From IMG/VR virus record IMGVR_UViG_3300031994_000063: a stretch of DNA of 64,000 nucleotides. One strand, written 5' to 3'. This DNA comes from a virus (Duplodnaviria; Heunggongvirae; Uroviricota; Caudoviricetes). Under the pieces are notes generated by a model. The model worked only from the letters and a program-made list of their open reading frames with translations. It made no database searches and was not told the DNA's origin. The translations under genes were made by a program, and so were the position numbers. Each line of letters opens with the position of its first letter. The first letter of the stretch is position 1. Positions 1-64,000 of this stretch are shown in pieces.

Positions 1-7
1 AAGAATA

Positions 8-1381
8 ATGGGACGAGTGACTCCACCGCGTATTAAAAGACCTAAAAATATTATGGTTTGGCAAATAGTTGATAACAATATTTTAACTGAAAAGTTAACA
101 CCTACAGTTGGTGCTAAAAACACTATAGAGGATACAAATAGTAAAGAAAAAGTAGAGAAATTATACACTCAGCCTAAAAATCTATTTGAAGCTGTTGATT
201 TCACTAACTTAGGCGTTATTGACGAATCAGAGAAATTTTCCCCTAAATTTATTGAAGGGGAAAATTATTCTTTGAAAGGTGTTTCTTGTGATGGATTTGA
301 AATGGAGGAGAAAGTCTATAAGTTGGTAAAAGTTGTAGACGATTTTTACGGGACTAGTATTAACTCTGTGATTGTCAAGCAAATTTCTGGAGAACAAGGG
401 ATTATTTTTACTCTCTCTAAAAATGATTGTGATTATCATGGAATAGAGTATGAGAAAGGGTTACAATTATTCCCAAAAAATCTTCCTTGGACTAGGGTGA
501 AAGAAAAAATTCCGTTTGATAAAAATAATCTTTCCACAACACCAGTTAGTGATATTGATAACACAATTAGATTTATATTACTTAGACTAGATGGGTTTAA
601 AGATTATCTAGATGGGTATGTTTTAACGCCTAGTGGACATCTTATTACAGAGAAGCGTTTTATCGACACAATTAGAGTTACAAGTAAAGAGCCTATTGTA
701 TTCGGAAATGGTTTCGTTATCAACGATAAAACAAATCTTGATATTGAATTAGTATATCCTAAAAACTTATTGTTTAATCATGCTAATTTTATCTCTTCTG
801 AAGATACTATTTTTGTTATGATTAGGCTTAAAAGGGAATATGGAAATGCACAAGATGGCTATTATAATTCAATTGATAGGTGTTTTGGCGTAGAACCTAA
901 ATATTTAGAAGGTATTAACCCAACAGAATTTTTTGAAATTAGTTGGGATGAACTAGGGGCATACACTGTTGAGGAATATGAGGCTTTGAAGGCTGAAAAG
1001 GCTAGGAAAAAGGCTGAGAGAGCACGTAAACTTGAAGAAGAACGTAAACGTAAGATAGCCGAAGAAGAAAAACGCATAAAGGAACAGCGTATCCGTGCGG
1101 AGGCAGCAGTGGACAGAATGAGAGGGTATCATATGAAATTACCTTCATTTCCACCCATTCCCAATTTGGATTTTAATGGAAGCATAGGGTCTATTGATAT
1201 GATTGTCAATACATTAGACACCTATTTTGATTCATTGGATAATGCATTAACTATAATCAATGAAGATTTAAGCACAATGTCTAAACTTAGTGGTTTAGGC
1301 GATATACACAGAATTGTTTCCAATAAAGCGTATAGAAAAAGTATGGACGAGAACTTTAAAAAACTGTTAAATAATTTATAA
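8..1381 (+). CDS. hypothetical protein with C-terminal charged coiled-coil (KAEKARKKAERARKLEEERKRK)
   Basis: 457-aa intact ORF. Lys/Glu/Arg-rich helical segment near the C-terminus. No recognisable catalytic motifs. Confidence 0.6.
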   Translation: MGRVTPPRIKRPKNIMVWQIVDNNILTEKLTPTVGAKNTIEDTNSKEKVEKLYTQPKNLFEAVDFTNLGVIDESEKFSPKFIEGENYSLKGVSCDGFEMEEKVYKLVKVVDDFYGTSINSVIVKQISGEQGIIFTLSKNDCDYHGIEYEKGLQLFPKNLPWTRVKEKIPFDKNNLSTTPVSDIDNTIRFILLRLDGFKDYLDGYVLTPSGHLITEKRFIDTIRVTSKEPIVFGNGFVINDKTNLDIELVYPKNLLFNHANFISSEDTIFVMIRLKREYGNAQDGYYNSIDRCFGVEPKYLEGINPTEFFEISWDELGAYTVEEYEALKAEKARKKAERARKLEEERKRKIAEEEKRIKEQRIRAEAAVDRMRGYHMKLPSFPPIPNLDFNGSIGSIDMIVNTLDTYFDSLDNALTIINEDLSTMSKLSGLGDIHRIVSNKAYRKSMDENFKKLLNNL

Positions 1382-1385
1382 GTCA

Positions 1386-1832
1386 ATGAAAAAGATTGTA
1401 AATGAACCGAGAGAAATAGATGGAATGAGGGTTGTTCAAGACTCATGGGAAATAGCAGAAGCCTTGAAAAATGGCGAAACTGTTTTGCATTGGGAAGCTG
1501 GAACCTCTATGCAGCCATTGATAAACCACATGGAGTACTGCAAAATAACGCCTTGCGTTCCAATAGATGTGAAAAGAGGTGATGCGGTATTCTGTGTTTT
1601 GGATGATGGTATGGGTCATGAGTACCCAATGGTACATCAAGTATGGGAAATCTCTGACGCTAGCCACACAAATGAATTGTGGTTTAAGATTGGTAGCACA
1701 ATGTCTACTATTTTTGGATGGACTAAAAAAGTTTATGGCATTGCAAAGGGAACAAATATCTACCAAGAAATAACCCCAGAAATTAGGGCATCTTGGGAAG
1801 AGTATGAAGCAGTTCACGAAGAAAGAAAATAA
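1386..1832 (+). CDS. hypothetical protein, possible S24/S26-like peptidase fold
   Basis: 148-aa ORF. AGTSMQPLI resembles the Ser-Met nucleophile motif of S24/S26 peptidases. KRGDAVFCVL and VYGIAKG resemble the downstream beta-strand motifs. Weak. Confidence 0.45.
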   Translation: MKKIVNEPREIDGMRVVQDSWEIAEALKNGETVLHWEAGTSMQPLINHMEYCKITPCVPIDVKRGDAVFCVLDDGMGHEYPMVHQVWEISDASHTNELWFKIGSTMSTIFGWTKKVYGIAKGTNIYQEITPEIRASWEEYEAVHEERK

Positions 1833-2120
1833 TTTTTTTATTTTCTCTTGAAACTTTTTAAAAAACACATATATTTATAATAAACAACAAATTTTAATAA
1901 TAATATGATTACATTTAATCTACATATAGAACAGCCTTATGAACTTGGGTATGAATATCCAAGACTAGGAGGCGTGTGCGTAGGTTAAGTGTAGATTCGT
2001 ATCATATAATTATTATATATACCTTATTTAGCAAATAATGTTTATTATATAATATTGGGTGAACAATCTACGGAATGTTCACCCTTAGAGTGTTTAAATA
2101 TGTTAAAAGTTAGCGAAAAA

Positions 2121-2156
2121 TTTGGTTATTCCAATTTTTTTTCATATCTTTGCATC
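2121..2156 (+). promoter_or_regulatory. Bacteroidetes sigma-A type promoter (TTTG, spacer, TATCTTTGC), drives the tRNA cluster
   Basis: tttggttattccaattttttttcatatctttgcatcg matches the -33 TTTG / -7 TAnnTTTG consensus. About 27 similar copies in the window. Confidence 0.6.
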
Positions 2157-2263
2157 GTCCAAATGGATAGAGGTTAAATGTTAGACCGAATAAGCCCATC
2201 AATAGAACGGTGGCTACCTTATTGACAGTGTGGGTACAAACCACTCCATTTGGACAATTTAAT

Positions 2264-2337
2264 GTCGGTATAGGCGAAGTGGTTAAGCCGTAACCCCCTC
2301 AAGGTTAAGATTGTTGGTTCAAATCCAACTACCGATA
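2264..2337 (+). tRNA. tRNA-Glu(CTC)? hand-folded
   Basis: Acceptor gtcggta/taccgat (one G·U). T-arm gttgg-ttcaaat-ccaac. Anticodon stem taacc/ggtta with loop ccctcaa. Position 33 is C, which is atypical. Confidence 0.45.
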
Positions 2338-2344
2338 CATATAA

Positions 2345-2419
2345 GGCCCAATGGAGGAATTGGTTAACTCGTTGCCCTTTCAAGGCAAAGATTGCTCAGT
2401 TCGAATCTGGCTTGGGTCA
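2345..2419 (+). tRNA. tRNA-Glu(TTC)
   Basis: Acceptor ggcccaa/ttgggtc. Anticodon stem ttgcc/ggcaa with loop ctttcaa. T-loop ttcgaat. Confidence 0.55.
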
Positions 2420-2520
2420 CTCATAAAAGTCTTGATGGTGTGGTACGTAACACTTAATAAAACTTCGGTTGGTCATCATAGTTCGTGAGACATACGTTCA
2501 TCGTTCATAGCGAACACTAT

Positions 2521-2607
2521 GCCATCGTGGCGCAACTGGTTGAGACGCAACCGTTTAAGGGGCGGTAAACCGAGAGGTTTCTGTGGGTTCGACTCCCACC
2601 GATGGTA
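2521..2607 (+). tRNA. type II tRNA-Leu-like (anticodon AAG?, long variable arm)
   Basis: Acceptor gccatcg/cgatggt. Anticodon stem accgt/gcggt with loop ttaaggg. Variable-arm hairpin aaacc-gaga-ggttt. T-arm gtggg-ttcgact-cccac. Confidence 0.5.
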
Positions 2608-2613
2608 CTTAGT

Positions 2614-2689
2614 GGGAACACACAGCAAGTATTTTTGATTTAACAAGTAATTAAATTTGGGTTTTAAAAGTACAGTTAAAAATGTTCCC
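2614..2689 (+). ncRNA. hairpin-bounded repeat element (GGGAACA..CACAGCAAG .. UGUUCCC), copy a
   Basis: 5' gggaaca pairs with 3' tgttccc. Conserved ACAGCAA follows the 5' stem. Member of a family of 12 or more copies. Confidence 0.5.
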
Positions 2690-2696
2690 TTAAAAT

Positions 2697-2767
2697 TGGG
2701 GTATGGTGTAATGGTAACACTACAGATTCTGGTCCTGTCATTCTTGGTTCGAATCCGAGTACCCCAA
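2697..2767 (+). tRNA. tRNA-Gln(CTG)
   Basis: Perfect 7-bp acceptor tggggta/tacccca. D-arm gtgtaatggtaacac. Anticodon loop ttctggt. T-arm cttgg-ttcgaat-ccgag. Confidence 0.6.
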
Positions 2768-2769
2768 CG

Positions 2770-2840
2770 AATGGTGGTTCGACTCCACCTCGCTGACCGA
2801 GATTGTGGTAAATTCAACAAAGGGGTTCGAATCCCCTTCC
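2770..2840 (+). other. two isolated T-arm-like hairpins (tggtggttcgactccacc; aggggttcgaatcccctt), probable tRNA remnants
   Basis: Canonical GGTTCGANTCC T-loops flanked by 4-5 bp stems. No acceptor or anticodon arms around them. Confidence 0.35.
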
Positions 2841-2872
2841 TATTATTGGGTAGAGGGTAAGTTGAGGTCATT

Positions 2873-2997
2873 TCAGTCAATGGTGTAATGGTAGCACACC
2901 TAGTATTGGCCTAGGAGGTTTCAAGCTATAGTGCATATGGGAAGGCTTGATGGCGTTAGGAATAACGGTGGTAGTTCGAATCTATCTTGGCTGACAT
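2873..2997 (+). ncRNA. tRNA-like gene with ~50-nt insertion between anticodon arm and T-arm (anticodon region tattggc, Gln-like)
   Basis: Acceptor gtcagtc/ggctgac. D-arm tggtgtaatggtagcaca. Anticodon stem cctag/ctagg. T-arm ggtag-ttcgaat-ctatc. Total ~125 nt. Confidence 0.35.
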
Positions 2998-3189
2998 TGA
3001 GCTTATTAGTCCCTGAGAGTCGCAAAGCGTCACTCAAACTATGTAAGCCTTGTTGGGAAGCAAGTCTTTTGAGATACTAATCTAGAGTGGGAACTAGAAC
3101 GAGGAAAGATGATGTATTGCATGAGCTAGTTACCTTGTGCATTTGCTTAATTGAAACTACTTCCCTTTATTTAAAAAACATATGCCGTT

Positions 3190-3627
3190 ATGAATATAGA
3201 AAAAAGTTTCGATGCCGCATTCAAACGAATGAAAAAGCGTAATTGGGAGAAAATATACGTGCTTGTGGATATTCACGACACTGTATTTGAGGCTTGTTAT
3301 CACGAAAAAGAAGAGTATAAGTGGTATCCCTTTGCGAAGGAAGCATTGGATATTATGAGTCATGCTCAGCAGATTTCTCTCATACTATGGACATCAACAT
3401 ATGAAAATGTCATAAATGATTATGTTGAATATTTTAAAACTAATGGTATTAAGTTTGATTATATCAACCGAAACACTGAAACAGAAAACACATCACTGTC
3501 TTGCTTTGATGAGAAAACATATTTCAATGTAGGTATTGATGACAAGTTTGGGTTTGAGGCAGAAACAGATTGGGTAGTAATTTATCACTATCTTGTAGAA
3601 GGCATAAGGTTAGGGAAATTTAAATGA
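3190..3627 (+). CDS. hypothetical protein (possible HAD-like, VLVDIHDTVFE)
   Basis: 145-aa ORF. DxHDT-like segment is suggestive only. Confidence 0.45.
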   Translation: MNIEKSFDAAFKRMKKRNWEKIYVLVDIHDTVFEACYHEKEEYKWYPFAKEALDIMSHAQQISLILWTSTYENVINDYVEYFKTNGIKFDYINRNTETENTSLSCFDEKTYFNVGIDDKFGFEAETDWVVIYHYLVEGIRLGKFK

Positions 3628-3840
3628 GTGTTATGGATGAATATAATGAAAGATGGAAAAAACGTTGTGACGCATGTTCTTGTAACCCTTGTGATGGGCG
3701 TGATAGAATACTAAGGGTAAAATGCCCATATCCGTGTTGTTATGACGATAAATAAAAAAATTAAATAAGCATAAAAGCATACACAGTTCGCCACTGTGGT
3801 CAATTCGAAAGGATTGTGGTTTAGAAACCTATGCTTAATT

Positions 3841-3934
3841 CGAGGGGTAACGGCAGCGGTCTGTAAAACCGCCCTGCATTAACAAATTGTCGTAGTGGAC
3901 TCGCAGTAAGTGTGTTCAAGTCACACCCCCTCGA
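3841..3934 (+). tRNA. tRNA-Tyr(GTA)-like with 37-nt variable region
   Basis: Acceptor cgagggg/cccctcg. Anticodon stem gcggt/accgc with loop ctgtaaa. T-arm gtgtg-ttcaagt-cacac. Confidence 0.5.
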
Positions 3935-3963
3935 CAAAAAGGAATCTAACAGCAATTGATATA

Positions 3964-4045
3964 GACTTCAGACGGTTAGCTTAGTGGCTTAAAGCCTTGG
4001 ATTTTACCAAGAGAACGTAGGTTCGAATCCTGCACCACCTTAGTT
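3964..4045 (+). tRNA. tRNA-like (D-arm gctt-agtggctta-aagc, T-arm gtagg-ttcgaat-cctgc); anticodon unresolved
   Basis: Canonical D- and T-arms are visible. Acceptor pairing and anticodon loop could not be resolved by eye. Confidence 0.3.
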
Positions 4046-4132
4046 TTAATGATTCCGACATATACTTGGAAGCGTGACCTTGAAAAGCCAAGCCCAATCC
4101 ATCAGTGGCGGTAAATTGTCCAAGTTTTTAAT

Positions 4133-4214
4133 TCAGGCGGAAACGGCACATACAGTCTGCAACTAAGCCGTGTTTGATATAGCAGAGTTCGTTGGTTTGA
4201 ATCCAGCCCGCCTG
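4133..4214 (+). tRNA. tRNA-like (acceptor caggcgg/ccgcctg, T-loop tttgaat)
   Basis: 7-bp acceptor complementarity. T-arm gttgg-tttgaat-ccagc. Internal arms non-canonical. Confidence 0.35.
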
Positions 4215-4412
4215 ACGCATTGGGGGATTGTAGTCACCGCTTTGGACAATGCTAGGAAGTCTACATAGAAGAACAGACTTGATAAGAAGTAGGCAAATAA
4301 TAGTCATATAATAGTAGTACTGTAAAAATGATAACGATATGCTGAGGTAATTGATAGTAACTAGTAATGGTATCTGCTCGTAATGGTATATACTACTGTT
4401 CAATTTTTTAAA

Positions 4413-4490
4413 TGGGATAGTTGGCCGAGCGATTTAGGCGCAAGTTTGTGGCACTTGTTTAGGTTGGTTTGACTCCAACACTACCCCCAT
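4413..4490 (+). tRNA. tRNA-like with Ser/Leu-type D-region (ttggccgagcg), anticodon loop ttgtggc (GTG?)
   Basis: D-region matches TGGCCGAGCGG of class II tRNAs. Anticodon stem caagt/acttg. T-arm gttgg-tttgact-ccaac. Acceptor has one mismatch. Confidence 0.35.
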
Positions 4491-4507
4491 AATTTATTTA
4501 TAATATT

Positions 4508-5446
4508 ATGACAAATCTTAAATTGCTTACATATAACGTTGATGGACTTCCAGAAACATTGGATTTGAATGACCTCCCTTGGTTGTTTAAACCCTTTGTA
4601 TGGATATATAAGCTAATAAAGGGTACAACTGTCATTACGATTAATGATAACGTAAATAAAAAAGAGAATAATGATAAAATTGCCAAATATTTAAATTCCT
4701 CTGATGCTGACATCATTGCGGTTCAAGAGGATTTTAACTACCATGACAACTTAATCTCTAAGTTGGATAAGAAATATAATTGCGGTACTTATCTCGGTGG
4801 TTTTGACCTTTCCAAGATATTCTCAAACACTGAGTGGTTAACATATTTCCCACTTCCTAGATTTAAATGTGATGGTCTTAACTTGCTAACCAAAAAAGAA
4901 AAAGTTACCACAATTAATGAAACCATTATATCATGGAAAAAGAATTGTGGGTATTTCAGCAACGCCAACGATGCATTAACTCATAAGGGGTATAGGTTTT
5001 ATGAAATTATGAAAGAAAACGTGAAAATTGGTGTGTATGTGATTCATATGGATGCCAATTACTATACCGCTGATACTACAGAGGCTCCAAAAGACATCAA
5101 GGCTAGAGAAGCACAATTGAAGCAATTGGCAAAAGACGTAATAGAAAATTCAAAGGGGAATAACCCATTGACAATAATCATAGGTGATACAAACAGTTAT
5201 AATCAATATTCTTGGGATGTAGATAACCTTAAAAAGAATTTAATTGAACCAATTGAATCAACATATAACTTAACAATACAAGAGGTTGTGCCACAGAATT
5301 TTGCAGACTGTGATAGAATATATACAATAAGTAATGTGGGATTACTGAAAACCTTGAATATCAAGAGTTGTTATTTTGATAAGGAAATGGAGGGGGTTTC
5401 TGACCACTTACCATTGGTTTGCGAAATAGAATTTGAAAAAAAATAG
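4508..5446 (+). CDS. endonuclease/exonuclease/phosphatase (EEP) family protein
   Basis: 312 aa. N-terminal LTYNVDG and IAVQE. C-terminal SDHLPL, the EEP SDHxP catalytic motif. Confidence 0.65.
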   Translation: MTNLKLLTYNVDGLPETLDLNDLPWLFKPFVWIYKLIKGTTVITINDNVNKKENNDKIAKYLNSSDADIIAVQEDFNYHDNLISKLDKKYNCGTYLGGFDLSKIFSNTEWLTYFPLPRFKCDGLNLLTKKEKVTTINETIISWKKNCGYFSNANDALTHKGYRFYEIMKENVKIGVYVIHMDANYYTADTTEAPKDIKAREAQLKQLAKDVIENSKGNNPLTIIIGDTNSYNQYSWDVDNLKKNLIEPIESTYNLTIQEVVPQNFADCDRIYTISNVGLLKTLNIKSCYFDKEMEGVSDHLPLVCEIEFEKK

Positions 5447-5505
5447 TTAAAATATTTGGAGTTTTCAATTATTTTTTATATTTTTGCATCGTTAAAATAA
5501 AATAA

Positions 5506-5647
5506 GGAAACATACAGCAAACATCTATTGATAGCATTTGACTGATAATCAAAGGGTCGTGAGTTCGAGTCTCACCCTCCCCACAAAAGGGAATAAAACT
5601 TGGGGAGGTAGCTCAGTTGGTAGAGAAAAATCAAAAAAATGTTTCCG
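5506..5647 (+). ncRNA. hairpin-bounded element copy b enclosing a circularly permuted tRNA-Ile(GAT)-like unit
   Basis: Closing helix ggaaacat/atgtttcc. Inside: anticodon stem tttga/tcaaa with loop ctgataa, variable gggtc, T-arm gtgag-ttcgagt-ctcac, 3' acceptor cctcccc. After a 17-nt linker comes the 5' acceptor ggggagg plus D-arm tagctcagttggtagag. Confidence 0.5.
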
Positions 5648-5748
5648 AAAATCATAGGGTAGGAATGGAGTTTGGTAACGCAGGAAGTATCCAAGGTTCT
5701 CCACGTTAAATAAAAAAACTGCGAGGTTTATCACTTGCATCGTTTTAT

Positions 5749-5821
5749 CTAGGTGTAGTTCAGTTGGTAGAATGCGTCATTTGGGATGATGTGGTCGGTG
5801 GTTCGAGTCCACTTACCTAGA
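5749..5821 (+). tRNA. tRNA-Pro(TGG)
   Basis: Acceptor ctaggtg/tacctag. Anticodon stem cgtca/tgatg with loop tttggga. T-arm ggtgg-ttcgagt-ccact. Confidence 0.6.
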
Positions 5822-5957
5822 CAAATTGGTGGTTCAGTAAGAGGATTGCGCAAGGCGGTACTAAAAGAAACTAGAGAGTAGTGAATCCTATGGATAGGTG
5901 AATAAATTCTGTAGGAACGCAGCCTATCGGCAACGTGGGTTCGAATCCCACACCATC

Positions 5958-6075
5958 AACTAAGGATACTTACAGCAAATGTAACTTTGTTACAATTTCT
6001 TGGTTCGAATCCAAGCTAAACCTATGGTTTAAGCACCCATTCGTGGGTATTGGTATATTAAAACAAAAGTATCCG
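5958..6075 (+). ncRNA. hairpin-bounded element copy c (ggatact..tacagcaa..agtatcc) with internal T-arm and UUCG hairpin
   Basis: Closing helix ggatact/agtatcc. Internal cttgg-ttcgaat-ccaag and ccca-ttcg-tggg. Confidence 0.45.
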
Positions 6076-6096
6076 TTTTTTTTTTATGATAATATT

Positions 6097-6411
6097 ATGG
6101 GAGAATATAAAAAAATAACAAAAGAAGATATTGACTTTCCTAATTATTGTTTCTTTTTCATCAAAGAAATAAATGAAAGTTTGGAAGAGAACGATATTAC
6201 AAATCCAGGAGACGAATTATCATTGGAGTTGGAAACTTCAGAGCATCCTTATTGTTATGATGCTTTTGAGTTGATTGTTAGAACATTTGAGAGAAAAGGT
6301 TTTAGCACTAGAATTCCAACTTTTCATCTAGTGAAAAAAGATGGGGTGAAAATATATACTTATAATTGGAAACTCATTAAACTCCCAAAGGCAAATGATT
6401 TACCATTTTAG
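6097..6411 (+). CDS. hypothetical protein (start trimmed to avoid tRNA-like sequence)
   Basis: The table ORF 5935-6411 begins inside tRNA-like sequence. First in-frame ATG downstream of that sequence is at 6097. Confidence 0.5.
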   Translation: MGEYKKITKEDIDFPNYCFFFIKEINESLEENDITNPGDELSLELETSEHPYCYDAFELIVRTFERKGFSTRIPTFHLVKKDGVKIYTYNWKLIKLPKANDLPF

Positions 6412-6464
6412 ATAAAAATTTGATTTTAATTCATATTTTAAAATAATAGTAAATAAAAAAAGTT

Positions 6465-7493
6465 ATGAAGAAGATTTTTTTAATGTTGGCACTTGTTTGT
6501 GCCGTTGTGAGTGCAAATGCACAGATTGCAACAGAGAACAGTAATGCTTTCGATAACGTTGGGGTTGGTGTTACTGCTGGTGTATCTACACCGCTTGATT
6601 TCAACTCCGTGTTCCCTTTGAACACAAACGTTGGCTTGAAGATTACTAAGGATATTACACCAGTAATCGGATTCCAGATTGAGGGTCTTGCCGTACTCAA
6701 CGACAATCATTTCAGTGACCTTAAGACCGCTGTGAAGGCAACTAATGTCGGACTTAATGGCGCATTGAATTTGTCAAACCTTTTTTGGGGCTACAAGGGT
6801 ACTCCGCGAGTGTTTGAGGTTAGCACCGTTACGGGTCTTGGATGGCTTCATACATGGAACACATCTAAGAATAATCTGACCGCAAAGACTGGTCTTGACC
6901 TTGCGTTTAACATTGGCAAGAATAAGGCACATAGTTTGGTATTGACACCAGCGGTGTATTGGAACTTGAATAAGATTGACGCAATTCAGTTCAATAAGAA
7001 GGGCGCACAGTTGGCACTTAACTTGACTTATGTGTATCATTTTAAGACTAGCAACGGAACACATCATTTCAAGACATACGATGTTGGTGCAATGACCAAC
7101 GAGATTAATTATCTGCGTGGAAAACTTGATGAGTGTGAGAAACGTGAGCCGAAGGTTGTTGAGAAGATTGTTGAGGTTAAAACTCCAACTACTGATGCAG
7201 CAGTAGTGAAGAATGGAAATAACTCTTGGGTTGTTACATTTGCTACAGCAAGTTCAGTATTGACAAATGAGGCTAAGTTCATTCTTAACCAAGTTGGGGA
7301 TAATGCAGTTGTAGATGTTACTGCAACAGCAAGTCCTGATGGCTCAAGAGAGTTTAACCAGCGTCTCTCTGAGAAGAGAGCGGCAGTTGTTGCCGATTAC
7401 CTATCAAAGCGTGGAGTGAAAGTTAATAGTTTCGCTGGCAAGGGCGTAAGTGCCGAGAGTGGTAGGTCTGCTGTTGTTAAGACAGTTCAGTAA
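6465..7493 (+). CDS. OmpA-family outer-membrane protein (signal peptide, beta-barrel-like N-domain, OmpA-like C-domain)
   Basis: MKKIFLMLALVCAVVSANAQ signal peptide. C-terminal SPDGSREFNQRLSEKRAAVVADYL is OmpA-like. Visibly higher GC than surrounding genes. Confidence 0.6.
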   Translation: MKKIFLMLALVCAVVSANAQIATENSNAFDNVGVGVTAGVSTPLDFNSVFPLNTNVGLKITKDITPVIGFQIEGLAVLNDNHFSDLKTAVKATNVGLNGALNLSNLFWGYKGTPRVFEVSTVTGLGWLHTWNTSKNNLTAKTGLDLAFNIGKNKAHSLVLTPAVYWNLNKIDAIQFNKKGAQLALNLTYVYHFKTSNGTHHFKTYDVGAMTNEINYLRGKLDECEKREPKVVEKIVEVKTPTTDAAVVKNGNNSWVVTFATASSVLTNEAKFILNQVGDNAVVDVTATASPDGSREFNQRLSEKRAAVVADYLSKRGVKVNSFAGKGVSAESGRSAVVKTVQ

Positions 7494-7744
7494 CAACTCA
7501 ACTAAGGAGAATTACAAACGATTAGCGTTGGCGGTGATTCTACGTCCAAAACCGCAAGTTTATCGGTCATCAAATATTTGTCTACATTCTCCTTATTTTC
7601 AATTCTATAGGTGATTAGATAAACGGTTGCTGCGATAAGGTAAACAGCTCAAGGACTAATACCAAACCAGATGTTCTTGCCCTTTTTCATTAAATATATG
7701 TGTTCATAAAATATATTTGGAACATCAGTAAGTTAGTTCACCAT

Positions 7745-7816
7745 GCGAGTGTAGTTCAATGGTTAGAATGGGACCCTTCCAAGGTTCATATGACGGTTCG
7801 ATTCCGTTCACTCGCT
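7745..7816 (+). tRNA. tRNA-Gly(TCC)
   Basis: Perfect acceptor gcgagtg/cactcgc. Anticodon loop cttccaa. T-arm gacgg-ttcgatt-ccgtt. Confidence 0.65.
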
Positions 7817-7822
7817 CAACGT

Positions 7823-7971
7823 GGAAACGTACAGCAATGTATATCGTTTTAAAAAGCATTCCAAGCTAGGGGTCGCAGGTTCGAGTCCTGTCCGCCACTC
7901 AATTTTATAAACTATAATGTGGCGGTAGCTCAGTTGGATTAGAGCACTAAAAATAAACAACAAACGTTTCC
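7823..7971 (+). ncRNA. hairpin-bounded element copy d enclosing a permuted tRNA-like unit (3' half then 5' half)
   Basis: Closing helix ggaaacg/cgtttcc. Inside: T-arm gcagg-ttcgagt-cctgt plus 3' acceptor ccgccac, then a 21-nt linker, then 5' acceptor gtggcgg plus D-arm tagctcagttggattagagc. Confidence 0.5.
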
Positions 7972-7988
7972 TTTTTAAAACAATAAAA

Positions 7989-8183
7989 ATGGATAAAAAG
8001 AATACCATTAAAAAGATTTTTTTAAGGCTGATAATAATAATTTTATTTGTACCATTAACGTTATTATTGCCTTTACAAGTTATCTATTTTGGCCTCAGAT
8101 ATGCAGTGTGTGGTAATTTTGTTTGCGATAACCCTTTACCGTTTTTATTTGCAGAGTGGCTAACGGAGAAATATAACTTGTAA
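7989..8183 (+). CDS. small hydrophobic protein
   Basis: 64 aa, strongly hydrophobic (LIIIILFVPLTLLLPLQVIYFGL). Confidence 0.4.
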   Translation: MDKKNTIKKIFLRLIIIILFVPLTLLLPLQVIYFGLRYAVCGNFVCDNPLPFLFAEWLTEKYNL

Positions 8184-8191
8184 TAATTAAT

Positions 8192-8264
8192 GCAGACGTA
8201 TATCAATTGGTAGATAGCCATCTTGCCAAGATGGAGGTTGGGGAATCGTACTCCCTCGTCTGCT
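8192..8264 (+). tRNA. tRNA-Gly(GCC)
   Basis: Acceptor gcagacg/cgtctgc. Anticodon stem ccatc/gatgg with loop ttgccaa. Non-canonical T-loop. Confidence 0.55.
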
Positions 8265-8288
8265 CTTTTCAGTAAGAAACTTAACAAT

Positions 8289-8492
8289 ATGGAAAAATGT
8301 ATGCGTTGTAAGCATGAGATAATTCTAGAAGGAAACTTTATGCTTAGTGAAATCAACGGAGAAGAATTGAATGAAGATGATGATACGATGGTGACTTATG
8401 CACATTGCCCTTATTGTGGCGCAAGGTATGAGTTGACAGATACACCAGAATCTGAAAAGAGGAATTATCCATATTGGAAGATTGGGGTGTAG
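8289..8492 (+). CDS. small zinc-ribbon protein (CxxC ... CxxC)
   Basis: Trimmed from table ORF 8223-8492, which starts inside tRNA-Gly. MEKCMRCKHE ... HCPYCGARY. Confidence 0.5.
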   Translation: MEKCMRCKHEIILEGNFMLSEINGEELNEDDDTMVTYAHCPYCGARYELTDTPESEKRNYPYWKIGV

Positions 8493-8573
8493 CTTAGACA
8501 GTAAAAGCACATGCCTTATAAGCATGAGATAGTGGGAGCATTACCCATCGCCCCTACAATCTTTTTTTACAAA

Positions 8574-8701
8574 GGAAGCAAACAGCAATATTTGTTTAAA
8601 ACAGCTAATCGTAATTGATTTCGTGGGTTCGAATCCCACACTTTCCTAGATGAAAGTTGGTGGAGTGGGTAAACACGGCAGTCCAAAAACAATTGTTTCC
8701 G
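8574..8701 (+). ncRNA. hairpin-bounded element copy e (ggaagcaa..acagcaa .. ttgtttcc) with internal T-arm gtgggttcgaatcccac
   Basis: Terminal complementarity with one G·U. Internal T-arm plus acceptor-like helix actttc/gaaagt. Confidence 0.45.
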
Positions 8702-9270
8702 ATTATGCGCCTATGGGGGAATTAGTAGACCCGTTAGTCTTAGGAACTAATGTTGAAATATACGTATCAGTGCAAGTCTGATTAGGCGTACAAAAGGTGC
8801 TACGACAAGACTGAGGAAGCCAATTTGATAGTGGCGAGTTCGTATAACGCTGTAGTTAAATGGTATTTGAGTAACAGCCTTTATTAATAGGTATAGGTCA
8901 GTAGGCTTGGAAGCAGCCATCTGTTAAAGAGTGACAGTACTCAGTAAGTGGTGAGGTAATATGTTTTATGGGTTTACACCTCGTGCAAAAACCCTAGGTG
9001 CATCTAGATAATTTGGGAGTTGCAAATCCCTAACTGGCGAGAGACGAGAGGTCGAAGTCGGAGAGTCTGGAATATAAGACCGAATGAGGCTCGTGAAGTC
9101 AAGCTAGAGAACCTTTAAAGCCGCTGCTGGACTCTTGGACGAAACAGTAAACGTAAATCGTGAGGCGTAAAGTTAACTGCGCTGTCTTTGGCGTAACAGC
9201 ACACCTGTAACTATTTATTTTTAGTTGATATTTATTATTATTAAATAATAGGTATCAACTTTTTAATATT

Positions 9271-9510
9271 ATGAAACTTTCAGAAAATAGAATAAGACAA
9301 ATCATTAGAGAAACAATTGAAGAAGCAACTTTTGGTAATGTAGACCAGTTTACTCCTTATACACCAGAGGAAAGAGAACAGAACTTTAAAGGATTAGGAA
9401 GGATGGGTAATCCATCCTACGATGCATTTAAGGCTTGGAGAGAAGAGGGATTGAAGAGAGGCATTCCTTCAATACAACTTTCTTGGAACAATTACATCAA
9501 GCAAAAATAA
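9271..9510 (+). CDS. hypothetical protein
   Basis: 79-aa ORF on the coding strand. No motifs recognised. Confidence 0.5.
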   Translation: MKLSENRIRQIIRETIEEATFGNVDQFTPYTPEEREQNFKGLGRMGNPSYDAFKAWREEGLKRGIPSIQLSWNNYIKQK

Positions 9511-9532
9511 TTCTCTAAAAAATGTGAAATAA

Positions 9533-9568
9533 TTTGGCTATTCCAATTTTTTTTCATATATTTGCATT
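9533..9568 (+). promoter_or_regulatory. Bacteroidetes-type promoter upstream of small membrane peptide gene
   Basis: tttggctattccaattttttttcatatatttgcattg. Confidence 0.6.
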
Positions 9569-9586
9569 GTTAAAACGAAAAAACAA

Positions 9587-9757
9587 ATGGGAAGATTACT
9601 ATTTTTCATGTTCGCTACATTAATCATGACACTTATATTTATGACGGTGTTTAGTTTCCTAAGTAGAAAAGGCAATAAGGTTTCAAAAAAAGAAAGTAGA
9701 GAAGCCTTTGAAAAGGATATTGATGATTTAGCTAACAAAATAAAAAATAAACAATAA
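9587..9757 (+). CDS. small membrane peptide (56 aa, one TM helix)
   Basis: MGRLLFFMFATLIMTLIFMTVFSFL... lies directly after the promoter. Below the 60-aa ORF-table cutoff. Confidence 0.5.
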   Translation: MGRLLFFMFATLIMTLIFMTVFSFLSRKGNKVSKKESREAFEKDIDDLANKIKNKQ

Positions 9758-9966
9758 TAAGGTATATCTAATCTGAGAGTAAGTGGGCGATTAGTAGGAA
9801 AAGAATGCGGATGGCGTGAAATAATTAGTTGCGCAACACACGTTGTCTTATAGGTTCTGACTGAAAGTCGCATAGGAATGGGCAAATAGATTGGGTTGGT
9901 ATCGAGTTTGCCAAATGGAAAGAGTTATGCCACCTAAAGTAACTCTTGTGTATCAGATTAAAAAAT

Positions 9967-10621
9967 GCATCCGTAGCTCAATTGGACAGAGCAACGGCCT
10001 TCTATTTAAATTGGATGCATAGGCGAGAAATCCCTATGTAGAATCTCCCTAAAACGGTGGAAGTCCTAGTTAAAATTGAAGACCCTTAGTACTTATAAAG
10101 GAAAGTGGAATACGGTTTCAATGGCTTGCAGCAAACGTAAACTGCATCTGAAACAATAAGGAAGGATAATACCGTGCTAAATTGAATGTAGAGGCGAAAA
10201 AATCTCTAATGAGAATGAAAATACGCTTCAGAAAAGTTAATGATTAAGTATGCTACATTCATAAATGTGTAGAGAGTATATAGGAGATATGAGGGAAATA
10301 CATTGAATACCCTCACATTCTATTCAGATGTATCTGATAAGAATGCCTAAGTTGAAATTAAAGATGGTAGTCCAAACAGGTTAGAATGCGAAGATAAAAG
10401 TAGTATTACTATGGAAGTAGAACGCCAATCTGACTTGCAAGAATTTCAATATGGTAATAATGTATTCCAGACCACAATAAAATTATCAGATTCAAGAAGC
10501 AAATAACCGTGAAATTCGGTCGCGTGTGTATAATCAAAGCTCGCGGAAAAGATGATTTTAGCTATGGTAACATAGTGTGACAGGAAGCCGTAGGTTCTGG
10601 GTTCGAGTCCCAGCGGATGTA
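9967..10621 (+). tRNA. split tRNA-Arg(TCT) interrupted by a ~580-nt intervening sequence (group I-like intron candidate)
   Basis: 5' exon 9967-10003: acceptor gcatccg, D-arm tagctcaattggacagagc, anticodon 5' stem acggc, loop start cttct. 3' exon 10585-10621: aa, anticodon 3' stem gccgt, variable aggtt, T-arm ctggg-ttcgagt-cccag, 3' acceptor cggatgt. All stems complementary. Upstream exon ends in U, intron ends in G. aagatggtagtcc at 10361-10373 resembles the group I S element. Confidence 0.5.
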
Positions 10622-10627
10622 CTAATT

Positions 10628-10716
10628 GACCCTATAAAACGTAATTGGATGACCGTCACTGTCCTCTAAACAGTTCTACCGAGAGGTAGTTGGGGGTTCG
10701 AATCCCTCTAGGGCCA
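10628..10716 (+). tRNA. tRNA-Arg(TCT)-like with long variable arm
   Basis: Acceptor gacccta/tagggcc (6 of 7 bp). Anticodon stem actgt/acagt with loop cctctaa. Variable hairpin ctacc-gag-aggtag. T-arm ggggg-ttcgaat-ccctc. Shares 5' region aaaacgtaattggatgaccgtc with the 11109 gene. Confidence 0.4.
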
Positions 10717-10760
10717 CAACGTATCTAGGAAGCCCAGTTGCGCCTAGCTGCATGTTAGTA

Positions 10761-10913
10761 GGAACGTACAGCAGTTTGATTTAAATTTACAAAACATTTT
10801 TAATTATTAATCAGACTAGACGAAGATAAGAGAAGCGTTAAATAATCATTGCGAGGCACTTATCTATGCTCTTCGGAGCGAATGCCGAGTCAAGGCAGTA
10901 AATTGACCGTTCC
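10761..10913 (+). ncRNA. hairpin-bounded element copy f (ggaacgtacagcag .. cgttcc)
   Basis: Terminal helix. Internal UUCG hairpin gctc-ttcg-gagc. T-tract after the 3' stem. Confidence 0.45.
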
Positions 10914-10946
10914 TTTTTCTTTGAACGCAATTGACACAAAATAAAT

Positions 10947-11101
10947 GGAAACGTACAGCAGTTGACGAATCAAATTACATATTCAACTTAAAATCTCCAT
11001 GATTTTAATTAGGCAAAGGGTCGCATACCGCATTATAATAGCGAATAATAGTAACTAATTGTGATGGTCTGAATAAATGACTAGAATAAACCTACGTTTC
11101 C
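10947..11101 (+). ncRNA. hairpin-bounded element copy g (ggaaacgta cagcag .. tacgtttcc)
   Basis: 9-bp terminal complementarity. T-tract follows. Confidence 0.45.
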
Positions 11102-11108
11102 TTTTTAT

Positions 11109-11197
11109 GTAGAGGTAAAACGTAACTGGATGACCGTCCTAGTCTACGAAACTAGTGTATCGAAAGGTACTTGTGGGTTCGAATCCCACCCTCTATA
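11109..11197 (+). tRNA. tRNA-Arg(ACG)-like with long variable arm
   Basis: Acceptor gtagagg/cctctat. Anticodon stem ctagt/actag with loop ctacgaa. T-arm gtggg-ttcgaat-cccac. Confidence 0.45.
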
Positions 11198-11216
11198 CAA
11201 AATCAAATTTCCAAAT

Positions 11217-11549
11217 ATGATAATAAAAGTAAATACTGACATAGAAATCAATATAACTGAAACATATTTGATAGTTAAAGACAAAAAACTCTATAACACT
11301 GTCACTAAAAAATATGAAGGAGTAGAAGGTGATATTGTTAGTTTTAACTACATCAAAGAAGATGGCAGAAAAAGTGGCTACAAAGGATATGTTGATGGGT
11401 ATACCAATGGAGAAAATATAAAAATAAGAGGTATAAACCAAGTTTTTACACAAATTGGAGATAAAAACGTTGAACATATTTCTAGTGTTACTAGTTATAG
11501 TGATATAACTGATGAAGAAAGAGATATATTAATTGCAGAATCTGCATAA
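11217..11549 (+). CDS. hypothetical protein (start trimmed)
   Basis: Table ORF 11130-11549 begins inside the tRNA. ATG at 11217 (MIIKVNTD...). Confidence 0.5.
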   Translation: MIIKVNTDIEINITETYLIVKDKKLYNTVTKKYEGVEGDIVSFNYIKEDGRKSGYKGYVDGYTNGENIKIRGINQVFTQIGDKNVEHISSVTSYSDITDEERDILIAESA

Positions 11550-11627
11550 TTTTTTTCACTAAAAATTTGGAAATTAAAAAAATTATTTATATATTTGCAT
11601 TGTGAAACTCAATAAACAACGGATACA

Positions 11628-12062
11628 ATGGAAACCTATAGTCCTATTAAGGTAGAAGGTACTGCTTTCTATAAAAACATAAAAAGCATACTTTTCATAC
11701 CAATGAGAAAAATAGAGGAAATGAAAGTTGCTGTTCCGAGAGGAAAATGGTTTTTTTGGAAACTTTTTGGCTTAATTCCATTGATTCCAAAACGTGCAAA
11801 AGAAGACTTGTATAAAGTTGGTTGGGGAGAGGCTTTAATTAGGTTTCAACCACTTAAAAAAGCATATGAACTGAATAATGGATATTGGGAAAGCTTTTTG
11901 AATGAGAACGAGAAAACAGTCTATGCTAAAGCAAAGGTGGTAATCTCTTGTTTGGATTATAGAAATAATGAAACAAAATATTTCACAACAAATCAAGAAG
12001 CAAAAAAATACTTTGATGGCGTTAAAAACAAGTGTAAAGAGTGTGGAAACGGCTTAAAGTAA
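11628..12062 (+). CDS. hypothetical protein
   Basis: 144 aa. Promoter tttggaaattaaaaaaattatttatatatttgcattg upstream. C-terminal CKECGNG. Confidence 0.5.
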   Translation: METYSPIKVEGTAFYKNIKSILFIPMRKIEEMKVAVPRGKWFFWKLFGLIPLIPKRAKEDLYKVGWGEALIRFQPLKKAYELNNGYWESFLNENEKTVYAKAKVVISCLDYRNNETKYFTTNQEAKKYFDGVKNKCKECGNGLK

Positions 12063-12400
12063 AAAAAAAAATAAAAAAAAAAAATACAAAAAATAGAACT
12101 TTTTGAGAGTTAAATAATAATTATAGAAAAATCAATTAAACTTTTATATTATGAATACAACTATTAAAAATATCGTTAATACAATTTCTAATTCATTTGC
12201 GGATAGTAAATGGAACGATACAGTTGTGTTTAACTCAAAGGTTCTAGAACAGCTAGAAGGTGATATGGAGGTTTGAAAGATTATGTAAATAGGCACTTAC
12301 TTCACTATATATTTCCCAAGCTGTTGATGAACTCCAAAAAAAGTAATCAGCAGCTTTTTTATATATTATGGGTTAATGAAAGTTAATTTATTTACAAAAA

Positions 12401-12436
12401 TTTGGATATTAAAAAAATTTTTCGTATCTTTGCAAA
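12401..12436 (+). promoter_or_regulatory. promoter driving tRNA-Phe region
   Basis: tttggatattaaaaaaatttttcgtatctttgcaaaa. The tRNA-like 5' end starts ~12 nt downstream. Confidence 0.55.
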
Positions 12437-12494
12437 AAAGTAAATATTGGGGCTGTAGCTCAAGAGGCTTAAAATATAATGGGCAATAGAATAG

Positions 12495-12570
12495 GTGGGA
12501 GTAGCTGAGACGGTTTAGCGCTGGGTTGAAGCCCCAGGTCTTAACGGTGGTTCGATTCCACCCTCCCACA
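12495..12570 (+). tRNA. tRNA-Phe(GAA)
   Basis: Perfect acceptor gtgggag/ctcccac. Anticodon stem ctggg/cccag with loop ttgaagc. T-arm ggtgg-ttcgatt-ccacc. Confidence 0.65.
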
Positions 12571-12657
12571 CTAGAAATTTCAAAAAAAGTTGGTTCAACT
12601 CTTGAATTTTCCACTTTCTTTTACTATTTATTATATAGATAGTGATTAGAAAAAAAA

Positions 12658-13809
12658 ATGGAAAAAAAAGAAATTGATTTATCAACAGAAGAAAAAAAGA
12701 AAGAGTTTTTTGACATTCTTAATAGTTTTAAAAGTAAAACAAGCGCATGTAAATATCTTGGCGTCCATCACAATCAATATGGATTCGCATATTTAAAAAG
12801 TCTTTCAGAAAAAGTTGGTTTTGACTTAAATTTTTATTCTGAAACTAGAAAAGTTAATAGTAAGATATGTTTACATTGTGGTAAAGAATTTATTCCTAAA
12901 GATAAAATTCAAAAATTTTGTTCGCAATCATGTAGTGCTTCTTATAACAATAAGAGAAGAAATATAGAAAATACAGAATCTAGAAGAAAGCAAAGCGAAA
13001 GTCTAAAAAAATATTATAAAGAGCATCCAAAAGAGGCAAAAAATGGTTTTCGATGGATAGATGGCAAAAAGACAAGAATAGAGCCTAAAAGATGCCCAAT
13101 ATGTGGAAGTATTGATTGCGAAAGAAGGGGTATATGCAAGCATATGAAAAAGTTCTTTGAAAATCTTGTGTATTTTGGATTCGATGTCAAATGTTTAGGC
13201 ACAAATAAGGTATTTGAAGAATACGAAAGAATAAAGAAGTTATTAGAAGAAGAATATTTCAATAATCATTTATCTCCTTCAGATTTAAAAGAAAAATACC
13301 ATTACCCCAAAACATTTGAGAATATAACTCAATTGTTAAAAACAATGGGGTTTAAAACTAGAAATCTTTCAACTTGTCAAACAAATGCTATTCTAGTTGG
13401 AAAGCATATTTTACCAACATCTGAACATGAACTTAAGATGGGATTCAAACAAGGATGGCACACGACATGGGATGGTAAAAAGATATTCTATAGAAGTGGT
13501 GCAGAACTGAAATATGCTGAATTACTTGATGAAAGTAAAACGCCATATGAAGTGGAGGAATTAAGAATTGAATATTATGATACTGTGAAGGGATGCAATA
13601 GAGTGGCGATACCAGATTTTTTATTAACTGATACTAATGAAATTATTGAGGTTAAGTCAAGAATAACATTCTGCAAGCAGAATATGATAGACAAGTTCCA
13701 AAAATATAAAGAATTAGGATATAAACCTAAGTTATTATATGAAGGAATAATGTACAATGAAGAAGAAATGAAAAGTATTAAAGAATTTGATTTCCTTATA
13801 TCTCATTAA
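12658..13809 (+). CDS. zinc-finger protein with C-terminal Vsr/DUF559-like PD-(D/E)xK nuclease domain (homing-endonuclease-like)
   Basis: N-terminal CLHCGKEF..CSQSC and CPICGSIDCERRGICKHM. C-terminal VAIPDFLLTDTNEIIEVKS ... LGYKPKLLY matches the D..E.K nuclease core. Confidence 0.5.
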   Translation: MEKKEIDLSTEEKKKEFFDILNSFKSKTSACKYLGVHHNQYGFAYLKSLSEKVGFDLNFYSETRKVNSKICLHCGKEFIPKDKIQKFCSQSCSASYNNKRRNIENTESRRKQSESLKKYYKEHPKEAKNGFRWIDGKKTRIEPKRCPICGSIDCERRGICKHMKKFFENLVYFGFDVKCLGTNKVFEEYERIKKLLEEEYFNNHLSPSDLKEKYHYPKTFENITQLLKTMGFKTRNLSTCQTNAILVGKHILPTSEHELKMGFKQGWHTTWDGKKIFYRSGAELKYAELLDESKTPYEVEELRIEYYDTVKGCNRVAIPDFLLTDTNEIIEVKSRITFCKQNMIDKFQKYKELGYKPKLLYEGIMYNEEEMKSIKEFDFLISH

Positions 13810-14047
13810 AACCAAAGACCCTTGTTCAACTCAAGGTCGCGGAACGAAAATGAATATAAAATAAAAAACTAGGTAATAACAATGCGTGAATTTGGTTTTT
13901 AAAAGGTCATTTGAATAGCAAACGCTGAGTTTCTGTGACTCCATTTCTAGAATGGAAGAGATTAATTGCTAAGACCGTTGCAACGCCAATATTTAGCAAG
14001 CAACTCTGTGCGTAACTTCCGATAAGAGCGGAGACCTAGTTTAATAA

Positions 14048-14120
14048 TGCCGTGTTAGCTCAGTTGGTAGAGCGTCACCCTTGTAATGTGAATGTCGTGG
14101 GTTCGAATCCCTCACACGGC
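14048..14120 (+). tRNA. tRNA-Thr(TGT)
   Basis: Acceptor gccgtgt/acacggc. D-arm tagctcagttggtagagc. Anticodon loop cttgtaa. T-loop ttcgaat. Confidence 0.55.
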
Positions 14121-14223
14121 TCAAAAAATATGGTCTATTCGTTCAAAAGTTAGGATGTGGCCCTGTCACGGCCAAGAAAACGGGGCAGTACCGTTATAGA
14201 CCGCCATAACTAGTAAATTATAA

Positions 14224-14335
14224 ATGGATGCGTGTAAGGACTCCTCTGGGGAGTGACCATCTGAGTTGCGCGATGGGGGGCGTTACACCCATGACGATGG
14301 TAATTAAATCATAGGTTCGAATCCTATTGCATCCA
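14224..14335 (+). ncRNA. tRNA-like with ~40-nt internal insertion
   Basis: Acceptor tggatgc/gcatcca. T-arm atagg-ttcgaat-cctat. Total 112 nt. Confidence 0.35.
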
Positions 14336-14637
14336 CAAATGCTTGAAAATGAGTTTGGAGCAGTTAAAAAGGTGTGTGAAGCTCTAAATTAGTAGTTAGG
14401 TGGTGTTATGTATGTGCTCTCGAAAGATTGAGCTGACTTAAAATTGGTTAATGAATATGAAACAATTTCTCATTTTACTAGCATCAATAAAAGGTGTTCA
14501 AAAAAACGTAGTTCGAAATGCGTTGAAGTAGATTAAATGTGGAAAGTCGTACCCTTCCGAGCAGACGTGTTTTCCACGCCTAGTTTGGGTTAAAGTGGGC
14601 GAGAGATTTACGCCTCCAACACAGCATCTTTTTTATA

Positions 14638-14714
14638 CTGGGATGAAGCTTAAGTAGTATACAGCATCGGCCTGTTAAGCCGAGGACAGTGGGTGCAAGT
14701 CCCACCATCCCAGC
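14638..14714 (+). tRNA. tRNA-Asn(GTT)
   Basis: Acceptor ctgggat/atcccag. Anticodon stem tcggc/gccga with loop ctgttaa. T-arm gtggg-tgcaagt-cccac. Confidence 0.55.
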
Positions 14715-14982
14715 AATGCGTACCCAGACGTGGGACTAAAACAACATCCAAAGATGTACATATGGGTGACTAGGGTTGTTAAACTGTGAAGTGGGACGAA
14801 GTAACCCACAACGTTAACCATACGTCCGTTCAAGGTAGCAGTCATTTTACCTAGTCGTGTGCAAGCCTTTCATCTACGATAGTGATGAGGCAGTAGGGGT
14901 TGCATGTTCCAAGGCTGGCGATGGACCTTTGCAAGGTTCGTGGGAGAGTTCGATTCTCTTCAGCTCCACAAGGTAGAAAAAT

Positions 14983-15070
14983 GGAAGGGTGGCAGAGTGA
15001 TTTATTGCACAGCTCTTGAAAAGCTGCGAACGTGATGAGCGTTCCGAGGGTTTGAATCCCTCTCCTTCCT
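14983..15070 (+). tRNA. tRNA-Ser(TGA), class II
   Basis: Acceptor ggaaggg/tccttcc. Anticodon stem cagct/agctg with loop cttgaaa. Long variable hairpin gaacg..cgttc. T-arm gaggg-tttgaat-ccctc. Confidence 0.65.
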
Positions 15071-15103
15071 CGACAACGGTATTATAAAAAAAAATGAAAT
15101 GTT

Positions 15104-15535
15104 ATGCTTGAAGATAGAAGTAGTTTATTTGTAATAGTATCGTTTGGTGATTGTGGTACTAGGTTCTTTCACGCATACGAGCCCAAAAATGGGGTGCATC
15201 TTGGCAGAGTTATAGTTGACACTAAAAATGTTGAGTATGAAAGATACAAGCATTTATGTAACGGAAACAAACTAGCCAAAATCGTCAGAGTTGAAACAAA
15301 TCGTGAATATTGCGGTTTGGGTGTTGCAACAGAACTACTGAAAGAGGTGATTAGGGTATATAAAGACTATAATCTCTATCTTTTATGCCATCCAATGCCT
15401 AGAGGGCATTATGACGAATCACATAAGACGGTAAAAGATTTAAGGCAATTCTATGGTAAGTTGGGGTTTGTTCCTTGTGGGGAATTATTGCCGACAATGA
15501 TAAGAAAAGCATCCCTTCCAACATTAGGGGAGTAA
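15104..15535 (+). CDS. GNAT family N-acetyltransferase
   Basis: REYCGLGVATELLKEV matches GNAT motif A (R/Q-x-x-G-x-G/A). FYGKLGFVPCGE matches motif B. Confidence 0.6.
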   Translation: MLEDRSSLFVIVSFGDCGTRFFHAYEPKNGVHLGRVIVDTKNVEYERYKHLCNGNKLAKIVRVETNREYCGLGVATELLKEVIRVYKDYNLYLLCHPMPRGHYDESHKTVKDLRQFYGKLGFVPCGELLPTMIRKASLPTLGE

Positions 15536-15564
15536 CAAATATAGTTGGTGGCGGTTGATATAAA

Positions 15565-15876
15565 ATGACTAAAAAACAATTTGATTGGTTAAGGAATCAT
15601 CAACCATTTGAGGTAAGGTATGTTGAACGTTATGATGGCACGTGGGTTGGTGGATGCCATATTCGTAGTGCAAGTTTTATTGGTGAATATCTTGAAGTCA
15701 AAGGTGTAAGCCATTACTATGACACACACGAAAGTAGTGGGTTTAAAGAAAAGATGATAGAATCAAAAGTTCATCGTAAAGACATACGTAAAATAAAATA
15801 TTACAAAGGAATACTAACGGAGTATTATAATACCGAAGGAAACAGCAAGGGTAATAGCTTGAAAAAGTTATCGTAG
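15565..15876 (+). CDS. hypothetical protein
   Basis: 103-aa ORF. No motifs recognised. Confidence 0.45.
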   Translation: MTKKQFDWLRNHQPFEVRYVERYDGTWVGGCHIRSASFIGEYLEVKGVSHYYDTHESSGFKEKMIESKVHRKDIRKIKYYKGILTEYYNTEGNSKGNSLKKLS

Positions 15877-15963
15877 GCAACCACAAGTCGATAATTAAAG
15901 AGTGGGATGTTAAAGACGCTCCTTGTAGAGTTGTACGAGATAGTGGAATGTAGGTATTTAAAT

Positions 15964-16037
15964 AGTGGTGTATATCAGTTGGTCAGATTGTCATCCTGAT
16001 AAGATGAAGGTCGTAGGTTCAAGTCCTACCATCACTA
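15964..16037 (+). tRNA. tRNA-Ile(GAT)
   Basis: Acceptor agtggtg/catcact. Anticodon stem tcatc/gatga with loop ctgataa. T-arm gtagg-ttcaagt-cctac. Confidence 0.6.
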
Positions 16038-16049
16038 CTACAATAATAA

Positions 16050-16136
16050 GGAGGGTTGGGTGAGTGGCTTATACCGCCTCTCTGCTAAAGAGGTGTACCT
16101 TCAATGGTACCAGTGGTTCGAATCCACTACCCTCCG
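16050..16136 (+). tRNA. tRNA-Ser(GCT), class II
   Basis: Acceptor ggagggt/accctcc. Anticodon stem cctct/agagg with loop ctgctaa. Variable hairpin gtacc..ggtac. T-arm agtgg-ttcgaat-ccact. Confidence 0.65.
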
Positions 16137-16458
16137 CATTTCCCAGTTAGTTCTCTGGGCTGTTCTTAATTGAGCGAACAAAAGACGTAGATGTTGGTCC
16201 TATCGAGGAAGAAAAAAGGAAATGTGAAGGGCTGAAAGGGCGGTACTAATTCACCTTCTAGTAAAATAGAGATTGGGAGCGAGTATAATGCGTGTAGGTA
16301 GGCAACATCTTATTTATTTAATTTCGTTAAAACAAGGAGGTAGAGTATGACAGAAGTATTATTGACTGGGCTTCTCTTCTGCGTATATAGGAGAGTAGAA
16401 AATAAATTGGATAAAATTGACGGAGTGTAACTTGGCATAAAAAATATATGTCAATTAT

Positions 16459-16854
16459 TTGGGAAAGCGGAATCCTAACATATTTAATGAGTTTAATGTT
16501 ATGAGTACAGCATTGGGTTGGATTTTTTGGATTTTTTGGGCTATTGGTATTATTGATATATACTTGGGTCTATATTTTGTTTGGGCAAAAAAATACCAAG
16601 ATAATCATAGAAAAATATTAATGGGTTGGCTATTAATGATAATAGGATTAATGTTTAATAGCATTGCTGCATTAATAGAATTTAAATGGTTTGTTTTTGC
16701 TTTAAGTATTGTTGCTATTTTACTTGATTATGATGTATATAAAACAAAGAAAAAAGAATTTGGCGTGAAAGAGAATGATATGAGAGAGTTATTTCTTAAT
16801 GAAATTGCCGAATACAAATTTAAATTAGATAGAAAAAGATTTAAAATAATATGA
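16459..16854 (+). CDS. multi-pass membrane protein
   Basis: 131 aa. Several hydrophobic helices (WIFWIFWAIGIIDIYLGLYFVW; LLMIIGLMFNSIAALI; FVFALSIVAILL). Confidence 0.5.
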   Translation: MGKRNPNIFNEFNVMSTALGWIFWIFWAIGIIDIYLGLYFVWAKKYQDNHRKILMGWLLMIIGLMFNSIAALIEFKWFVFALSIVAILLDYDVYKTKKKEFGVKENDMRELFLNEIAEYKFKLDRKRFKII

Positions 16855-17096
16855 TTTTGAATGATATTAAGCCTTTGGTAAAAGGTATTGCTCAATTGCA
16901 GTATATTATGGCTGGCGGTATTGCCGTATATCACATCACTGATGTGGATGGTAACAAATATCAACTAGAGATTGACCTTTCTGACAAGAAAGATGTTGGC
17001 GAAACCGCTGCATTTAAACCAACTGAGAAAGGATTACTCCTTATGAGGTGGATTAGAAGGGCAAACGAAAATGACACACTAATCAAAATTAAGTAA
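16851..17096 (+). CDS. hypothetical protein
   Basis: 81 aa. Start overlaps the stop of the upstream gene (ATGA). Confidence 0.45.
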   Translation: MILNDIKPLVKGIAQLQYIMAGGIAVYHITDVDGNKYQLEIDLSDKKDVGETAAFKPTEKGLLLMRWIRRANENDTLIKIK

Positions 17097-17154
17097 TATG
17101 GCTGACGGAATATGATAAAAATATTGGCAACTATATACAATTAGACCCACAATT

Positions 17155-17397
17155 ATGATTAATTATTTTATAGCATTTAATGAATTATCACATGATGTAA
17201 GAGAACCATTAGGGGCTTGGGCATCTGCTATGGGTTATTACCATAATTCTAATTCAGCAAAAATCAGAGCAAAAGAGTTAGAACAAATAGGATATAAAAA
17301 TGTAACTGTATTTAAACATGATGGATATAACCCTTATGATAAAGTAATGACTCGTTGCGTGAGTTGGGATTATGTTTTAAAAAATAAGGTCAAATAA
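17155..17397 (+). CDS. hypothetical protein
   Basis: 80-aa ORF. No motifs recognised. Confidence 0.45.
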   Translation: MINYFIAFNELSHDVREPLGAWASAMGYYHNSNSAKIRAKELEQIGYKNVTVFKHDGYNPYDKVMTRCVSWDYVLKNKVK

Positions 17398-17616
17398 TAT
17401 ATAATTACCAAAATATTTACTCTAGAAGAAGATTTAAAAAAATAAATAAACGTATGAGAAAGATAAAGTGCATAAAACGTAAGAAACAGATGTAACGCTC
17501 TGTTTGCAACCAACACCGTTGGGCAAGGAGCGTTATGGATAAGATATAGAAATGCTCCTATAGCTTAATGGTAGAGCTGTGGCCTCTTTTAACTATAGGT
17601 AAAAATAGTAGAAATT

Positions 17617-17688
17617 GCGCTCATAGCTCAGAAGTAGAGCACTAGTCTTTTAAACTAGGAGTCGAGGTGGCGGAATCCTCTGGGCGCA
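17617..17688 (+). tRNA. tRNA-Lys(TTT) (non-canonical T-loop)
   Basis: Acceptor gcgctca/tgggcgc. D-arm tagctcagaagtagagc. Anticodon stem ctagt/actag with loop cttttaa. Confidence 0.5.
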
Positions 17689-17696
17689 CAATATTT

Positions 17697-17771
17697 GCGT
17701 TTGTGGCAGAGTGGTTTTATGCACCAGACTTTTAATCTGCGACTACGTGGGTTCGATTCCCACCAGACGCA
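17697..17771 (+). tRNA. tRNA-Lys(TTT)-like
   Basis: Acceptor gcgtttg/cagacgc. Anticodon stem ccaga/tctgc with loop cttttaa. T-arm gtggg-ttcgatt-cccac. Confidence 0.45.
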
Positions 17772-17777
17772 CTTAAT

Positions 17778-17849
17778 TCCCTCATAGCTCAGAAGTAGAG
17801 CACGTGTCTCTTAAACATGGGGTCGAGATTGCAAAATTCTCTGGGGGAA
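17778..17849 (+). tRNA. tRNA-Lys(CTT)
   Basis: Acceptor tccctca/tggggga. Anticodon stem cgtgt/acatg with loop ctcttaa. Confidence 0.5.
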
Positions 17850-17864
17850 CAAAAACATAACGTT

Positions 17865-18284
17865 ATGAAATATGAAATTGGAAAAACAGTAGATTTCAAT
17901 TGGGAGATATGGGAATATTACTGTAATACTGATTTACAGTATGAAGGAACTGAACGTCTTACTGGTAAGATAGAATCTTATGATGAAGAAAAACAATCTT
18001 ATTCAATAAGAGTTGGAGGGATTTTATACGAGGGCGTGAAAGAGCATGATATTATTAATAAAGCCGCTGAGTTCAAACATAATCTCATAGATAAGAAAAT
18101 TGAGATTGCCAATGCAGCATTGAAAATGAGGGATGCACTGTGGGGTATGGACCATCCAGCGCATAGGAAAGAATGCTCTGAAGAGTATGGCAAATACCGT
18201 GAAAAAATATATGACCTTATGTTTGAGTATGATGATTTAGAAGATAAATATATTATGCTTGGTGGAGAAAAAGAAACCTATTGA
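17865..18284 (+). CDS. hypothetical protein (start trimmed out of tRNA)
   Basis: ATG at 17865 (MKYEIGK...). The table ORF start at 17817 lies inside tRNA-Lys. Confidence 0.5.
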   Translation: MKYEIGKTVDFNWEIWEYYCNTDLQYEGTERLTGKIESYDEEKQSYSIRVGGILYEGVKEHDIINKAAEFKHNLIDKKIEIANAALKMRDALWGMDHPAHRKECSEEYGKYREKIYDLMFEYDDLEDKYIMLGGEKETY

Positions 18285-18295
18285 TATAACGCCTA

Positions 18296-18369
18296 TTTAG
18301 TATATCGGTTATTACACATGGTTCGTAATCTTGAGAGAGTGGTTCGATTCCACTAGTAGGCTCGATACT
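18296..18369 (+). tRNA. tRNA-Thr(CGT)?
   Basis: Acceptor gcctatt/agtaggc. T-arm agtgg-ttcgatt-ccact. Anticodon loop ttcgtaa with one stem mismatch. Confidence 0.4.
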
Positions 18370-18704
18370 AGGAGAAGCCGCATATTAGGTATACAGATGC
18401 ATTTTTATACGGTGAGGAATCTAGAACAGAACGCATTAGTCTGTAATAATGTGCCAAAGGTTCGATGTCAGGGAAGGTTACTTTGGAAATATATTTAGTG
18501 GGTACACACAGCAAAATTATTTTTTCAAACAAACTGTTAATTTGTGTAAAACGTAGGTTCGATTCCTACCCCATCCGCATTTTTAACTATAACATTTGGA
18601 TGGGTTGAAATGTTGGTTTTATGTACCCTTTTTCTAAAAAAAAGTTAATGAATTTGGCCGTTTCAATTTTTTTTCGTATATTTGCGCCATAAAAGTATAA
18701 AAAA

Positions 18705-19061
18705 ATGGAAAAAAATTTTGATAAAAACTCAGCTATATATTGGGCTGAACTAAATCGAATGAAAGAAGAAAAAAAATTGCGCGACAAAGGCAATTTAATT
18801 ATTGACTTTTTGAAAAAAACATATGAGGATGAGATAAAAAAAGTATTATCCAAAAATTATGATGAGCGAAAAGTTGAGATTGTAATACCAAAGCATCTTA
18901 GAGTTTATGGAGAAAAACAAGTTAAAATTATTGAATCTATGATTAAAGAAGAATTCAATGCGCTTGGTTTTTATATAAATTTACATGACGAAACTTGTGG
19001 GTGTATATTTGATTGCTTTTGCAATAGAAATGGTTACAAAGTAATAATCGCTTGGCATTAA
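18705..19061 (+). CDS. hypothetical protein
   Basis: 118 aa. Promoter tttggccgtttcaattttttttcgtatatttgcg upstream. Confidence 0.5.
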   Translation: MEKNFDKNSAIYWAELNRMKEEKKLRDKGNLIIDFLKKTYEDEIKKVLSKNYDERKVEIVIPKHLRVYGEKQVKIIESMIKEEFNALGFYINLHDETCGCIFDCFCNRNGYKVIIAWH

Positions 19062-19128
19062 TTATTGTCCGTTGCCATTGAAAAGAAATTTTTATGGGTT
19101 GAAAAAAAGATATAGAAACAACACTAAA

Positions 19129-19776
19129 ATGATTATTGCGTTTGATACATATTATTACGATGGGTATTCGTATACCGTTGGTGGGGTGTTTGAAAGTTGG
19201 ACAGATACCAAAGTAAAATATTTCGTCACAAGTAAAAGAGAAACAATTGATGCAAAGTACAAACCAGGAGAATTATATAAACGTGAACTACCATGTATTA
19301 TGCAGTGTTTAAAAATGATAGACCTAGATGATGTTGACACAATTATCGTTGATGGATTTGTTTGGTTGTCTGAAAACGGAAAAGATAGAACTCTTGGAAT
19401 TGGTATGCGTTTGGCGAACGCTTTAATGGTAGAATACAACAGACCAGATATATCAATTGTTGGGATTGCTAAAAATCCATACCATTGTGAGATACCAGAT
19501 TGTGTTGAAATTTTACGTGGTAACTCAAACACACCTTTATGGATAACATGCTCTGAGTATCATTTCACTAATAATTATGCATCGTTAATAAAACAAATGG
19601 TTGGTAATTATAGAATACCAGATATTATCAAATCCGTTGATTCTAAAACAAGAGACATTAAATCAGTAGGCGATAAAAAACAGCCGAAACACAAGACATA
19701 TCATATTATGACTCACGATGAATGGGTTGAATTGGGTAAACCTCAATATTGTGGTGTGTATGTAGAAGATAAATAA
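19129..19776 (+). CDS. nfi: endonuclease V (Nfi) family protein
   Basis: AFDTYYYDGYSYTVGGVF, KYKPGELYKRELPC, IIVDGFVWLSENGKDRTLGIGMRLANAL and ISIVGIAKNPY align with the EndoV blocks (DV.Y, PYiPGlLafRE, DGqG..HPRr.G.A.H.G, PtiGvAK). Confidence 0.65.
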   Translation: MIIAFDTYYYDGYSYTVGGVFESWTDTKVKYFVTSKRETIDAKYKPGELYKRELPCIMQCLKMIDLDDVDTIIVDGFVWLSENGKDRTLGIGMRLANALMVEYNRPDISIVGIAKNPYHCEIPDCVEILRGNSNTPLWITCSEYHFTNNYASLIKQMVGNYRIPDIIKSVDSKTRDIKSVGDKKQPKHKTYHIMTHDEWVELGKPQYCGVYVEDK

Positions 19777-19831
19777 TATGCTAGTAAATAAATTTACAAA
19801 CCAAAGTGGCTAGGTTTTTTAGCCACAATAC

Positions 19832-19917
19832 ATACAGGTGGGGGAGTGGTTTAACCCAGCAATCTCCAAAATTGCCGTAGTTTTGTGCTACCGTAGGTTC
19901 GAATCCTACCCTGTATG
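19832..19917 (+). tRNA. tRNA-Trp(CCA) with extended variable hairpin
   Basis: Acceptor atacagg/cctgtat. Anticodon stem gcaat/attgc with loop ctccaaa. T-arm gtagg-ttcgaat-cctac. Confidence 0.5.
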
Positions 19918-20034
19918 CTATAATCCTTATCGGTGTTTACGGTGTAACAGAGCACTGCGCTTGGTCTATTAGTACCTTGAACTAACAAAAACCGTTAACT
20001 GTCGTGGTAGGTAGAGGAAGCCTACTATATTGTT

Positions 20035-20241
20035 ATGAGTATTGGATGTATTATTACTATTTTGTATTTTGTAATCGGAACATCGCTAGCATTTATGTGG
20101 TGGAATGATGAGTATAAGGCAGAATACGAGTATGAAAAAGAATGTGGTGAAGCAGAAGACCCTATGGCAATATTACTGCTTTTACTTTTCATATTTTTCT
20201 GGCCTTTTAAAGCCGTTAGAAATTGTTTTGACAATGAATAA
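20035..20241 (+). CDS. small membrane protein (two TM helices)
   Basis: MSIGCIITILYFVIGTSLAFMWW ... ILLLLLFIFFWPF. Confidence 0.4.
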   Translation: MSIGCIITILYFVIGTSLAFMWWNDEYKAEYEYEKECGEAEDPMAILLLLLFIFFWPFKAVRNCFDNE

Positions 20242-20857
20242 TAAGATAACTGAAAAGAAAAAAATACTATTCAGTAATTGTGAGGTTATTGTTGAAAAAT
20301 ACGATAATCACACAATAGATTCATATTCAATCACTCATGGCGAATCTTTTTTTCATGTTGGTGAACGTAAGGAGATTATAAATGGTGATAGAATTGTATC
20401 TAAAGAAGGTAAATGGCACAATAGGATAAAATGTAAATCGCCTTTGGGTTTTTATTATTATAAAGGAGAAAGCGATATACGTTATAAAACGTCTTATGAT
20501 GAATGCGGTAGGAGGAAAATATATATTATCACTTTTGACGGTGGTAGGTATGAAATAAAATATCTTGTTTCGTACAATAATACCTCAATATGCCATGAGA
20601 CGAGACCTTGGGATTTAAGTGGCAATGGAATGCCAGACCATTTTATCAAGGATTTGGAAAAGGTTCTGAATGATATTGTTGATTTCATGTATGGAACAAA
20701 ACTATATGATAAAGAAAAGATTTCAGAATTTAAAAATGACGTGTTCACAGATTTGTTTGGCTTTCCAGATGGAATGAAATCCCAAACAAATGAAGGAAAA
20801 ATTCTTTCTCACGGTTTTGATTTAAAAATGTCGTTTAGAAAAAGAAAAGAAGCATGA
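20234..20857 (+). CDS. hypothetical protein with C-terminal tail SHGFDLKMSFRKRK
   Basis: Start moved to the ATG at 20234 to avoid overlap with the 20035 ORF. C-terminal motif shared with ORF 44434-45072. Confidence 0.5.
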   Translation: MNNKITEKKKILFSNCEVIVEKYDNHTIDSYSITHGESFFHVGERKEIINGDRIVSKEGKWHNRIKCKSPLGFYYYKGESDIRYKTSYDECGRRKIYIITFDGGRYEIKYLVSYNNTSICHETRPWDLSGNGMPDHFIKDLEKVLNDIVDFMYGTKLYDKEKISEFKNDVFTDLFGFPDGMKSQTNEGKILSHGFDLKMSFRKRKEA

Positions 20858-21441
20858 AAAATCATACCAAACGATTTATGGTCATTTTCTCTATGTGGGG
20901 AAAGTCACTGTCTGCAAGAGATATGAGGGGGCTATTCAATCTTAAAGAATATGCCCATTCTGAAACCGAATTTGATACCGAATCAGAATGGAAAGAGGAA
21001 GTAGGGTTAATTGAAGATGTGTATGCAGATACCCCCAAACCGTATAAAGTAGAGATAGAGGGTTCTAAATACCATGAGAAAACATGGGAATTTGAAGTAA
21101 ACAGTAGATTTTGGGGCTACCTTGTCCTTGATTTTGATAAAGAAAGAGTTATTAAGGTTGGTGGTGACGGAATCTATAAATATCATAAAAATGGTATAGG
21201 AAGTTGGAGGTCAGAACTAGTAAGCCTTAGAATGCTTGATGAATTCTTTAGGGGTAAAGACGAAATACCTAAAGACTATGTTTTCGATACTGGCGAATAT
21301 GAAGGATGGCTTCAATATCGTTGGGGTGATAGGAAAAACGCTATAACTCGTGATAATAGAAAAGTACGCACGAAGAAAGTAGTCAAAGGAAAACATGCAC
21401 CATTAACAGATGAGGAACGTGAATATATTTTATCTGAATAA
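20854..21441 (+). CDS. hypothetical protein
   Basis: 195 aa. ATGA overlap with the upstream gene. Confidence 0.5.
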   Translation: MKNHTKRFMVIFSMWGKSLSARDMRGLFNLKEYAHSETEFDTESEWKEEVGLIEDVYADTPKPYKVEIEGSKYHEKTWEFEVNSRFWGYLVLDFDKERVIKVGGDGIYKYHKNGIGSWRSELVSLRMLDEFFRGKDEIPKDYVFDTGEYEGWLQYRWGDRKNAITRDNRKVRTKKVVKGKHAPLTDEEREYILSE

Positions 21442-21657
21442 AAACATATTTTAACTGTTAATATTTGGAACTTTCAAAAACTTTATATATCTTTGCATTG
21501 TTAATTAATTGTCTAACTAAATAAATTACGATTATGATTGAGTTTATCATTGGTGGCGTTGTAGGTTGGTTTGCTTATAAGTATAAAGGCAAGATTGGTC
21601 TCTAATAGGCTGATAACTTACGAAAAAGGCACTGAGTTTGTCTAACAGTGCCAAACT

Positions 21658-21728
21658 AGGGCATTCGTTCATCGGAAGGACATTAGGCTTACATCCTAAG
21701 AAGGGCGGTTCGATTCCGTCATGCCCTA
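21658..21728 (+). tRNA. tRNA-Val(TAC)
   Basis: Acceptor agggcat/atgccct. Anticodon stem ttagg/cctaa with loop cttacat. T-arm ggcgg-ttcgatt-ccgtc. Confidence 0.55.
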
Positions 21729-21812
21729 CTTTTTTCTAAAAAAAACGTTAAAATATTTGGCTATTTCAATTTTTTTTTCATATCTTTGCATTACAAAAAA
21801 AAAATAAATGTC

Positions 21813-21938
21813 ATGGAGGTAAAATGTGTAAAATGTGGAAATCATATCAAAATTGACATTTCCAATGCGATTGACGAGAATGGTGAGGTGTTTTTATGCC
21901 CTCATTGTGGTTTTCATTTTAGATATACCGAAAAATAA
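21813..21938 (+). CDS. small zinc-ribbon protein (41 aa)
   Basis: MEVKCVKCGNH...CPHCGF directly after a consensus promoter. Confidence 0.45.
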   Translation: MEVKCVKCGNHIKIDISNAIDENGEVFLCPHCGFHFRYTEK

Positions 21939-22177
21939 CCTTTTGCACGTTAAAGGCTTATCAGCAGGACAGCAACAGTGAATATCTATAACGTGCTCGT
22001 AAGCATACTTTAGATTAAGAATGCCGTATATTGGTCTTAACTACGTTAATGCAAGACAAGTCTGCGATGGCTCGAAGGGGTACAGTAGGCGAAACATGCT
22101 TGAGGGGTGATATATTGGAAGACACACGCCATCTTATAGTGGGGTACAGTAGGTTCAAATCCTATCACAAGCACTAA

Positions 22178-22250
22178 GGAAACATACAGCAAGTATTAAG
22201 AATTTTTAAGAGCAAAACTTTTAATTTTGATTTCTAAAAACATGTTTCCG
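22178..22250 (+). ncRNA. hairpin-bounded element copy h
   Basis: ggaaacat acagcaag ... atgtttcc. Confidence 0.45.
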
Positions 22251-22277
22251 TATTTTTAACATAAAACAATATTTATA

Positions 22278-22838
22278 ATGGCAGTAGGTGTTATCATTGC
22301 AAGAATACAGCCCATACATAAAGGGCATCTTGAGTTAATACGGCAAGCACTAAACGAGAATGAAAATGTTCTTCTGCTCGTTGGTTCTGCCGATAAACTC
22401 AATAAAAGGAATCCAATACCAATTGCTATGAGATTGGAACTCGCTAATAAGGCGATAGAAGAGGCATTTAAAGAGGACTCTAAAAGGGTTAGAATACAAC
22501 CATTAGCAGACCTTACAGATGAATCGGACAACTCTCATGATTGGGGCTTTTATCTCTATAGTCACATTGTTGGGTTTACAAAATCTCCAGAGTTTACAAT
22601 ATATTACTCTGATGGTTTTGAGATAATTATGCAGTGGTTTCCACCTTTCATTACGAGAGATTTCGTATCATTCAAACTTAATGCAAGGGGAACTATCCAC
22701 AATAGTCTGTCTGCTACGAAAGTAAGGGAAATGATTCTTAAAGAGGATATTGAAAGCCTTAGAGAAGCAGTTCCAACTTGCGTTATAGAAAATGCAATGA
22801 TTTTGAAACATTTTATTGAAGCGTTTAAAGACGTATAA
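22278..22838 (+). CDS. nicotinamide/nicotinate mononucleotide adenylyltransferase (NadM-type)
   Basis: GVIIARIQPIHKGHLELIRQA matches the GRFQPxHxGH nucleotidyltransferase motif of archaeal-type NMNAT. Confidence 0.7.
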   Translation: MAVGVIIARIQPIHKGHLELIRQALNENENVLLLVGSADKLNKRNPIPIAMRLELANKAIEEAFKEDSKRVRIQPLADLTDESDNSHDWGFYLYSHIVGFTKSPEFTIYYSDGFEIIMQWFPPFITRDFVSFKLNARGTIHNSLSATKVREMILKEDIESLREAVPTCVIENAMILKHFIEAFKDV

Positions 22839-22979
22839 TAAAAATATAGCTAGTTCCGCAGTACGATAAATAAATTGGCAAGCGTATAACGTTGGTATCC
22901 TATAACGGACTCATATAACATTAGGAGGTCTAGTGAAACTTGTGTGGTGAAAAATCGGAAATCCACAAACTAGCTTTAT

Positions 22980-23053
22980 CGAGGGGTATATCAGTTGGTT
23001 AGATTGTCATCCTGATAAGATGAAGGTCGCAAGTTCAAGTCTTGCCCTCTCGA
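22980..23053 (+). tRNA. tRNA-Ile(GAT) second copy
   Basis: Acceptor cgagggg/cctctcg. Anticodon arm identical to the 15964 copy. T-arm gcaag-ttcaagt-cttgc. Confidence 0.55.
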
Positions 23054-23500
23054 CAATTTTTTATCATGGGCTTGTAATGGATTTGACAGCAATGCATTTG
23101 GTAAGAAACAAGCAGTGGGCATACACTTGAAATAGCAAAAAAAATATAAACGGCGAGAATGTTAATTCTCCTGCTTACGAGTACGCTATTGCAGCGTAAG
23201 TAAGCCGAGAGGCTAGGCTCTTAGGAACAGAACATCCTAGCATTCTTTCTTTAGTCATCTTTTAGTTTTCCTTGTTTTCACAAAACAAGGTGGTCTCAAA
23301 GGCGGTGTCTTCGGACACTTTGGGGAAGCTTGTATAATTTCTTATGGAATGGTTGTTTGGACCGCAGTTCGACTCTGCGCAAGTCCACTTAACTACTTGA
23401 AAATCAAACGCTTAACAAAATTTAAGAAAAAACTTCTTGAAAATTTTGGAACTTTCAAAAATTTTATATATCTTTGCATTGTTAAACAAAAAGACATACA

Positions 23501-23782
23501 ATGAGTAAAATTTTAGATAAAGATTTCAGAAACGAACTATATAAAAGCCTTCAAGAGGCTGGTTATAGCAAAGGAGAGGCTACTAATATTGTTAGTGTAA
23601 AATATTGTGAGGCTCTTAAAATCAATTTAGTTGATAAACTTAGAGAACAAGCAGATAATATTGAGCATGGCAAAGAGGAACTATTGCTTAGTGTTGATGA
23701 ATATAGTAGTATCCTTTCAGAATTGGCTAAACTCAAAGAGTTTTTCGACAAAAAAGAAGAAAAAAATGCAAATAAATCTTAA
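23501..23782 (+). CDS. hypothetical protein
   Basis: 93 aa. Promoter ttttggaactttcaaaaattttatatatctttgcattg upstream. Confidence 0.5.
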   Translation: MSKILDKDFRNELYKSLQEAGYSKGEATNIVSVKYCEALKINLVDKLREQADNIEHGKEELLLSVDEYSSILSELAKLKEFFDKKEEKNANKS

Positions 23783-23841
23783 AAAATTTGGATATTAAAA
23801 ATATTTTTCATATCTTTGCATTGTTGATTTGAAAATAGCAA

Positions 23842-23906
23842 GGAAACTTACAGCAAATTATTCTTAACATCAAATTGTCACTTTGAAACGTTTAGAAAAG
23901 GTTTCC
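23842..23906 (+). ncRNA. hairpin-bounded element copy i
   Basis: ggaaac ttacagcaa ... ggtttcc. Confidence 0.45.
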
Positions 23907-23924
23907 GATTTAAATACATAATAT

Positions 23925-24009
23925 CGTGGGATAGTGTAATGGTAACATGCAAGGCTCATAACCTTGAGACGGAACTCGCATCGTGTTGGTTCGAATCCAA
24001 CTCCCGCAA
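23925..24009 (+). tRNA. tRNA-Met(CAT)-like with C1·A72 and 18-nt variable region
   Basis: Anticodon stem caagg/ccttg with loop ctcataa. T-arm gttgg-ttcgaat-ccaac. 3' end tcccgcaa resembles bacterial initiator tRNA. Confidence 0.45.
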
Positions 24010-24012
24010 CTA

Positions 24013-24170
24013 ATTTTGTGGTGGACAAATCAAAAAACCACCTTTTGGAAGATACCAGAGGAGAACGTCAGTAATGACGATGTAGACAAATGGGCATTAA
24101 GTTCGTGCTTAATGTGTCACTTCGGTGGCTTCGCTAGTGCAAATCTAGCTCTACCAACAAATGTAGTATA
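24013..24170 (+). ncRNA. structured small RNA, copy 1 of a ~160-nt duplicated element
   Basis: Hairpins ggtgg..ccacc, acgtca-GUAA-tgacgt (GNRA), cattaag-ttcgtg-cttaatg, tcac-UUCG-gtgg, gctag-tgcaaat-ctagc. Second copy at 24316 carries compensatory changes in three helices. Confidence 0.6.
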
Positions 24171-24315
24171 AACGCTCAGGTGCAATCGGCAGTAAAGGTT
24201 GGCGAGGAAAGTGAGGTTGCGACAAACACACAACTGTATGAAACATAGCAGATGTCCTTTACCATTAAATTAGTTCTGCAAAATGAATTAGCCTTTACAA
24301 TACTATAATTATATC

Positions 24316-24474
24316 TTGTGGTGGACAAGTTAAAAAACCACCTTTTGGTTAGTACCAGAGGAGAACGTCAGCAATGACGATGTAGACAAATGGGCATCAA
24401 GTTCGTGCTTGATGTGCTTCTTCGGAAGCTTCAGCAGTGCAAATCTGCTCTAACCAACTAGATATGCCTTTTCG
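24316..24474 (+). ncRNA. structured small RNA, copy 2 of the duplicated element
   Basis: ~88% identical to copy 1. Helices catcaag/cttgatg, cttc-UUCG-gaag and agcag/ctgct preserve pairing through double substitutions. GCAA replaces GUAA in the tetraloop. Confidence 0.6.
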
Positions 24475-25588
24475 TGCCGTAGACAACGGTAAAAATGGGT
24501 TTTATGTGGTTAAACAATCCATATCTATGGTAACTTCGGGAGCCATAATTCTAGAGAACGTGTACTAGAAAAAAATGAATTGGGGAAGGTATTCTATAAT
24601 GGTGTAAAGAATTGGAGCTTGGGATAGAAGCCCACCTCGTAAGAGGAAGCAGTTTACTGATTATAATAATCCAAAATGGAAATAATACCCAAAAGAATAA
24701 GCCGATTCTAAGAGGAAATATCTTGTGAAAGATATAAGGCTGATGGCTAGCTTTCGTAGCCAGATAGAAGGATAATCCAGTGATGGGATAAATGAGACGG
24801 ACATTGACAACTAAGCCGACTCAGATGCTCTGGTTTCCCAGAGCATTTCACTGAAAAGCATATGGTACGGTATGTCGTTCGGTAGGTAAACTGTGGGACA
24901 TACTACCTAGGTTAACCGCTTAGGTTGAGTAGTGATACAATAGATTACCATATGGAACTCGATACAATAGTCACCAGTTGGCGTGTTGGGTTCAAGTAAA
25001 CATTCGTCTTAACGTGAAAGGCGTGGTCTATAAGCGTTAAGAACCGTAAGGCTGAGAATGGGTATTAGTGCTACAGACCTGTGGTGGGTTTGGCATAGGA
25101 AGGCGATTTAGTGGGCTGTGTTCAAAAGACACGGATGCTAAGGGTCGCACCTCGTCTTCCATTAGTTGTGAGTTGTAGCTCAAGTGGTAGAGCAGCCGAC
25201 TTGAAATCAGCGTGTTACAGGTTCGATTCCTGTCGATTCTAATAATAGAATTATAGAAGCAAAAGTGTGCGACACTGAGCAGATAAAATGCACTTATCTC
25301 TCCTGCAATATGGAGGCATCGGTGACTCGCAAGGAATCCGATGAACGAGTAAAAGTAGTCATCTGAGTTAACAGGAGGCATCCTGTGAATCCGCAAGAGC
25401 TTGGTGGTGAAATGAATGTTATGATTCTGTACCGAGAGGTTTAAATCAGTAAGAGTTTGGTAGTTTTCGCAAAACTATCGTGCATGATGTCTACGTCTGC
25501 CGTAAGGTAGCGTGTGAAGAGCAAGTTCCAACGCTTGTATAAAGGCATCAACAATAAGGTCAAATTCTCAGCCTTTTTGTATTTATAT

Positions 25589-25713
25589 AGGGATTTAGCT
25601 TAATTGGCAAGAGTAATTTGTTGCGACTTAAGGAATAAAGCACTCTCGACTTCGGAACAGAGTGTGCCTTTAACTGTTAATAAACGATGGCGGTTCGAGT
25701 CCGTCAGTCCCTG
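25589..25713 (+). ncRNA. tRNA-like with ~50-nt insertion (contains repeat tctcgacttcggaacaga)
   Basis: Perfect acceptor agggatt/agtccct. D-arm tagcttaattggcaagag. T-arm ggcgg-ttcgagt-ccgtc. Total 125 nt. Confidence 0.35.
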
Positions 25714-25856
25714 CAATAAGTAATTCTCATGGGGTATAAACACGTTGGGTGGTGACCTGCTGGTCGGTTTCATGCATAAGAAGACCATACGAGAGGCGGT
25801 AAATATAAGACCTCTTGGAGTTCGAATCTCCAATACTCCACTTAAACAATTAACAT

Positions 25857-26183
25857 ATGAGAGAATTTACTTATAGCGGTTTCGAAAATCAAGAAACTTG
25901 CAATCACCTCAGAGGAGGTGAGACGTGTAAAGTAACTGGTATTGGAAATTCTATGACCCCTATTCTTAAATCAAGACAAGCGGTTATATGTGAACCAGTA
26001 AAAGATGATACAAAACTAGAAAAGAAAGATATTGTTCTTTGCAAAGTTAGAGGTCATCATTATCTGCACCTAATCCATGCAATTAAAAATGATAGTGAAT
26101 ATCTTATTGGTAGCAATAGAGGGCATATGAACGGATGGGTAGGTAGAAACCAAATCTACGGAAAAGTAGTAGAGATTCTTTAA
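25857..26183 (+). CDS. S24-family (LexA/UmuD-like) peptidase domain protein
   Basis: VTGIGNSMTPIL (GDSM-like Ser motif), KKDIVLCKV, HLIHAIKNDSEYLIGSN and IYGKVVEIL follow the S24 C-terminal domain pattern. Confidence 0.55.
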   Translation: MREFTYSGFENQETCNHLRGGETCKVTGIGNSMTPILKSRQAVICEPVKDDTKLEKKDIVLCKVRGHHYLHLIHAIKNDSEYLIGSNRGHMNGWVGRNQIYGKVVEIL

Positions 26184-26230
26184 GGTCAAATGGTTGTAAT
26201 GAAGGTTCGATTCCTTCTGACTAACAAACG

Positions 26231-26302
26231 GGGGTATAGGCTAACAGGCTAAACTGATAGCTTTGCAAGCTATATTTGAGAGTTCGAGTCTCTCTACCTC
26301 CA
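26231..26302 (+). tRNA. tRNA-Ala(TGC)
   Basis: Acceptor gggggta/tacctcc. Anticodon stem atagc/gctat with loop tttgcaa. T-arm gagag-ttcgagt-ctctc. Confidence 0.6.
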
Positions 26303-26385
26303 CTAAGGTATTGGATAATGCTACGATGAGTAGGTAAAGAGTTTCGTAGTGTGGCTTTACCGTTTCCAATTCCTTAACCAATAGT

Positions 26386-26458
26386 GGGAACTTACAGCAA
26401 TGACTATATGGAATTTGCTTGAAACGAATACAACCGAAAAAAGTTCCCTTCAGCACAA
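26386..26458 (+). ncRNA. hairpin-bounded element copy j
   Basis: gggaactt acagcaatg ... aagttccc. Confidence 0.45.
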
Positions 26459-26684
26459 AACTTACGATAGAGGCGTAGGGGTACAAGCGTGGGCTAACGT
26501 TAACTGAATTAACAGCTACTGAGGGTGTGAGTAATTACATCTAGGCGTAATGGTGGACACTTAGTAATAGCCTTATTGGTGTGCCGAAGTGCTCAATGTC
26601 AAGTCCTTATGGGATAAAAGAAATCTTGGCGGTTGAGAATAACGAGATTCCAGATGAAAGTACCTCCGTAAGTTTTATTAATCA

Positions 26685-26768
26685 TGGGGTGATGTAGTGG
26701 TAACATGACGGTCTCATAAGCCGTATACGCTTGAAACGCTTGCGTTGGTTCGAATCCAACCCCCTTGA
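26685..26768 (+). tRNA. tRNA(CAT)-like with long variable region
   Basis: Anticodon stem acggt/gccgt with loop ctcataa. T-arm gttgg-ttcgaat-ccaac. Acceptor pairing imperfect. Confidence 0.4.
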
Positions 26769-26773
26769 CATAA

Positions 26774-26839
26774 GGAAGCATACAGCAATGTTTTAATAGG
26801 ACTTGATTTGTAATCAAATATTCTAGAAAAATGTTTCCG
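26774..26839 (+). ncRNA. hairpin-bounded element copy k
   Basis: ggaagcat acagcaatg ... atgtttccg followed by a T-tract. Confidence 0.45.
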
Positions 26840-27023
26840 TTTTTATTAACTAATTAAAATAAAAATAATTATTATGAAGAAAAACAGTTTTTGGTAGGTT
26901 TTCAGCCAATTTTGGTAGCTGAATCGTGTTCGTGGTACTCCTAAAATTAATTCGTTAGGGGAAAAAAGTGAAGTAAAGTTTTTAACATTTAAAGAATATA
27001 ACGAATTAATAATAGGAAAAAAT

Positions 27024-27335
27024 ATGAATACAAAAATTTTTACAAACAACGCAACCACTAAAGAACAGTATCTTAAATTTAAGGAGTATATCAAAAGTAG
27101 AGAGCATTCTCATTGGACTTACGTAGCATATTACATTTTTAAGCATCGTATTGAAGGCGAGGAACGTGATAAGTATCTTGATGAAGAGGTTAAGACTCGT
27201 TGCCATAAAGGTCTCTACAGTGGTAGACTAGTTGGTAGTGGTGGTGATATGACTGAGAATTATGCAATTCCACTTTTTAAAAATTACGTTATCGAGGAGT
27301 ATAACAAATTTGCATCCGCAGAAAGCAATGACTAA
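27024..27335 (+). CDS. hypothetical protein
   Basis: 103-aa ORF. No motifs recognised. Confidence 0.45.
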   Translation: MNTKIFTNNATTKEQYLKFKEYIKSREHSHWTYVAYYIFKHRIEGEERDKYLDEEVKTRCHKGLYSGRLVGSGGDMTENYAIPLFKNYVIEEYNKFASAESND

Positions 27336-27627
27336 AAAGAAGTTATACATACTCGTAGATAGAGCGTTAAAACCAGTATATGGTTGTGTTCAAGGCGGTC
27401 ATGCAGTGGCTCAATGGATGATTGAGCATCCTAATAGCCTTGAATGGAGTAACGATTATTTGATTTATCTATATGCTGACGTAGATAAGTGGAAAAGAAG
27501 GCTTGAAGGGTATGGCATTGACTACACCGAGTTTAAAGAACCAGATTTAAACTATAAAACAACAGCCTTGGCGGTTTTCGGACACGAAGAGCTATTTAAA
27601 AATTTGAAAACAGTAACCGAAGACTGA
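27328..27627 (+). CDS. peptidyl-tRNA hydrolase PTH2-like protein (tentative)
   Basis: KKKLYILVDRALKPVYGCVQGGHAVAQ and C-terminal KTTALAVFG follow the PTH2 pattern (K..lVvR.DL.m..GK.aaQ..HA ... TvvalGP). Start set at the ATG at 27328. Confidence 0.45.
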   Translation: MTKKKLYILVDRALKPVYGCVQGGHAVAQWMIEHPNSLEWSNDYLIYLYADVDKWKRRLEGYGIDYTEFKEPDLNYKTTALAVFGHEELFKNLKTVTED

Positions 27628-27727
27628 TGCGATATAAAAGCACTATAGGCTCTTGCTTATGGTGCTTTTTTCGTAAAAAATTCTTAAAAAATTTTGATAA
27701 TTCAATTTTTTTTAGTATCTTTGCAAT

Positions 27728-28045
27728 ATGAAAAAAGCAGCAAGTTTAAATATTGGCGATACTGCCATATACATAAATGGCTACGATGTTATAGAATCAA
27801 AAGTAGTCAAAGAGCCTATTAACGATGGTAAAACTAGACCAAGTTTCAAAATCGGTAGAACTGACCTTGAAAATGGTGAATATCTCGTTAATGGGCAGCT
27901 TGTGTATGATAGCGAAGAAGAAGCCAAAAAAGTGGCAATAGAGAGGTTAAAAGAAGCAATCAAGAGGCATACCGATGAAAAGCTCATTGCTGAAGGTATG
28001 CTGCTTGTTCTGAACAATAAGTTGAAAAAATTATCTGAATCTTAA
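27728..28045 (+). CDS. hypothetical protein
   Basis: 105 aa. Promoter ttttgataattcaattttttttagtatctttgcaatATG immediately upstream. Confidence 0.5.
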   Translation: MKKAASLNIGDTAIYINGYDVIESKVVKEPINDGKTRPSFKIGRTDLENGEYLVNGQLVYDSEEEAKKVAIERLKEAIKRHTDEKLIAEGMLLVLNNKLKKLSES

Positions 28046-28054
28046 TATTTAACT

Positions 28055-28145
28055 GGGCATATGGCAGAGTGGTTTAATGTGCTGAACTCTAAATTCAGTA
28101 TGGGCTTGAGAAAGTTCATCGTGGGTTCGAATCCTACTATGCTCG
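28055..28145 (+). tRNA. class II tRNA with anticodon CTA (putative amber suppressor)
   Basis: Acceptor gggcata/tatgctc. D-region tggcagagtggtttaatgt. Anticodon stem ctgaa/ttcag with loop ctctaaa. Long variable arm. T-arm gtggg-ttcgaat-cctac. Confidence 0.5.
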
Positions 28146-28244
28146 CTACAGCTAGTACAAAGTTAAAAATTGTTAAAGTTGAACTGATTATTTGGTTAGT
28201 TCACCTTTTTTTCGTACCTTTGCATCAATAAAACAATAAACAGC

Positions 28245-28703
28245 ATGAAAAAAATTTTATTTACAATGTTAGCCGCACTCTGTTTGGCTGCTTGTAGCGG
28301 CTTCAGTAAAAAAGACAAAGCATTATTCAGAGTTGATTTCATGGATGCATGTTGTAACTATGAAGTTGCAAAAGGTGAAGTGGTTAGAAGTTATATGAGT
28401 CTAGGTATACAAGAAGGTAAATATATACCTGACACAGTAAAAATTAAAACTGAATTAGACTCGTGTATTCGTGTGTTAATGTCAGAATCATTCGATTCTA
28501 TTTTCATAAACTACAGCGAAGATTTTTTGAAAGATAGAATTATCGGTTATAAATCTAAAGAGGAATTTTATCAAAAATGGGTAGATGAAGGTGTTGAAGA
28601 AGTTATGTCCGTAATTAAGCGTGAAATAAATTACCGTAAAATTATGAATCCAACAGAAGATGATAAAATTGAATTTCTAAAAGAATGTGGACTAATACAA
28701 TAA
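28245..28703 (+). CDS. lipoprotein
   Basis: MKKILFTMLAALCLAACSG signal peptide with lipobox. Confidence 0.55.
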   Translation: MKKILFTMLAALCLAACSGFSKKDKALFRVDFMDACCNYEVAKGEVVRSYMSLGIQEGKYIPDTVKIKTELDSCIRVLMSESFDSIFINYSEDFLKDRIIGYKSKEEFYQKWVDEGVEEVMSVIKREINYRKIMNPTEDDKIEFLKECGLIQ

Positions 28704-28798
28704 TGTTAAATAAGATTAAAGTTGAGGAAGATGGTTGTCTTTCTCAATTTTTTTTTATATTTTTGCAATAAAGTAAAAAATAATTTATAATAAAAGCA

Positions 28799-29215
28799 AT
28801 GGTATTTAATGACTTAAAACAATTAAACGGACAAATAATTCAGTATTATGAGGTGTGTGGAAACAAAGTCACCCCTAGAACTGCACAAGTTAGATATAAT
28901 AGCTACAATAACGTCATCATATTAACGAAATATGATAAACTAGGTAGGCGTACTAAGCCTGGTACCGCTATATTTTTGTCTCACTTCATATTGCCTAATG
29001 GTAATACTACACCATCATCTACAATAAGCACTAATAAATTAGTTGGAGAATCTTCGATGGCTAAAATCCATATCTGGTATAGTTGTAGAACAGATATATA
29101 CATTTACCTTCAAAAAGAGGATGCATATAATAGAGCCATCAATAAATTAAGGGAAGAACGTAGAAATGTTGACAAAAAAATGCTTGCTCTCCAAAAAGAA
29201 TTGTACAAAAAATAA
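28799..29215 (+). CDS. hypothetical protein
   Basis: 138 aa. Promoter upstream. Confidence 0.5.
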   Translation: MVFNDLKQLNGQIIQYYEVCGNKVTPRTAQVRYNSYNNVIILTKYDKLGRRTKPGTAIFLSHFILPNGNTTPSSTISTNKLVGESSMAKIHIWYSCRTDIYIYLQKEDAYNRAINKLREERRNVDKKMLALQKELYKK

Positions 29216-29220
29216 AATAT

Positions 29221-29721
29221 ATGAAAGATAAATTAAGAATATTGGGTGTAGAATTACTCAATTCAAATTTGACGATTGGCACAGTAGAACATTGCACTAG
29301 TGGTTTACTTGGCGCATCCATATCAAGTATGTGTGGACTAGATACAGTTTATTGCGGAACAATAGTTGTTGTTGACCAACCCCATATGGAGAAACTATTA
29401 GATGTATCGCCTAACGCAATAAAAAACAATGGGCTTGTAAGTTCCCAAGTGGCTTGCCAAATGGCTCTAAATGGTCTTTATAAGTTAAATACAGATATTT
29501 GTGTTGCGGTGGTTGGTAATGTATTGCCTACGGAAGACTTTAATGAGGATACTTATAATGTCGTTTGGATTTGTATTGCGACAATGACAGATAAAAAAGT
29601 AGATTTTAAATATAGCAAAATACAAGTAGATGGATTACGAGGCCAAAACATTGAAACTGTAATTGAGTCTGCTTTAGAAACTCTTATAGTTGAAATTAAA
29701 CACATTACTGTTGAAAAATAA
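29221..29721 (+). CDS. pncC: CinA-C/PncC-like NMN deamidase
   Basis: LTIGTVEHCTSGLLGASIS matches the CinA C-terminal domain motif (lT.A.AESCTGG). Confidence 0.6.
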   Translation: MKDKLRILGVELLNSNLTIGTVEHCTSGLLGASISSMCGLDTVYCGTIVVVDQPHMEKLLDVSPNAIKNNGLVSSQVACQMALNGLYKLNTDICVAVVGNVLPTEDFNEDTYNVVWICIATMTDKKVDFKYSKIQVDGLRGQNIETVIESALETLIVEIKHITVEK

Positions 29722-30089
29722 TGGACTGTGTATTTTGTGACATCCAAAAGGATAGGATAATCTATCAAGATTCTTTATGGATTGCTATTTTAGATGGTTA
29801 TCCAGTTTCGGAAGGGCATACCCTATTAATTCCCAAAAGGCATTGCGAAACCTATTTTGATTTAAACCAAGTGGAATTGGGCACTCTTATTGGTGCAATT
29901 GACCGCGTTAAAGAAATACTTGATTCTAAATACAAGCCAAATGGGTATAACATAGGGGTGAATTGTGGCGAGGCTGCTGGGCAAACCGTTATGCATTGCC
30001 ATATACACGTTATACCTAGATATAACGGTGATTGTGAAGACCCAAGAGGGGGTGTGAGGGGTGTCATTCAATCTAAACAAAAATATTAA
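29721..30089 (+). CDS. HIT-family hydrolase
   Basis: HCHIHVIPR histidine-triad motif. Overlapping start (ATG A) with the pncC-like gene. Confidence 0.75.
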   Translation: MDCVFCDIQKDRIIYQDSLWIAILDGYPVSEGHTLLIPKRHCETYFDLNQVELGTLIGAIDRVKEILDSKYKPNGYNIGVNCGEAAGQTVMHCHIHVIPRYNGDCEDPRGGVRGVIQSKQKY

Positions 30090-30510
30090 TATGATTACTG
30101 TGAGAAAATTTTGGACTATTGTATTCATAACAATTGCGTTGTCATTTTCTTTATTAGCCTATGCTGATACCTATTATTTCCAAGGTGTAAAGAAAAAAGA
30201 TACAAATGGCAAAGAATATCTTATTTTTAACGATGGACGAGTTGATATTGGTCTCAAGATAGATGAGAATGACAAATTGCAGTTAATTCCTATAATACCT
30301 AAAACCGACTCCATAGCGAAACAGAAAAAAAAAGACGAAAAAATGGAAAAAGAAAAAAAGAGTGTTGCAAACATTCAAAATTTTGTGAATAATATTTTGA
30401 AACTATCTGTCACCCTTATTGGAATGATAATTATTTTCCTTGTTGTTTCTGTTTTATGCGGCATAATTTGGATAATTGTTGGGATACTTACAATTTATAA
30501 AAAAAGTTAA
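30061..30510 (+). CDS. membrane protein (N- and C-terminal TM helices)
   Basis: FWTIVFITIALSFSLLAYA and LIGMIIIFLVVSVLCGIIWIIVGIL. Confidence 0.5.
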   Translation: MSFNLNKNINMITVRKFWTIVFITIALSFSLLAYADTYYFQGVKKKDTNGKEYLIFNDGRVDIGLKIDENDKLQLIPIIPKTDSIAKQKKKDEKMEKEKKSVANIQNFVNNILKLSVTLIGMIIIFLVVSVLCGIIWIIVGILTIYKKS

Positions 30511-30574
30511 TAAATTTGGCTATTCCAATGTTTTTTCATATCTTTGCATTGTGAAACAAAAAACATTATAAGTT

Positions 30575-30727
30575 ATGATTAACGAATATGACGATTATTT
30601 AGATGAATCCCTTTACGAGGATTACGATGAAGACTATGATGATGACCCCATTTTTGATGACGAATTTGACGATGATTGGGACTATTTTAATTTCCTCAAC
30701 TGCTTCAATAGGAGCTTCTACAATTAA
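30575..30727 (+). CDS. highly acidic small protein (50 aa, ~50% Asp/Glu)
   Basis: MINEYDDYLDESLYEDYDEDYDDDPIFDDEFDDDWDYF... directly after a consensus promoter. Confidence 0.5.
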   Translation: MINEYDDYLDESLYEDYDEDYDDDPIFDDEFDDDWDYFNFLNCFNRSFYN

Positions 30728-30870
30728 ATAAAGATATAGCCAAAGAGAGTCTAACGTAGGATTCGTATATGCGCTGAAACGGAAAGAAATTGGCTTAAAT
30801 GTGTTAGAGTCTAGGCGTAAAACACGGCATATGCGATAGAATTAAATTGAAAGTTCCTTTGGCAATTTGG

Positions 30871-30944
30871 GGGCCTTTAGCTTAGTTGGTTAAAGCAAAA
30901 CACTCATAATGTTGAGACCGCAGGTTCAAGTCCTGCAAGGCCCA
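30871..30944 (+). tRNA. tRNA-Met/Ile(CAT)
   Basis: Acceptor gggcctt/aaggccc. D-arm tagcttagttggttaaagc. Loop ctcataa. T-arm gcagg-ttcaagt-cctgc. Confidence 0.55.
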
Positions 30945-31050
30945 CGATGGCATCAGAGTCATTAGGTGACAGGCCATTACCTTTTGAAAGTTCGATACCA
31001 TTCTAGGTACTTAGGTCTTTGCTATAATAGACGATATAAACAGATAGCGC

Positions 31051-31124
31051 CGCAGAGTGGAGCAGTTGGTTAGCTTGCCCCACGCATAATGGGGAGGTCG
31101 GTAGTTCGAATCTATCCTCTGCAA
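31051..31124 (+). tRNA. initiator-like tRNA-fMet(CAT)
   Basis: C1·A72 mismatch with otherwise paired acceptor cgcagag/ctctgca. Anticodon stem cccca/tgggg (G-C rich next to the loop). Loop cgcataa. Confidence 0.5.
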
Positions 31125-31142
31125 CTAAGAAATATATAGTGT

Positions 31143-31502
31143 ATGGATAAAGAATTAACATTTAAAGACGTATATATGCCACCATTTTATATTGGTGGAT
31201 TCAAAATTTATGGCTTCAGCAAGAACGGAACTAAAACATTTACAGCGTTTGGGGATGTTGCGCAATCGCATATGTTTAACATTGTGGGCATTCTCAATGG
31301 TGAGTCATCTGAAAAATACAATAAAAAAGATGTAACTGTAGAGAAAGACAAACTATACATCAATGGTAATCTGATTATGGTTCGTGGTTGGGGAAAACTC
31401 ACTGGAACTGGGGAAGGGTGTTATCATCTTAACCACACGGATGCAGCAAAACTCCAAGATAAATTTATCCAATGGGTTGTAGATACGATTACTGAGGATT
31501 AA
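31143..31502 (+). CDS. hypothetical protein
   Basis: 119-aa ORF. No motifs recognised. Confidence 0.5.
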   Translation: MDKELTFKDVYMPPFYIGGFKIYGFSKNGTKTFTAFGDVAQSHMFNIVGILNGESSEKYNKKDVTVEKDKLYINGNLIMVRGWGKLTGTGEGCYHLNHTDAAKLQDKFIQWVVDTITED

Positions 31503-31592
31503 TTATTAAATGATGTTAACAAATTTGGTTAAACCATTTTTTTTTTCATATCTTTGCATCGAATTTCAAACAACTAATTTAAATATTAAAAC

Positions 31593-32414
31593 ATGAAGAA
31601 ATTTTTAGTAGCATTTTCGCTTGCCGTTGTAGCAATGGCAAGTATGACAAGTTGTCATGGTGTACGTCCAGAGGCTGATGAAGAGGCGGTTCTCGTTGAT
31701 AAACCTTGGTTTTTGGGGCATGGCGGCATTAACATGACTCCAGTACAGACTGGTTTGTCATGGGTTTGGTGGAGCACGTCTTCTGAGACATTTAAGATTG
31801 TTCCGTTCAAGCATCAAGTGGATATGGACGATTTGTTCTCTGATGACAACACACCGTTGGATTTTCATACCATTATCATCACACAGATTGAGAAGGGTAA
31901 GTCTCCTATTCTGTTGCAGAATTATGGTGTAGATTGGTTCAATACTAACTTGTATAACTATTACTGTAACTTGGTACGTGACCATATTTCTCAGCATAGT
32001 CCTTTTGACCTTATGAGTAATCGTGCAATCCTCAATGAAATTGACACAAAGGTACTTAAGCAGATGCAAGATTATGTGGCAAAGTTGTCCAAGGAGAAAG
32101 AGTTTCCAGTTGTCATAAAACAAGTTACCATTGGTAAGGCTATGCCTAATAAGGAGCAGTTGGCCGAAATGAACAATACGGCAAAGGCTGTGCAAGCAAA
32201 GCAGACTCAAGAGCGTGAGGCAGAGGTACAGTTAGCTCGTGAAAAGGCTGAACGTCAGAGGGCAATTGCTGATAAGGCATATATGTCAGCACTGAACCTT
32301 ACAGTTCCTCAATACATTGAACTGCGTAAGTGGGAAGTCATTGAAAAGAAGAATGGTGCTAACATTGACGTAGTTGTCGGTGGAGGTACAGCAATGATGT
32401 ATCCAGTAAAATGA
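31593..32414 (+). CDS. lipoprotein, possible SPFH/band-7-like C-terminal region
   Basis: MKKFLVAFSLAVVAMASMTSC lipobox. C-terminal Ala/Glu/Gln-rich helical segment. Higher GC than neighbours. Confidence 0.45.
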   Translation: MKKFLVAFSLAVVAMASMTSCHGVRPEADEEAVLVDKPWFLGHGGINMTPVQTGLSWVWWSTSSETFKIVPFKHQVDMDDLFSDDNTPLDFHTIIITQIEKGKSPILLQNYGVDWFNTNLYNYYCNLVRDHISQHSPFDLMSNRAILNEIDTKVLKQMQDYVAKLSKEKEFPVVIKQVTIGKAMPNKEQLAEMNNTAKAVQAKQTQEREAEVQLAREKAERQRAIADKAYMSALNLTVPQYIELRKWEVIEKKNGANIDVVVGGGTAMMYPVK

Positions 32415-32613
32415 CGAACTAAGGGTATACAACCTTCCCTTTTCTATCGCGTAATGGTGTGACGCATAAGGTTGTGGAGTGGTTGCCCTCAAGCAACTGA
32501 CTGGGTTGTCGGAATTCGAGTCTGTGTGGGTTTTAAACCGTCTCGTTGGTTGAGTACAACTGTTGCCTTTAGGTGGAATGAGCAACGCTAGCAAAATCAA
32601 TCCACCGCTATAC

Positions 32614-32690
32614 TCCCTTCGTCTAATGGCTAGGACAACAATAGCGCGACGCTGGAGAACGAGGTTCGATTCCTTGAGGGGGTACAAACA
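32614..32690 (+). tRNA. tRNA-like (acceptor actccct/agggggt, D-arm gtctaatggctaggac, T-arm cgagg-ttcgatt-ccttg); anticodon arm aberrant
   Basis: Acceptor, D- and T-arms are good. No canonical 7-nt anticodon loop. Confidence 0.35.
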
Positions 32691-32699
32691 TTTAGGAAT

Positions 32700-33089
32700 A
32701 TGGATAAAAAAGTTGTAAGTGTTGTGGTGGATGGGGTTGAAAAAGAAAAAATCACCATTGGTGAAGCCAATGAAAGAAAAAAAACATTTTCCCCACTTTT
32801 AGTAAATAACATTTGTTATGAGGAATTACGGGATGCGAGGAAAAAGGTGAAAACGACTAATTATGGCACAAGTTTTGACCTTGAAAATTTAATTAAATAC
32901 TTACAAGAAATACATTCTAAATTTGGTAATATGGATGTATTATATTATAATGGAAAAACTGAATGTTTTACTCGTCCATCTTTATCAGATATAGATGTGG
33001 TCAAAAAATATTTTACTATTTCTGGAAACATGGAAACAAAAAATATGGAAATAAAAAATGATAAAGCTTTATCATTTTTTCATTCATGA
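32700..33089 (+). CDS. hypothetical protein
   Basis: 129-aa ORF. No motifs recognised. Confidence 0.5.
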   Translation: MDKKVVSVVVDGVEKEKITIGEANERKKTFSPLLVNNICYEELRDARKKVKTTNYGTSFDLENLIKYLQEIHSKFGNMDVLYYNGKTECFTRPSLSDIDVVKKYFTISGNMETKNMEIKNDKALSFFHS

Positions 33090-33126
33090 AATAATAAATA
33101 CTGCACACTAATCAATAATTTTTTAT

Positions 33127-34113
33127 ATGGCAAATAAACCATCTTTAACAGACATATTCAGTGGCATGAGTGCCAATGAGACAATTGTTAAAGCGAAAGA
33201 GCAGAAAGACCCTAAGAAACTTTGGAAAGAGTTTTGGTTTGAAAATGAGGTCTGTTGCCTTTTTGCTGACGCAAATGTCGGTAAGAGTATTCTTGCCGTT
33301 CAGATTGGTAATGCCATTGCTGAAAAAGTGAAAAACGGTGAGACTGTTTTATACTATGACTTTGAGTTGAGTAAAAAGCAGTTTGAACTTAGATATACTG
33401 ACGAAAAAACAAAGGATACATTTAATTTCAGTGATAAATTCATTAGAGTGGAACTTGATTCAGATGCGGTCAAAGATTATTGTGACGCGACAAAAGAGAG
33501 TTTCGATGATGTTCTTATTGGAGGAATTGAGGCTAACATTAACAAATATAATTCAAGAATTATAATTGTTGATAACCTTAGTTGGCTTGTCAATATGAAA
33601 GATACTGCAACTACTGCTGGAAAACTTATGAAAAATCTCTGTACGTTAAAGAAAAAATACGGAATGAGTATTCTAGTTCTCTCGCACACGCCAAAAAGGA
33701 ATTTGGGTTCTCCACTTACGCAGAACAGCCTAAGTGGTAGTAAAAAACTAACCAATTTCTTTGATGCAATGTTTGCAGTCGGTATGAGTCTTAAAGACCA
33801 AACGCTGAGATACGTTAAGCAGATTAAAGTTCGTACTGGCGAGTTCAAGTATGGTGCTAACCATGTTGAGATTTGTAAGATTGAGAAGAACGGCTCATTC
33901 CTAGGATTCACACACATTGGATATGCAACTGAGGCTGAACACTTGCAACCGCCAAAAAAGAAAGAGATTGTTAAAACTGTTTCTAGTGGTGGAAAGAAGA
34001 GAAAAGGCAGACGTACAATGAGTGGAAGAATGTTTAGGAGCGAATTAGCGGCATACCAGATAGATATGATTTCACAATTGGTTGATGATGCATTTGAAAC
34101 ATTTACTAAATAG
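33127..34113 (+). CDS. RecA/KaiC/DnaB-like P-loop ATPase (Sak4-like candidate)
   Basis: Walker A FADANVGKSI. Walker B IIIVDNLSWL. Basic C-terminal tail. Confidence 0.5.
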   Translation: MANKPSLTDIFSGMSANETIVKAKEQKDPKKLWKEFWFENEVCCLFADANVGKSILAVQIGNAIAEKVKNGETVLYYDFELSKKQFELRYTDEKTKDTFNFSDKFIRVELDSDAVKDYCDATKESFDDVLIGGIEANINKYNSRIIIVDNLSWLVNMKDTATTAGKLMKNLCTLKKKYGMSILVLSHTPKRNLGSPLTQNSLSGSKKLTNFFDAMFAVGMSLKDQTLRYVKQIKVRTGEFKYGANHVEICKIEKNGSFLGFTHIGYATEAEHLQPPKKKEIVKTVSSGGKKRKGRRTMSGRMFRSELAAYQIDMISQLVDDAFETFTK

Positions 34114-34121
34114 ATTAATAT

Positions 34122-34739
34122 ATGAAGAAAGTGACATTATCAAGTTGTATCACCAAACTCTTTTTAGGAGTTGTGATAGTGATGGGATTCATTTGGGTGT
34201 TCTCTAAGCTATTTCCTAGAGCATATGATACATTAGAAGCCAAGGCGTTAGGAATCGAAAAGGACACGGCTACAGTGATTCAGATTACCAAATCGGATAC
34301 AATACCGAAGACTGAAACCACAAAGGTTTTGAAGCAAGTTCCAAATGACTTTAAACTAGCGGTCAAACTACAACATGAGGATAATTGCTACCTTGTTCCC
34401 ACTAAAATCAACGGAATACCGATGATGATGACATTGGATACAGGTGCTACCGACATTTCTATTTCTGTTGTTGAGTATATGTTCTTGAAAAAGCAAAAAT
34501 TACTCAATGATTCAACTCTAGAAAGTGGCCAATGTAGGATTGCCAATGGAGATACGGTAAAGTCTTATACAATCATTATAAATGAGGTAGAAGTGGGAGG
34601 TATAAAGGTTAATAACATACCTTGCGTTGTTATGGAACAGCAAGATGCTCCTTTACTATTAGGTATGAGTGTTTTAAAGAAATTAGGTGATGATATTTCC
34701 ATTGATTACAAACGTAACCTTTTAATATTAAGGAAATAG
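34122..34739 (+). CDS. retropepsin-like aspartic protease with N-terminal TM segment
   Basis: MMMTLDTGATDISIS carries the D-T-G-A active-site motif. GMSVLKKLG near the C-terminus. Confidence 0.55.
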   Translation: MKKVTLSSCITKLFLGVVIVMGFIWVFSKLFPRAYDTLEAKALGIEKDTATVIQITKSDTIPKTETTKVLKQVPNDFKLAVKLQHEDNCYLVPTKINGIPMMMTLDTGATDISISVVEYMFLKKQKLLNDSTLESGQCRIANGDTVKSYTIIINEVEVGGIKVNNIPCVVMEQQDAPLLLGMSVLKKLGDDISIDYKRNLLILRK

Positions 34740-34753
34740 TTAAAACATTAACA

Positions 34754-34810
34754 GTTTTTAACACGAAAAAATTTGGAAATTACAAATAAAATTTATATCT
34801 TTGCAATGTG
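34754..34810 (+). promoter_or_regulatory. promoter, copy 1 of a 57-nt tandem duplicated unit
   Basis: gtttttaacacgaaaaaatttggaaattacaaataaaatttatatctttgcaatgt. Repeated at 34854 with period 100. Confidence 0.55.
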
Positions 34811-34853
34811 ATTCGGAAACGAAAACAATATACAAAATGAGGTTTAAATTTTA

Positions 34854-34910
34854 AATGTTTTTAACACGAAAAAATTTGGAAATTACAAATAAAATTTATA
34901 TCTTTGCAAT
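34854..34910 (+). promoter_or_regulatory. promoter, copy 2 of the tandem duplicated unit
   Basis: Identical 57-mer to copy 1. Confidence 0.55.
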
Positions 34911-34996
34911 GTAAAACAAAAACAAACTAGCAACGAAAGTTGCAAACAAATATTTCACAATTCACAATTTTTTATTAACTTTAAAACTTAAACAAA

Positions 34997-35344
34997 ATGG
35001 GAAAGTTTTTACAGATGATGAGTCAGAATGACTCGAAGGCTCTTGTAGCACGTGCGTCACAAATTAACACTCAGGCAAAGATTGCCCAGGAGGAGATTAT
35101 CCACAAGCTCAAGATTGAGAAGACTAACGTGGAAATGCAGATTCAGGGTCTGACTGACTTCGCTCCAGACACCACTGATTCTCTGCGCCCTGGTGTAAAG
35201 GGTTGGAATCCTAACAAGTGGGCTGCTGACCTGCAGGATGCTAAGACTCGTCTCTACGAGCTTGGTGTTGAACTGAAGATTGCTCAGTCAACCTATGACG
35301 AGTTCTTCGGTGGTGACGATGAGGATGCGGCTGATGCCAAGTAA
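34997..35344 (+). CDS. hypothetical protein (GC-rich moron)
   Basis: 115 aa. Markedly higher GC. Followed by an intrinsic terminator. Confidence 0.5.
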   Translation: MGKFLQMMSQNDSKALVARASQINTQAKIAQEEIIHKLKIEKTNVEMQIQGLTDFAPDTTDSLRPGVKGWNPNKWAADLQDAKTRLYELGVELKIAQSTYDEFFGGDDEDAADAK

Positions 35345-35364
35345 TCAGAGACACCTCTAACCTA

Positions 35365-35401
35365 GGTGGGTAGCCACCAAAATGGCTACTCACCTTTTTT
35401 C
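35365..35401 (+). terminator. rho-independent terminator
   Basis: ggtgggtagcca-ccaaaa-tggctactcacc followed by tttttt. Confidence 0.6.
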
Positions 35402-35432
35402 AAAGTATTAACTTAAAAAGACAAGAGACTTT

Positions 35433-36017
35433 ATGTGGAAATTCGTAAAACTTCATTCTGACAACAGCCCTATGGCTGAGATTTTGTCACAGTGCAGCGA
35501 CAAGTCTAATCTCCGTCTCGTTATCTATCACCTCTCTGAGAATCATGTAGAGTGTGCAACTGTCAGCCCTAACGAGGTTCGTCAGCTTACTCTCACTAGT
35601 GAAGAGGCACGTACAATCCGCAATGAGGCACGTAATGGTGTACATGCGATTCTTGCCTTTGACTGTGGTAGTGGACACGTTTACTTGATTGACAGTACTC
35701 CAGAGCTTCAAGTTGCTTCGGCTGTGTTGCTTTGCGTTGTTACTGAATTGCTGAATGGCTGCGTACAGCCAAGGCAGAATCAGTGTGGTAGACCAGAGGT
35801 ACGTATGGCACGTCCTAGCATCGAGAAAGTTGCTGAAGCCAACTATCGTGCAATGCAGCAGTTCGAGCAAGAGGTTGCAAGACGTGACGCTCACGGACGC
35901 TTTGTCCGCAAGGCAGATTCGCTTGTTGCTCATCCAAACGAGCCTTGGAAGAATCCTCCATTGGCAGAGAGTGCTGATACCGTTATGAATCGTAGGTTCA
36001 GACTCGGTAGACACTAA
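35433..36017 (+). CDS. hypothetical protein (GC-rich moron)
   Basis: 194 aa. Plus strand chosen over the fully overlapping minus ORF because all other genes here are plus-strand. A terminator follows. Confidence 0.45.
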   Translation: MWKFVKLHSDNSPMAEILSQCSDKSNLRLVIYHLSENHVECATVSPNEVRQLTLTSEEARTIRNEARNGVHAILAFDCGSGHVYLIDSTPELQVASAVLLCVVTELLNGCVQPRQNQCGRPEVRMARPSIEKVAEANYRAMQQFEQEVARRDAHGRFVRKADSLVAHPNEPWKNPPLAESADTVMNRRFRLGRH

Positions 36018-36024
36018 ACAAACT

Positions 36025-36066
36025 AAGGCTTATCATTTAGGAGAATGGATGATAAGCCTTTTTTAT
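36025..36066 (+). terminator. rho-independent terminator
   Basis: aaggcttatcat ... atgataagcctt followed by tttta. Confidence 0.55.
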
Positions 36067-36069
36067 TAA

Positions 36070-36142
36070 GGTGGGGTGGCTGAACGAATTAGGCACGGAC
36101 CTCCTAAGTCCGACAATATGGGTTTGACTCCCATCCCCATCA
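36070..36142 (+). tRNA. tRNA-Arg(CCT)
   Basis: Acceptor ggtgggg/ccccatc (one G·U). Anticodon stem cggac/gtccg with loop ctcctaa. T-arm atggg-tttgact-cccat. Confidence 0.55.
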
Positions 36143-36372
36143 CAAATACATAATAAATATGAAATACGAAAAAGATTTCCAAACATATTTGTTTAATATG
36201 CATTCCAATGGCGATATATTCGCTGAATATTGGAGGCCATTCACCTATGAGGAATGGGTTAAAAATGGAAAACCGATTCATGATGGTGGTGTTAAATTAG
36301 ATGATAATACGGAGCATCTAACCACTTTCAGATATTAAATTATTTTTTGTACGTATTAGAATATTTATAATC

Positions 36373-36660
36373 ATGAAAACTAGGGATAAAGCATATAGAA
36401 GGTGGAAAGACCGCATGAAATATGTATCTAGGCTGAAAAAGGTTCTATATTATTGGGGTGTTGAAGATAAAAATGCCCCTAACAAATGGAGAAAGGCGAA
36501 AAACTGGAAAGAGTTAGATACTCCAGATAGTAAAGCTAAACAGTATAAGACTGTTACTAGAAAATGGTCTTATATGTATGATAAAATAGAATCGCATATA
36601 AGGAATAAAAAACAACGAAAAGAAGGAAAAGATATTTCAAATAATTTTCTTAAAACATAG
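36373..36660 (+). CDS. hypothetical basic protein
   Basis: 95 aa. Lys/Arg-rich. Confidence 0.5.
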   Translation: MKTRDKAYRRWKDRMKYVSRLKKVLYYWGVEDKNAPNKWRKAKNWKELDTPDSKAKQYKTVTRKWSYMYDKIESHIRNKKQRKEGKDISNNFLKT

Positions 36661-37319
36661 TATTTATGATACCATGTAATGAAAAATGTCAATTATATTT
36701 TAGGTGCGAATTTGCAAGTCGCAGACCTAGATGTATTTTCGATATGGGGATATATGTTGAAGAAGAAGATGAAGATGAATTTCTTGAAAAATTAACTTAT
36801 TAAAATAAGAATAAATTATGATGATGCCAAAAGATAAAGAAATGCAAGATTTTTTCCGTAAGAAATTGAGGATAGCTTTACTTGGTGAAACATCATTAAT
36901 GACGCACAATCAAGTGAGCGAATTATGTAGGAAATTCTTTGAATACGGCATAGAATACGCTAAAAAGTCTTAAGGAAAGTTTTGTTAGGCAATTAAATAG
37001 AATAATTATGCAAGTACTTTAAATAGAACTATAATATAATTATGGATTATATATTAATAGAAAATTATGCTTGTGGTTTAACAGACTTATATTTGTATCA
37101 CCTAGCCAGCACGTGAGGCAGATTGGGATGCAAGGGCTTTCAAGGTTAATCCAACTAGCAATGGCGTAGCTAACTATTGCATAGGGGTTAACTTTTTTGT
37201 TTTTTAACGGTAGTAGTACATTGTACGAGAATGTTGACCTAGGCGGCAGTGGTGCAAATCCATAACTACCGACATTAGTTATAATAATTTAATTAAAAAA
37301 TTTAGAAAATTAAGTAAAG

Positions 37320-38681
37320 ATGAAGAAGTTATTGTTGATGGGTTTTGTAGCCCTTGCTTTCGCAAGTTGCGTAAGTGACAAATCAGTTGCCCCACAGACT
37401 CATAACCAAAAGTACGATGCTGCTTTTGAGAATCTTGTGGGTGGTAAAGTTAACGCCAATGTAAATTGGGGCTTCACTGATATGAATACCAATGTGGTAA
37501 AGGATAAAGATGATGCAAGTGTCTCTCGCCGTGCGCATAATGTAAATCGTAATGAGTGGGGTACTTCTTCTTGTGCTGTTAAAGTTCCTGTAAACGTTAC
37601 TCCCAATGAAAGACAGTTAGTTTATGACTATTTCAATGCAAAACGTGAGGGAGCTGTTAACAAGAATAACGTCATTTGGACTGACTACTTCATTTCTGAG
37701 GTATGGAAAGGTACGTCTACTTCTAAAGATGGAAATGGAAATGATGTATTAGGTTCTGACAAGATGAATCACTTGCAAGTTCTTAAGGGTGATGGCAGCA
37801 TTAACTCTGATGGTGCTTTAGTAGGAAACTGGGAGCACGCAAACGACTTCAATAACGGTAGCCACAACTCTTCATTTGGTACTATAGAAGGACATACATT
37901 TATGTATAATAGTGGTACATACGATTTTGCTTATCATAATACAGTGGATTCTAAATACCATAATGAATATATAATTATTCCTGGTTCTGAAATTGACCCC
38001 TCTTTAGCAGAATATTACTATGTTGGTTTCGATTTCTATGCTACACATCCAACAGGACAAGAGAATAATAAGAACATGGATGTTGAGCGCGACTGGTTCT
38101 TTACTGACTGGATTGTACGTATCAGTCCTGCGGAATATATGGATACTCAGCGTATTATGGTCGAAGACTTGATTGACAGCAATCTTAACAATGTTAATAT
38201 CAGTGACTGGGACTTTAACGATGCAGTATTCGATGTAGCTTTTACTACTAATTATGACGGCGAAAAAAAGAAGAATCTAGATTATGCTGTTATCACTCTG
38301 TGGGCAGCAGGTGGTACTAAGGCTCTGACTATAGGTGGTAGGGAAGTACACGAGTTGTTTGGCCAGTCAGTTTCTACCATGATTAACACCAATGCTAATG
38401 GTGGTGTAGATGGCTTGGCTCCTGTTCAATTCCGTATACTTCTTGGCGAGTCAACTTACGCTCCACATAATGCCCTTGAGGTTGTAACAAAGGTTAATTC
38501 TACAGAATTGGTAGCCAAGCAGGGTGAGTCAACTCAGAAATTTGCTGTTCCTGTTGGTACTCGTTGGATGAAAGAACGCAAATTAATAACAGTTACATAT
38601 ACAGAATTCTCTAATTATGTAAAGAATAATTCTCCGTTAGAGTGGTACAACACCGTTACCAATGCAAGCCTTCTGTATTAA
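37320..38681 (+). CDS. lipoprotein (453 aa)
   Basis: MKKLLLMGFVALAFASC lipobox. Asn/Gly-rich. Higher GC. Confidence 0.55.
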   Translation: MKKLLLMGFVALAFASCVSDKSVAPQTHNQKYDAAFENLVGGKVNANVNWGFTDMNTNVVKDKDDASVSRRAHNVNRNEWGTSSCAVKVPVNVTPNERQLVYDYFNAKREGAVNKNNVIWTDYFISEVWKGTSTSKDGNGNDVLGSDKMNHLQVLKGDGSINSDGALVGNWEHANDFNNGSHNSSFGTIEGHTFMYNSGTYDFAYHNTVDSKYHNEYIIIPGSEIDPSLAEYYYVGFDFYATHPTGQENNKNMDVERDWFFTDWIVRISPAEYMDTQRIMVEDLIDSNLNNVNISDWDFNDAVFDVAFTTNYDGEKKKNLDYAVITLWAAGGTKALTIGGREVHELFGQSVSTMINTNANGGVDGLAPVQFRILLGESTYAPHNALEVVTKVNSTELVAKQGESTQKFAVPVGTRWMKERKLITVTYTEFSNYVKNNSPLEWYNTVTNASLLY

Positions 38682-38780
38682 TTTGAGCCCATCAAATGCA
38701 ATCATAAACAATTTTTTCAAAATAGGGAAATATTTATTATATATTAAGAAAATAATATATTTTAATAGTGTAAGTAAGTA

Positions 38781-39368
38781 ATGTTTATAGGGTCTAATAA
38801 TTCATTAACATACCTTAGACCATCTACATGGTGGTCTAAGGCTTTCAAATGGTTTGGAAAATGCCAATCAGCAGACTACAAAGAGCAATATACATATTGT
38901 GGCGTGAGATTTTTTGATTTTCATCTATATGCTGATAATCATTGCCATGTCATTATAAAAAACGGAAAATATAAATATAATTTGTTTTCATTCTATGAAA
39001 CACTCAAATATCTCAATGATAAAGGTGATGTAACTCTTAATGTAGTTTTTGAAGCATCTTTATCTGATAAAGATAATGATACAGAATACAAAAGAATTGA
39101 AAAAAAATTCTCTGAAATATGTGGAATAATGGAAGTCATATACCCAAATATTAAATATATAGGTGGGTATAGGAAATATGATGGGGAAAAATTATATACC
39201 TTTAAGTATGAAGCGGAAAACGGAACTCCTAACATTATTGATATGAGCAATAACATTTGGCTTTACCGTTTTCTTCCAATCCTATCTAGTTTCAGAAATA
39301 GATACTACATCAAGAAATATGAGAATGAAAATGGTTTTCTTCTTTTAAATTTCGTTGATAGAAGATAA
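38781..39368 (+). CDS. hypothetical protein
   Basis: 195-aa ORF. No motifs recognised. Confidence 0.5.
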   Translation: MFIGSNNSLTYLRPSTWWSKAFKWFGKCQSADYKEQYTYCGVRFFDFHLYADNHCHVIIKNGKYKYNLFSFYETLKYLNDKGDVTLNVVFEASLSDKDNDTEYKRIEKKFSEICGIMEVIYPNIKYIGGYRKYDGEKLYTFKYEAENGTPNIIDMSNNIWLYRFLPILSSFRNRYYIKKYENENGFLLLNFVDRR

Positions 39369-39380
39369 AATCTCATAAAT

Positions 39381-39463
39381 AGTGGTATGGTAGAGTGGTC
39401 AATTGCGCTTCTCTCATAAGGAAGTTGGGAAACCTATCGCTGATTCGAATTCAGCTACCACTA
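39381..39463 (+). tRNA. tRNA(CAT) with long variable arm
   Basis: Acceptor agtggta/taccact. Anticodon stem cttct/ggaag with loop ctcataa. T-arm gctga-ttcgaat-tcagc. Confidence 0.5.
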
Positions 39464-39468
39464 CAAAG

Positions 39469-39560
39469 AAGCATACAGCAAGTATCTCTGTGGAGGAATG
39501 GTATACTCAATAGTCTGCAAAACTATTTTTTGTGGGTTCGAATCCCACCTTTAATGCTTC
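39469..39560 (+). ncRNA. hairpin-bounded element copy l with internal T-arm gtgggttcgaatcccac
   Basis: gaagcat acagcaag ... atgcttc. A terminator-like hairpin follows at 39574-39604. Confidence 0.45.
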
Positions 39561-40312
39561 TTGTTTTATATCAAAGCACTCAGAAATGGGTGCTTTTTTT
39601 CATTTTTAGATATTCATTAAGAACTGATTTATATCAATTAAAAGTGTAAAAATAACAATTTTACTTTGGAAATTTTGGGTATTAATTATATTTTTCATAT
39701 CTTTGCAATGTTGTAAATGATTAGTGTGTTCGCACACATATGATTGATTTACATCAAAATTAAGGGCATTTTTTGAAAATGGGTAAATGAAATGATTGTT
39801 TTTAAAAAATTATATAATATATATTATAGGAAGTGAGTGAATAATTGTTGATATAGAAAACTTGAAATTTAATCTTGGTTATGTAATCACTAGAAAGCAA
39901 AGAACAGTGAGTAACTTGAAAAAATAATAGGAAGAAGTGCAAAAGAAAGTTTCTCATCTGTAGGATTTATAAAGCTAGGGTATTATAAATGGTCTAAGTT
40001 GAATTTGGCTAATGAGTATTACAAAAACCTATATTGTTATTTTTCATATCTATATCAGATTGTTAAATTTAAATTGAAAGGGAAATAATTATGAAGAAGA
40101 TAGCAAATTTTCTACATGCTTGGCTTAACAACTATGCTAGCATGACTCCCACTGGAATGATTCCATTGGTGTAATGACAGCTTGGGAAGTTTTGCCCTAG
40201 CCAAACGAAAGCAACAGTAAGTGCAGCGGAATTGTTAGGGGTTTAGACCCTTTAACAGTTCCTAAAAAAAAAAGAAGTAAGTAAATAAGTAAGTGTAAAA
40301 AGGGAAATAATT

Positions 40313-40702
40313 ATGAAGAAGTTTTTTTTAATGATGGTGATGATGTTCACCATGAGTGTGTATTCATTTGCAGAGGATAACAATGCAACTAAGTTAACAA
40401 ATACTGAAAAGTATGAGTTGAAAGTAAATCATCGTAGATTGGCATGTGTGCTAGATATGTCAAAAGACCAGATGGAAATGTCGGATGAAATAATCTCAGA
40501 ACTTGAGAGAGATATGGTTTTTGCATCTTGCATGGATACAGAAGAAAGCAGTGAGAAAATCGTTGCAAACGCAGTTAAGAAGAATATCAGATATATGTCT
40601 TATATCTTGAATGATAAGCAATATCGTAAGTATTTGATGCTTCTTAATCTTACATTAGAGCATAGAGGTTTTGATGTTTATAATATAAACAAAATTAAGT
40701 AA
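40313..40702 (+). CDS. secreted small protein
   Basis: MKKFFLMMVMMFTMSVYSFA signal peptide. Preceded by the leader aagggaaataattATGAAGAAG, which is shared by two neighbouring micro-ORFs. Confidence 0.5.
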   Translation: MKKFFLMMVMMFTMSVYSFAEDNNATKLTNTEKYELKVNHRRLACVLDMSKDQMEMSDEIISELERDMVFASCMDTEESSEKIVANAVKKNIRYMSYILNDKQYRKYLMLLNLTLEHRGFDVYNINKIK

Positions 40703-40926
40703 GTGAAGAAAGGGAAATAATTATGAAAACAATTGGTAATTTAGCTAAGAAAGCAATTAAATGGTATTTTGACAAGTATGCACAGTGTTATAACGAAAGT
40801 TATTATAAATATGCATATAGACTCTATTAATAAATTGAATAAAAGTTGGTGCTTCTGCATCAACTTTTTGTTTTTTTAACGGTTTTATTTTGGATATTCA
40901 ATTTTTTTTTAGTATCTTTGCATTGT

Positions 40927-41427
40927 ATGGGAAAATTAAAATGGCATGGAAATGTACGCAAGAAGTTAACAGAAAATGATAAAATTGAGTTTTTAACGAA
41001 ACAACTTATTCTTGCGAATAACAAAAAGTTTAAATTGTCTCATTTTTATGTTGAAAAAAAATGGTACGCTTTCTTAAAAAAAAGAAAATTATTCCAAAAA
41101 TACGTCAATATAATAAATGAAATGTGCCAAAGAAGGGGGTTTAGCAGTAGTTATTTTGGTTTAGCATACGCTGGCAAAATCAAAAAAATATGCCGATGCA
41201 TAGATGAATTCATAAGTGGTAATGTAGCATATCGTTGGTGGCAAAACTTATATGATGATTTTATGTTTGAAGAAAATAAAATAAATATAAACCATATTAT
41301 GAGTGCTAGGCTGTATATGACTGATAAAAAAGAGGAACGTCATTCTACATACATAGGAAGCAGTAAACTAGAGAAAAGTATATATGATACGTTAGTGGAC
41401 GGTTTCTTTAAACTATTTACGAGATAA
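40927..41427 (+). CDS. hypothetical protein (start set after promoter)
   Basis: Promoter ttttggatattcaatttttttttagtatctttgcattg lies inside the table ORF. ATG at 40927 (MGKLKWH...). Confidence 0.5.
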   Translation: MGKLKWHGNVRKKLTENDKIEFLTKQLILANNKKFKLSHFYVEKKWYAFLKKRKLFQKYVNIINEMCQRRGFSSSYFGLAYAGKIKKICRCIDEFISGNVAYRWWQNLYDDFMFEENKININHIMSARLYMTDKKEERHSTYIGSSKLEKSIYDTLVDGFFKLFTR

Positions 41428-41900
41428 TGGAATACCCAGAATTATATTTAGATTGGATAGAATATCTGCATGAAAAAAAAATATATGGAGCATGGAAAAA
41501 CGACTTATCGTTATGTGCGTATGCATGTAAAAACGCTCCTAATCCAAGGCGCTATATTTTTGGCTTATGCGGAAAATCTGACTACATAGACACAATTATC
41601 AATTCATTTGGCGTAGCAAACGATAAAGGTCTTAGATATATAATAGATAGTATTGTTCGTGATTTAAAATGGACTATTGCTTATTACAGTTCATCAAAAA
41701 TAGATTGGTTTCAAATATATCATAATTTTTATACTTTAAGGCATCCACCAATTACATTATCTAGAAAGTTATCCAAAAAACTTTATAGGGCTAACAACAA
41801 AATAAGCAGTTGCTATCACTCAAGAGAAAAAGAAGAACAACCTTGGTATGATAAAAGCTACGAAAAAAATAAATATAATAAAAAAGCATGGAGAAAATGA
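41427..41900 (+). CDS. hypothetical protein
   Basis: 157 aa. ATGA overlap with the upstream gene. Confidence 0.5.
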   Translation: MEYPELYLDWIEYLHEKKIYGAWKNDLSLCAYACKNAPNPRRYIFGLCGKSDYIDTIINSFGVANDKGLRYIIDSIVRDLKWTIAYYSSSKIDWFQIYHNFYTLRHPPITLSRKLSKKLYRANNKISSCYHSREKEEQPWYDKSYEKNKYNKKAWRK

Positions 41901-42481
41901 CAAATCGTCCTTGTCTGGACATGAATAAACTTATCGAAGGTATAAGAGAAATTTGTGAAAATAGCGGTATTAATGAAGAAGCGTTCTTGGAACTTATCAA
42001 TAAATGTTTTATTGGTTGGTTTAGCCGTTCAATGGCAACAGCTCTATTTGCATTTTGTAAGGATGAAGAAGGCGATTGGTGCGTCCTAGCATCAGAGCGT
42101 GGAGAAGAGGCTGCTGATTTCAGAGGTATGTGGAATTGCACTTGTGGTTATCTTGATTATGATGAAACCACCAAAGAATGTGCTGTGCGTGAGTGTTTTG
42201 AGGAAACTGGAGTTAAACTCCCAATTGAAAGCCTCATTTTTATTGGATATGAGGACGACCCAGTTAAAGCAAATAGGCAGAACGTTACTTTCCGTTTTGC
42301 TGCCAAAATAGAAGACCGCATTACATCTGATTTTAAATTCTCTAAAGAACATAATGAAGGTAAAGAGGTGGGCAAGATTGCTTGGGTTAAGGTCAAGGAC
42401 ATTGATAATTATGAATGGGCTTTTAATCATAAGAATCGTATAGTAGAAATTTTCAATCAAGTGATAAATGAACATAATTAA
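41888..42481 (+). CDS. NUDIX hydrolase
   Basis: GGYLDYDETTKECAVRECFEETGV matches the Nudix box Gx5Ex7REUxEExGU. Confidence 0.75.
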   Translation: MEKMTNRPCLDMNKLIEGIREICENSGINEEAFLELINKCFIGWFSRSMATALFAFCKDEEGDWCVLASERGEEAADFRGMWNCTCGYLDYDETTKECAVRECFEETGVKLPIESLIFIGYEDDPVKANRQNVTFRFAAKIEDRITSDFKFSKEHNEGKEVGKIAWVKVKDIDNYEWAFNHKNRIVEIFNQVINEHN

Positions 42482-42803
42482 CTTACTGAATAATTCAACT
42501 AGTAAAAATAAGCCAAAAAGCGTTAGCAAATTCTATAAAAAATGGTTACATTGGCTTAAGACTCATAAACTATTCGATGAATATATGATTTATATGGATA
42601 ATGTGTTTATGAATAGAGAAACATATCCAGTGGCTGACGATTATGATACGTTGTACAATTTGACTAAGAGTTTGCAAGACTATGGAAGAATATATGTTGG
42701 CAATACTAGCATAAGTATAATGTGGTATATTGAATTCATCAGTTTTGTGCGTGATACTGTACGTTGGTGGGATTTTTGCACAAAATTGAAATTTCTAGCG
42801 TAA
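42468..42803 (+). CDS. hypothetical protein
   Basis: 111-aa ORF. No motifs recognised. Confidence 0.45.
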   Translation: MNIINLLNNSTSKNKPKSVSKFYKKWLHWLKTHKLFDEYMIYMDNVFMNRETYPVADDYDTLYNLTKSLQDYGRIYVGNTSISIMWYIEFISFVRDTVRWWDFCTKLKFLA

Positions 42804-42907
42804 AAATTTGGATAATAAAAAAAATATTTATATCTTTGCACAAATTTCAAAAAGATGATATTTATTTTAATTAAATAATAATTTTAAAAATTAAAAAAAA
42901 ATTAGAA

Positions 42908-43087
42908 ATGAAAAAGTTAGTATTTTTTGTTATGGCTAGCGTTGCCATGACATTTGCAGCTTGCGGTGGTCAGACTGCATCAGAACAGAATGCAAATGAC
43001 TCTGACAGTGTTGCAGTAGTTGACTCACTTGCTGGTGACAGCCTTGTAGTTGATTCGCTTGTACCTGACAGTGCAGTTGCAGAGTAA
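42908..43087 (+). CDS. small lipoprotein (59 aa)
   Basis: MKKLVFFVMASVAMTFAACGG. Consensus promoter upstream and terminator downstream. Confidence 0.5.
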   Translation: MKKLVFFVMASVAMTFAACGGQTASEQNANDSDSVAVVDSLAGDSLVVDSLVPDSAVAE

Positions 43088-43112
43088 ACTAAAAAACAGT
43101 TTAGTAAGTAAC

Positions 43113-43166
43113 AACGCTAGATGATAATTTCCGTAACTATCCATCTAGCGTTTATTTTTTTTTTTA
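43113..43166 (+). terminator. rho-independent terminator
   Basis: aacgctagatg ... catctagcgtt followed by a ~13-nt T-tract. Confidence 0.6.
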
Positions 43167-43262
43167 TGCATTATGAAAATTATTTGCAAACGTGGAGAAA
43201 AGGATTATTAATATTTATATTTTTCATAGTAATCTGATATTTATAATAAAATATTCATTATT

Positions 43263-44450
43263 ATGAAAAAATTAACGACATATGAGTTTATTGAAAAAGC
43301 CAAGAAAGTCCACGGAGATAAATATGATTATTCAAAAGTTGAATATGTTAACAGTAGAACAAAAATTTGCATTATTTGCCCACAACACGGAGAGTTTTGG
43401 CAAACCCCAAATGCGCATTTAATGAAAGAAGGGTGTCCTAAATGTAAGGGCGAAAACGTATCAAAAGAAAATAGATGCACAACAAATGAATTTATTGAGA
43501 AAGCAAAAAAGGTTCATGGAGATAAGTATGATTACTCAAAGGTAGATTACAAAAATAATAGTACAAAGGTTTGCATTATATGCCCTATTCATGGCGAGTT
43601 TTGGCAAACACCAAACTCGCATTTAAATGGGTGCGGATGCCCAAAATGCGGTATAGAAACAATAAGGAAAAATAACATTGGGAAGAAAAGAAATGGCGGT
43701 AAAACAGCATTAAGCATTGATAGTTTTATTGAGAAAGCAAAAAAGGTTCATGGAGATAAGTATGATTACTCAAAAGTGAAATATACCAACAACAAAACCA
43801 AAGTTTGCATAGTTTGTCCCATTCATGGCGAGTTTTGGCAAACCCCAAATGCACACTTATTGGGTTTTGGGTGCTATAGATGTGGTCGTGAATCTATGTC
43901 CACAAAGCAGACAAAAAACACTGAAATTTTTATAGAAGAGGCAAAAAAGGTTCATGGGAATAAATATGATTATTCAAAAGTGAAATATACAATTGGAAAT
44001 AAAAAAGTGACCATTATATGTCCTATTCACGGTGAGTATTTTCAAAGACCATATAATCACCTACGAGGTCAAGGATGTCCTTACTGTAATGAAAGCAGCT
44101 TAGAAAAAGAAATTAATGACATTTTATGCGAACACAATATAAACTTCATAAAACAATGTAAAAAAGATACTTTTGGGTGGTTAGGTAAACAAAGTTTGGA
44201 TTTTTATTTACCAGAATATAATATTGCTATTGAATGCCAAGGGGTACAGCATTTCGGACCGTATGCTTTTTTTGGTGGCGATAAAGGATTTTATAAACAA
44301 ATTGAAAGAGATTATAAAAAATTAAAAAAATGTATTGAGCATAATATAAAAGTATTGTATTATACAAATCCATCATTTGACACATTATATGAAGTTATAA
44401 CAGATAAAGAAGAATTAATAAAAATAATAACAAATGAAAATTATAAGTAA
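43263..44450 (+). CDS. homing-endonuclease-like protein: 4 tandem Zn-binding modules plus Vsr/DUF559-like PD-(D/E)xK nuclease domain
   Basis: Four ~75-aa repeats (KVHGDKYDYSKV..ICPIHGEFWQTPN.HL.GCPKC). C-terminal LDFYLPEYNIAIECQGVQHF ... DYKKLKKCIEHNIKVLYY matches the DUF559/Vsr core. Confidence 0.55.
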   Translation: MKKLTTYEFIEKAKKVHGDKYDYSKVEYVNSRTKICIICPQHGEFWQTPNAHLMKEGCPKCKGENVSKENRCTTNEFIEKAKKVHGDKYDYSKVDYKNNSTKVCIICPIHGEFWQTPNSHLNGCGCPKCGIETIRKNNIGKKRNGGKTALSIDSFIEKAKKVHGDKYDYSKVKYTNNKTKVCIVCPIHGEFWQTPNAHLLGFGCYRCGRESMSTKQTKNTEIFIEEAKKVHGNKYDYSKVKYTIGNKKVTIICPIHGEYFQRPYNHLRGQGCPYCNESSLEKEINDILCEHNINFIKQCKKDTFGWLGKQSLDFYLPEYNIAIECQGVQHFGPYAFFGGDKGFYKQIERDYKKLKKCIEHNIKVLYYTNPSFDTLYEVITDKEELIKIITNENYK

Positions 44451-45072
44451 AATTCGTGATTATTATGATTATCTCCAAAATTATTTTGGTATTGATGAAT
44501 TAGTTGTATATGACAGAAGGAAATCATATCCAATTGATTTGAATAATTTTTATATTGGTTACGGTCTTGATAACATTTTCAAAAAAGAAAAAGATAAGGC
44601 ATATGATATAAAGCGTAGATTGGTTAAAGGGTATGGAATCAAAGTTCCAGTTATGGAAGGAAGAATTTTTTATTTTGTTGTAGAAAGTGGGTATTATCAT
44701 TATTTTTTTAAGATTGAACGGTATCTTGATGATAATGATAAAGTGATTTTAGAGCCGCAACTAATCGAAAAAAAGAAAATTGGCAAAGAACAGAGATTAA
44801 GTGATTGCCCTTTATCTATTTGCACTGATGTGTTATATGCTAGATATAGAGGCACTTTTTCTGTTAGTAAAGATTCAAGAAATGTTGTTGAAAATCCGAT
44901 ATTAAAAAATACATATATTCCTAAATTCATTGATGCAAGAGAAATGTGGAATAATCTTTATGAATACATATCTTCTCTAAGAGATAAAGAATTTGAAGAT
45001 ACAAGAACTAACGACCAACACATAGAATCGCATGGCTTCGACAAAAAAATCAGTTTCAGACATAGAAAATAG
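44434..45072 (+). CDS. hypothetical protein with C-terminal tail SHGFDKKISFRHRK
   Basis: 212 aa. C-terminal motif shared with ORF 20234-20857. Confidence 0.5.
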   Translation: MKIISKIRDYYDYLQNYFGIDELVVYDRRKSYPIDLNNFYIGYGLDNIFKKEKDKAYDIKRRLVKGYGIKVPVMEGRIFYFVVESGYYHYFFKIERYLDDNDKVILEPQLIEKKKIGKEQRLSDCPLSICTDVLYARYRGTFSVSKDSRNVVENPILKNTYIPKFIDAREMWNNLYEYISSLRDKEFEDTRTNDQHIESHGFDKKISFRHRK

Positions 45073-45799
45073 AATCGGGACCACGGAATCAGGTGAAATC
45101 GCTTATAACCTAGATGCTTTTGATAGATTGTATAAAGGTAATATAATCATCACAAAAAGGTTAACCGATAAATTGATAGAAAAACTTATCGAGTATAAAG
45201 ATAAGATAATATTACATTGCTGCGTAACTGGCATGGGTTCAACTCGTATTGAGCCGTTTGTTCCTAATCCGCAAGCAACTCTAGAAAAGTTACAAAAATT
45301 GATTGATGGCGGCTTTCCAACAGACCACATAGTATTAAGGGTTGACCCAATAGTTCCAACTATTAAAGGGTTAAACACTGCTACAAGCGTTTTAAGGCTC
45401 TTTAGAGGGCTTGGGATTAAAAGGGTAAGGATTTCCTTCTTGGACAATTATAAACACGTCAGAGAGCGTTTTAAAGAAATTGGGGTCGAATTATATAATG
45501 GTGAATTTCATGCCCCACTAAAAGAAAGACTCAAATATTTGACTGCTATCAAATATTGTGCTGAAGAATGCGGTTATGAATCTGTTGAAGCTTGTGGCGA
45601 ACCTGGAATTGAAAGTATACCTTGTCTTTCTCAGAAAGATATTGATATTTTAGGTCTTACTGATGAAATTGTGCTAGAAGGAAGTAAAGGACAACGAAAC
45701 AGTTGTCATTGTCCTAGTAATAAAAAAGAATTATTAAAAATAAAGCCGCGTAAATGCAACAATGGCTGTTTATATTGCTACTGGAAAGATGAAAATTGA
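45032..45799 (+). CDS. hypothetical protein with C-terminal CxxxCxxC cysteine cluster
   Basis: 255 aa. RKCNNGCLYCYWK at the extreme C-terminus. HCCVTGMG earlier. Confidence 0.45.
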   Translation: MASTKKSVSDIENRIGTTESGEIAYNLDAFDRLYKGNIIITKRLTDKLIEKLIEYKDKIILHCCVTGMGSTRIEPFVPNPQATLEKLQKLIDGGFPTDHIVLRVDPIVPTIKGLNTATSVLRLFRGLGIKRVRISFLDNYKHVRERFKEIGVELYNGEFHAPLKERLKYLTAIKYCAEECGYESVEACGEPGIESIPCLSQKDIDILGLTDEIVLEGSKGQRNSCHCPSNKKELLKIKPRKCNNGCLYCYWKDEN

Positions 45800-46094
45800 A
45801 ATTGAATTAGAAGATTGGAAATGCGAAGAAATTATTGCAATGAATCATTTTGCCGTTGAAGAGGTTACTGCGTATTATTCATATGATATAAATCCATATG
45901 GAAATATCTCTACGAGCGATAACTTGAAGCCAATAAAAATAAAAATTGCATATCCAATTGATGAAAAACCAATAGAATTGGAAAAAAAATATCCAATGTT
46001 AGCAAATTTGGAGAAACATAAATATGAAAAAGTTGTAAACAAACTTTTTAGCAAAATGTTATGGTATACGATTTTAGATGTTAAAATACATTAA
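45762..46094 (+). CDS. hypothetical protein
   Basis: 110-aa ORF. No motifs recognised. Confidence 0.45.
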   Translation: MAVYIATGKMKIEIELEDWKCEEIIAMNHFAVEEVTAYYSYDINPYGNISTSDNLKPIKIKIAYPIDEKPIELEKKYPMLANLEKHKYEKVVNKLFSKMLWYTILDVKIH

Positions 46095-46168
46095 AATGTG
46101 GGTTCATTATTTGAACTCTCATTTTTTTTTTATACCTTTGCACCAAATTACTTAATTTATTAAGACTT

Positions 46169-46678
46169 ATGTTTAAAATAATTGCATGTATTAACCAAAA
46201 AAGAGCATTGGGAAAGGATGGAAAACTTCTTTACCACATTGGCAATGACCTTGCTAATTTCAAACGTATGACAGTTGGTAATGTTGTCATTATGGGTAGA
46301 AAAACTTTCGAATCCCTTCCCAATGGTGAGCCTCTGAAGGATAGAATAAACATTATTCTTACGACTTCTAGAGATTTTGGAGTAAGTGGGGAATATGATA
46401 ACGTATACATTGTAAACTCAATTGATGACGTTATCGAATTATGTGACGCTTTTTTCTCTGACAAAGAGTTATTTGTAATTGGTGGTGGAGAGATATACCG
46501 TCAGTTTATGGAGAGAAACCTTATCAATGAGTTAAGACTAACTATTGTGGAAGATGACAATGATGGAGATACAATCTTTCCAGAGTTTGACGAAAAAGAA
46601 TGGAGAACCTATTACAAATCAATGTTGCAAGGTAATGGAACTCAATTCTGCTTTCATGTTTTAAAGAAGAACGACTAA
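46169..46678 (+). CDS. folA: dihydrofolate reductase
   Basis: IIACINQKRALGKDGKLLYHIGNDLANFKRMTVGNVVIMGRKTFESL and FVIGGGEIYRQF align with the DHFR signature. Confidence 0.85.
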   Translation: MFKIIACINQKRALGKDGKLLYHIGNDLANFKRMTVGNVVIMGRKTFESLPNGEPLKDRINIILTTSRDFGVSGEYDNVYIVNSIDDVIELCDAFFSDKELFVIGGGEIYRQFMERNLINELRLTIVEDDNDGDTIFPEFDEKEWRTYYKSMLQGNGTQFCFHVLKKND

Positions 46679-46680
46679 AA

Positions 46681-47043
46681 ATGAATGAAAATGAAAACGT
46701 CAGTAATATTCTATCTCATACAATAATAGAGAGAAAAGCATGTGATAAGTGGAACTCAAAAACCATACAAGAAAGAATACACGCAAGTTATAAGTATAAA
46801 CACATTTTTGTAAAATACAATCTGCCATCTAATGATTGGACTAATAAATTTGACGAATTAACAAATCATCAGAGGAATATTTTGCTTAAAGGTGAATTAA
46901 TTAGGACTTATGACTCTTTGCCAAATATAGATAAAACCAAAATCAAACGTGAATTTGGTTTGTCTCATTTTTCAAGTAAATGGTTTAAGCTTTCTCCGCG
47001 TGATAAAAAGAAACTTCTAAATTCTGTATTACACAATGCGTAA
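46681..47043 (+). CDS. hypothetical protein
   Basis: 120-aa ORF. No motifs recognised. Confidence 0.45.
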   Translation: MNENENVSNILSHTIIERKACDKWNSKTIQERIHASYKYKHIFVKYNLPSNDWTNKFDELTNHQRNILLKGELIRTYDSLPNIDKTKIKREFGLSHFSSKWFKLSPRDKKKLLNSVLHNA

Positions 47044-47281
47044 GAAAGTAAAAAATGTAAATAGAGATATTAGAGACATTTGTTATTTTATTACCCATGT
47101 CAAAGAGATTGATTTCAGAATTAGTCTCATTAAAGAACTTGGGTATAAGATAGGCGTTAATGTTGCCACTGAAGACTGTAAAGAAAAGGATATTACAATT
47201 GGTAAAAGAAAAGAAACAAGAATTCAGATTGAGCCTAAAATCAAACATTCGCCGCTAGTAAGATGTGCGATAGTAGAGTAA
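47036..47281 (+). CDS. hypothetical protein
   Basis: 81-aa ORF. No motifs recognised. Confidence 0.4.
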   Translation: MRKKVKNVNRDIRDICYFITHVKEIDFRISLIKELGYKIGVNVATEDCKEKDITIGKRKETRIQIEPKIKHSPLVRCAIVE

Positions 47282-47345
47282 TTCTGAGTTAAAAAAAGTT
47301 AAAGTATATATTAATAATTTGTTTAATTAAAAAATTTTTATATCT

Positions 47346-48803
47346 TTGCGAAAACTTATTAAATTAATAATAGAAATGGCTGACTCAAACACTTTAAATG
47401 AGAATGGCAATGTTGTTGCCAACACACCTTCTGAGGAAAATATTCCTACGCAAGAGGTAAAGACAAAAGAAAATGACTCTAACGAGAATGTAGAGAATAA
47501 AGATGAAAACAAAACATCTTCTAACACTGTTGCTACTGACAACAATGCTAATTCTTCAACTGAGTCAAAGTCCAATGAGAATGTAGAGGAGACACTTCCA
47601 GAAGACCCAAGGGATGATGATATGAAACTCCTTTACTTGGATAAAGAATTCGTATACGAGTGCATGGCTGTACCAACTCATTCTAAGAAAGAGTATCGTA
47701 TGGTTACATTCATTATGCTATGGGCTAGAAAGAATAACATTACCTATGAGTTTGATGACTTCGGTAACATCTACCTCACAAAGGGTGAACTTGCAGAGGG
47801 AGAATTTTATCCTTGTGTAACTTCTCACTTGGACACTGTTCAAGATAGGCAAGACCCATATATCTATGCTGGCGTTCCTCTTGATATTAAAACAGAGAGA
47901 ACTAAGGATGGAGACCATAAAATTAGTGTTGACTCGAATGGTGGAGCATCTATTGGTATTGGCGCTGATGACAAAGGTGGTGTCTGCATCTGTTTGACTA
48001 TGTTCAATTATGTAGATAAACTCAAGGCTTGTTTCTTCTTGGATGAGGAAACTGGATGCCACGGCTCTGACAATTTGGATGCAGAATGGTTTGAAAATGT
48101 CGGTTACGTTATTGGATTCGACTCTCCAGAACTTTATCGTGCTGCTTGGGCATGTAGCGGTGTCAAACTCTTTAGTTATGATTTCTACGCAAAGCATATG
48201 AAAGACGTATGTGACCGTTGGGGTCTTACTAAAGGATGTTTCTTCTCTGAGCCTTATACCGATGTGAAGAATATTCGGGAGAAAACGGATATTATCTGTA
48301 TGAATTTTGGTAACGGTGGCTATAATCCTCACTCTCCTACAGAGTATACAATTATAGAGGATATGGATAGTGCTTGCGGTATGGGTATTGACCTTGTTGA
48401 TAACATTGGCTGCACACAGCATAAACTCAAGAGTACTAGCAGTTGGACTAACCATACAAATAACACATACAAGCGCAACGCTGATGGTACATACAAGTGT
48501 ATCACAACTGATGACACTGAATTGCTTCGAGACCTTGGGGATAACTGCCGTAAAAGCAATTATGGATTTAGTAGCCAAACTACTCGTACAACCAACACAA
48601 CCACTACAGCCACTACAAAGAAAGAAGATGAACTCAAGTTTGAAACAGTCAAGTATATTGTCAATCGCTATGATTCACATATCCTTGGCATCAAAGAAGA
48701 TGTTCTTGAGGCGGTTAAGGCTTTGTGCGAAAAGTCTAAAGTAGAATTCAGTGAATTCGAAAAGGTTATTAATGATAAATTTAGTAACGAAATTAAATTC
48801 TAA
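47346..48803 (+). CDS. M20/M42-type metallopeptidase-like protein with low-complexity N-terminus
   Basis: CVTSHLDTVQ (HxD), GADDKGGV (GxxDDKxG) and FFLDEETGCHGS (catalytic EE) motifs. Asn/Ser/Glu-rich first ~90 aa. Confidence 0.55.
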   Translation: MRKLIKLIIEMADSNTLNENGNVVANTPSEENIPTQEVKTKENDSNENVENKDENKTSSNTVATDNNANSSTESKSNENVEETLPEDPRDDDMKLLYLDKEFVYECMAVPTHSKKEYRMVTFIMLWARKNNITYEFDDFGNIYLTKGELAEGEFYPCVTSHLDTVQDRQDPYIYAGVPLDIKTERTKDGDHKISVDSNGGASIGIGADDKGGVCICLTMFNYVDKLKACFFLDEETGCHGSDNLDAEWFENVGYVIGFDSPELYRAAWACSGVKLFSYDFYAKHMKDVCDRWGLTKGCFFSEPYTDVKNIREKTDIICMNFGNGGYNPHSPTEYTIIEDMDSACGMGIDLVDNIGCTQHKLKSTSSWTNHTNNTYKRNADGTYKCITTDDTELLRDLGDNCRKSNYGFSSQTTRTTNTTTTATTKKEDELKFETVKYIVNRYDSHILGIKEDVLEAVKALCEKSKVEFSEFEKVINDKFSNEIKF

Positions 48804-48814
48804 CAAAACGATTT

Positions 48815-51301
48815 ATGATAGGTACTAATATAAGAGGAATCAGACACTTGTTTAGGGTGTCTGATTACTCTCTTAGAAAGATTTTAGTTAGGGCTGGAGA
48901 ACATGGTTTTGACATTTGTGAGGTTTTAAAGACAAACCCAAATTCACAGATTGGTGAAAAACTGTTCATTTTCAATAATTGGTTTAATAGTCACAACTTC
49001 GGAACGTCAACCTTGGCTAGTCTTTCGAAAGAGATTGCGAATGATTTACAATCCATTAGCCATCCTAGGTTACTAGAGGTTAGTAAAGCATCAACTGGGT
49101 TTGGCGATTATGCTAGTATTCTGACTGAAATCACTCTGTTGCCAGAATCTTTCGATAAAGATTATCAAGCATTTTTGAAGGAAAATGCAAAAATGATTAG
49201 AAGCCTCTCAGATAAGTATGGTTTAAACCCAAATGATATACAATGCAAGAGATTGTATATATATACCGATGGCTCTAAGAATTTTTTCCAATGGGCTGTT
49301 GATGTATATTACAAGGCACATTGTTCTATGAGAACTATACACAATATCTTGTTATGGAATGAATATTATAAACAGTTGACAAAAAAACTTTCCAAGGGTA
49401 CAATAACTGCATATACTACACAGAGTAGCATAAACGACCTTATGGAAGAGTTGTCAATATTAAGGAACGAGAAAAGAGTTAATGACGCGATTAACGAATT
49501 TAACACAGTCCAGAAAAAATTGTTGAGAAACAACGAATTATCTGATACCGATAAAAAGACCCTTGCAAGATTCTCTAAACTTTCAGAGATAAAGAAAATA
49601 AACTTTATCAAGAAAGTGTCTACGATTGATGATTTCAATGAACTTATGCGTCAGATGAGGCATGTGACAAGTGTTCATTTTGACTGGAACAAAGACTCCT
49701 TTATGGATTTCATCAATAATGTTGAGGGAATTAATTACAAGGTAATATTTGAAAACGATTATGTAGTCTTGGTTAAAGTTGATGACTACGACACGATAAA
49801 ACAATTGGGTAAGACCACTAACTGGTGTATTTCTAAAAACAAAACATATTGGAATCAATATGTCGGTAACACTCATGGTAAATCTACCCAGTATATGATA
49901 TTTGATTTCTCAAAGTTAGAGGATGATAAACTATCCATTATTGGATTTACAACCACTCACAACAAAGGCATTACATCAGCGCATAATTTCATTAACGACA
50001 ATCTAATGGATGTTGGCCACAATCCTAACGCAACTATGCTCAAATCATATTTGGCTAGATTTGATGGTAGGAATAGCATATATAGTGTGCTGCAAAATTG
50101 TGGTATTGACATAACACTTGTTGCACATTATGATAGACCTCAATATCAGTGGGATTATGACCATTTCATGTCGTACCTTTACGAATGCGTAGATAAAAAC
50201 AATGTTGACATAATCAAACACGATGGAGATAAACTAGTACTCTCTGTCCGTGATGAGAACATCAAATATTTGTTAGGTGATGCCTACATGGATAATATTT
50301 CGTCAGATGATTATGAGTTACAGCACATCATATTTGCAGATTTTTCTATCAGCCAATATGATTCAAATAAATTGATGTTTGCCATAATATATGACGGTGG
50401 TTGTGGGGAAGATTATCCAAGCAACGTATTCAATGAGTCATCTACCCAGACACGTGCCAATTTCGATGGCAAACTGATTGAGTTTGGCGTACCTTACGAT
50501 ATTATCAGAAGGACTGATGATATTGACAAAAAAGTAAGGAATGCTTACGCATCGTTTAACACTGAGGTTTTAAAGGAATGCATAAAAGTTGACAAAAAAT
50601 GCTTGCATAGAGCAATGCATGAGTATTTTGACCAAGGCGATAATTATTCCTTCATCAATTCATCACTCGTAGATTATTTGTCTTTCGATTATCTAGATTT
50701 GGTATATGACAATGGCCATTATCTTGGAGAGTATATGGATTCCTCATATATTGCTGAAATACTGAAGAACTTGTTTAACCTTCTGAAAGGTGCTTCTAGA
50801 CAATTGTATAGGAATGCAATTCTTGAAAAACCTAGTGAAGAGAGAATACATTTGTTCTATGACGAAAAGATACCTAATCGTGATGATGTTATGTATGTTG
50901 GCTACTATCTTTTAATAAAACGTATCTTGGTCAGTGAAAACAACAGTAACAAAGTGAATTTCAATACAGCCTATGTAAAATTATTGAGTAACATTTTCAA
51001 CTCAAGCCTTAAGGGAGACCTTATAAAAGAGTTTATGTTTATGATGCTTAATAATTTGGATATGTCTAGTAAAAGGGAATCACCGTCATATATCGTTAAC
51101 TATTTCATTAGATATGGTGATGAAGAAATGCAAGAAGCAATTAAAAAACTTGCTGATAGGTATGAATGGATAAAACCAGTTTATGAAAATGCTTTGAAAT
51201 CAAAGAAAGAGCGTGAAGATTTCATTTCTCGCAATTCTGGCGCATTTGTAACCATTCCAAACATTACAGTATCAAGATTTGTAGATGACGCACCATTCTA
51301 A
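48815..51301 (+). CDS. large hypothetical protein (828 aa), paralog of the 51635 gene
   Basis: Shares block TNWCISKNKTYWNQYV..QYMIFDFSKLEDDKLSIIGFTTTHNKGITSAHNF with GWCIAREESYFKSYV..QYFLFDFSRKESDAFAHIGFTVEGGTGIVEAQTCHNY in the next gene. Confidence 0.55.
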   Translation: MIGTNIRGIRHLFRVSDYSLRKILVRAGEHGFDICEVLKTNPNSQIGEKLFIFNNWFNSHNFGTSTLASLSKEIANDLQSISHPRLLEVSKASTGFGDYASILTEITLLPESFDKDYQAFLKENAKMIRSLSDKYGLNPNDIQCKRLYIYTDGSKNFFQWAVDVYYKAHCSMRTIHNILLWNEYYKQLTKKLSKGTITAYTTQSSINDLMEELSILRNEKRVNDAINEFNTVQKKLLRNNELSDTDKKTLARFSKLSEIKKINFIKKVSTIDDFNELMRQMRHVTSVHFDWNKDSFMDFINNVEGINYKVIFENDYVVLVKVDDYDTIKQLGKTTNWCISKNKTYWNQYVGNTHGKSTQYMIFDFSKLEDDKLSIIGFTTTHNKGITSAHNFINDNLMDVGHNPNATMLKSYLARFDGRNSIYSVLQNCGIDITLVAHYDRPQYQWDYDHFMSYLYECVDKNNVDIIKHDGDKLVLSVRDENIKYLLGDAYMDNISSDDYELQHIIFADFSISQYDSNKLMFAIIYDGGCGEDYPSNVFNESSTQTRANFDGKLIEFGVPYDIIRRTDDIDKKVRNAYASFNTEVLKECIKVDKKCLHRAMHEYFDQGDNYSFINSSLVDYLSFDYLDLVYDNGHYLGEYMDSSYIAEILKNLFNLLKGASRQLYRNAILEKPSEERIHLFYDEKIPNRDDVMYVGYYLLIKRILVSENNSNKVNFNTAYVKLLSNIFNSSLKGDLIKEFMFMMLNNLDMSSKRESPSYIVNYFIRYGDEEMQEAIKKLADRYEWIKPVYENALKSKKEREDFISRNSGAFVTIPNITVSRFVDDAPF

Positions 51302-51310
51302 AAAAATAAA

Positions 51311-51343
51311 TGGTGTGTAAGGTATTTACACACCACATTTTTA
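51311..51343 (+). terminator. rho-independent terminator
   Basis: tggtgtgtaa-ggtattta-cacacca followed by ttttt. Confidence 0.5.
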
Positions 51344-51634
51344 ATCCACTTTGATTATGAAAACATTTACGTTGTTTATTGCTATTGCATTTACCGTTTT
51401 TTTTATAAACGATAAATTCAGTAAAGCAGTCAGGGTTATCGCCTTCAACGAAGATGAAACAAAACATAGTGCAATTTATTCATTTATAATGATGATGATA
51501 ATCATTATCTCATGGACAATATATTTTTCTTTCTTTTAATTTTTATTAACATAAAAAATTTTGTAGAGTAGAAAAATTATTATATCTTTGCACAAACAAA
51601 CGGAAAAAAAACAAATTTAATTCTTTTATTAAAC

Positions 51635-53695
51635 ATGACTTATAATAAAAAACAGATGCAGCCTTTGATTGATAAGTATGGCATCAATCCAGAGACTAAC
51701 AAATTGTTTATTAAAGTATGTGAAATGTTCGATGGTCAGTCAAACTACCAGATTTGGGCTGTTAGAATGATATTCTCTCAGTCAATGACCTTTGAAGAGT
51801 TGGAAACCATTCACACTTGGATTACTACCAACAGTAACATGATTAACAAACTCGAAAAGCAGAATGTTGTATCATACTCTAATAAAAGTGGAGTTGCCCA
51901 GTTACTTAAAGAGATTAAGGGTCTTGAACGTATTGCTTTTGTTAAGAATATTATCTCTCATTTCAATACTGAGCAGAAAAAGATTCTGACTGAATCTATT
52001 TTGGGTAAGGAATACACTCCAATTGAGGCGTATGAGAATGCAAACCTTAAAAAATGGTATGACGTTTTCAAGACGTTCAATAAAAAACCTATGAATATTA
52101 AGAACAAGTTCTACAGCAGTAGTTCTGCTCTTAAAAACGCTGCATCACTCCATCAAGCAATTCTAGATTGTCTCAACCAAACTTATGATTGGAAAGAGGG
52201 CAAAGAAGACCTTCTTGCTTACATTGAACACAATGCAAAAGACTGCGAAGTGGTTTTCAATGAAGGACCATGCGTGGTAGTTTATGTTCCGTCATTCCAA
52301 TCTAGTCATAATTTGTGTGGTAACGGACGTACTGGTTGGTGCATCGCTCGTGAAGAGTCCTATTTTAAAAGTTATGTGACAAGTAAATCGAACCGTAGTC
52401 AATATTTCTTGTTCGATTTTAGCAGAAAAGAAAGTGATGCATTTGCACACATTGGTTTTACTGTTGAGGGTGGAACTGGCATTGTTGAAGCACAAACTTG
52501 CCATAACTATCCAATGATTAATCCTTACACACAAGGCAACGAAAGTCTAAGCATTTATAATGTATTCGATAAGTTCGGCATTAAAATGAGCACTTTCATG
52601 CGTTTGCCTAAAGAACTAGGATTCACTTGGAATATTACCGATATTATAGCGATGGTCAAAAAATCTCCAGAATCATTTGCTATTGCATATGAGCGCGATG
52701 GACGTTTGATTATAAATGTCCTTAACTCTAGAGTGTTCAATGATTTTGTTAAGAAAACTTTTATCAAAACCAACAATTTTAACGCCATTGACAATAACAA
52801 CAAAACCTATTTGTTTATGGATTTTAACCTTCCGATAAACAATGAAAGGTCACTGATTGCAATGCAATATCGCAAAGATATGTATGGGTCGTTGTCTTTG
52901 TCTAGGATGTATGACATTTTTGGTGCTGATATTTCAAAAGAAGGATATTTATCAAAAATTGGTATTTCTACAGATGAGTATCTAAATCGTGAGGCAATTG
53001 ACCCATCAATCCTTCTTCACAAACTCATTGATGAGAACGATGAGATTGGGGCCATCAAGTTGATTGAGAAAGAACGTGGTAAAATAAATGTTAACTATGA
53101 ATTTAACCAGAGAATTCCTATTTTCTCAGCAATAACTAACAAAATGTTCAAACTTTTTGACACTATTGTTAATTGTGAAGGATTTAACTCACAAATTGAG
53201 GATGGTTTTGGCGAAACTTTGCTTCAGTCATTAATCTATTTGCATGGAAGCGATGAGGTTGCAAGTTCAGAAGAGGATAACAAGATATTGACTAATATGA
53301 TTAAGTCAATCCTTTCTAGTAAAAACTTTAATCTTGCGGCAAAAGACATCAATAACGATTGCGCTCTTAATACTGCTTGTGAGTATACAAATGAGGTCTG
53401 GATTGTAAAAGAACTAGTTTCCAATAAAAGTGTTGATGTAAACGTTGTTAACGAATTTGATTGCACGGCTGTCGGTAATTGTATCAGAAACAACAACCTT
53501 GAGGCGCTTAAAGTTCTTGGACAACGACCAGATTTGAAAATAAGAAAAGAGGATAAAAGTTTGGCAAAAGAATTCGGTATTAATTTGGACGAATACATAA
53601 AGCCAACTGACTCAATATTCGGAAAGTATACTACTGAAAAAGTAGGTGCTTTCGCTGAAGAAGAGGAATTGGAACTAGAGCTAACAAGAGCATAA
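51635..53695 (+). CDS. large hypothetical protein (686 aa) with C-terminal ankyrin-like repeats, paralog of the 48815 gene
   Basis: Shared ~80-aa block (see 48815). C-terminal DGFGETLLQSLIYLHGSDEV ... DCTAVGNCIRNNNLEALKVLG fits the ankyrin repeat pattern. Confidence 0.55.
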   Translation: MTYNKKQMQPLIDKYGINPETNKLFIKVCEMFDGQSNYQIWAVRMIFSQSMTFEELETIHTWITTNSNMINKLEKQNVVSYSNKSGVAQLLKEIKGLERIAFVKNIISHFNTEQKKILTESILGKEYTPIEAYENANLKKWYDVFKTFNKKPMNIKNKFYSSSSALKNAASLHQAILDCLNQTYDWKEGKEDLLAYIEHNAKDCEVVFNEGPCVVVYVPSFQSSHNLCGNGRTGWCIAREESYFKSYVTSKSNRSQYFLFDFSRKESDAFAHIGFTVEGGTGIVEAQTCHNYPMINPYTQGNESLSIYNVFDKFGIKMSTFMRLPKELGFTWNITDIIAMVKKSPESFAIAYERDGRLIINVLNSRVFNDFVKKTFIKTNNFNAIDNNNKTYLFMDFNLPINNERSLIAMQYRKDMYGSLSLSRMYDIFGADISKEGYLSKIGISTDEYLNREAIDPSILLHKLIDENDEIGAIKLIEKERGKINVNYEFNQRIPIFSAITNKMFKLFDTIVNCEGFNSQIEDGFGETLLQSLIYLHGSDEVASSEEDNKILTNMIKSILSSKNFNLAAKDINNDCALNTACEYTNEVWIVKELVSNKSVDVNVVNEFDCTAVGNCIRNNNLEALKVLGQRPDLKIRKEDKSLAKEFGINLDEYIKPTDSIFGKYTTEKVGAFAEEEELELELTRA

Positions 53696-53704
53696 TTAAC
53701 ATCA

Positions 53705-53751
53705 AATGAGTGATGAATAAAAAAAATAATTTCATCACTCATTTTTTTTTA
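53705..53751 (+). terminator. rho-independent terminator
   Basis: aatgagtgatgaa ... ttcatcactcatt followed by ttttttttt. Confidence 0.6.
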
Positions 53752-53834
53752 TCTTTTAATTTGTTTTTTAAGAAAAAAAAACATATCTTTGCAAAAAGAA
53801 AATTTTATGTTAAACAATTAAAACCTAATTTGTT

Positions 53835-55250
53835 ATGAAAATTTATGATTATGGTAAAATCAAGACTTGTTTAATATGCGGAAGCATTAATGGGAATGTT
53901 GACCATTTTGTTAAAATGATTGTTGGTAGTCTAACCGACATAAGAAAGTATAAAGTCGAGCAGCACCCAAAAGAAATAGAAAGACAAGAAAGGATTAGAA
54001 GAAAACAAGAAGAAGAGGCTCAAGTATTGGCTGATAGACGCGACCCATTTGGCATAGGTGGCGGCATTCCACACCCTCATGACCAGCATGGCAATACCAT
54101 TAGAAGGTATGCGAAGAAAATAAGCAAAATGCCGAGGTCTTGTGGCTATCTTTTAGATAACACTGTGTTAATTGTCAATGGCTCAAATACATTTGGTCAA
54201 AACGATTTGAAATATTATTATGACAAATTTAATATGCTAAATGATGTGTTAGCCGACAATAACACGCATATCCTATTTGTGAGAGGTAATGATGACCCTA
54301 AATATTTTACGGATGAATTACTTAATCTTAGTAATGTGAAAACTATTCAAGATTATTCTGTAATTAAACTAAGCAAGTTCAACTGTTTATGTATCGGTGG
54401 TCAAGTTTCATTGGACAGACTTTGGAAATCTGAGCAAGAAAAAAGAATAGGTAAGAAAATGTTTTGGGAAAATGAGAAGATGATGTTTGACGAAAATGCT
54501 ATAAACGAAATATTTTCCAAGCACAAAATATCTTGTATTGTTACACCTAGTTCCCCATCATTTGCATATCCAGGAACAAACGTTTTCAAGAAAAGCCCTT
54601 GGGTCGCAAAAGATAAATCTCTTTTAAATGACCTTAACGATGAAAGGGTAATGATGGATAGAATATATAATAAAATCATTGAAAGTAAAAGCAAGCCTTA
54701 TATGTGGGCTTACAGTAGGTTTGATACTTCTAATCAATCTATGATTAATGATATGTTATTTCAATCATTGTGTCCGTTTCAGTTTCTCAACTTTAATGAC
54801 ACAGCCGCAGAATTCTTTAACATCGACTTTTCTAAACAACTTAAAGAAAATGAATTTTCGTCAAATGGCGAAATGGTTAAAAAATCTTATACCATTTCAT
54901 CGTCAATAGGAGATTTTAGGAATGCCTTTAATGATGATGACATTTTTGGTGTAGCTGACGAAGAAATTGACGAAGATGACCATGCTGAAGAGGGTAATGA
55001 ACAAGAAGAAATGGGAGATTTTGAAATGGCAAATCCAAATATGGAAATGGCGCAAGTTGAGGCTGAAAATGTCAATGAAATGAATGGAGTACCGTATTTA
55101 GGTGATACGATACATTGGGAACCTGGACGCTATGCAATACTTGAAGATAATATAGCAGCACCAACTCTTGATATGGATGTGGCAACTGCTGAGAGAGCAG
55201 TGCCCTATGAAATATTTCGAGAAAGCGTTGACGTAGCATTAAGGCAATAA
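53835..55250 (+). CDS. metallophosphoesterase-like protein (degenerate motifs), acidic C-terminus
   Basis: ICGSINGNVDHF and HILFVRGNDDP loosely resemble calcineurin-like phosphoesterase motifs (GDxHG, GNH[DE]). C-terminal 100 aa very acidic. Confidence 0.3.
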   Translation: MKIYDYGKIKTCLICGSINGNVDHFVKMIVGSLTDIRKYKVEQHPKEIERQERIRRKQEEEAQVLADRRDPFGIGGGIPHPHDQHGNTIRRYAKKISKMPRSCGYLLDNTVLIVNGSNTFGQNDLKYYYDKFNMLNDVLADNNTHILFVRGNDDPKYFTDELLNLSNVKTIQDYSVIKLSKFNCLCIGGQVSLDRLWKSEQEKRIGKKMFWENEKMMFDENAINEIFSKHKISCIVTPSSPSFAYPGTNVFKKSPWVAKDKSLLNDLNDERVMMDRIYNKIIESKSKPYMWAYSRFDTSNQSMINDMLFQSLCPFQFLNFNDTAAEFFNIDFSKQLKENEFSSNGEMVKKSYTISSSIGDFRNAFNDDDIFGVADEEIDEDDHAEEGNEQEEMGDFEMANPNMEMAQVEAENVNEMNGVPYLGDTIHWEPGRYAILEDNIAAPTLDMDVATAERAVPYEIFRESVDVALRQ

Positions 55251-55265
55251 ATGTAGGAGGAGAAA

Positions 55266-56033
55266 ATGGCACAAACCAATAGCAAATTTTATTCGTTGAT
55301 GGTTGTCGGCGAAAACCCTAAAAGCATAGTGGAAAAATATGGTTCTGAATACAAAACAGAACCATATGTAAAATACAAATATCTAAATGCTAAAAAATAT
55401 CAAGATACAGCAATTAAAACACTTGATACTATGTTAGCAAATATTGACAAAATAGGTTTACCGCCAACAACCAAAGAGGCTTTGGAAAATAGGCTAGACA
55501 CCATCAAAAAACTATCTCCATTTGAATACTACAGAGAACTTACCGATGGTATGTACTATAATGAAAATGGGGATGCATTATCAGAAGAAAACCCAAACGT
55601 TAAGTATAATACTTGTAGGATAGGGCGCAATTTCTGTATACCATTGAAATTGAAAGATGGGTCAGAATCATATAGCGCACTTGCTAAAGACGTTGATTGG
55701 GATGCGATGAATGGCGCTAACAAAGAGGTATATGAATCTGCTTGGGAACTTGTGGTCGATGGTAGAGAGCCACAGAACGACCAAGAGAAGACCATTTACG
55801 AATCAATGAAGGATAGGGAAGCATACTTTGAGAACTTCAAGTCAAAAGAGTCTTACGTTACCTATAGCACAGCATACTGGAATTATGCCTACGCTGATAA
55901 GAATGGATGGGTTGATGTTGACGATGATGGAAATGAGGAAAGATGGATAAATGAATTCTATTCTAGATTCGTTGAAAAACTGAAACCAAATGACCTTGTA
56001 TCCATTTTTGAATGTTCAATCAATAATGGTTAA
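55266..56033 (+). CDS. hypothetical acidic protein
   Basis: 255-aa ORF. Terminator follows at 56047-56081. Confidence 0.5.
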   Translation: MAQTNSKFYSLMVVGENPKSIVEKYGSEYKTEPYVKYKYLNAKKYQDTAIKTLDTMLANIDKIGLPPTTKEALENRLDTIKKLSPFEYYRELTDGMYYNENGDALSEENPNVKYNTCRIGRNFCIPLKLKDGSESYSALAKDVDWDAMNGANKEVYESAWELVVDGREPQNDQEKTIYESMKDREAYFENFKSKESYVTYSTAYWNYAYADKNGWVDVDDDGNEERWINEFYSRFVEKLKPNDLVSIFECSINNG

Positions 56034-56046
56034 AAAAATTAAAAAA

Positions 56047-56081
56047 ACGTGAGATAATTTTGCTGTCTCACGTTTTTTTCA
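56047..56081 (+). terminator. rho-independent terminator
   Basis: acgtgagata ... tctcacgt followed by ttttttt. Confidence 0.55.
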
Positions 56082-56114
56082 TATATTTGCATTAACGTAA
56101 AATGTAAACTAATT

Positions 56115-57074
56115 ATGGCTGAAAATACACTGTTATTTAAACAATTTAGAAGTAAATTTGTCAAAGACTTCAATTTGCCCATCCAAGTTGTCCAATCGCC
56201 TTATTTTGACGAACATATAAAACTACTTGAGGATGATTGTGGGGCAAATACAAAATATCTCACCTTGTTAGAAACTGTTAGAGATAAATTTGACGGTAAT
56301 ATGCAGAAATTCCTTGAGTATCGGCATATCATTGAAGACCAAATATTAGCCTATATACTAAATTCTGAGGCTTACAAGGAGTTTAATAACGATAAGAACA
56401 CAATTCCCTCAGAAACACCAATTGTAGGCTCTAGAGAACTCTATACGAAAGAACAAGATGGATGCTTTTTCATATCCTATGATATGATTAAGGCAAATTT
56501 CCAAGCATTGAGGTATGCAAATCCAGCAATTGTAAGGGATTGCAACACATATGAAGAGTTTATTGGCAAGTTTACTGACATCGAATATTTTGCCCATGCA
56601 AAACAACTTAGGCAAGTAATATTCGGTAAACTAAATGGCAAAAGAACTGCTTCGATTGAGAAATTAATTTCAAATAGATTCGCAAAAGAATATAGTCAGA
56701 GATTAGGAATATATGGATTTGAACCATATTCAATTAAAACTGATGAAATTATCTTCAAGTTTGATTGTAGTGAATCAGAATTTGAATCTTTTCACTCTTC
56801 TGACATAGAATTCAGTGGATTTAAATTCCGTGTGAACAAATTTAAACTTATGTCTCAAGACTTCAAACGTGGAGTTTCTGACAGAATTGTCACGGCATAT
56901 ATTAAAGAAGATTATTTAAATGGCAGGAAACACACTTTACATTGCGTTCCTGACACTTATTACCCACAAGTGTATAAACTACTCAATGGGATGGAAATAA
57001 CGCCATCAGATTTAGTTTTCTACTATGAACACGAATTGGCTAAATTTATGTATCCGTTAGAAATGATAAAATAA
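56115..57074 (+). CDS. hypothetical protein
   Basis: 319 aa. Promoter cacgtttttttcatatatttgcattaacg upstream. Confidence 0.5.
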   Translation: MAENTLLFKQFRSKFVKDFNLPIQVVQSPYFDEHIKLLEDDCGANTKYLTLLETVRDKFDGNMQKFLEYRHIIEDQILAYILNSEAYKEFNNDKNTIPSETPIVGSRELYTKEQDGCFFISYDMIKANFQALRYANPAIVRDCNTYEEFIGKFTDIEYFAHAKQLRQVIFGKLNGKRTASIEKLISNRFAKEYSQRLGIYGFEPYSIKTDEIIFKFDCSESEFESFHSSDIEFSGFKFRVNKFKLMSQDFKRGVSDRIVTAYIKEDYLNGRKHTLHCVPDTYYPQVYKLLNGMEITPSDLVFYYEHELAKFMYPLEMIK

Positions 57075-57075
57075 A

Positions 57076-58482
57076 ATGAACGAACTATTATTTAAAAAAG
57101 TTGATGATAGAATCAAACACCTAGTTGACCTCATACAAGCGTCAATCAAAAACACCCATTTTGAAGGAAAGGTATATTTGGTTGGCGGTTGTGTGCGCGA
57201 TGCATTGTTAGGATTGCCCATTAAAGACATCGACATCGTTGTTGAAATGAAGAACGGGGGGATGCTGTTTGCTGGATATATGGCAATGAAACATCAATGC
57301 TATGTTCAGAATACTAATCCAGTGATATTTGAAAACTATGGAACTGCGAAGTTCCAATTATTCAAGAATGATGAATTCAAAGATATAGAGATTGAATGTG
57401 TCCAAACTAGAAAGGAACAGTACCACAAGGAAAGCAGAAACCCAGAAACTGTATTCGGAAGCCTTGAAGAAGACGCAAAGAGGCGTGACCTTACCATTAA
57501 TTCTCTATATTATAACATCAGTACAGAGAAAATACATGATTTTAACGGCTCTTTAGATGACTTGGTAAATCAAGTAATAAAGACTCCAACTGACCCAGAT
57601 GTTACATTCAATGATGACCCATTGAGAATTCTACGTGTAATTCGTTTTTCAACTAGATTCGGTTGGGATATTGAAAAAAACACTTGGTTAGGTATGGTTA
57701 AAAATGCGCACCGTATTCAAATTATTTCACAAGAAAGAATTAGTGATGAAATATCCAAGATTCTACTTTGTGAAAAACCAAGTATCGGTATTAGGAAAAT
57801 GTATTTCTGTGGCATTCTGCATAGAGTGATGCCCGATATTTATGATACAACCTACGCTTATGAGTCAAGGAATCCTATGGTTAGCACATTTGACCATACG
57901 ATGAACGTGCTAGATACTGTTCAGCCTTATTTAGAAAACAGATTAGCTGCTTTATTCCATGATGTTGGTAGAATCATAACAGAGAAGCGTAGGGATGTAA
58001 TGCCAGATAAGTTTAGTGCAGAAATTGCTGCAAGCGACTTGAAGGACATGAAATACCCTAATTACATCATTAAATCTGTTGAAACTGCTATTAAGCATCA
58101 TAGAGGTTTTGCAAGTTATGCTGATGGTATATTGCCTCCAGATAAGAAGATTAGGAAATTCATCAACTTAACTGGTGATGATTTAGGAGCAACTGTTGAC
58201 CTAATGAACGCCAATAATCTCTATTGTACTTTTGGTAAGAAGAAAAGACAAGTTCTTGATATTCTCAATAGAATTGAAGAAATGGAAGACGCTGAAAAAG
58301 CAGCAAATGTTAAACTTCCAATTTCTGGGAATGACATCATAAAAGAATTTAAAATCAAACCTTCTCCAACAATCGGCATATTGCTTGAGGCAGTCAAAGA
58401 TGCTTACTTTGAGAATCCTAATATGACTAAGGATGAAGCATTTGAGATTGTAGAGAACAAATTGAAGAGCCTAACAGTCTAA
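57076..58482 (+). CDS. cca: tRNA nucleotidyltransferase (CCA-adding enzyme) with HD domain
   Basis: YLVGGCVRDALLGLPIKDIDIVV is the class II polymerase-beta head motif. LAALFHDVGR is the HD motif. 468 aa is typical of bacterial CCA enzymes. Confidence 0.8.
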   Translation: MNELLFKKVDDRIKHLVDLIQASIKNTHFEGKVYLVGGCVRDALLGLPIKDIDIVVEMKNGGMLFAGYMAMKHQCYVQNTNPVIFENYGTAKFQLFKNDEFKDIEIECVQTRKEQYHKESRNPETVFGSLEEDAKRRDLTINSLYYNISTEKIHDFNGSLDDLVNQVIKTPTDPDVTFNDDPLRILRVIRFSTRFGWDIEKNTWLGMVKNAHRIQIISQERISDEISKILLCEKPSIGIRKMYFCGILHRVMPDIYDTTYAYESRNPMVSTFDHTMNVLDTVQPYLENRLAALFHDVGRIITEKRRDVMPDKFSAEIAASDLKDMKYPNYIIKSVETAIKHHRGFASYADGILPPDKKIRKFINLTGDDLGATVDLMNANNLYCTFGKKKRQVLDILNRIEEMEDAEKAANVKLPISGNDIIKEFKIKPSPTIGILLEAVKDAYFENPNMTKDEAFEIVENKLKSLTV

Positions 58483-58520
58483 TCTATTAGGCTCTTTAAG
58501 TAATATATAATGACAATAAC

Positions 58521-58829
58521 TTACTTATGCCTATTACGTGGATGGAGTGAATTCAAATATTGTCTTTCATCTTTATACCCCATGTCATTGAATGAACGCA
58601 TGTTTTTTTTATTTGGGCTAATATTACTTTGCTTTTCTGCATAGTCATCTGTGGCGATAAAATTTAAATCTCCTTTGGCTGATTGCCTTCCAGCTAATCT
58701 ACCAAGCATATATTGACCCTTTGGCGTATCACCAATTTCTTTCAAAATATTGTTCACAGATTCTCTAACAATTCTGTGAAGGTCACTTTCTGTTAGTCTA
58801 ATCAATTTCTTATTCATATTTAAATACAT
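58521..58829 (-). CDS. hypothetical protein (only convincing minus-strand gene)
   Basis: 102-aa ORF with no plus-strand ORF overlapping. Diverges from an AT-rich palindromic intergenic region at 58830-59020. Confidence 0.45.
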   Translation of the reverse strand: MYLNMNKKLIRLTESDLHRIVRESVNNILKEIGDTPKGQYMLGRLAGRQSAKGDLNFIATDDYAEKQSNISPNKKNMRSFNDMGYKDERQYLNSLHPRNRHK

Positions 58830-59023
58830 ATTTATTTGATTATTATCCTATATAAATATCAGCAAGCACAAAAAATACAGCCACTTCTAGCCACATTTTA
58901 CAAATCATTTGGGTCAACTGCTATATTATATTATTATTAATTAATATTAAAATATATTAATAATATATATTATATTTTTATATTTAAATTATTTTTAGTA
59001 TATTTGCGTAAAAAAGAAAAACT

Positions 59024-59386
59024 ATGGGTACACTATGTAAAAACTGTCCTTTCAAAGGCATTAAAACTGAAACGGATTCTTGTACTACTCTATTTGCAAA
59101 AAAATATCATAACTCTTGTGTTACGTATGATATTACTAGACATAAGGAGAAACAAGAAAGGGAAGAATTCATAAAGGAACTTGAGGAGTTTACTAATGAA
59201 AAGAAAACAGCGAAAACACTTGATGAAACTACTAAAGTTAAAAAGGTATCAAAACCAAGAAAATCAAGAAAGCCTAAAAAAGAAACAAACGATAAAGGTA
59301 TAGAAACAAAAGAAACTATTGCAGAAATTGTTGGCAGTATTGCTAATGCTGCTGTGGTTTGCGAAAATAATAATAAAACAGAATAA
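59024..59386 (+). CDS. hypothetical basic protein with N-terminal Cys cluster
   Basis: MGTLCKNCPFKG..SCTT..HNSC. Lys-rich C-terminal half. Confidence 0.45.
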   Translation: MGTLCKNCPFKGIKTETDSCTTLFAKKYHNSCVTYDITRHKEKQEREEFIKELEEFTNEKKTAKTLDETTKVKKVSKPRKSRKPKKETNDKGIETKETIAEIVGSIANAAVVCENNNKTE

Positions 59387-59393
59387 ATTATAT

Positions 59394-59969
59394 ATGAATA
59401 AAATCTTAATTTTAATAGATAGTCAATATGGCTTTCTAGAAGGTGGCAATCTTCCAGTGGAAGGCGCAACCCATAAAATGAATCGTCTTGCTGAATTTAT
59501 ACGTGAAAACGGTCCAGCATATGATAAGATATTTCTAACGGCAGATTGGCATCCGCATACGCATTGTTCATTCAAGGCAAACGGTGGGGTATGGCCAGAA
59601 CATTGCGTACAACATACGCATGATGCAGCAATCTATCAGCCAATTATTGATGCTTTGAACGCTATTAATAGTGACTACATTGTTTTGACTAAAGGGGTTG
59701 ATGAAGACCACGAGGAATATTCAGTGTTTAAGAATGAAAAGTCTAATGCATTGCTTACCAACATATGCGAAATGATGAAAGTGACTGATATTGACATTTG
59801 CGGTATCGCATTAGACGTATGTGTATTTGATTCTTTGAAAGATGGATTAAGGGCATTCCCAAATACTAATTTTCACCTTCTTATTGATTTTTGCCCAGCA
59901 ATAACAAAAGATGGGGAGGAAAAAGTTATAAACTTTATCAATAATTCAGAAAGAGTAAATATTGGATAA
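59394..59969 (+). CDS. pncA: nicotinamidase/pyrazinamidase
   Basis: LILIDSQYGF (catalytic Asp), DWHPHTHCSF and WPEHC (metal site), LTKG (Lys), DICGIALDVCV (catalytic Cys). Start set at MNKILIL. Confidence 0.8.
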   Translation: MNKILILIDSQYGFLEGGNLPVEGATHKMNRLAEFIRENGPAYDKIFLTADWHPHTHCSFKANGGVWPEHCVQHTHDAAIYQPIIDALNAINSDYIVLTKGVDEDHEEYSVFKNEKSNALLTNICEMMKVTDIDICGIALDVCVFDSLKDGLRAFPNTNFHLLIDFCPAITKDGEEKVINFINNSERVNIG

Positions 59970-59972
59970 TAA

Positions 59973-60227
59973 ATGAGTAGGATAGAAATACCGATGACGG
60001 AGTATAATGGTTTAAAAAATAAAATTAAATCATTAGAGCAAACTCTAGTTGATGTTTCAAAGGAAACAGCAATATATAAAGAGAAATTAAGCATCTTGGA
60101 AAGCCTTGTTATGGATTTGGAAGATGAAAAAGTCCTTAACAGAATCTTTAGTTGGAAAAACATCGTTAACCCATTTAAAGAAGTATTCAAAAAGGATGGT
60201 AAAAAGCAAGAAACTAAGACAACTTAG
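59973..60227 (+). CDS. hypothetical coiled-coil protein
   Basis: 84-aa ORF. Heptad-like pattern. Confidence 0.4.
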   Translation: MSRIEIPMTEYNGLKNKIKSLEQTLVDVSKETAIYKEKLSILESLVMDLEDEKVLNRIFSWKNIVNPFKEVFKKDGKKQETKTT

Positions 60228-60825
60228 AATAAAAAGAAAACTAAAAAAGGCTAAAAAGGTGGAAGAACAAATAAAAAAAAACCCATATGCTGATATTGAT
60301 TCTGAATTTTGTGGAATTAGTAAAAACCACCAACTAGTACGAGATTTTTGTAGGGCATTAAAAAACAAAAAAGTTTTTGGTTTATTCCGCATAAGATATT
60401 CGATAAAAGACGTTTCTCCTATAGAAAAAAGAAATGCGCTAAGAGTGTACTCTCCCATCCCTTTGAAAGACATCACACTGTATGAACAACTAGATAAATC
60501 TGATTTGATAAAAAGGCTTAGAGTGCTTTCTAAGATGTTTTATTTAAATCATTATGATGTTAATAAATGGGAAAAAATAAATAATACTAGTATATCTAGT
60601 TATTTAAAATTCTACGCTGAAGATTATTTGAGCAAAAAATCTTATCCGATAAAACACTCATTATTGTATTATCAATTTTTGTTCGGAATAGGCTCTGCTA
60701 TAGTTGGACTTGTTTTAATGTTTTGTCTTATATACTATATGTGGGGATATTCTGCATTAATGACAATGTTAGGGTTGTTGTTGGTATATAGTGCTATCGT
60801 GACAACAGAAATCTATAAAAGATAA
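60106..60825 (+). CDS. hypothetical protein, Lys-rich N-terminus and C-terminal TM helices (start uncertain)
   Basis: 239-aa ORF overlapping the previous ORF in another frame. C-terminal FLFGIGSAIVGLVLMFCLIYYMWGYSALMTMLGLLLVYSAIV. Confidence 0.4.
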   Translation: MLWIWKMKKSLTESLVGKTSLTHLKKYSKRMVKSKKLRQLRIKRKLKKAKKVEEQIKKNPYADIDSEFCGISKNHQLVRDFCRALKNKKVFGLFRIRYSIKDVSPIEKRNALRVYSPIPLKDITLYEQLDKSDLIKRLRVLSKMFYLNHYDVNKWEKINNTSISSYLKFYAEDYLSKKSYPIKHSLLYYQFLFGIGSAIVGLVLMFCLIYYMWGYSALMTMLGLLLVYSAIVTTEIYKR

Positions 60826-60844
60826 CGTTTTTTAACATGATTTA

Positions 60845-60880
60845 TTTGGGTATTTGAAATATTTTTCGTACCTTTGCACC
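60845..60880 (+). promoter_or_regulatory. promoter driving tRNA-like gene at 61086
   Basis: tttgggtatttgaaatatttttcgtacctttgcacc. Confidence 0.5.
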
Positions 60881-61085
60881 ATGAAGCTTCAAAACGGTAA
60901 CTGAAAGACGTGGTGAGGGCAGTCCTGCCACACGACATTGCTAAGATATAACAGTCTCGACTTCGGAACAGATTGACGCTTGCAATGGAGTTAGTTTGAC
61001 CGAGATTGTAAAACAGTCGGTTATCAAGCAATCACTTAGATGAGTGCGGAAGAAGGAAACGCTAGCCGCATGAAGATTGCGTTAA

Positions 61086-61170
61086 GGACAATAGCTCAGT
61101 TGGGAGAGCGCACAAGAAACGTGGAAACACAAAGTAAGGTGAGGTCTGTAGTTCGAGTCTACATTGTCCT
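61086..61170 (+). ncRNA. tRNA-like with ~25-nt insertion carrying a GGAAAC-motif fragment
   Basis: Perfect acceptor ggacaat/attgtcc. D-arm agctcagttgggagagc. T-arm tgtag-ttcgagt-ctaca. Insertion aagaaacgtggaaacacaaagtaagg. Confidence 0.4.
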
Positions 61171-61186
61171 ACTAATTAATAAAAAA

Positions 61187-61390
61187 ATGGCAACAGAAAC
61201 TTTAGGAGCACATCTTAGGAATTTATTAACCCCATATAAAACATTGTTGTCTCTTGTTGAGGACATCAATAATGGAGAAATTGAATTGGATGTTCTGAAA
61301 AAAATCAAATGTGATAACATTGACGAAATTATAGAATTTTCCCATTCCGACAAAATGGAAAATAATTTGTGGAGAGAAGAAACAGAATAA
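61187..61390 (+). CDS. hypothetical protein (start trimmed out of tRNA-like gene)
   Basis: ATG at 61187 (MATETLGAHL...). Confidence 0.45.
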   Translation: MATETLGAHLRNLLTPYKTLLSLVEDINNGEIELDVLKKIKCDNIDEIIEFSHSDKMENNLWREETE

Positions 61391-61408
61391 TCAATAAAAA
61401 TAAAATTT

Positions 61409-62317
61409 ATGAGTCTAGAAGTTTATCAAAAAATAAACACCTTGCATAAAAGGTATGTATTTGATGGCAATAAATGTCCAAACAAAAAGTGGCTTAAGTT
61501 CAAAAATAAAATAATCTTGGGCGAGTTTTCAAACATTGAGGCTAGTTACCTTTTCAATTGTCCTTGGGAGGCATATAGTAAGATAGATGGCACAAACTCT
61601 AAGATTGCATTTTTTCCATCTACCCAAGAGATTCGTATTGAGGGTAAAAACGAGGAATCAAGCTCTCAGCATGGACAGTTCGAAATGTTGCAAGAGATTG
61701 GTGAGCGTATCAAGCCACAACTTTGTGCAATGTTCCCAAAAGAGAGTGCTAGATTTACCCCAGTAAAGAACAAAGAAACCAATAAGGTTCAATATTACCT
61801 AGAGGCAGATGGTTCAGCCCTTATTGAGCCTAAAAATGGGTTTGTTGGTGTGGAACTTGAAGAGACTCCAGTTTATATCTACGGAGAGTATTTTGGTACT
61901 GGTATTCAGAAGTGCGGTTCTCGTTATATTCAGAATGGTAATGCATTCCGTGTGTTTGACATAAAACAGCAAGGTTGGTGGACACCAAAGGATGTAAGAG
62001 ACTCATTGTGTAAGGGTCTTGGACTAGACACTGTTCCTTTCTTGGGTATAATGACGCTCAAGGAAATCGAAGATAAGGTTAGGGGTGGCTTCACAACTCA
62101 GTTTGAGGGCGCTGCTGACCCAACTATGATTGAGGAGGGTATTGTTGCTCGTCCAGTGATTCCACTTTGCGATGGAAGCGGTAAGAGAATCATCGTAAAG
62201 GTTAAATACTGTGATTACATTGCGTATGACACTGTGCGTAAGGAGTTTTCAGACGAAGAGTTTGAAGAGTTTAACACATGGTATCACGAAAACATTGAAA
62301 ATATTAAAGTAGAGTGA
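61409..62317 (+). CDS. RNA ligase, Rnl2-like
   Basis: Motif I KIDGTN (compare KIHGTN of T4 Rnl2). Motif IV EGIVARP. Motif V IIVKVK. Size consistent. Confidence 0.65.
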   Translation: MSLEVYQKINTLHKRYVFDGNKCPNKKWLKFKNKIILGEFSNIEASYLFNCPWEAYSKIDGTNSKIAFFPSTQEIRIEGKNEESSSQHGQFEMLQEIGERIKPQLCAMFPKESARFTPVKNKETNKVQYYLEADGSALIEPKNGFVGVELEETPVYIYGEYFGTGIQKCGSRYIQNGNAFRVFDIKQQGWWTPKDVRDSLCKGLGLDTVPFLGIMTLKEIEDKVRGGFTTQFEGAADPTMIEEGIVARPVIPLCDGSGKRIIVKVKYCDYIAYDTVRKEFSDEEFEEFNTWYHENIENIKVE

Positions 62318-62550
62318 TGGCTAGAGACTTGTTTAGAAGTATAATCAGAATAATAATTGTGCTGTGCCTAATGGGTAGTTGTGTTGAGGGATGTTATTTT
62401 ATGAGTGAACTATCAAAAAACCAAACTGATAGGTATAACCCATATTATAACAACTCTAGGAGTTACCCATATGGTAACGTTGAAGAAGCAGAGGAAATAG
62501 ACTATGAGCCAATTAACACAGATACAATCAGTGAGACGTTCAAGCCCTAA
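62314..62550 (+). CDS. hypothetical protein
   Basis: 78 aa. ATGA overlap with the upstream gene. Confidence 0.4.
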   Translation: MMARDLFRSIIRIIIVLCLMGSCVEGCYFMSELSKNQTDRYNPYYNNSRSYPYGNVEEAEEIDYEPINTDTISETFKP

Positions 62551-62941
62551 AGCTAAAAAAGTGTTTATTTACCACAAGAATAGTGGGCGCACGGATTTTT
62601 TGCCTTTTAGGGTTGGCGATATTGTTCGTGTCATAGATTGGGGAGAATCTTATTCTACTTATAAAAAGGCATTTATTTATTTTACAAATAGTGCGGACAC
62701 ACCATACTATTGTGGGTTTACCTTAGAAACAGAAAAACGAAGAAAAGAAGATGGTGATAAACAATGTTTTAAGATAATAAATATTGCAGAGCATGGAGAT
62801 AATAATGGAAATATAGTTTGCTATATTCAAGATAGGGCTAAACATGGCGTAGTTATAGGGCCAGAAGGCTTAAAACTAGTAAAACAATTTCCTCTTAGAA
62901 AAAATGAAACAATTAACATATTATTAAAAAAAATAAAATGA
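62504..62941 (+). CDS. hypothetical protein
   Basis: 145-aa ORF. No motifs recognised. Confidence 0.45.
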   Translation: MSQLTQIQSVRRSSPKAKKVFIYHKNSGRTDFLPFRVGDIVRVIDWGESYSTYKKAFIYFTNSADTPYYCGFTLETEKRRKEDGDKQCFKIINIAEHGDNNGNIVCYIQDRAKHGVVIGPEGLKLVKQFPLRKNETINILLKKIK

Positions 62942-64000
62942 AACAGATTATTACACATTTTACTGACAATGACGCATATACCTTTACTTGCCAGTATTAC
63001 ATTCTTCACACATATCCTCGTGCAGAGGTGCGGTATTCATTTTTTGACCGCAACCACACACGTTATCCAAAAGGTTTTGGTGAACTGTTGCAAGAACAGA
63101 TTAATGGCATGAAAGATGTTGTGATTACAGAGGATGAAATAGATTTTATGAAAAGTCGTATTTACTTCCTTCCTGAATGGTATTACAACTTTCTACGTGG
63201 TTTTAGATTTAATCCCTCAGAGGTACATATTTTCCAAGACCTTGATGGGTATCTGTCCATTATGATTGAAGGCAAATGGTATTCTACAATTATGTGGGAA
63301 ATGCCTATTCTTTCAACAATATCTGAACTCATGCATATCATCAATGGTGATATTGAAAAATATGACACCAAAATAGAATGGGAGAAAGCATATGAGAAGG
63401 GTATGAAAGCATTGGAGGGTGGATTGCTGCTCTCAGATATGGGAACTAGACGTAGATTCTCGTTTGAGAACCAGTATAACGTTCTTCATGCGTTGAAAAA
63501 GGCATTTGTTGATTGTGACAAACTAGGTAAGTGCAACGGTAAACTAGTAGGTACATCTAACGTGTGGTTCGCAAAGGAGTTTGGTATGACACCAATCGGC
63601 ACGATGAGCCACCAAATATGCTCTTTTGAGGAATGCGTTAGTGGTGTATTTGAATGCAATCATCAAGTCATGACGAAATGGTCTGATGTCTATGACGGTG
63701 ACTTGGGCATTTATCTACCAGATTGCTTTGGCTCTAATGTATTTTTGTCAAATTTCTCCAAGAAAATGGCCAAGATGTTTGACGGAATCCGAATTGACAG
63801 CGGTGACGAAAAGGAAGAGACCGAGAAGATGATTGAGAAATATAACTCTCTTGGTATTGACCCTAAAACCAAGTCAATAGTATATTCCAATGCCCTTACA
63901 ATAGATAAGGCTATTGATTTACATAAGTGGCTTGATGGACGCATGAAGGATTCTTATGGCATAGGAACGCATCTTATGGCTGACGTTACCAACAGTGAAA
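62938..64000 (+). CDS. pncB: nicotinate phosphoribosyltransferase (partial, runs off window end)
   Basis: Translated by hand. FTDNDAYTFT, FLPEWYYNFLRGFRFNPSEV, IMWEMPILSTISELMH, DMGTRRRFSF, GTMSH and GIRIDSGD align closely with E. coli PncB blocks. Confidence 0.85.
   Translation, partial: MKQIITHFTDNDAYTFTCQYYILHTYPRAEVRYSFFDRNHTRYPKGFGELLQEQINGMKDVVITEDEIDFMKSRIYFLPEWYYNFLRGFRFNPSEVHIFQDLDGYLSIMIEGKWYSTIMWEMPILSTISELMHIINGDIEKYDTKIEWEKAYEKGMKALEGGLLLSDMGTRRRFSFENQYNVLHALKKAFVDCDKLGKCNGKLVGTSNVWFAKEFGMTPIGTMSHQICSFEECVSGVFECNHQVMTKWSDVYDGDLGIYLPDCFGSNVFLSNFSKKMAKMFDGIRIDSGDEKEETEKMIEKYNSLGIDPKTKSIVYSNALTIDKAIDLHKWLDGRMKDSYGIGTHLMADVTNSE

Follow-up and report, generated by a model that had tools for sequence, protein, structure and literature searches.

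A tRNA gene with a UAG-reading anticodon, paired with a Pth2-fold protein gene, in a huge-phage lineage whose examined sequence uses TAG as a stop

Introduction

Suppressor tRNAs encoded by phages are usually taken as a flag for alternative-code annotation. They are known from the Lak, crAss-like and Agate phages, from other recoded phages and from jumbo phages generally (10.1101/2021.08.26.457843; PMC8346664; PMC13037316), and phage suppressor tRNAs together with the recoding of TAG to glutamine have been described in several studies (10.1101/2021.08.26.457843; PMC8346664; PMC9523058). The recoded genes lie in scattered late modules, and the genes that bring about the code change are themselves written in the standard code (10.1101/2021.08.26.457843). 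The association of suppressor and recoding is not strict, however. The deepest branch of the Lak phages lacks recoding, and a UAA-reading tRNA is universal in Lak phages, in which TAA is not recoded (PMC8346664); in the same way, TGA suppressors are carried by standard-code relatives of TGA-recoded phages. The last two cases are a precedent for suppressor tRNAs that occur without the matching recoding.

It is against this background that we consider a tRNA gene with the anticodon CUA in a 64,000-nt stretch of phage DNA (IMG/VR virus record IMGVR_UViG_3300031994_000063), the whole of which was analysed and is called the window below. The reading that we prefer, and to which we give a probability of roughly 70%, is that the gene encodes a functional phage amber-suppressor tRNA, that it belongs to a lineage linked to genes for a Pth2-fold protein, that its long variable arm is a recent expansion and that the genome that carries it is not broadly recoded.

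Results

The window and its relatives

Scattered through the window (34.8% G+C, with nearly all genes on the + strand), among small genes without known function, are about 37 tRNA genes and one for tmRNA. Flanking genes encode TyrRS, RtcB, NAD synthase, SSB, TelA, DnaK, DnaJ, a sigma factor, a Ro60-like protein, RNA ligase, NAPRTase, NADAR and macro-domain proteins, and the window is an accessory region of a huge phage. Contigs of JGI metagenome 3300028805 and an ENA assembly contain sequence identical to it, and the IMG/VR contig 3300021256_000001 (295,155 bp) is about 90% identical to it and syntenic. A sister contig of 412.5 kb (IMG/VR 3300011989_000257; 412,514 bp) carries the same 92-nt tRNA, and its version of a 99-aa protein encoded near that tRNA is 77% identical to the window's. 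Within GenBank, the Prevotella Lak megaphages come nearest. Segments of 15.5 kb and 2.5 kb taken from the window gave no nucleotide match among GenBank phages, and a protein search with an 828-aa ORF was likewise negative; an exact 25-mer of the tRNA had no match in IMG/VR, and a looser pattern led to one contig.

The tRNA gene

Four features, listed in genomic order, make up the locus.

27328..27627, + strand: gene for a 99-aa protein with a Pth2-type peptidyl-tRNA-hydrolase fold (AlphaFold2 model, Foldseek, synteny)
27728..28045, + strand: 105-aa ORF, function unassigned, between the Pth2-like gene and the tRNA, ending 9 nt before the tRNA
28055..28145, + strand: tRNA gene, anticodon CUA at 28089-28091 (ARAGORN, Rfam RF00005, covariation among 15 orthologs)
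28180..28212, + strand: AT-rich hairpin and T run, a possible intrinsic terminator (sequence, RNA fold)

An earlier, sequence-only reading of the window had proposed a tRNA with anticodon CUA at 28055-28145, and the proposal is borne out by two programs and by covariation. ARAGORN calls a tRNA at 28055-28146(+) with the anticodon cta at position 35, and Rfam family RF00005 matches the 91 nt from 28055 to 28145 with 55.1 bits, the gathering threshold of the family being 29 and the E-value, taken over the whole window, 3.9e-9. The five-base-pair anticodon stem ctgaa/ttcag that the same reading had folded by hand around cuCUAaa is present exactly as placed, with 28082-86 paired to 28094-98 and c-t-C-T-A-a-a in the loop. 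That reading had also named a shift of the anticodon by one nucleotide as a way in which it might be wrong; because the Rfam alignment sets CUCUAAA on the anticodon loop of the model, the register is not shifted, and in this register, on which ARAGORN and Rfam agree, 5′-CUA-3′ occupies positions 34-36. ARAGORN labels the gene "tRNA-Pyl", which is merely its name for a CUA anticodon.

The rest of the cloverleaf is that of a canonical elongator tRNA. The acceptor stem has 7 bp (GGGCATA/TATGCTC, including a G2.U71 pair), the D stem has 3 bp plus a G13.A22 pair, the anticodon loop has 7 nt with U33, and the T arm, gtggg-ttcgaat-cctac, has a 5-bp stem and a loop that fits TTCRANY. The discriminator is the G at 28145, and CCA is not encoded. 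All of the universal tRNA features are intact, namely U8, A14, the GG of the D loop, U33, A37, TTCGAAT and the 7/5 arrangement of acceptor and T stems. The variable region of 22 nt (28099-28120) exceeds the 10 nt that mark class II tRNAs and forms a stem-loop, an 8-bp stem (atgggctt/aagttcat) closed by a GAGA loop with one unpaired base on each side.

Comparison among orthologs supports this structure. In an alignment of 15 orthologs the cloverleaf is paired in 94.3% of cells, as against 36–53% when the pairing partners are slid by 1–3 columns; 12 pairs are altered on both sides, and none of 500 shuffles matched the observed score. The variable arm itself shows pairing-preserving changes in one ortholog (locus L004), from G-C to A-U and from G.U to A-U. 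The CUA anticodon is invariant in 62 syntenic orthologs while the stems co-vary. Judged by its cloverleaf and by these substitutions, the element is a genuine phage tRNA gene with a UAG-reading anticodon. No theta/HDV-like ribozyme or other Rfam family was found in an Rfam search of its flanks.

Downstream of the tRNA, positions 28180-28212 read tgaactgatt-attt-ggttagttca, then CC, then TTTTTTT. RNA folding gives a 10-bp hairpin with a z-score of only -1.3, and, being poor in G-C pairs, it is missed by a scan for consensus terminators.

A Pth2-fold protein gene accompanies the tRNA

The longest ORF of the 99-aa gene opens at 27262, and its conserved start is the Met at 27328. The protein has 565 homologs, all unnamed, no Pfam match (membership of PF01981 included) and no match to a PDB sequence, and it was identified through a fold search only. 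Its AlphaFold2 model has a pLDDT of 91.7, and the top 12 Foldseek matches in the PDB are all of the Pth2 fold, with a probability of 1.0 and TM scores of 0.56–0.71 (2zv3, 3erj, 1q7s, 1xty, 1rlk and 2gax among them). The named matches are Pth2 peptidyl-tRNA hydrolases (Bit1, AF2095 and the Sulfolobus enzyme), and the remaining ones (MJ0051, TA0108 and Atu0240) are structural-genomics entries. As modelled, the protein has the Pth2 alpha/beta fold; the hydrolase function is only a prediction. In GenBank phages the protein occurs only in the Prevotella Lak megaphages (47–53% identity) and in one uncultured 462-kb phage. A scan of bacterial and archaeal genomes found the Pth2-like gene only on three MAG contigs, which are probably mis-binned phage, and so offered no clue to the host.

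The pairing of this gene with a suppressor tRNA is a property of a whole group of phages. With an alignment of the 99-aa protein and a homolog that stands beside a related tRNA, 71 loci were recovered from IMG/VR, mostly on contigs of 90–412 kb, and the window and two Lak genomes bring the set to 74. The suppressor tRNA lies 18–1618 nt downstream on the same strand in 63 of the 74 (62 with anticodon CUA and one with UCA) and 0.6–1.8 kb upstream in five; two loci are cut by the end of a contig, and four are without such a tRNA. The pairing is thus seen in 68 of 72 evaluable loci, in huge phages of gut and rumen. From its neighbourhood and its alignment, the tRNA in the window represents a single lineage of orthologous suppressor tRNAs, which stays within about 2 kb of a Pth2-fold gene, usually downstream of it. 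The 105-aa ORF that lies between the two in the window has tblastn matches in 10 sequences, the window included, and a weak, sub-threshold Pfam match.

In the literature searched, the coverage of which was limited, the term "peptidyl-tRNA hydrolase" never occurred together with phage suppressor tRNAs, and we found there no description of a Pth2-fold partner of a suppressor tRNA.

The long variable arm is variable among orthologs

The sequence-only reading had classed the tRNA as class II because of a long variable arm, which the 8-bp stem upholds, and had gone on to call it Leu/Ser/Tyr-like. This second step is not supported, since the arm appears to be an expansion specific to the lineage. 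Specifically, the tRNA has a total length of 75 nt and a variable region of 5 nt in one ortholog (L014); 76–78 nt with a variable region of about 7 nt in L008/9, L016, L018/20 and L022; 86–87 nt with 16–17 nt in L007, L010, L012 and L015; and 92 nt with 22 nt in the window, L004/L011, L006 and L013. The closest relatives differ in the length of the variable region but agree in acceptor stem, D arm and T arm. When the loci are ranked by the identity of the neighbouring protein, the tRNA totals run 92, 86, 77, 77, 87, 92, 86, 92 and 75 nt; because length does not track the identity of the neighbour, the arm has been gained, lost or resized repeatedly.

Likewise, long arms are not confined to the suppressor. 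Out of 716 unique tRNAs in these loci, 55 of at least 82 nt have anticodons for Arg, Asn, Asp, Cys, Glu, His, Lys, Met, Thr or Trp, and five of these 55 are located in the window. By these comparisons the 22-nt arm is a recent, lineage-specific expansion and not a mark of Ser, Leu or Tyr ancestry. Since such an arm varies among orthologs and is common on many tRNA species, it says little about the amino acid that the suppressor inserts. In the literature searched, again of limited coverage, we found neither a variable-arm expansion on an orthologous suppressor nor a report of similar arms on many other tRNA species of such phages.

TAG in the lineage of the window

Several genes in the window had been noted to end in TAG, with the positions 4508, 33127, 34122 and 36373; each of these coordinates is where a gene with a TAG stop begins. 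The inference attached to them, that the suppressor modulates read-through or signals reassignment of the codon, is unsupported where it was tested, that is, in the window, in some 112 kb of the lineage and in a late baseplate module.

In the window, no pair of TAG-joined ORFs on either strand survived inspection. Of 86 genes in the window 8 stop at TAG, as do 12 of 133 (about 9%) in the lineage, and TAG serves as a stop here at a normal frequency, 8–10%. Once past a TAG end, the reading frame meets a TAA or TGA after a median of 6 codons in the lineage, a distance similar to that of TAA- and TGA-ended genes. A trend towards close back-up stops after TAG-ended genes, which would have hinted at active suppression, is not significant (p=0.098 in the window; 0.18–0.25 in larger sets).

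Beyond the window, the 295-kb contig was walked with chimeric protein baits, which covered 174-226, 229-249 and 265-287 kb and returned auxiliary genes in the standard code (DnaK, DnaJ, a sigma factor, the Ro60-like protein, TyrRS, NAD-salvage genes, an M42 peptidase and YqeY). The lineage sequence read in this way, the window included, amounts to ~112 kb, or 38% of a genome of ~295 kb, holds no capsid, portal or terminase gene and no lysis gene of the window lineage, and contains no TAG-interrupted gene. This applies to each of the loci read on the 295-kb contig (L079, L081, L084, L005 and L006), and also to those on the 412.5-kb contig (L011, L083 and L096), of which about 86 kb were read, a baseplate module included. 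Candidate in-frame TAGs near the tRNA in the 71 loci were mostly gene junctions, with one clear exception in distant relatives that is taken up below, and the apparent TAG joins of two loci (L157 and L153) proved to be adjacent genes once compared with homologs. On the contig of L157, which carries an 87-nt suppressor tRNA, a gene for an SLT-type lysozyme-like protein, assigned from motifs by eye, is uninterrupted.

The late genes were reached by a different route, in which a multi-copy HNH homing endonuclease served as a random sampler of related genomes and one of its neighbours as the next bait. The conserved tail/baseplate module obtained in this manner starts with a protein of ~670 aa that matches the baseplate wedge family phrog_219 (E=7e-15), followed by a protein of 2,200–2,600 aa and then by several large proteins in a row: two of ~1,000 aa, one of ~700–1,100 aa and, after a protein of ~310 aa, one of ~1,100 aa. 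In the 412.5-kb contig (locus L169) the module comprises seven abutting ORFs with 7,001 codons, in which TAG occurs 0 times in frame and 307 times out of frame. Across all 112 module loci, 462 ORFs of at least 500 aa (525,000 codons) hold 10 internal TAGs, which look like gene junctions. A module protein gave no tblastn match among GenBank phages. Three module contigs from the window's own sample are TAG-free; their tetranucleotide correlation with the phage is at best r=0.96, as compared with 0.98–0.99 for known same-lineage loci, and because of this we treat their link to this phage as unproven.

A scan of conserved and late genes for in-frame TAG, which the sequence-only reading had recommended, has thus been run on the readable sequence and found no gene that needs read-through, and no in-frame TAG at conserved sense positions, the mark of genetic code 15, was seen where this was tested. 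As far as gene structure tells, TAG is an ordinary stop in all of the lineage sequence that could be examined (~38% of the genome) and in the late module of the sister phage.

It is informative to set beside this the Lak phages, in which the same kind of reading does detect recoding. The 40 kb around the homolog in Lak-A1 contain 12 TAG joins (pairs of ORFs of at least 60 aa connected by a TAG), 0 TGA joins and 3 TAA joins, and the median distance from a Lak "TAG end" to the next non-TAG stop is 126 codons. In the columns where TAG occurs when Lak-A1 and Lak-B5 are compared, Q is the commonest aligned residue (55 of about 120). By these alignments TAG in Lak is clearly a sense codon, mostly aligned with Gln, in agreement with published work (PMC8346664; PMC11165621). 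Comparison of the Lak TAG positions with proteins of the window clade yielded too few homologs.

One alternative to the preferred reading follows from these relatives, namely that the tRNA marks a partial reassignment of the stop codon, in which late structural or lysis genes elsewhere in the genome hold in-frame TAG and are translated only once the suppressor has been made, as in the Lak, Agate and crAss-like phages. The Lak relatives are heavily recoded (PMC8346664), and so recoding is possible in the remaining ~60% of the genome; in distant relatives with a class I CUA tRNA (L035-L040, to which L034 does not belong) a gene of 270 aa is crossed by 8 in-frame TAGs; conservation of the tRNA is strong; and recoded genes are known from scattered late modules, with code-change genes in the standard code (10.1101/2021.08.26.457843). 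We nonetheless regard this alternative as unlikely, given that no TAG-interrupted gene appears in the window, in the ~112 kb of the lineage or in the ~86 kb of the sister genome, that the baseplate module is essentially TAG-free in all 112 loci, that the lysozyme-like gene of L157 is intact and that TAG serves as a stop at its normal frequency.

The amino acid inserted

Among tRNAs with other anticodons, phage tRNA-Lys(UUU) genes come closest and share the D and T arms of the suppressor; the phage Gln, Tyr and Ser tRNAs are less similar to it. The discriminator is A73 in nearly all orthologs, with G73 only in the window copy and in L018, and G2.U71 is kept in 13 of the 15. The backbone and the A73 of the orthologs suggest lysine as the inserted residue. 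Our first guess, a tentative one made by analogy with Lak phages and the crAss-like group (10.1101/2021.08.26.457843; PMC9523058), is glutamine. Recognition of a CUA anticodon by synthetases also tends to go through U35. With respect to the determinants of tRNA-Gln (U35, a weak U1-A72 pair, G2-C71 and G3-C70), U35 and G3-C70 are present, and G1-C72 and G2.U71 stand where the phage tRNA-Gln has U1-A72 and G2-C71.

A tyrosine-inserting suppressor of the supF type must also be weighed, supF of E. coli being a tRNA-Tyr with a CUA anticodon. The tRNA would in that case derive from, or mimic, a bacterial class II tRNA-Tyr and be charged by the phage TyrRS, and there is a full-length bacterial-type TyrRS gene (PF00579, 2.7e-68, plus an SYY C-terminal domain) ~7.4 kb upstream of the window start, no tRNA-Tyr(GUA) among the window's roughly 37 tRNAs, and a class II tRNA with U35 whose orthologs mostly have A73. 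However, tRNA-Tyr is defined by A73, G34, U35 and a long arm, and the window copy has C34 and also G73, whereas bacterial TyrRS needs A73; orthologs with the same backbone are class I; and the backbone is unlike that of the tRNA-Tyr(GUA) genes in related phages, whose acceptor ends read GGG...CCC and whose variable stems have 3 bp. Moreover, standard-code jumbo phages have TyrRS genes of a similar kind and a search of Lak found none, so that the gene is not specific to phages with a suppressor. We consider this origin quite improbable. An apparent sharing of the G2.U71 acceptor end with phage tRNA-Tyr was rejected, as only one aberrant tRNA-Tyr has it.

A serine-inserting suppressor is as improbable on our assessment. 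SerRS ignores the anticodon. It depends on a long arm and G73 (PMC7609411), and the window copy would offer it a 22-nt variable region with an 8-bp stem and one unpaired base per side, G73, C11-G24 and a D arm almost identical to that of the phage tRNA-Ser(UGA). Against this, 13 of the 15 orthologs keep G2.U71 at the place where tRNA-Ser genes of the phage have G2-C71, and the orthologs have A73 or, in some cases, no arm; Trp, Met, Arg and Lys tRNAs with similar arms would, in addition, all be toxic if SerRS charged them. In E. coli, G2-C71 is a major determinant for SerRS.

Other named classes do not fit. tRNA-Leu strictly requires A73, and the window copy has G at 28145. tRNA-Pyl, which has a 3-nt variable loop, a small D loop without GG and a 6-bp anticodon stem (PMC7609411), is ruled out by the 22-nt variable arm and the normal D loop with GG. 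The allo-tRNAs (Mukai et al. 2017, PMC5389517), which are Ser-like, have 8/4 or 9/3 acceptor/T stems and have in some cases been proposed as nonsense suppressors, share with this tRNA a long variable arm and an anticodon outside Leu, Ser and Tyr; they are ruled out by its 7/5 geometry.

Discussion

If the tRNA is a functional amber suppressor, as we prefer to think, it would be transcribed on the + strand together with the genes upstream, in a transcript that may end at the hairpin and T run at 28180-28212, and it would then be processed, given its CCA, charged by a host synthetase and set in competition with release factor 1 at UAG. Its role would most likely be one of three: the decoding of a few TAG-containing genes elsewhere in the genome, low-level read-through late in infection, or service as a retained "code-change" module shared with recoded relatives. 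The strong conservation of the tRNA argues for a real task. That it is instead a tRNA-like relic or a non-translational RNA (a decoy for host nucleases, a primer or a regulatory RNA) that does not decode UAG is highly improbable: no codon that requires it was found in the window or the baseplate module, and Lak phages have a UAA-reading tRNA without evidence of TAA recoding (PMC8346664), but the universal tRNA features are intact and the anticodon stays CUA in 62 loci while the stems change around it.

It is also worth considering a more speculative reading, which we think rather unlikely, namely that huge gut and rumen phages keep the Pth2-fold gene and the suppressor tRNA even in standard-code lineages and that the long hairpin arm, with which they have rebuilt many of their tRNAs and whose length shifts between close relatives, is a phage-specific handle that makes these tRNAs "private". 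Were this so, the handle might serve recognition by a phage factor, shielding from tRNA-cleaving defences of the host or avoidance of particular host synthetases, and the suppressor would act outside wholesale recoding, for example in timed read-through or in interference with host termination.

These observations have consequences for annotation. The flag of a suppressor tRNA can occur where TAG is still a stop, and automatic re-annotation with table 15 would wrongly merge or extend genes in such phages. Furthermore, a long variable arm is no basis for typing a tRNA of these phages as Ser, Leu or Tyr, and this caveat extends to isotype calls and to predictions of the amino acid encoded by a reassigned codon. 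The pairing with a Pth2-fold gene and the repeated gain and loss of the arm are testable leads on how huge phages run their own translation apparatus.

Comparison with known systems shows both likeness and difference. With the suppressors of the Lak, crAss-like and Agate phages this tRNA shares a phage-encoded CUA anticodon, a tRNA-rich region in the standard code and a huge animal-gut phage of the Bacteroidota type (10.1101/2021.08.26.457843; PMC8346664), and with Lak it shares the Pth2-like neighbour gene, at 47–53% identity. It differs from them in that no TAG recoding was found in the examined sequence of its lineage, and its 22-nt variable arm sets it apart from its syntenic orthologs, which are mostly class I; at the two Lak loci that were read, the tRNA beside the Pth2-like gene has the anticodon UUA. 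The "code-change module" of the Jade phages, made up of a suppressor tRNA, an aminoacyl-tRNA synthetase and also a release factor upstream of lysis genes (10.1101/2021.08.26.457843), likewise places a suppressor tRNA in a fixed neighbourhood with a translation-related protein in the standard code. Here, in contrast, the partner is a Pth2-fold protein in place of a synthetase or release factor, and recoded genes do not follow downstream.

The classical amber suppressors supE (tRNA-Gln), supF (tRNA-Tyr) and supD (tRNA-Ser) are single-base mutants of cellular tRNAs of known identity. Like them, the tRNA described here combines CUA with an elongator tRNA that is normal in other respects, and presumably it competes with release factor 1; unlike them, it has a backbone that does not resemble the phage's own Gln, Tyr or Ser tRNAs, and it is a conserved gene of the phage dedicated to this anticodon.

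tRNAs with long variable arms and other tRNA-like genes

Long, hairpin-forming variable arms are also carried by tRNAs whose anticodons are not those of Leu, Ser or Tyr, both in the window and in many related loci. The examples in the window are:

11109-11198, tRNA-Arg(ACG), 90 nt
19832-19918, tRNA-Trp(CCA), 87 nt
23925-24010, 26683-26769 and 39381-39464, three tRNA-Met(CAU), 84-87 nt

Among the related loci, 55 unique long-armed examples cover Arg, Asn, Asp, Cys, Glu, His, Lys, Met, Thr and Trp. The arm of the tRNA-Trp is kept across loci, with changes in its stem that, judged by eye, appear to be compensatory. Two of the long-armed CAU tRNAs (23925-24010 and 26683-26769) begin with C1, and in the first of these C1 is mismatched with A72, as it is in bacterial initiator tRNA. 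The sequence thus suggests that the tRNA at 23925-24010 may be a phage initiator-type tRNA to which an extra variable arm has been added.

The window also contains a tmRNA, immediately preceded by a tRNA-Ile gene and predicted to encode the tag peptide GENVNSPAYEYAIAA, together with three tRNA-like genes of odd form:

23068-23390, phage tmRNA (Rfam, 73.4 bits)
3970-4041, tRNA-like gene with a 6-nt anticodon loop, labelled "tRNA-???" by ARAGORN
25589-25713, tRNA-like gene of 125 nt (Rfam tRNA match, 36 bits), read by ARAGORN as a tRNA-Asn with a 53-nt insertion
9967-10622, tRNA-Arg(TCT) with a 581-nt intron, as called in the intron mode of ARAGORN

Open reading frames are sparse around the last of these.

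Possible charging factors

Two genes outside the window encode proteins that may be relevant to tRNA charging:

L002:116-1396, full-length bacterial-type tyrosyl-tRNA synthetase of the phage, located upstream of the window, ~7.4 kb from its start
L084:12489-13121 (295-kb sister contig), YqeY/GatB-C-terminal-like protein (PF09424, E=7.5e-17), ~14 kb downstream of the position equivalent to the window end

Despite the presence of the phage tyrosyl-tRNA synthetase gene, no tRNA-Tyr(GUA) was found among the ~37 tRNAs of the window; similar synthetase genes are present in jumbo phages that use the standard code. The YqeY/GatB-C-terminal domain aids the binding of tRNA-Gln in some GlnRS and GatB proteins, and because of this the YqeY-like protein might bear on the charging of a suppressor, were that suppressor of the Gln type.

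Accompanying gene sets

Genes that act in NAD/ADP-ribose metabolism or in RNA repair are densely grouped in the window (29221-30089 and 59-64 kb), in loci L002 and L003, and in the 295-kb sister contig (L079/L084 and L081). Among the encoded proteins are NAD synthase, NAPRTase, NADAR, an isochorismatase-like protein, CinA, HIT, macro and PARG-like proteins, RtcB, an RNA ligase and a Ro60-like protein in which TROVE and VWA domains are present. This composition suggests a counter to host defences based on NAD depletion or RNA cleavage.

Two further features recur among the related genomes:

L166-L277 (for example L169:1135-22369, in the 412.5-kb sister contig), tail/baseplate gene cluster conserved among huge phages of the gut and rumen
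Window 43263-44450, L005:6688-7344 and L081:9030-10001 (295-kb sister contig), and L080:1858-2985(-) (related locus), HNH homing endonuclease present in multiple copies (phrog_559, E=8.6e-85)

The cluster encodes one protein of 2,000-2,600 aa and several of ~1,000 aa, and these large proteins are without a Pfam or PHROG match. The endonuclease, in which a zinc-ribbon module is repeated internally four times, varies in location among the genomes, and its locations include the interior of the baseplate gene cluster.

Relatives and known suppressors

Local recoding is clear in human-gut phage contigs of 99-182 kb (L035-L040), which belong to the tRNA/Pth2 family as more distant members:

L035:18134-18946, gene of 270 aa containing 8 TAG codons in frame, with a class I CUA tRNA ~8 kb away; orthologs in L036-L040

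In the Lak megaphages, the Pth2-like gene is adjoined by a tRNA with a different anticodon, which decodes UAA and, through wobble, UAG:

L077:19242-19314 (Lak-A1), tRNA with anticodon UUA

Lak-B5 (L078) has a UUA tRNA at the equivalent site, and in both genomes it lies ~0.6-0.7 kb upstream of the Pth2-like gene. This arrangement is consistent with the published description of the Lak phages, in which a TAA-type suppressor is present in all genomes, yet TAA is not recoded (PMC8346664).
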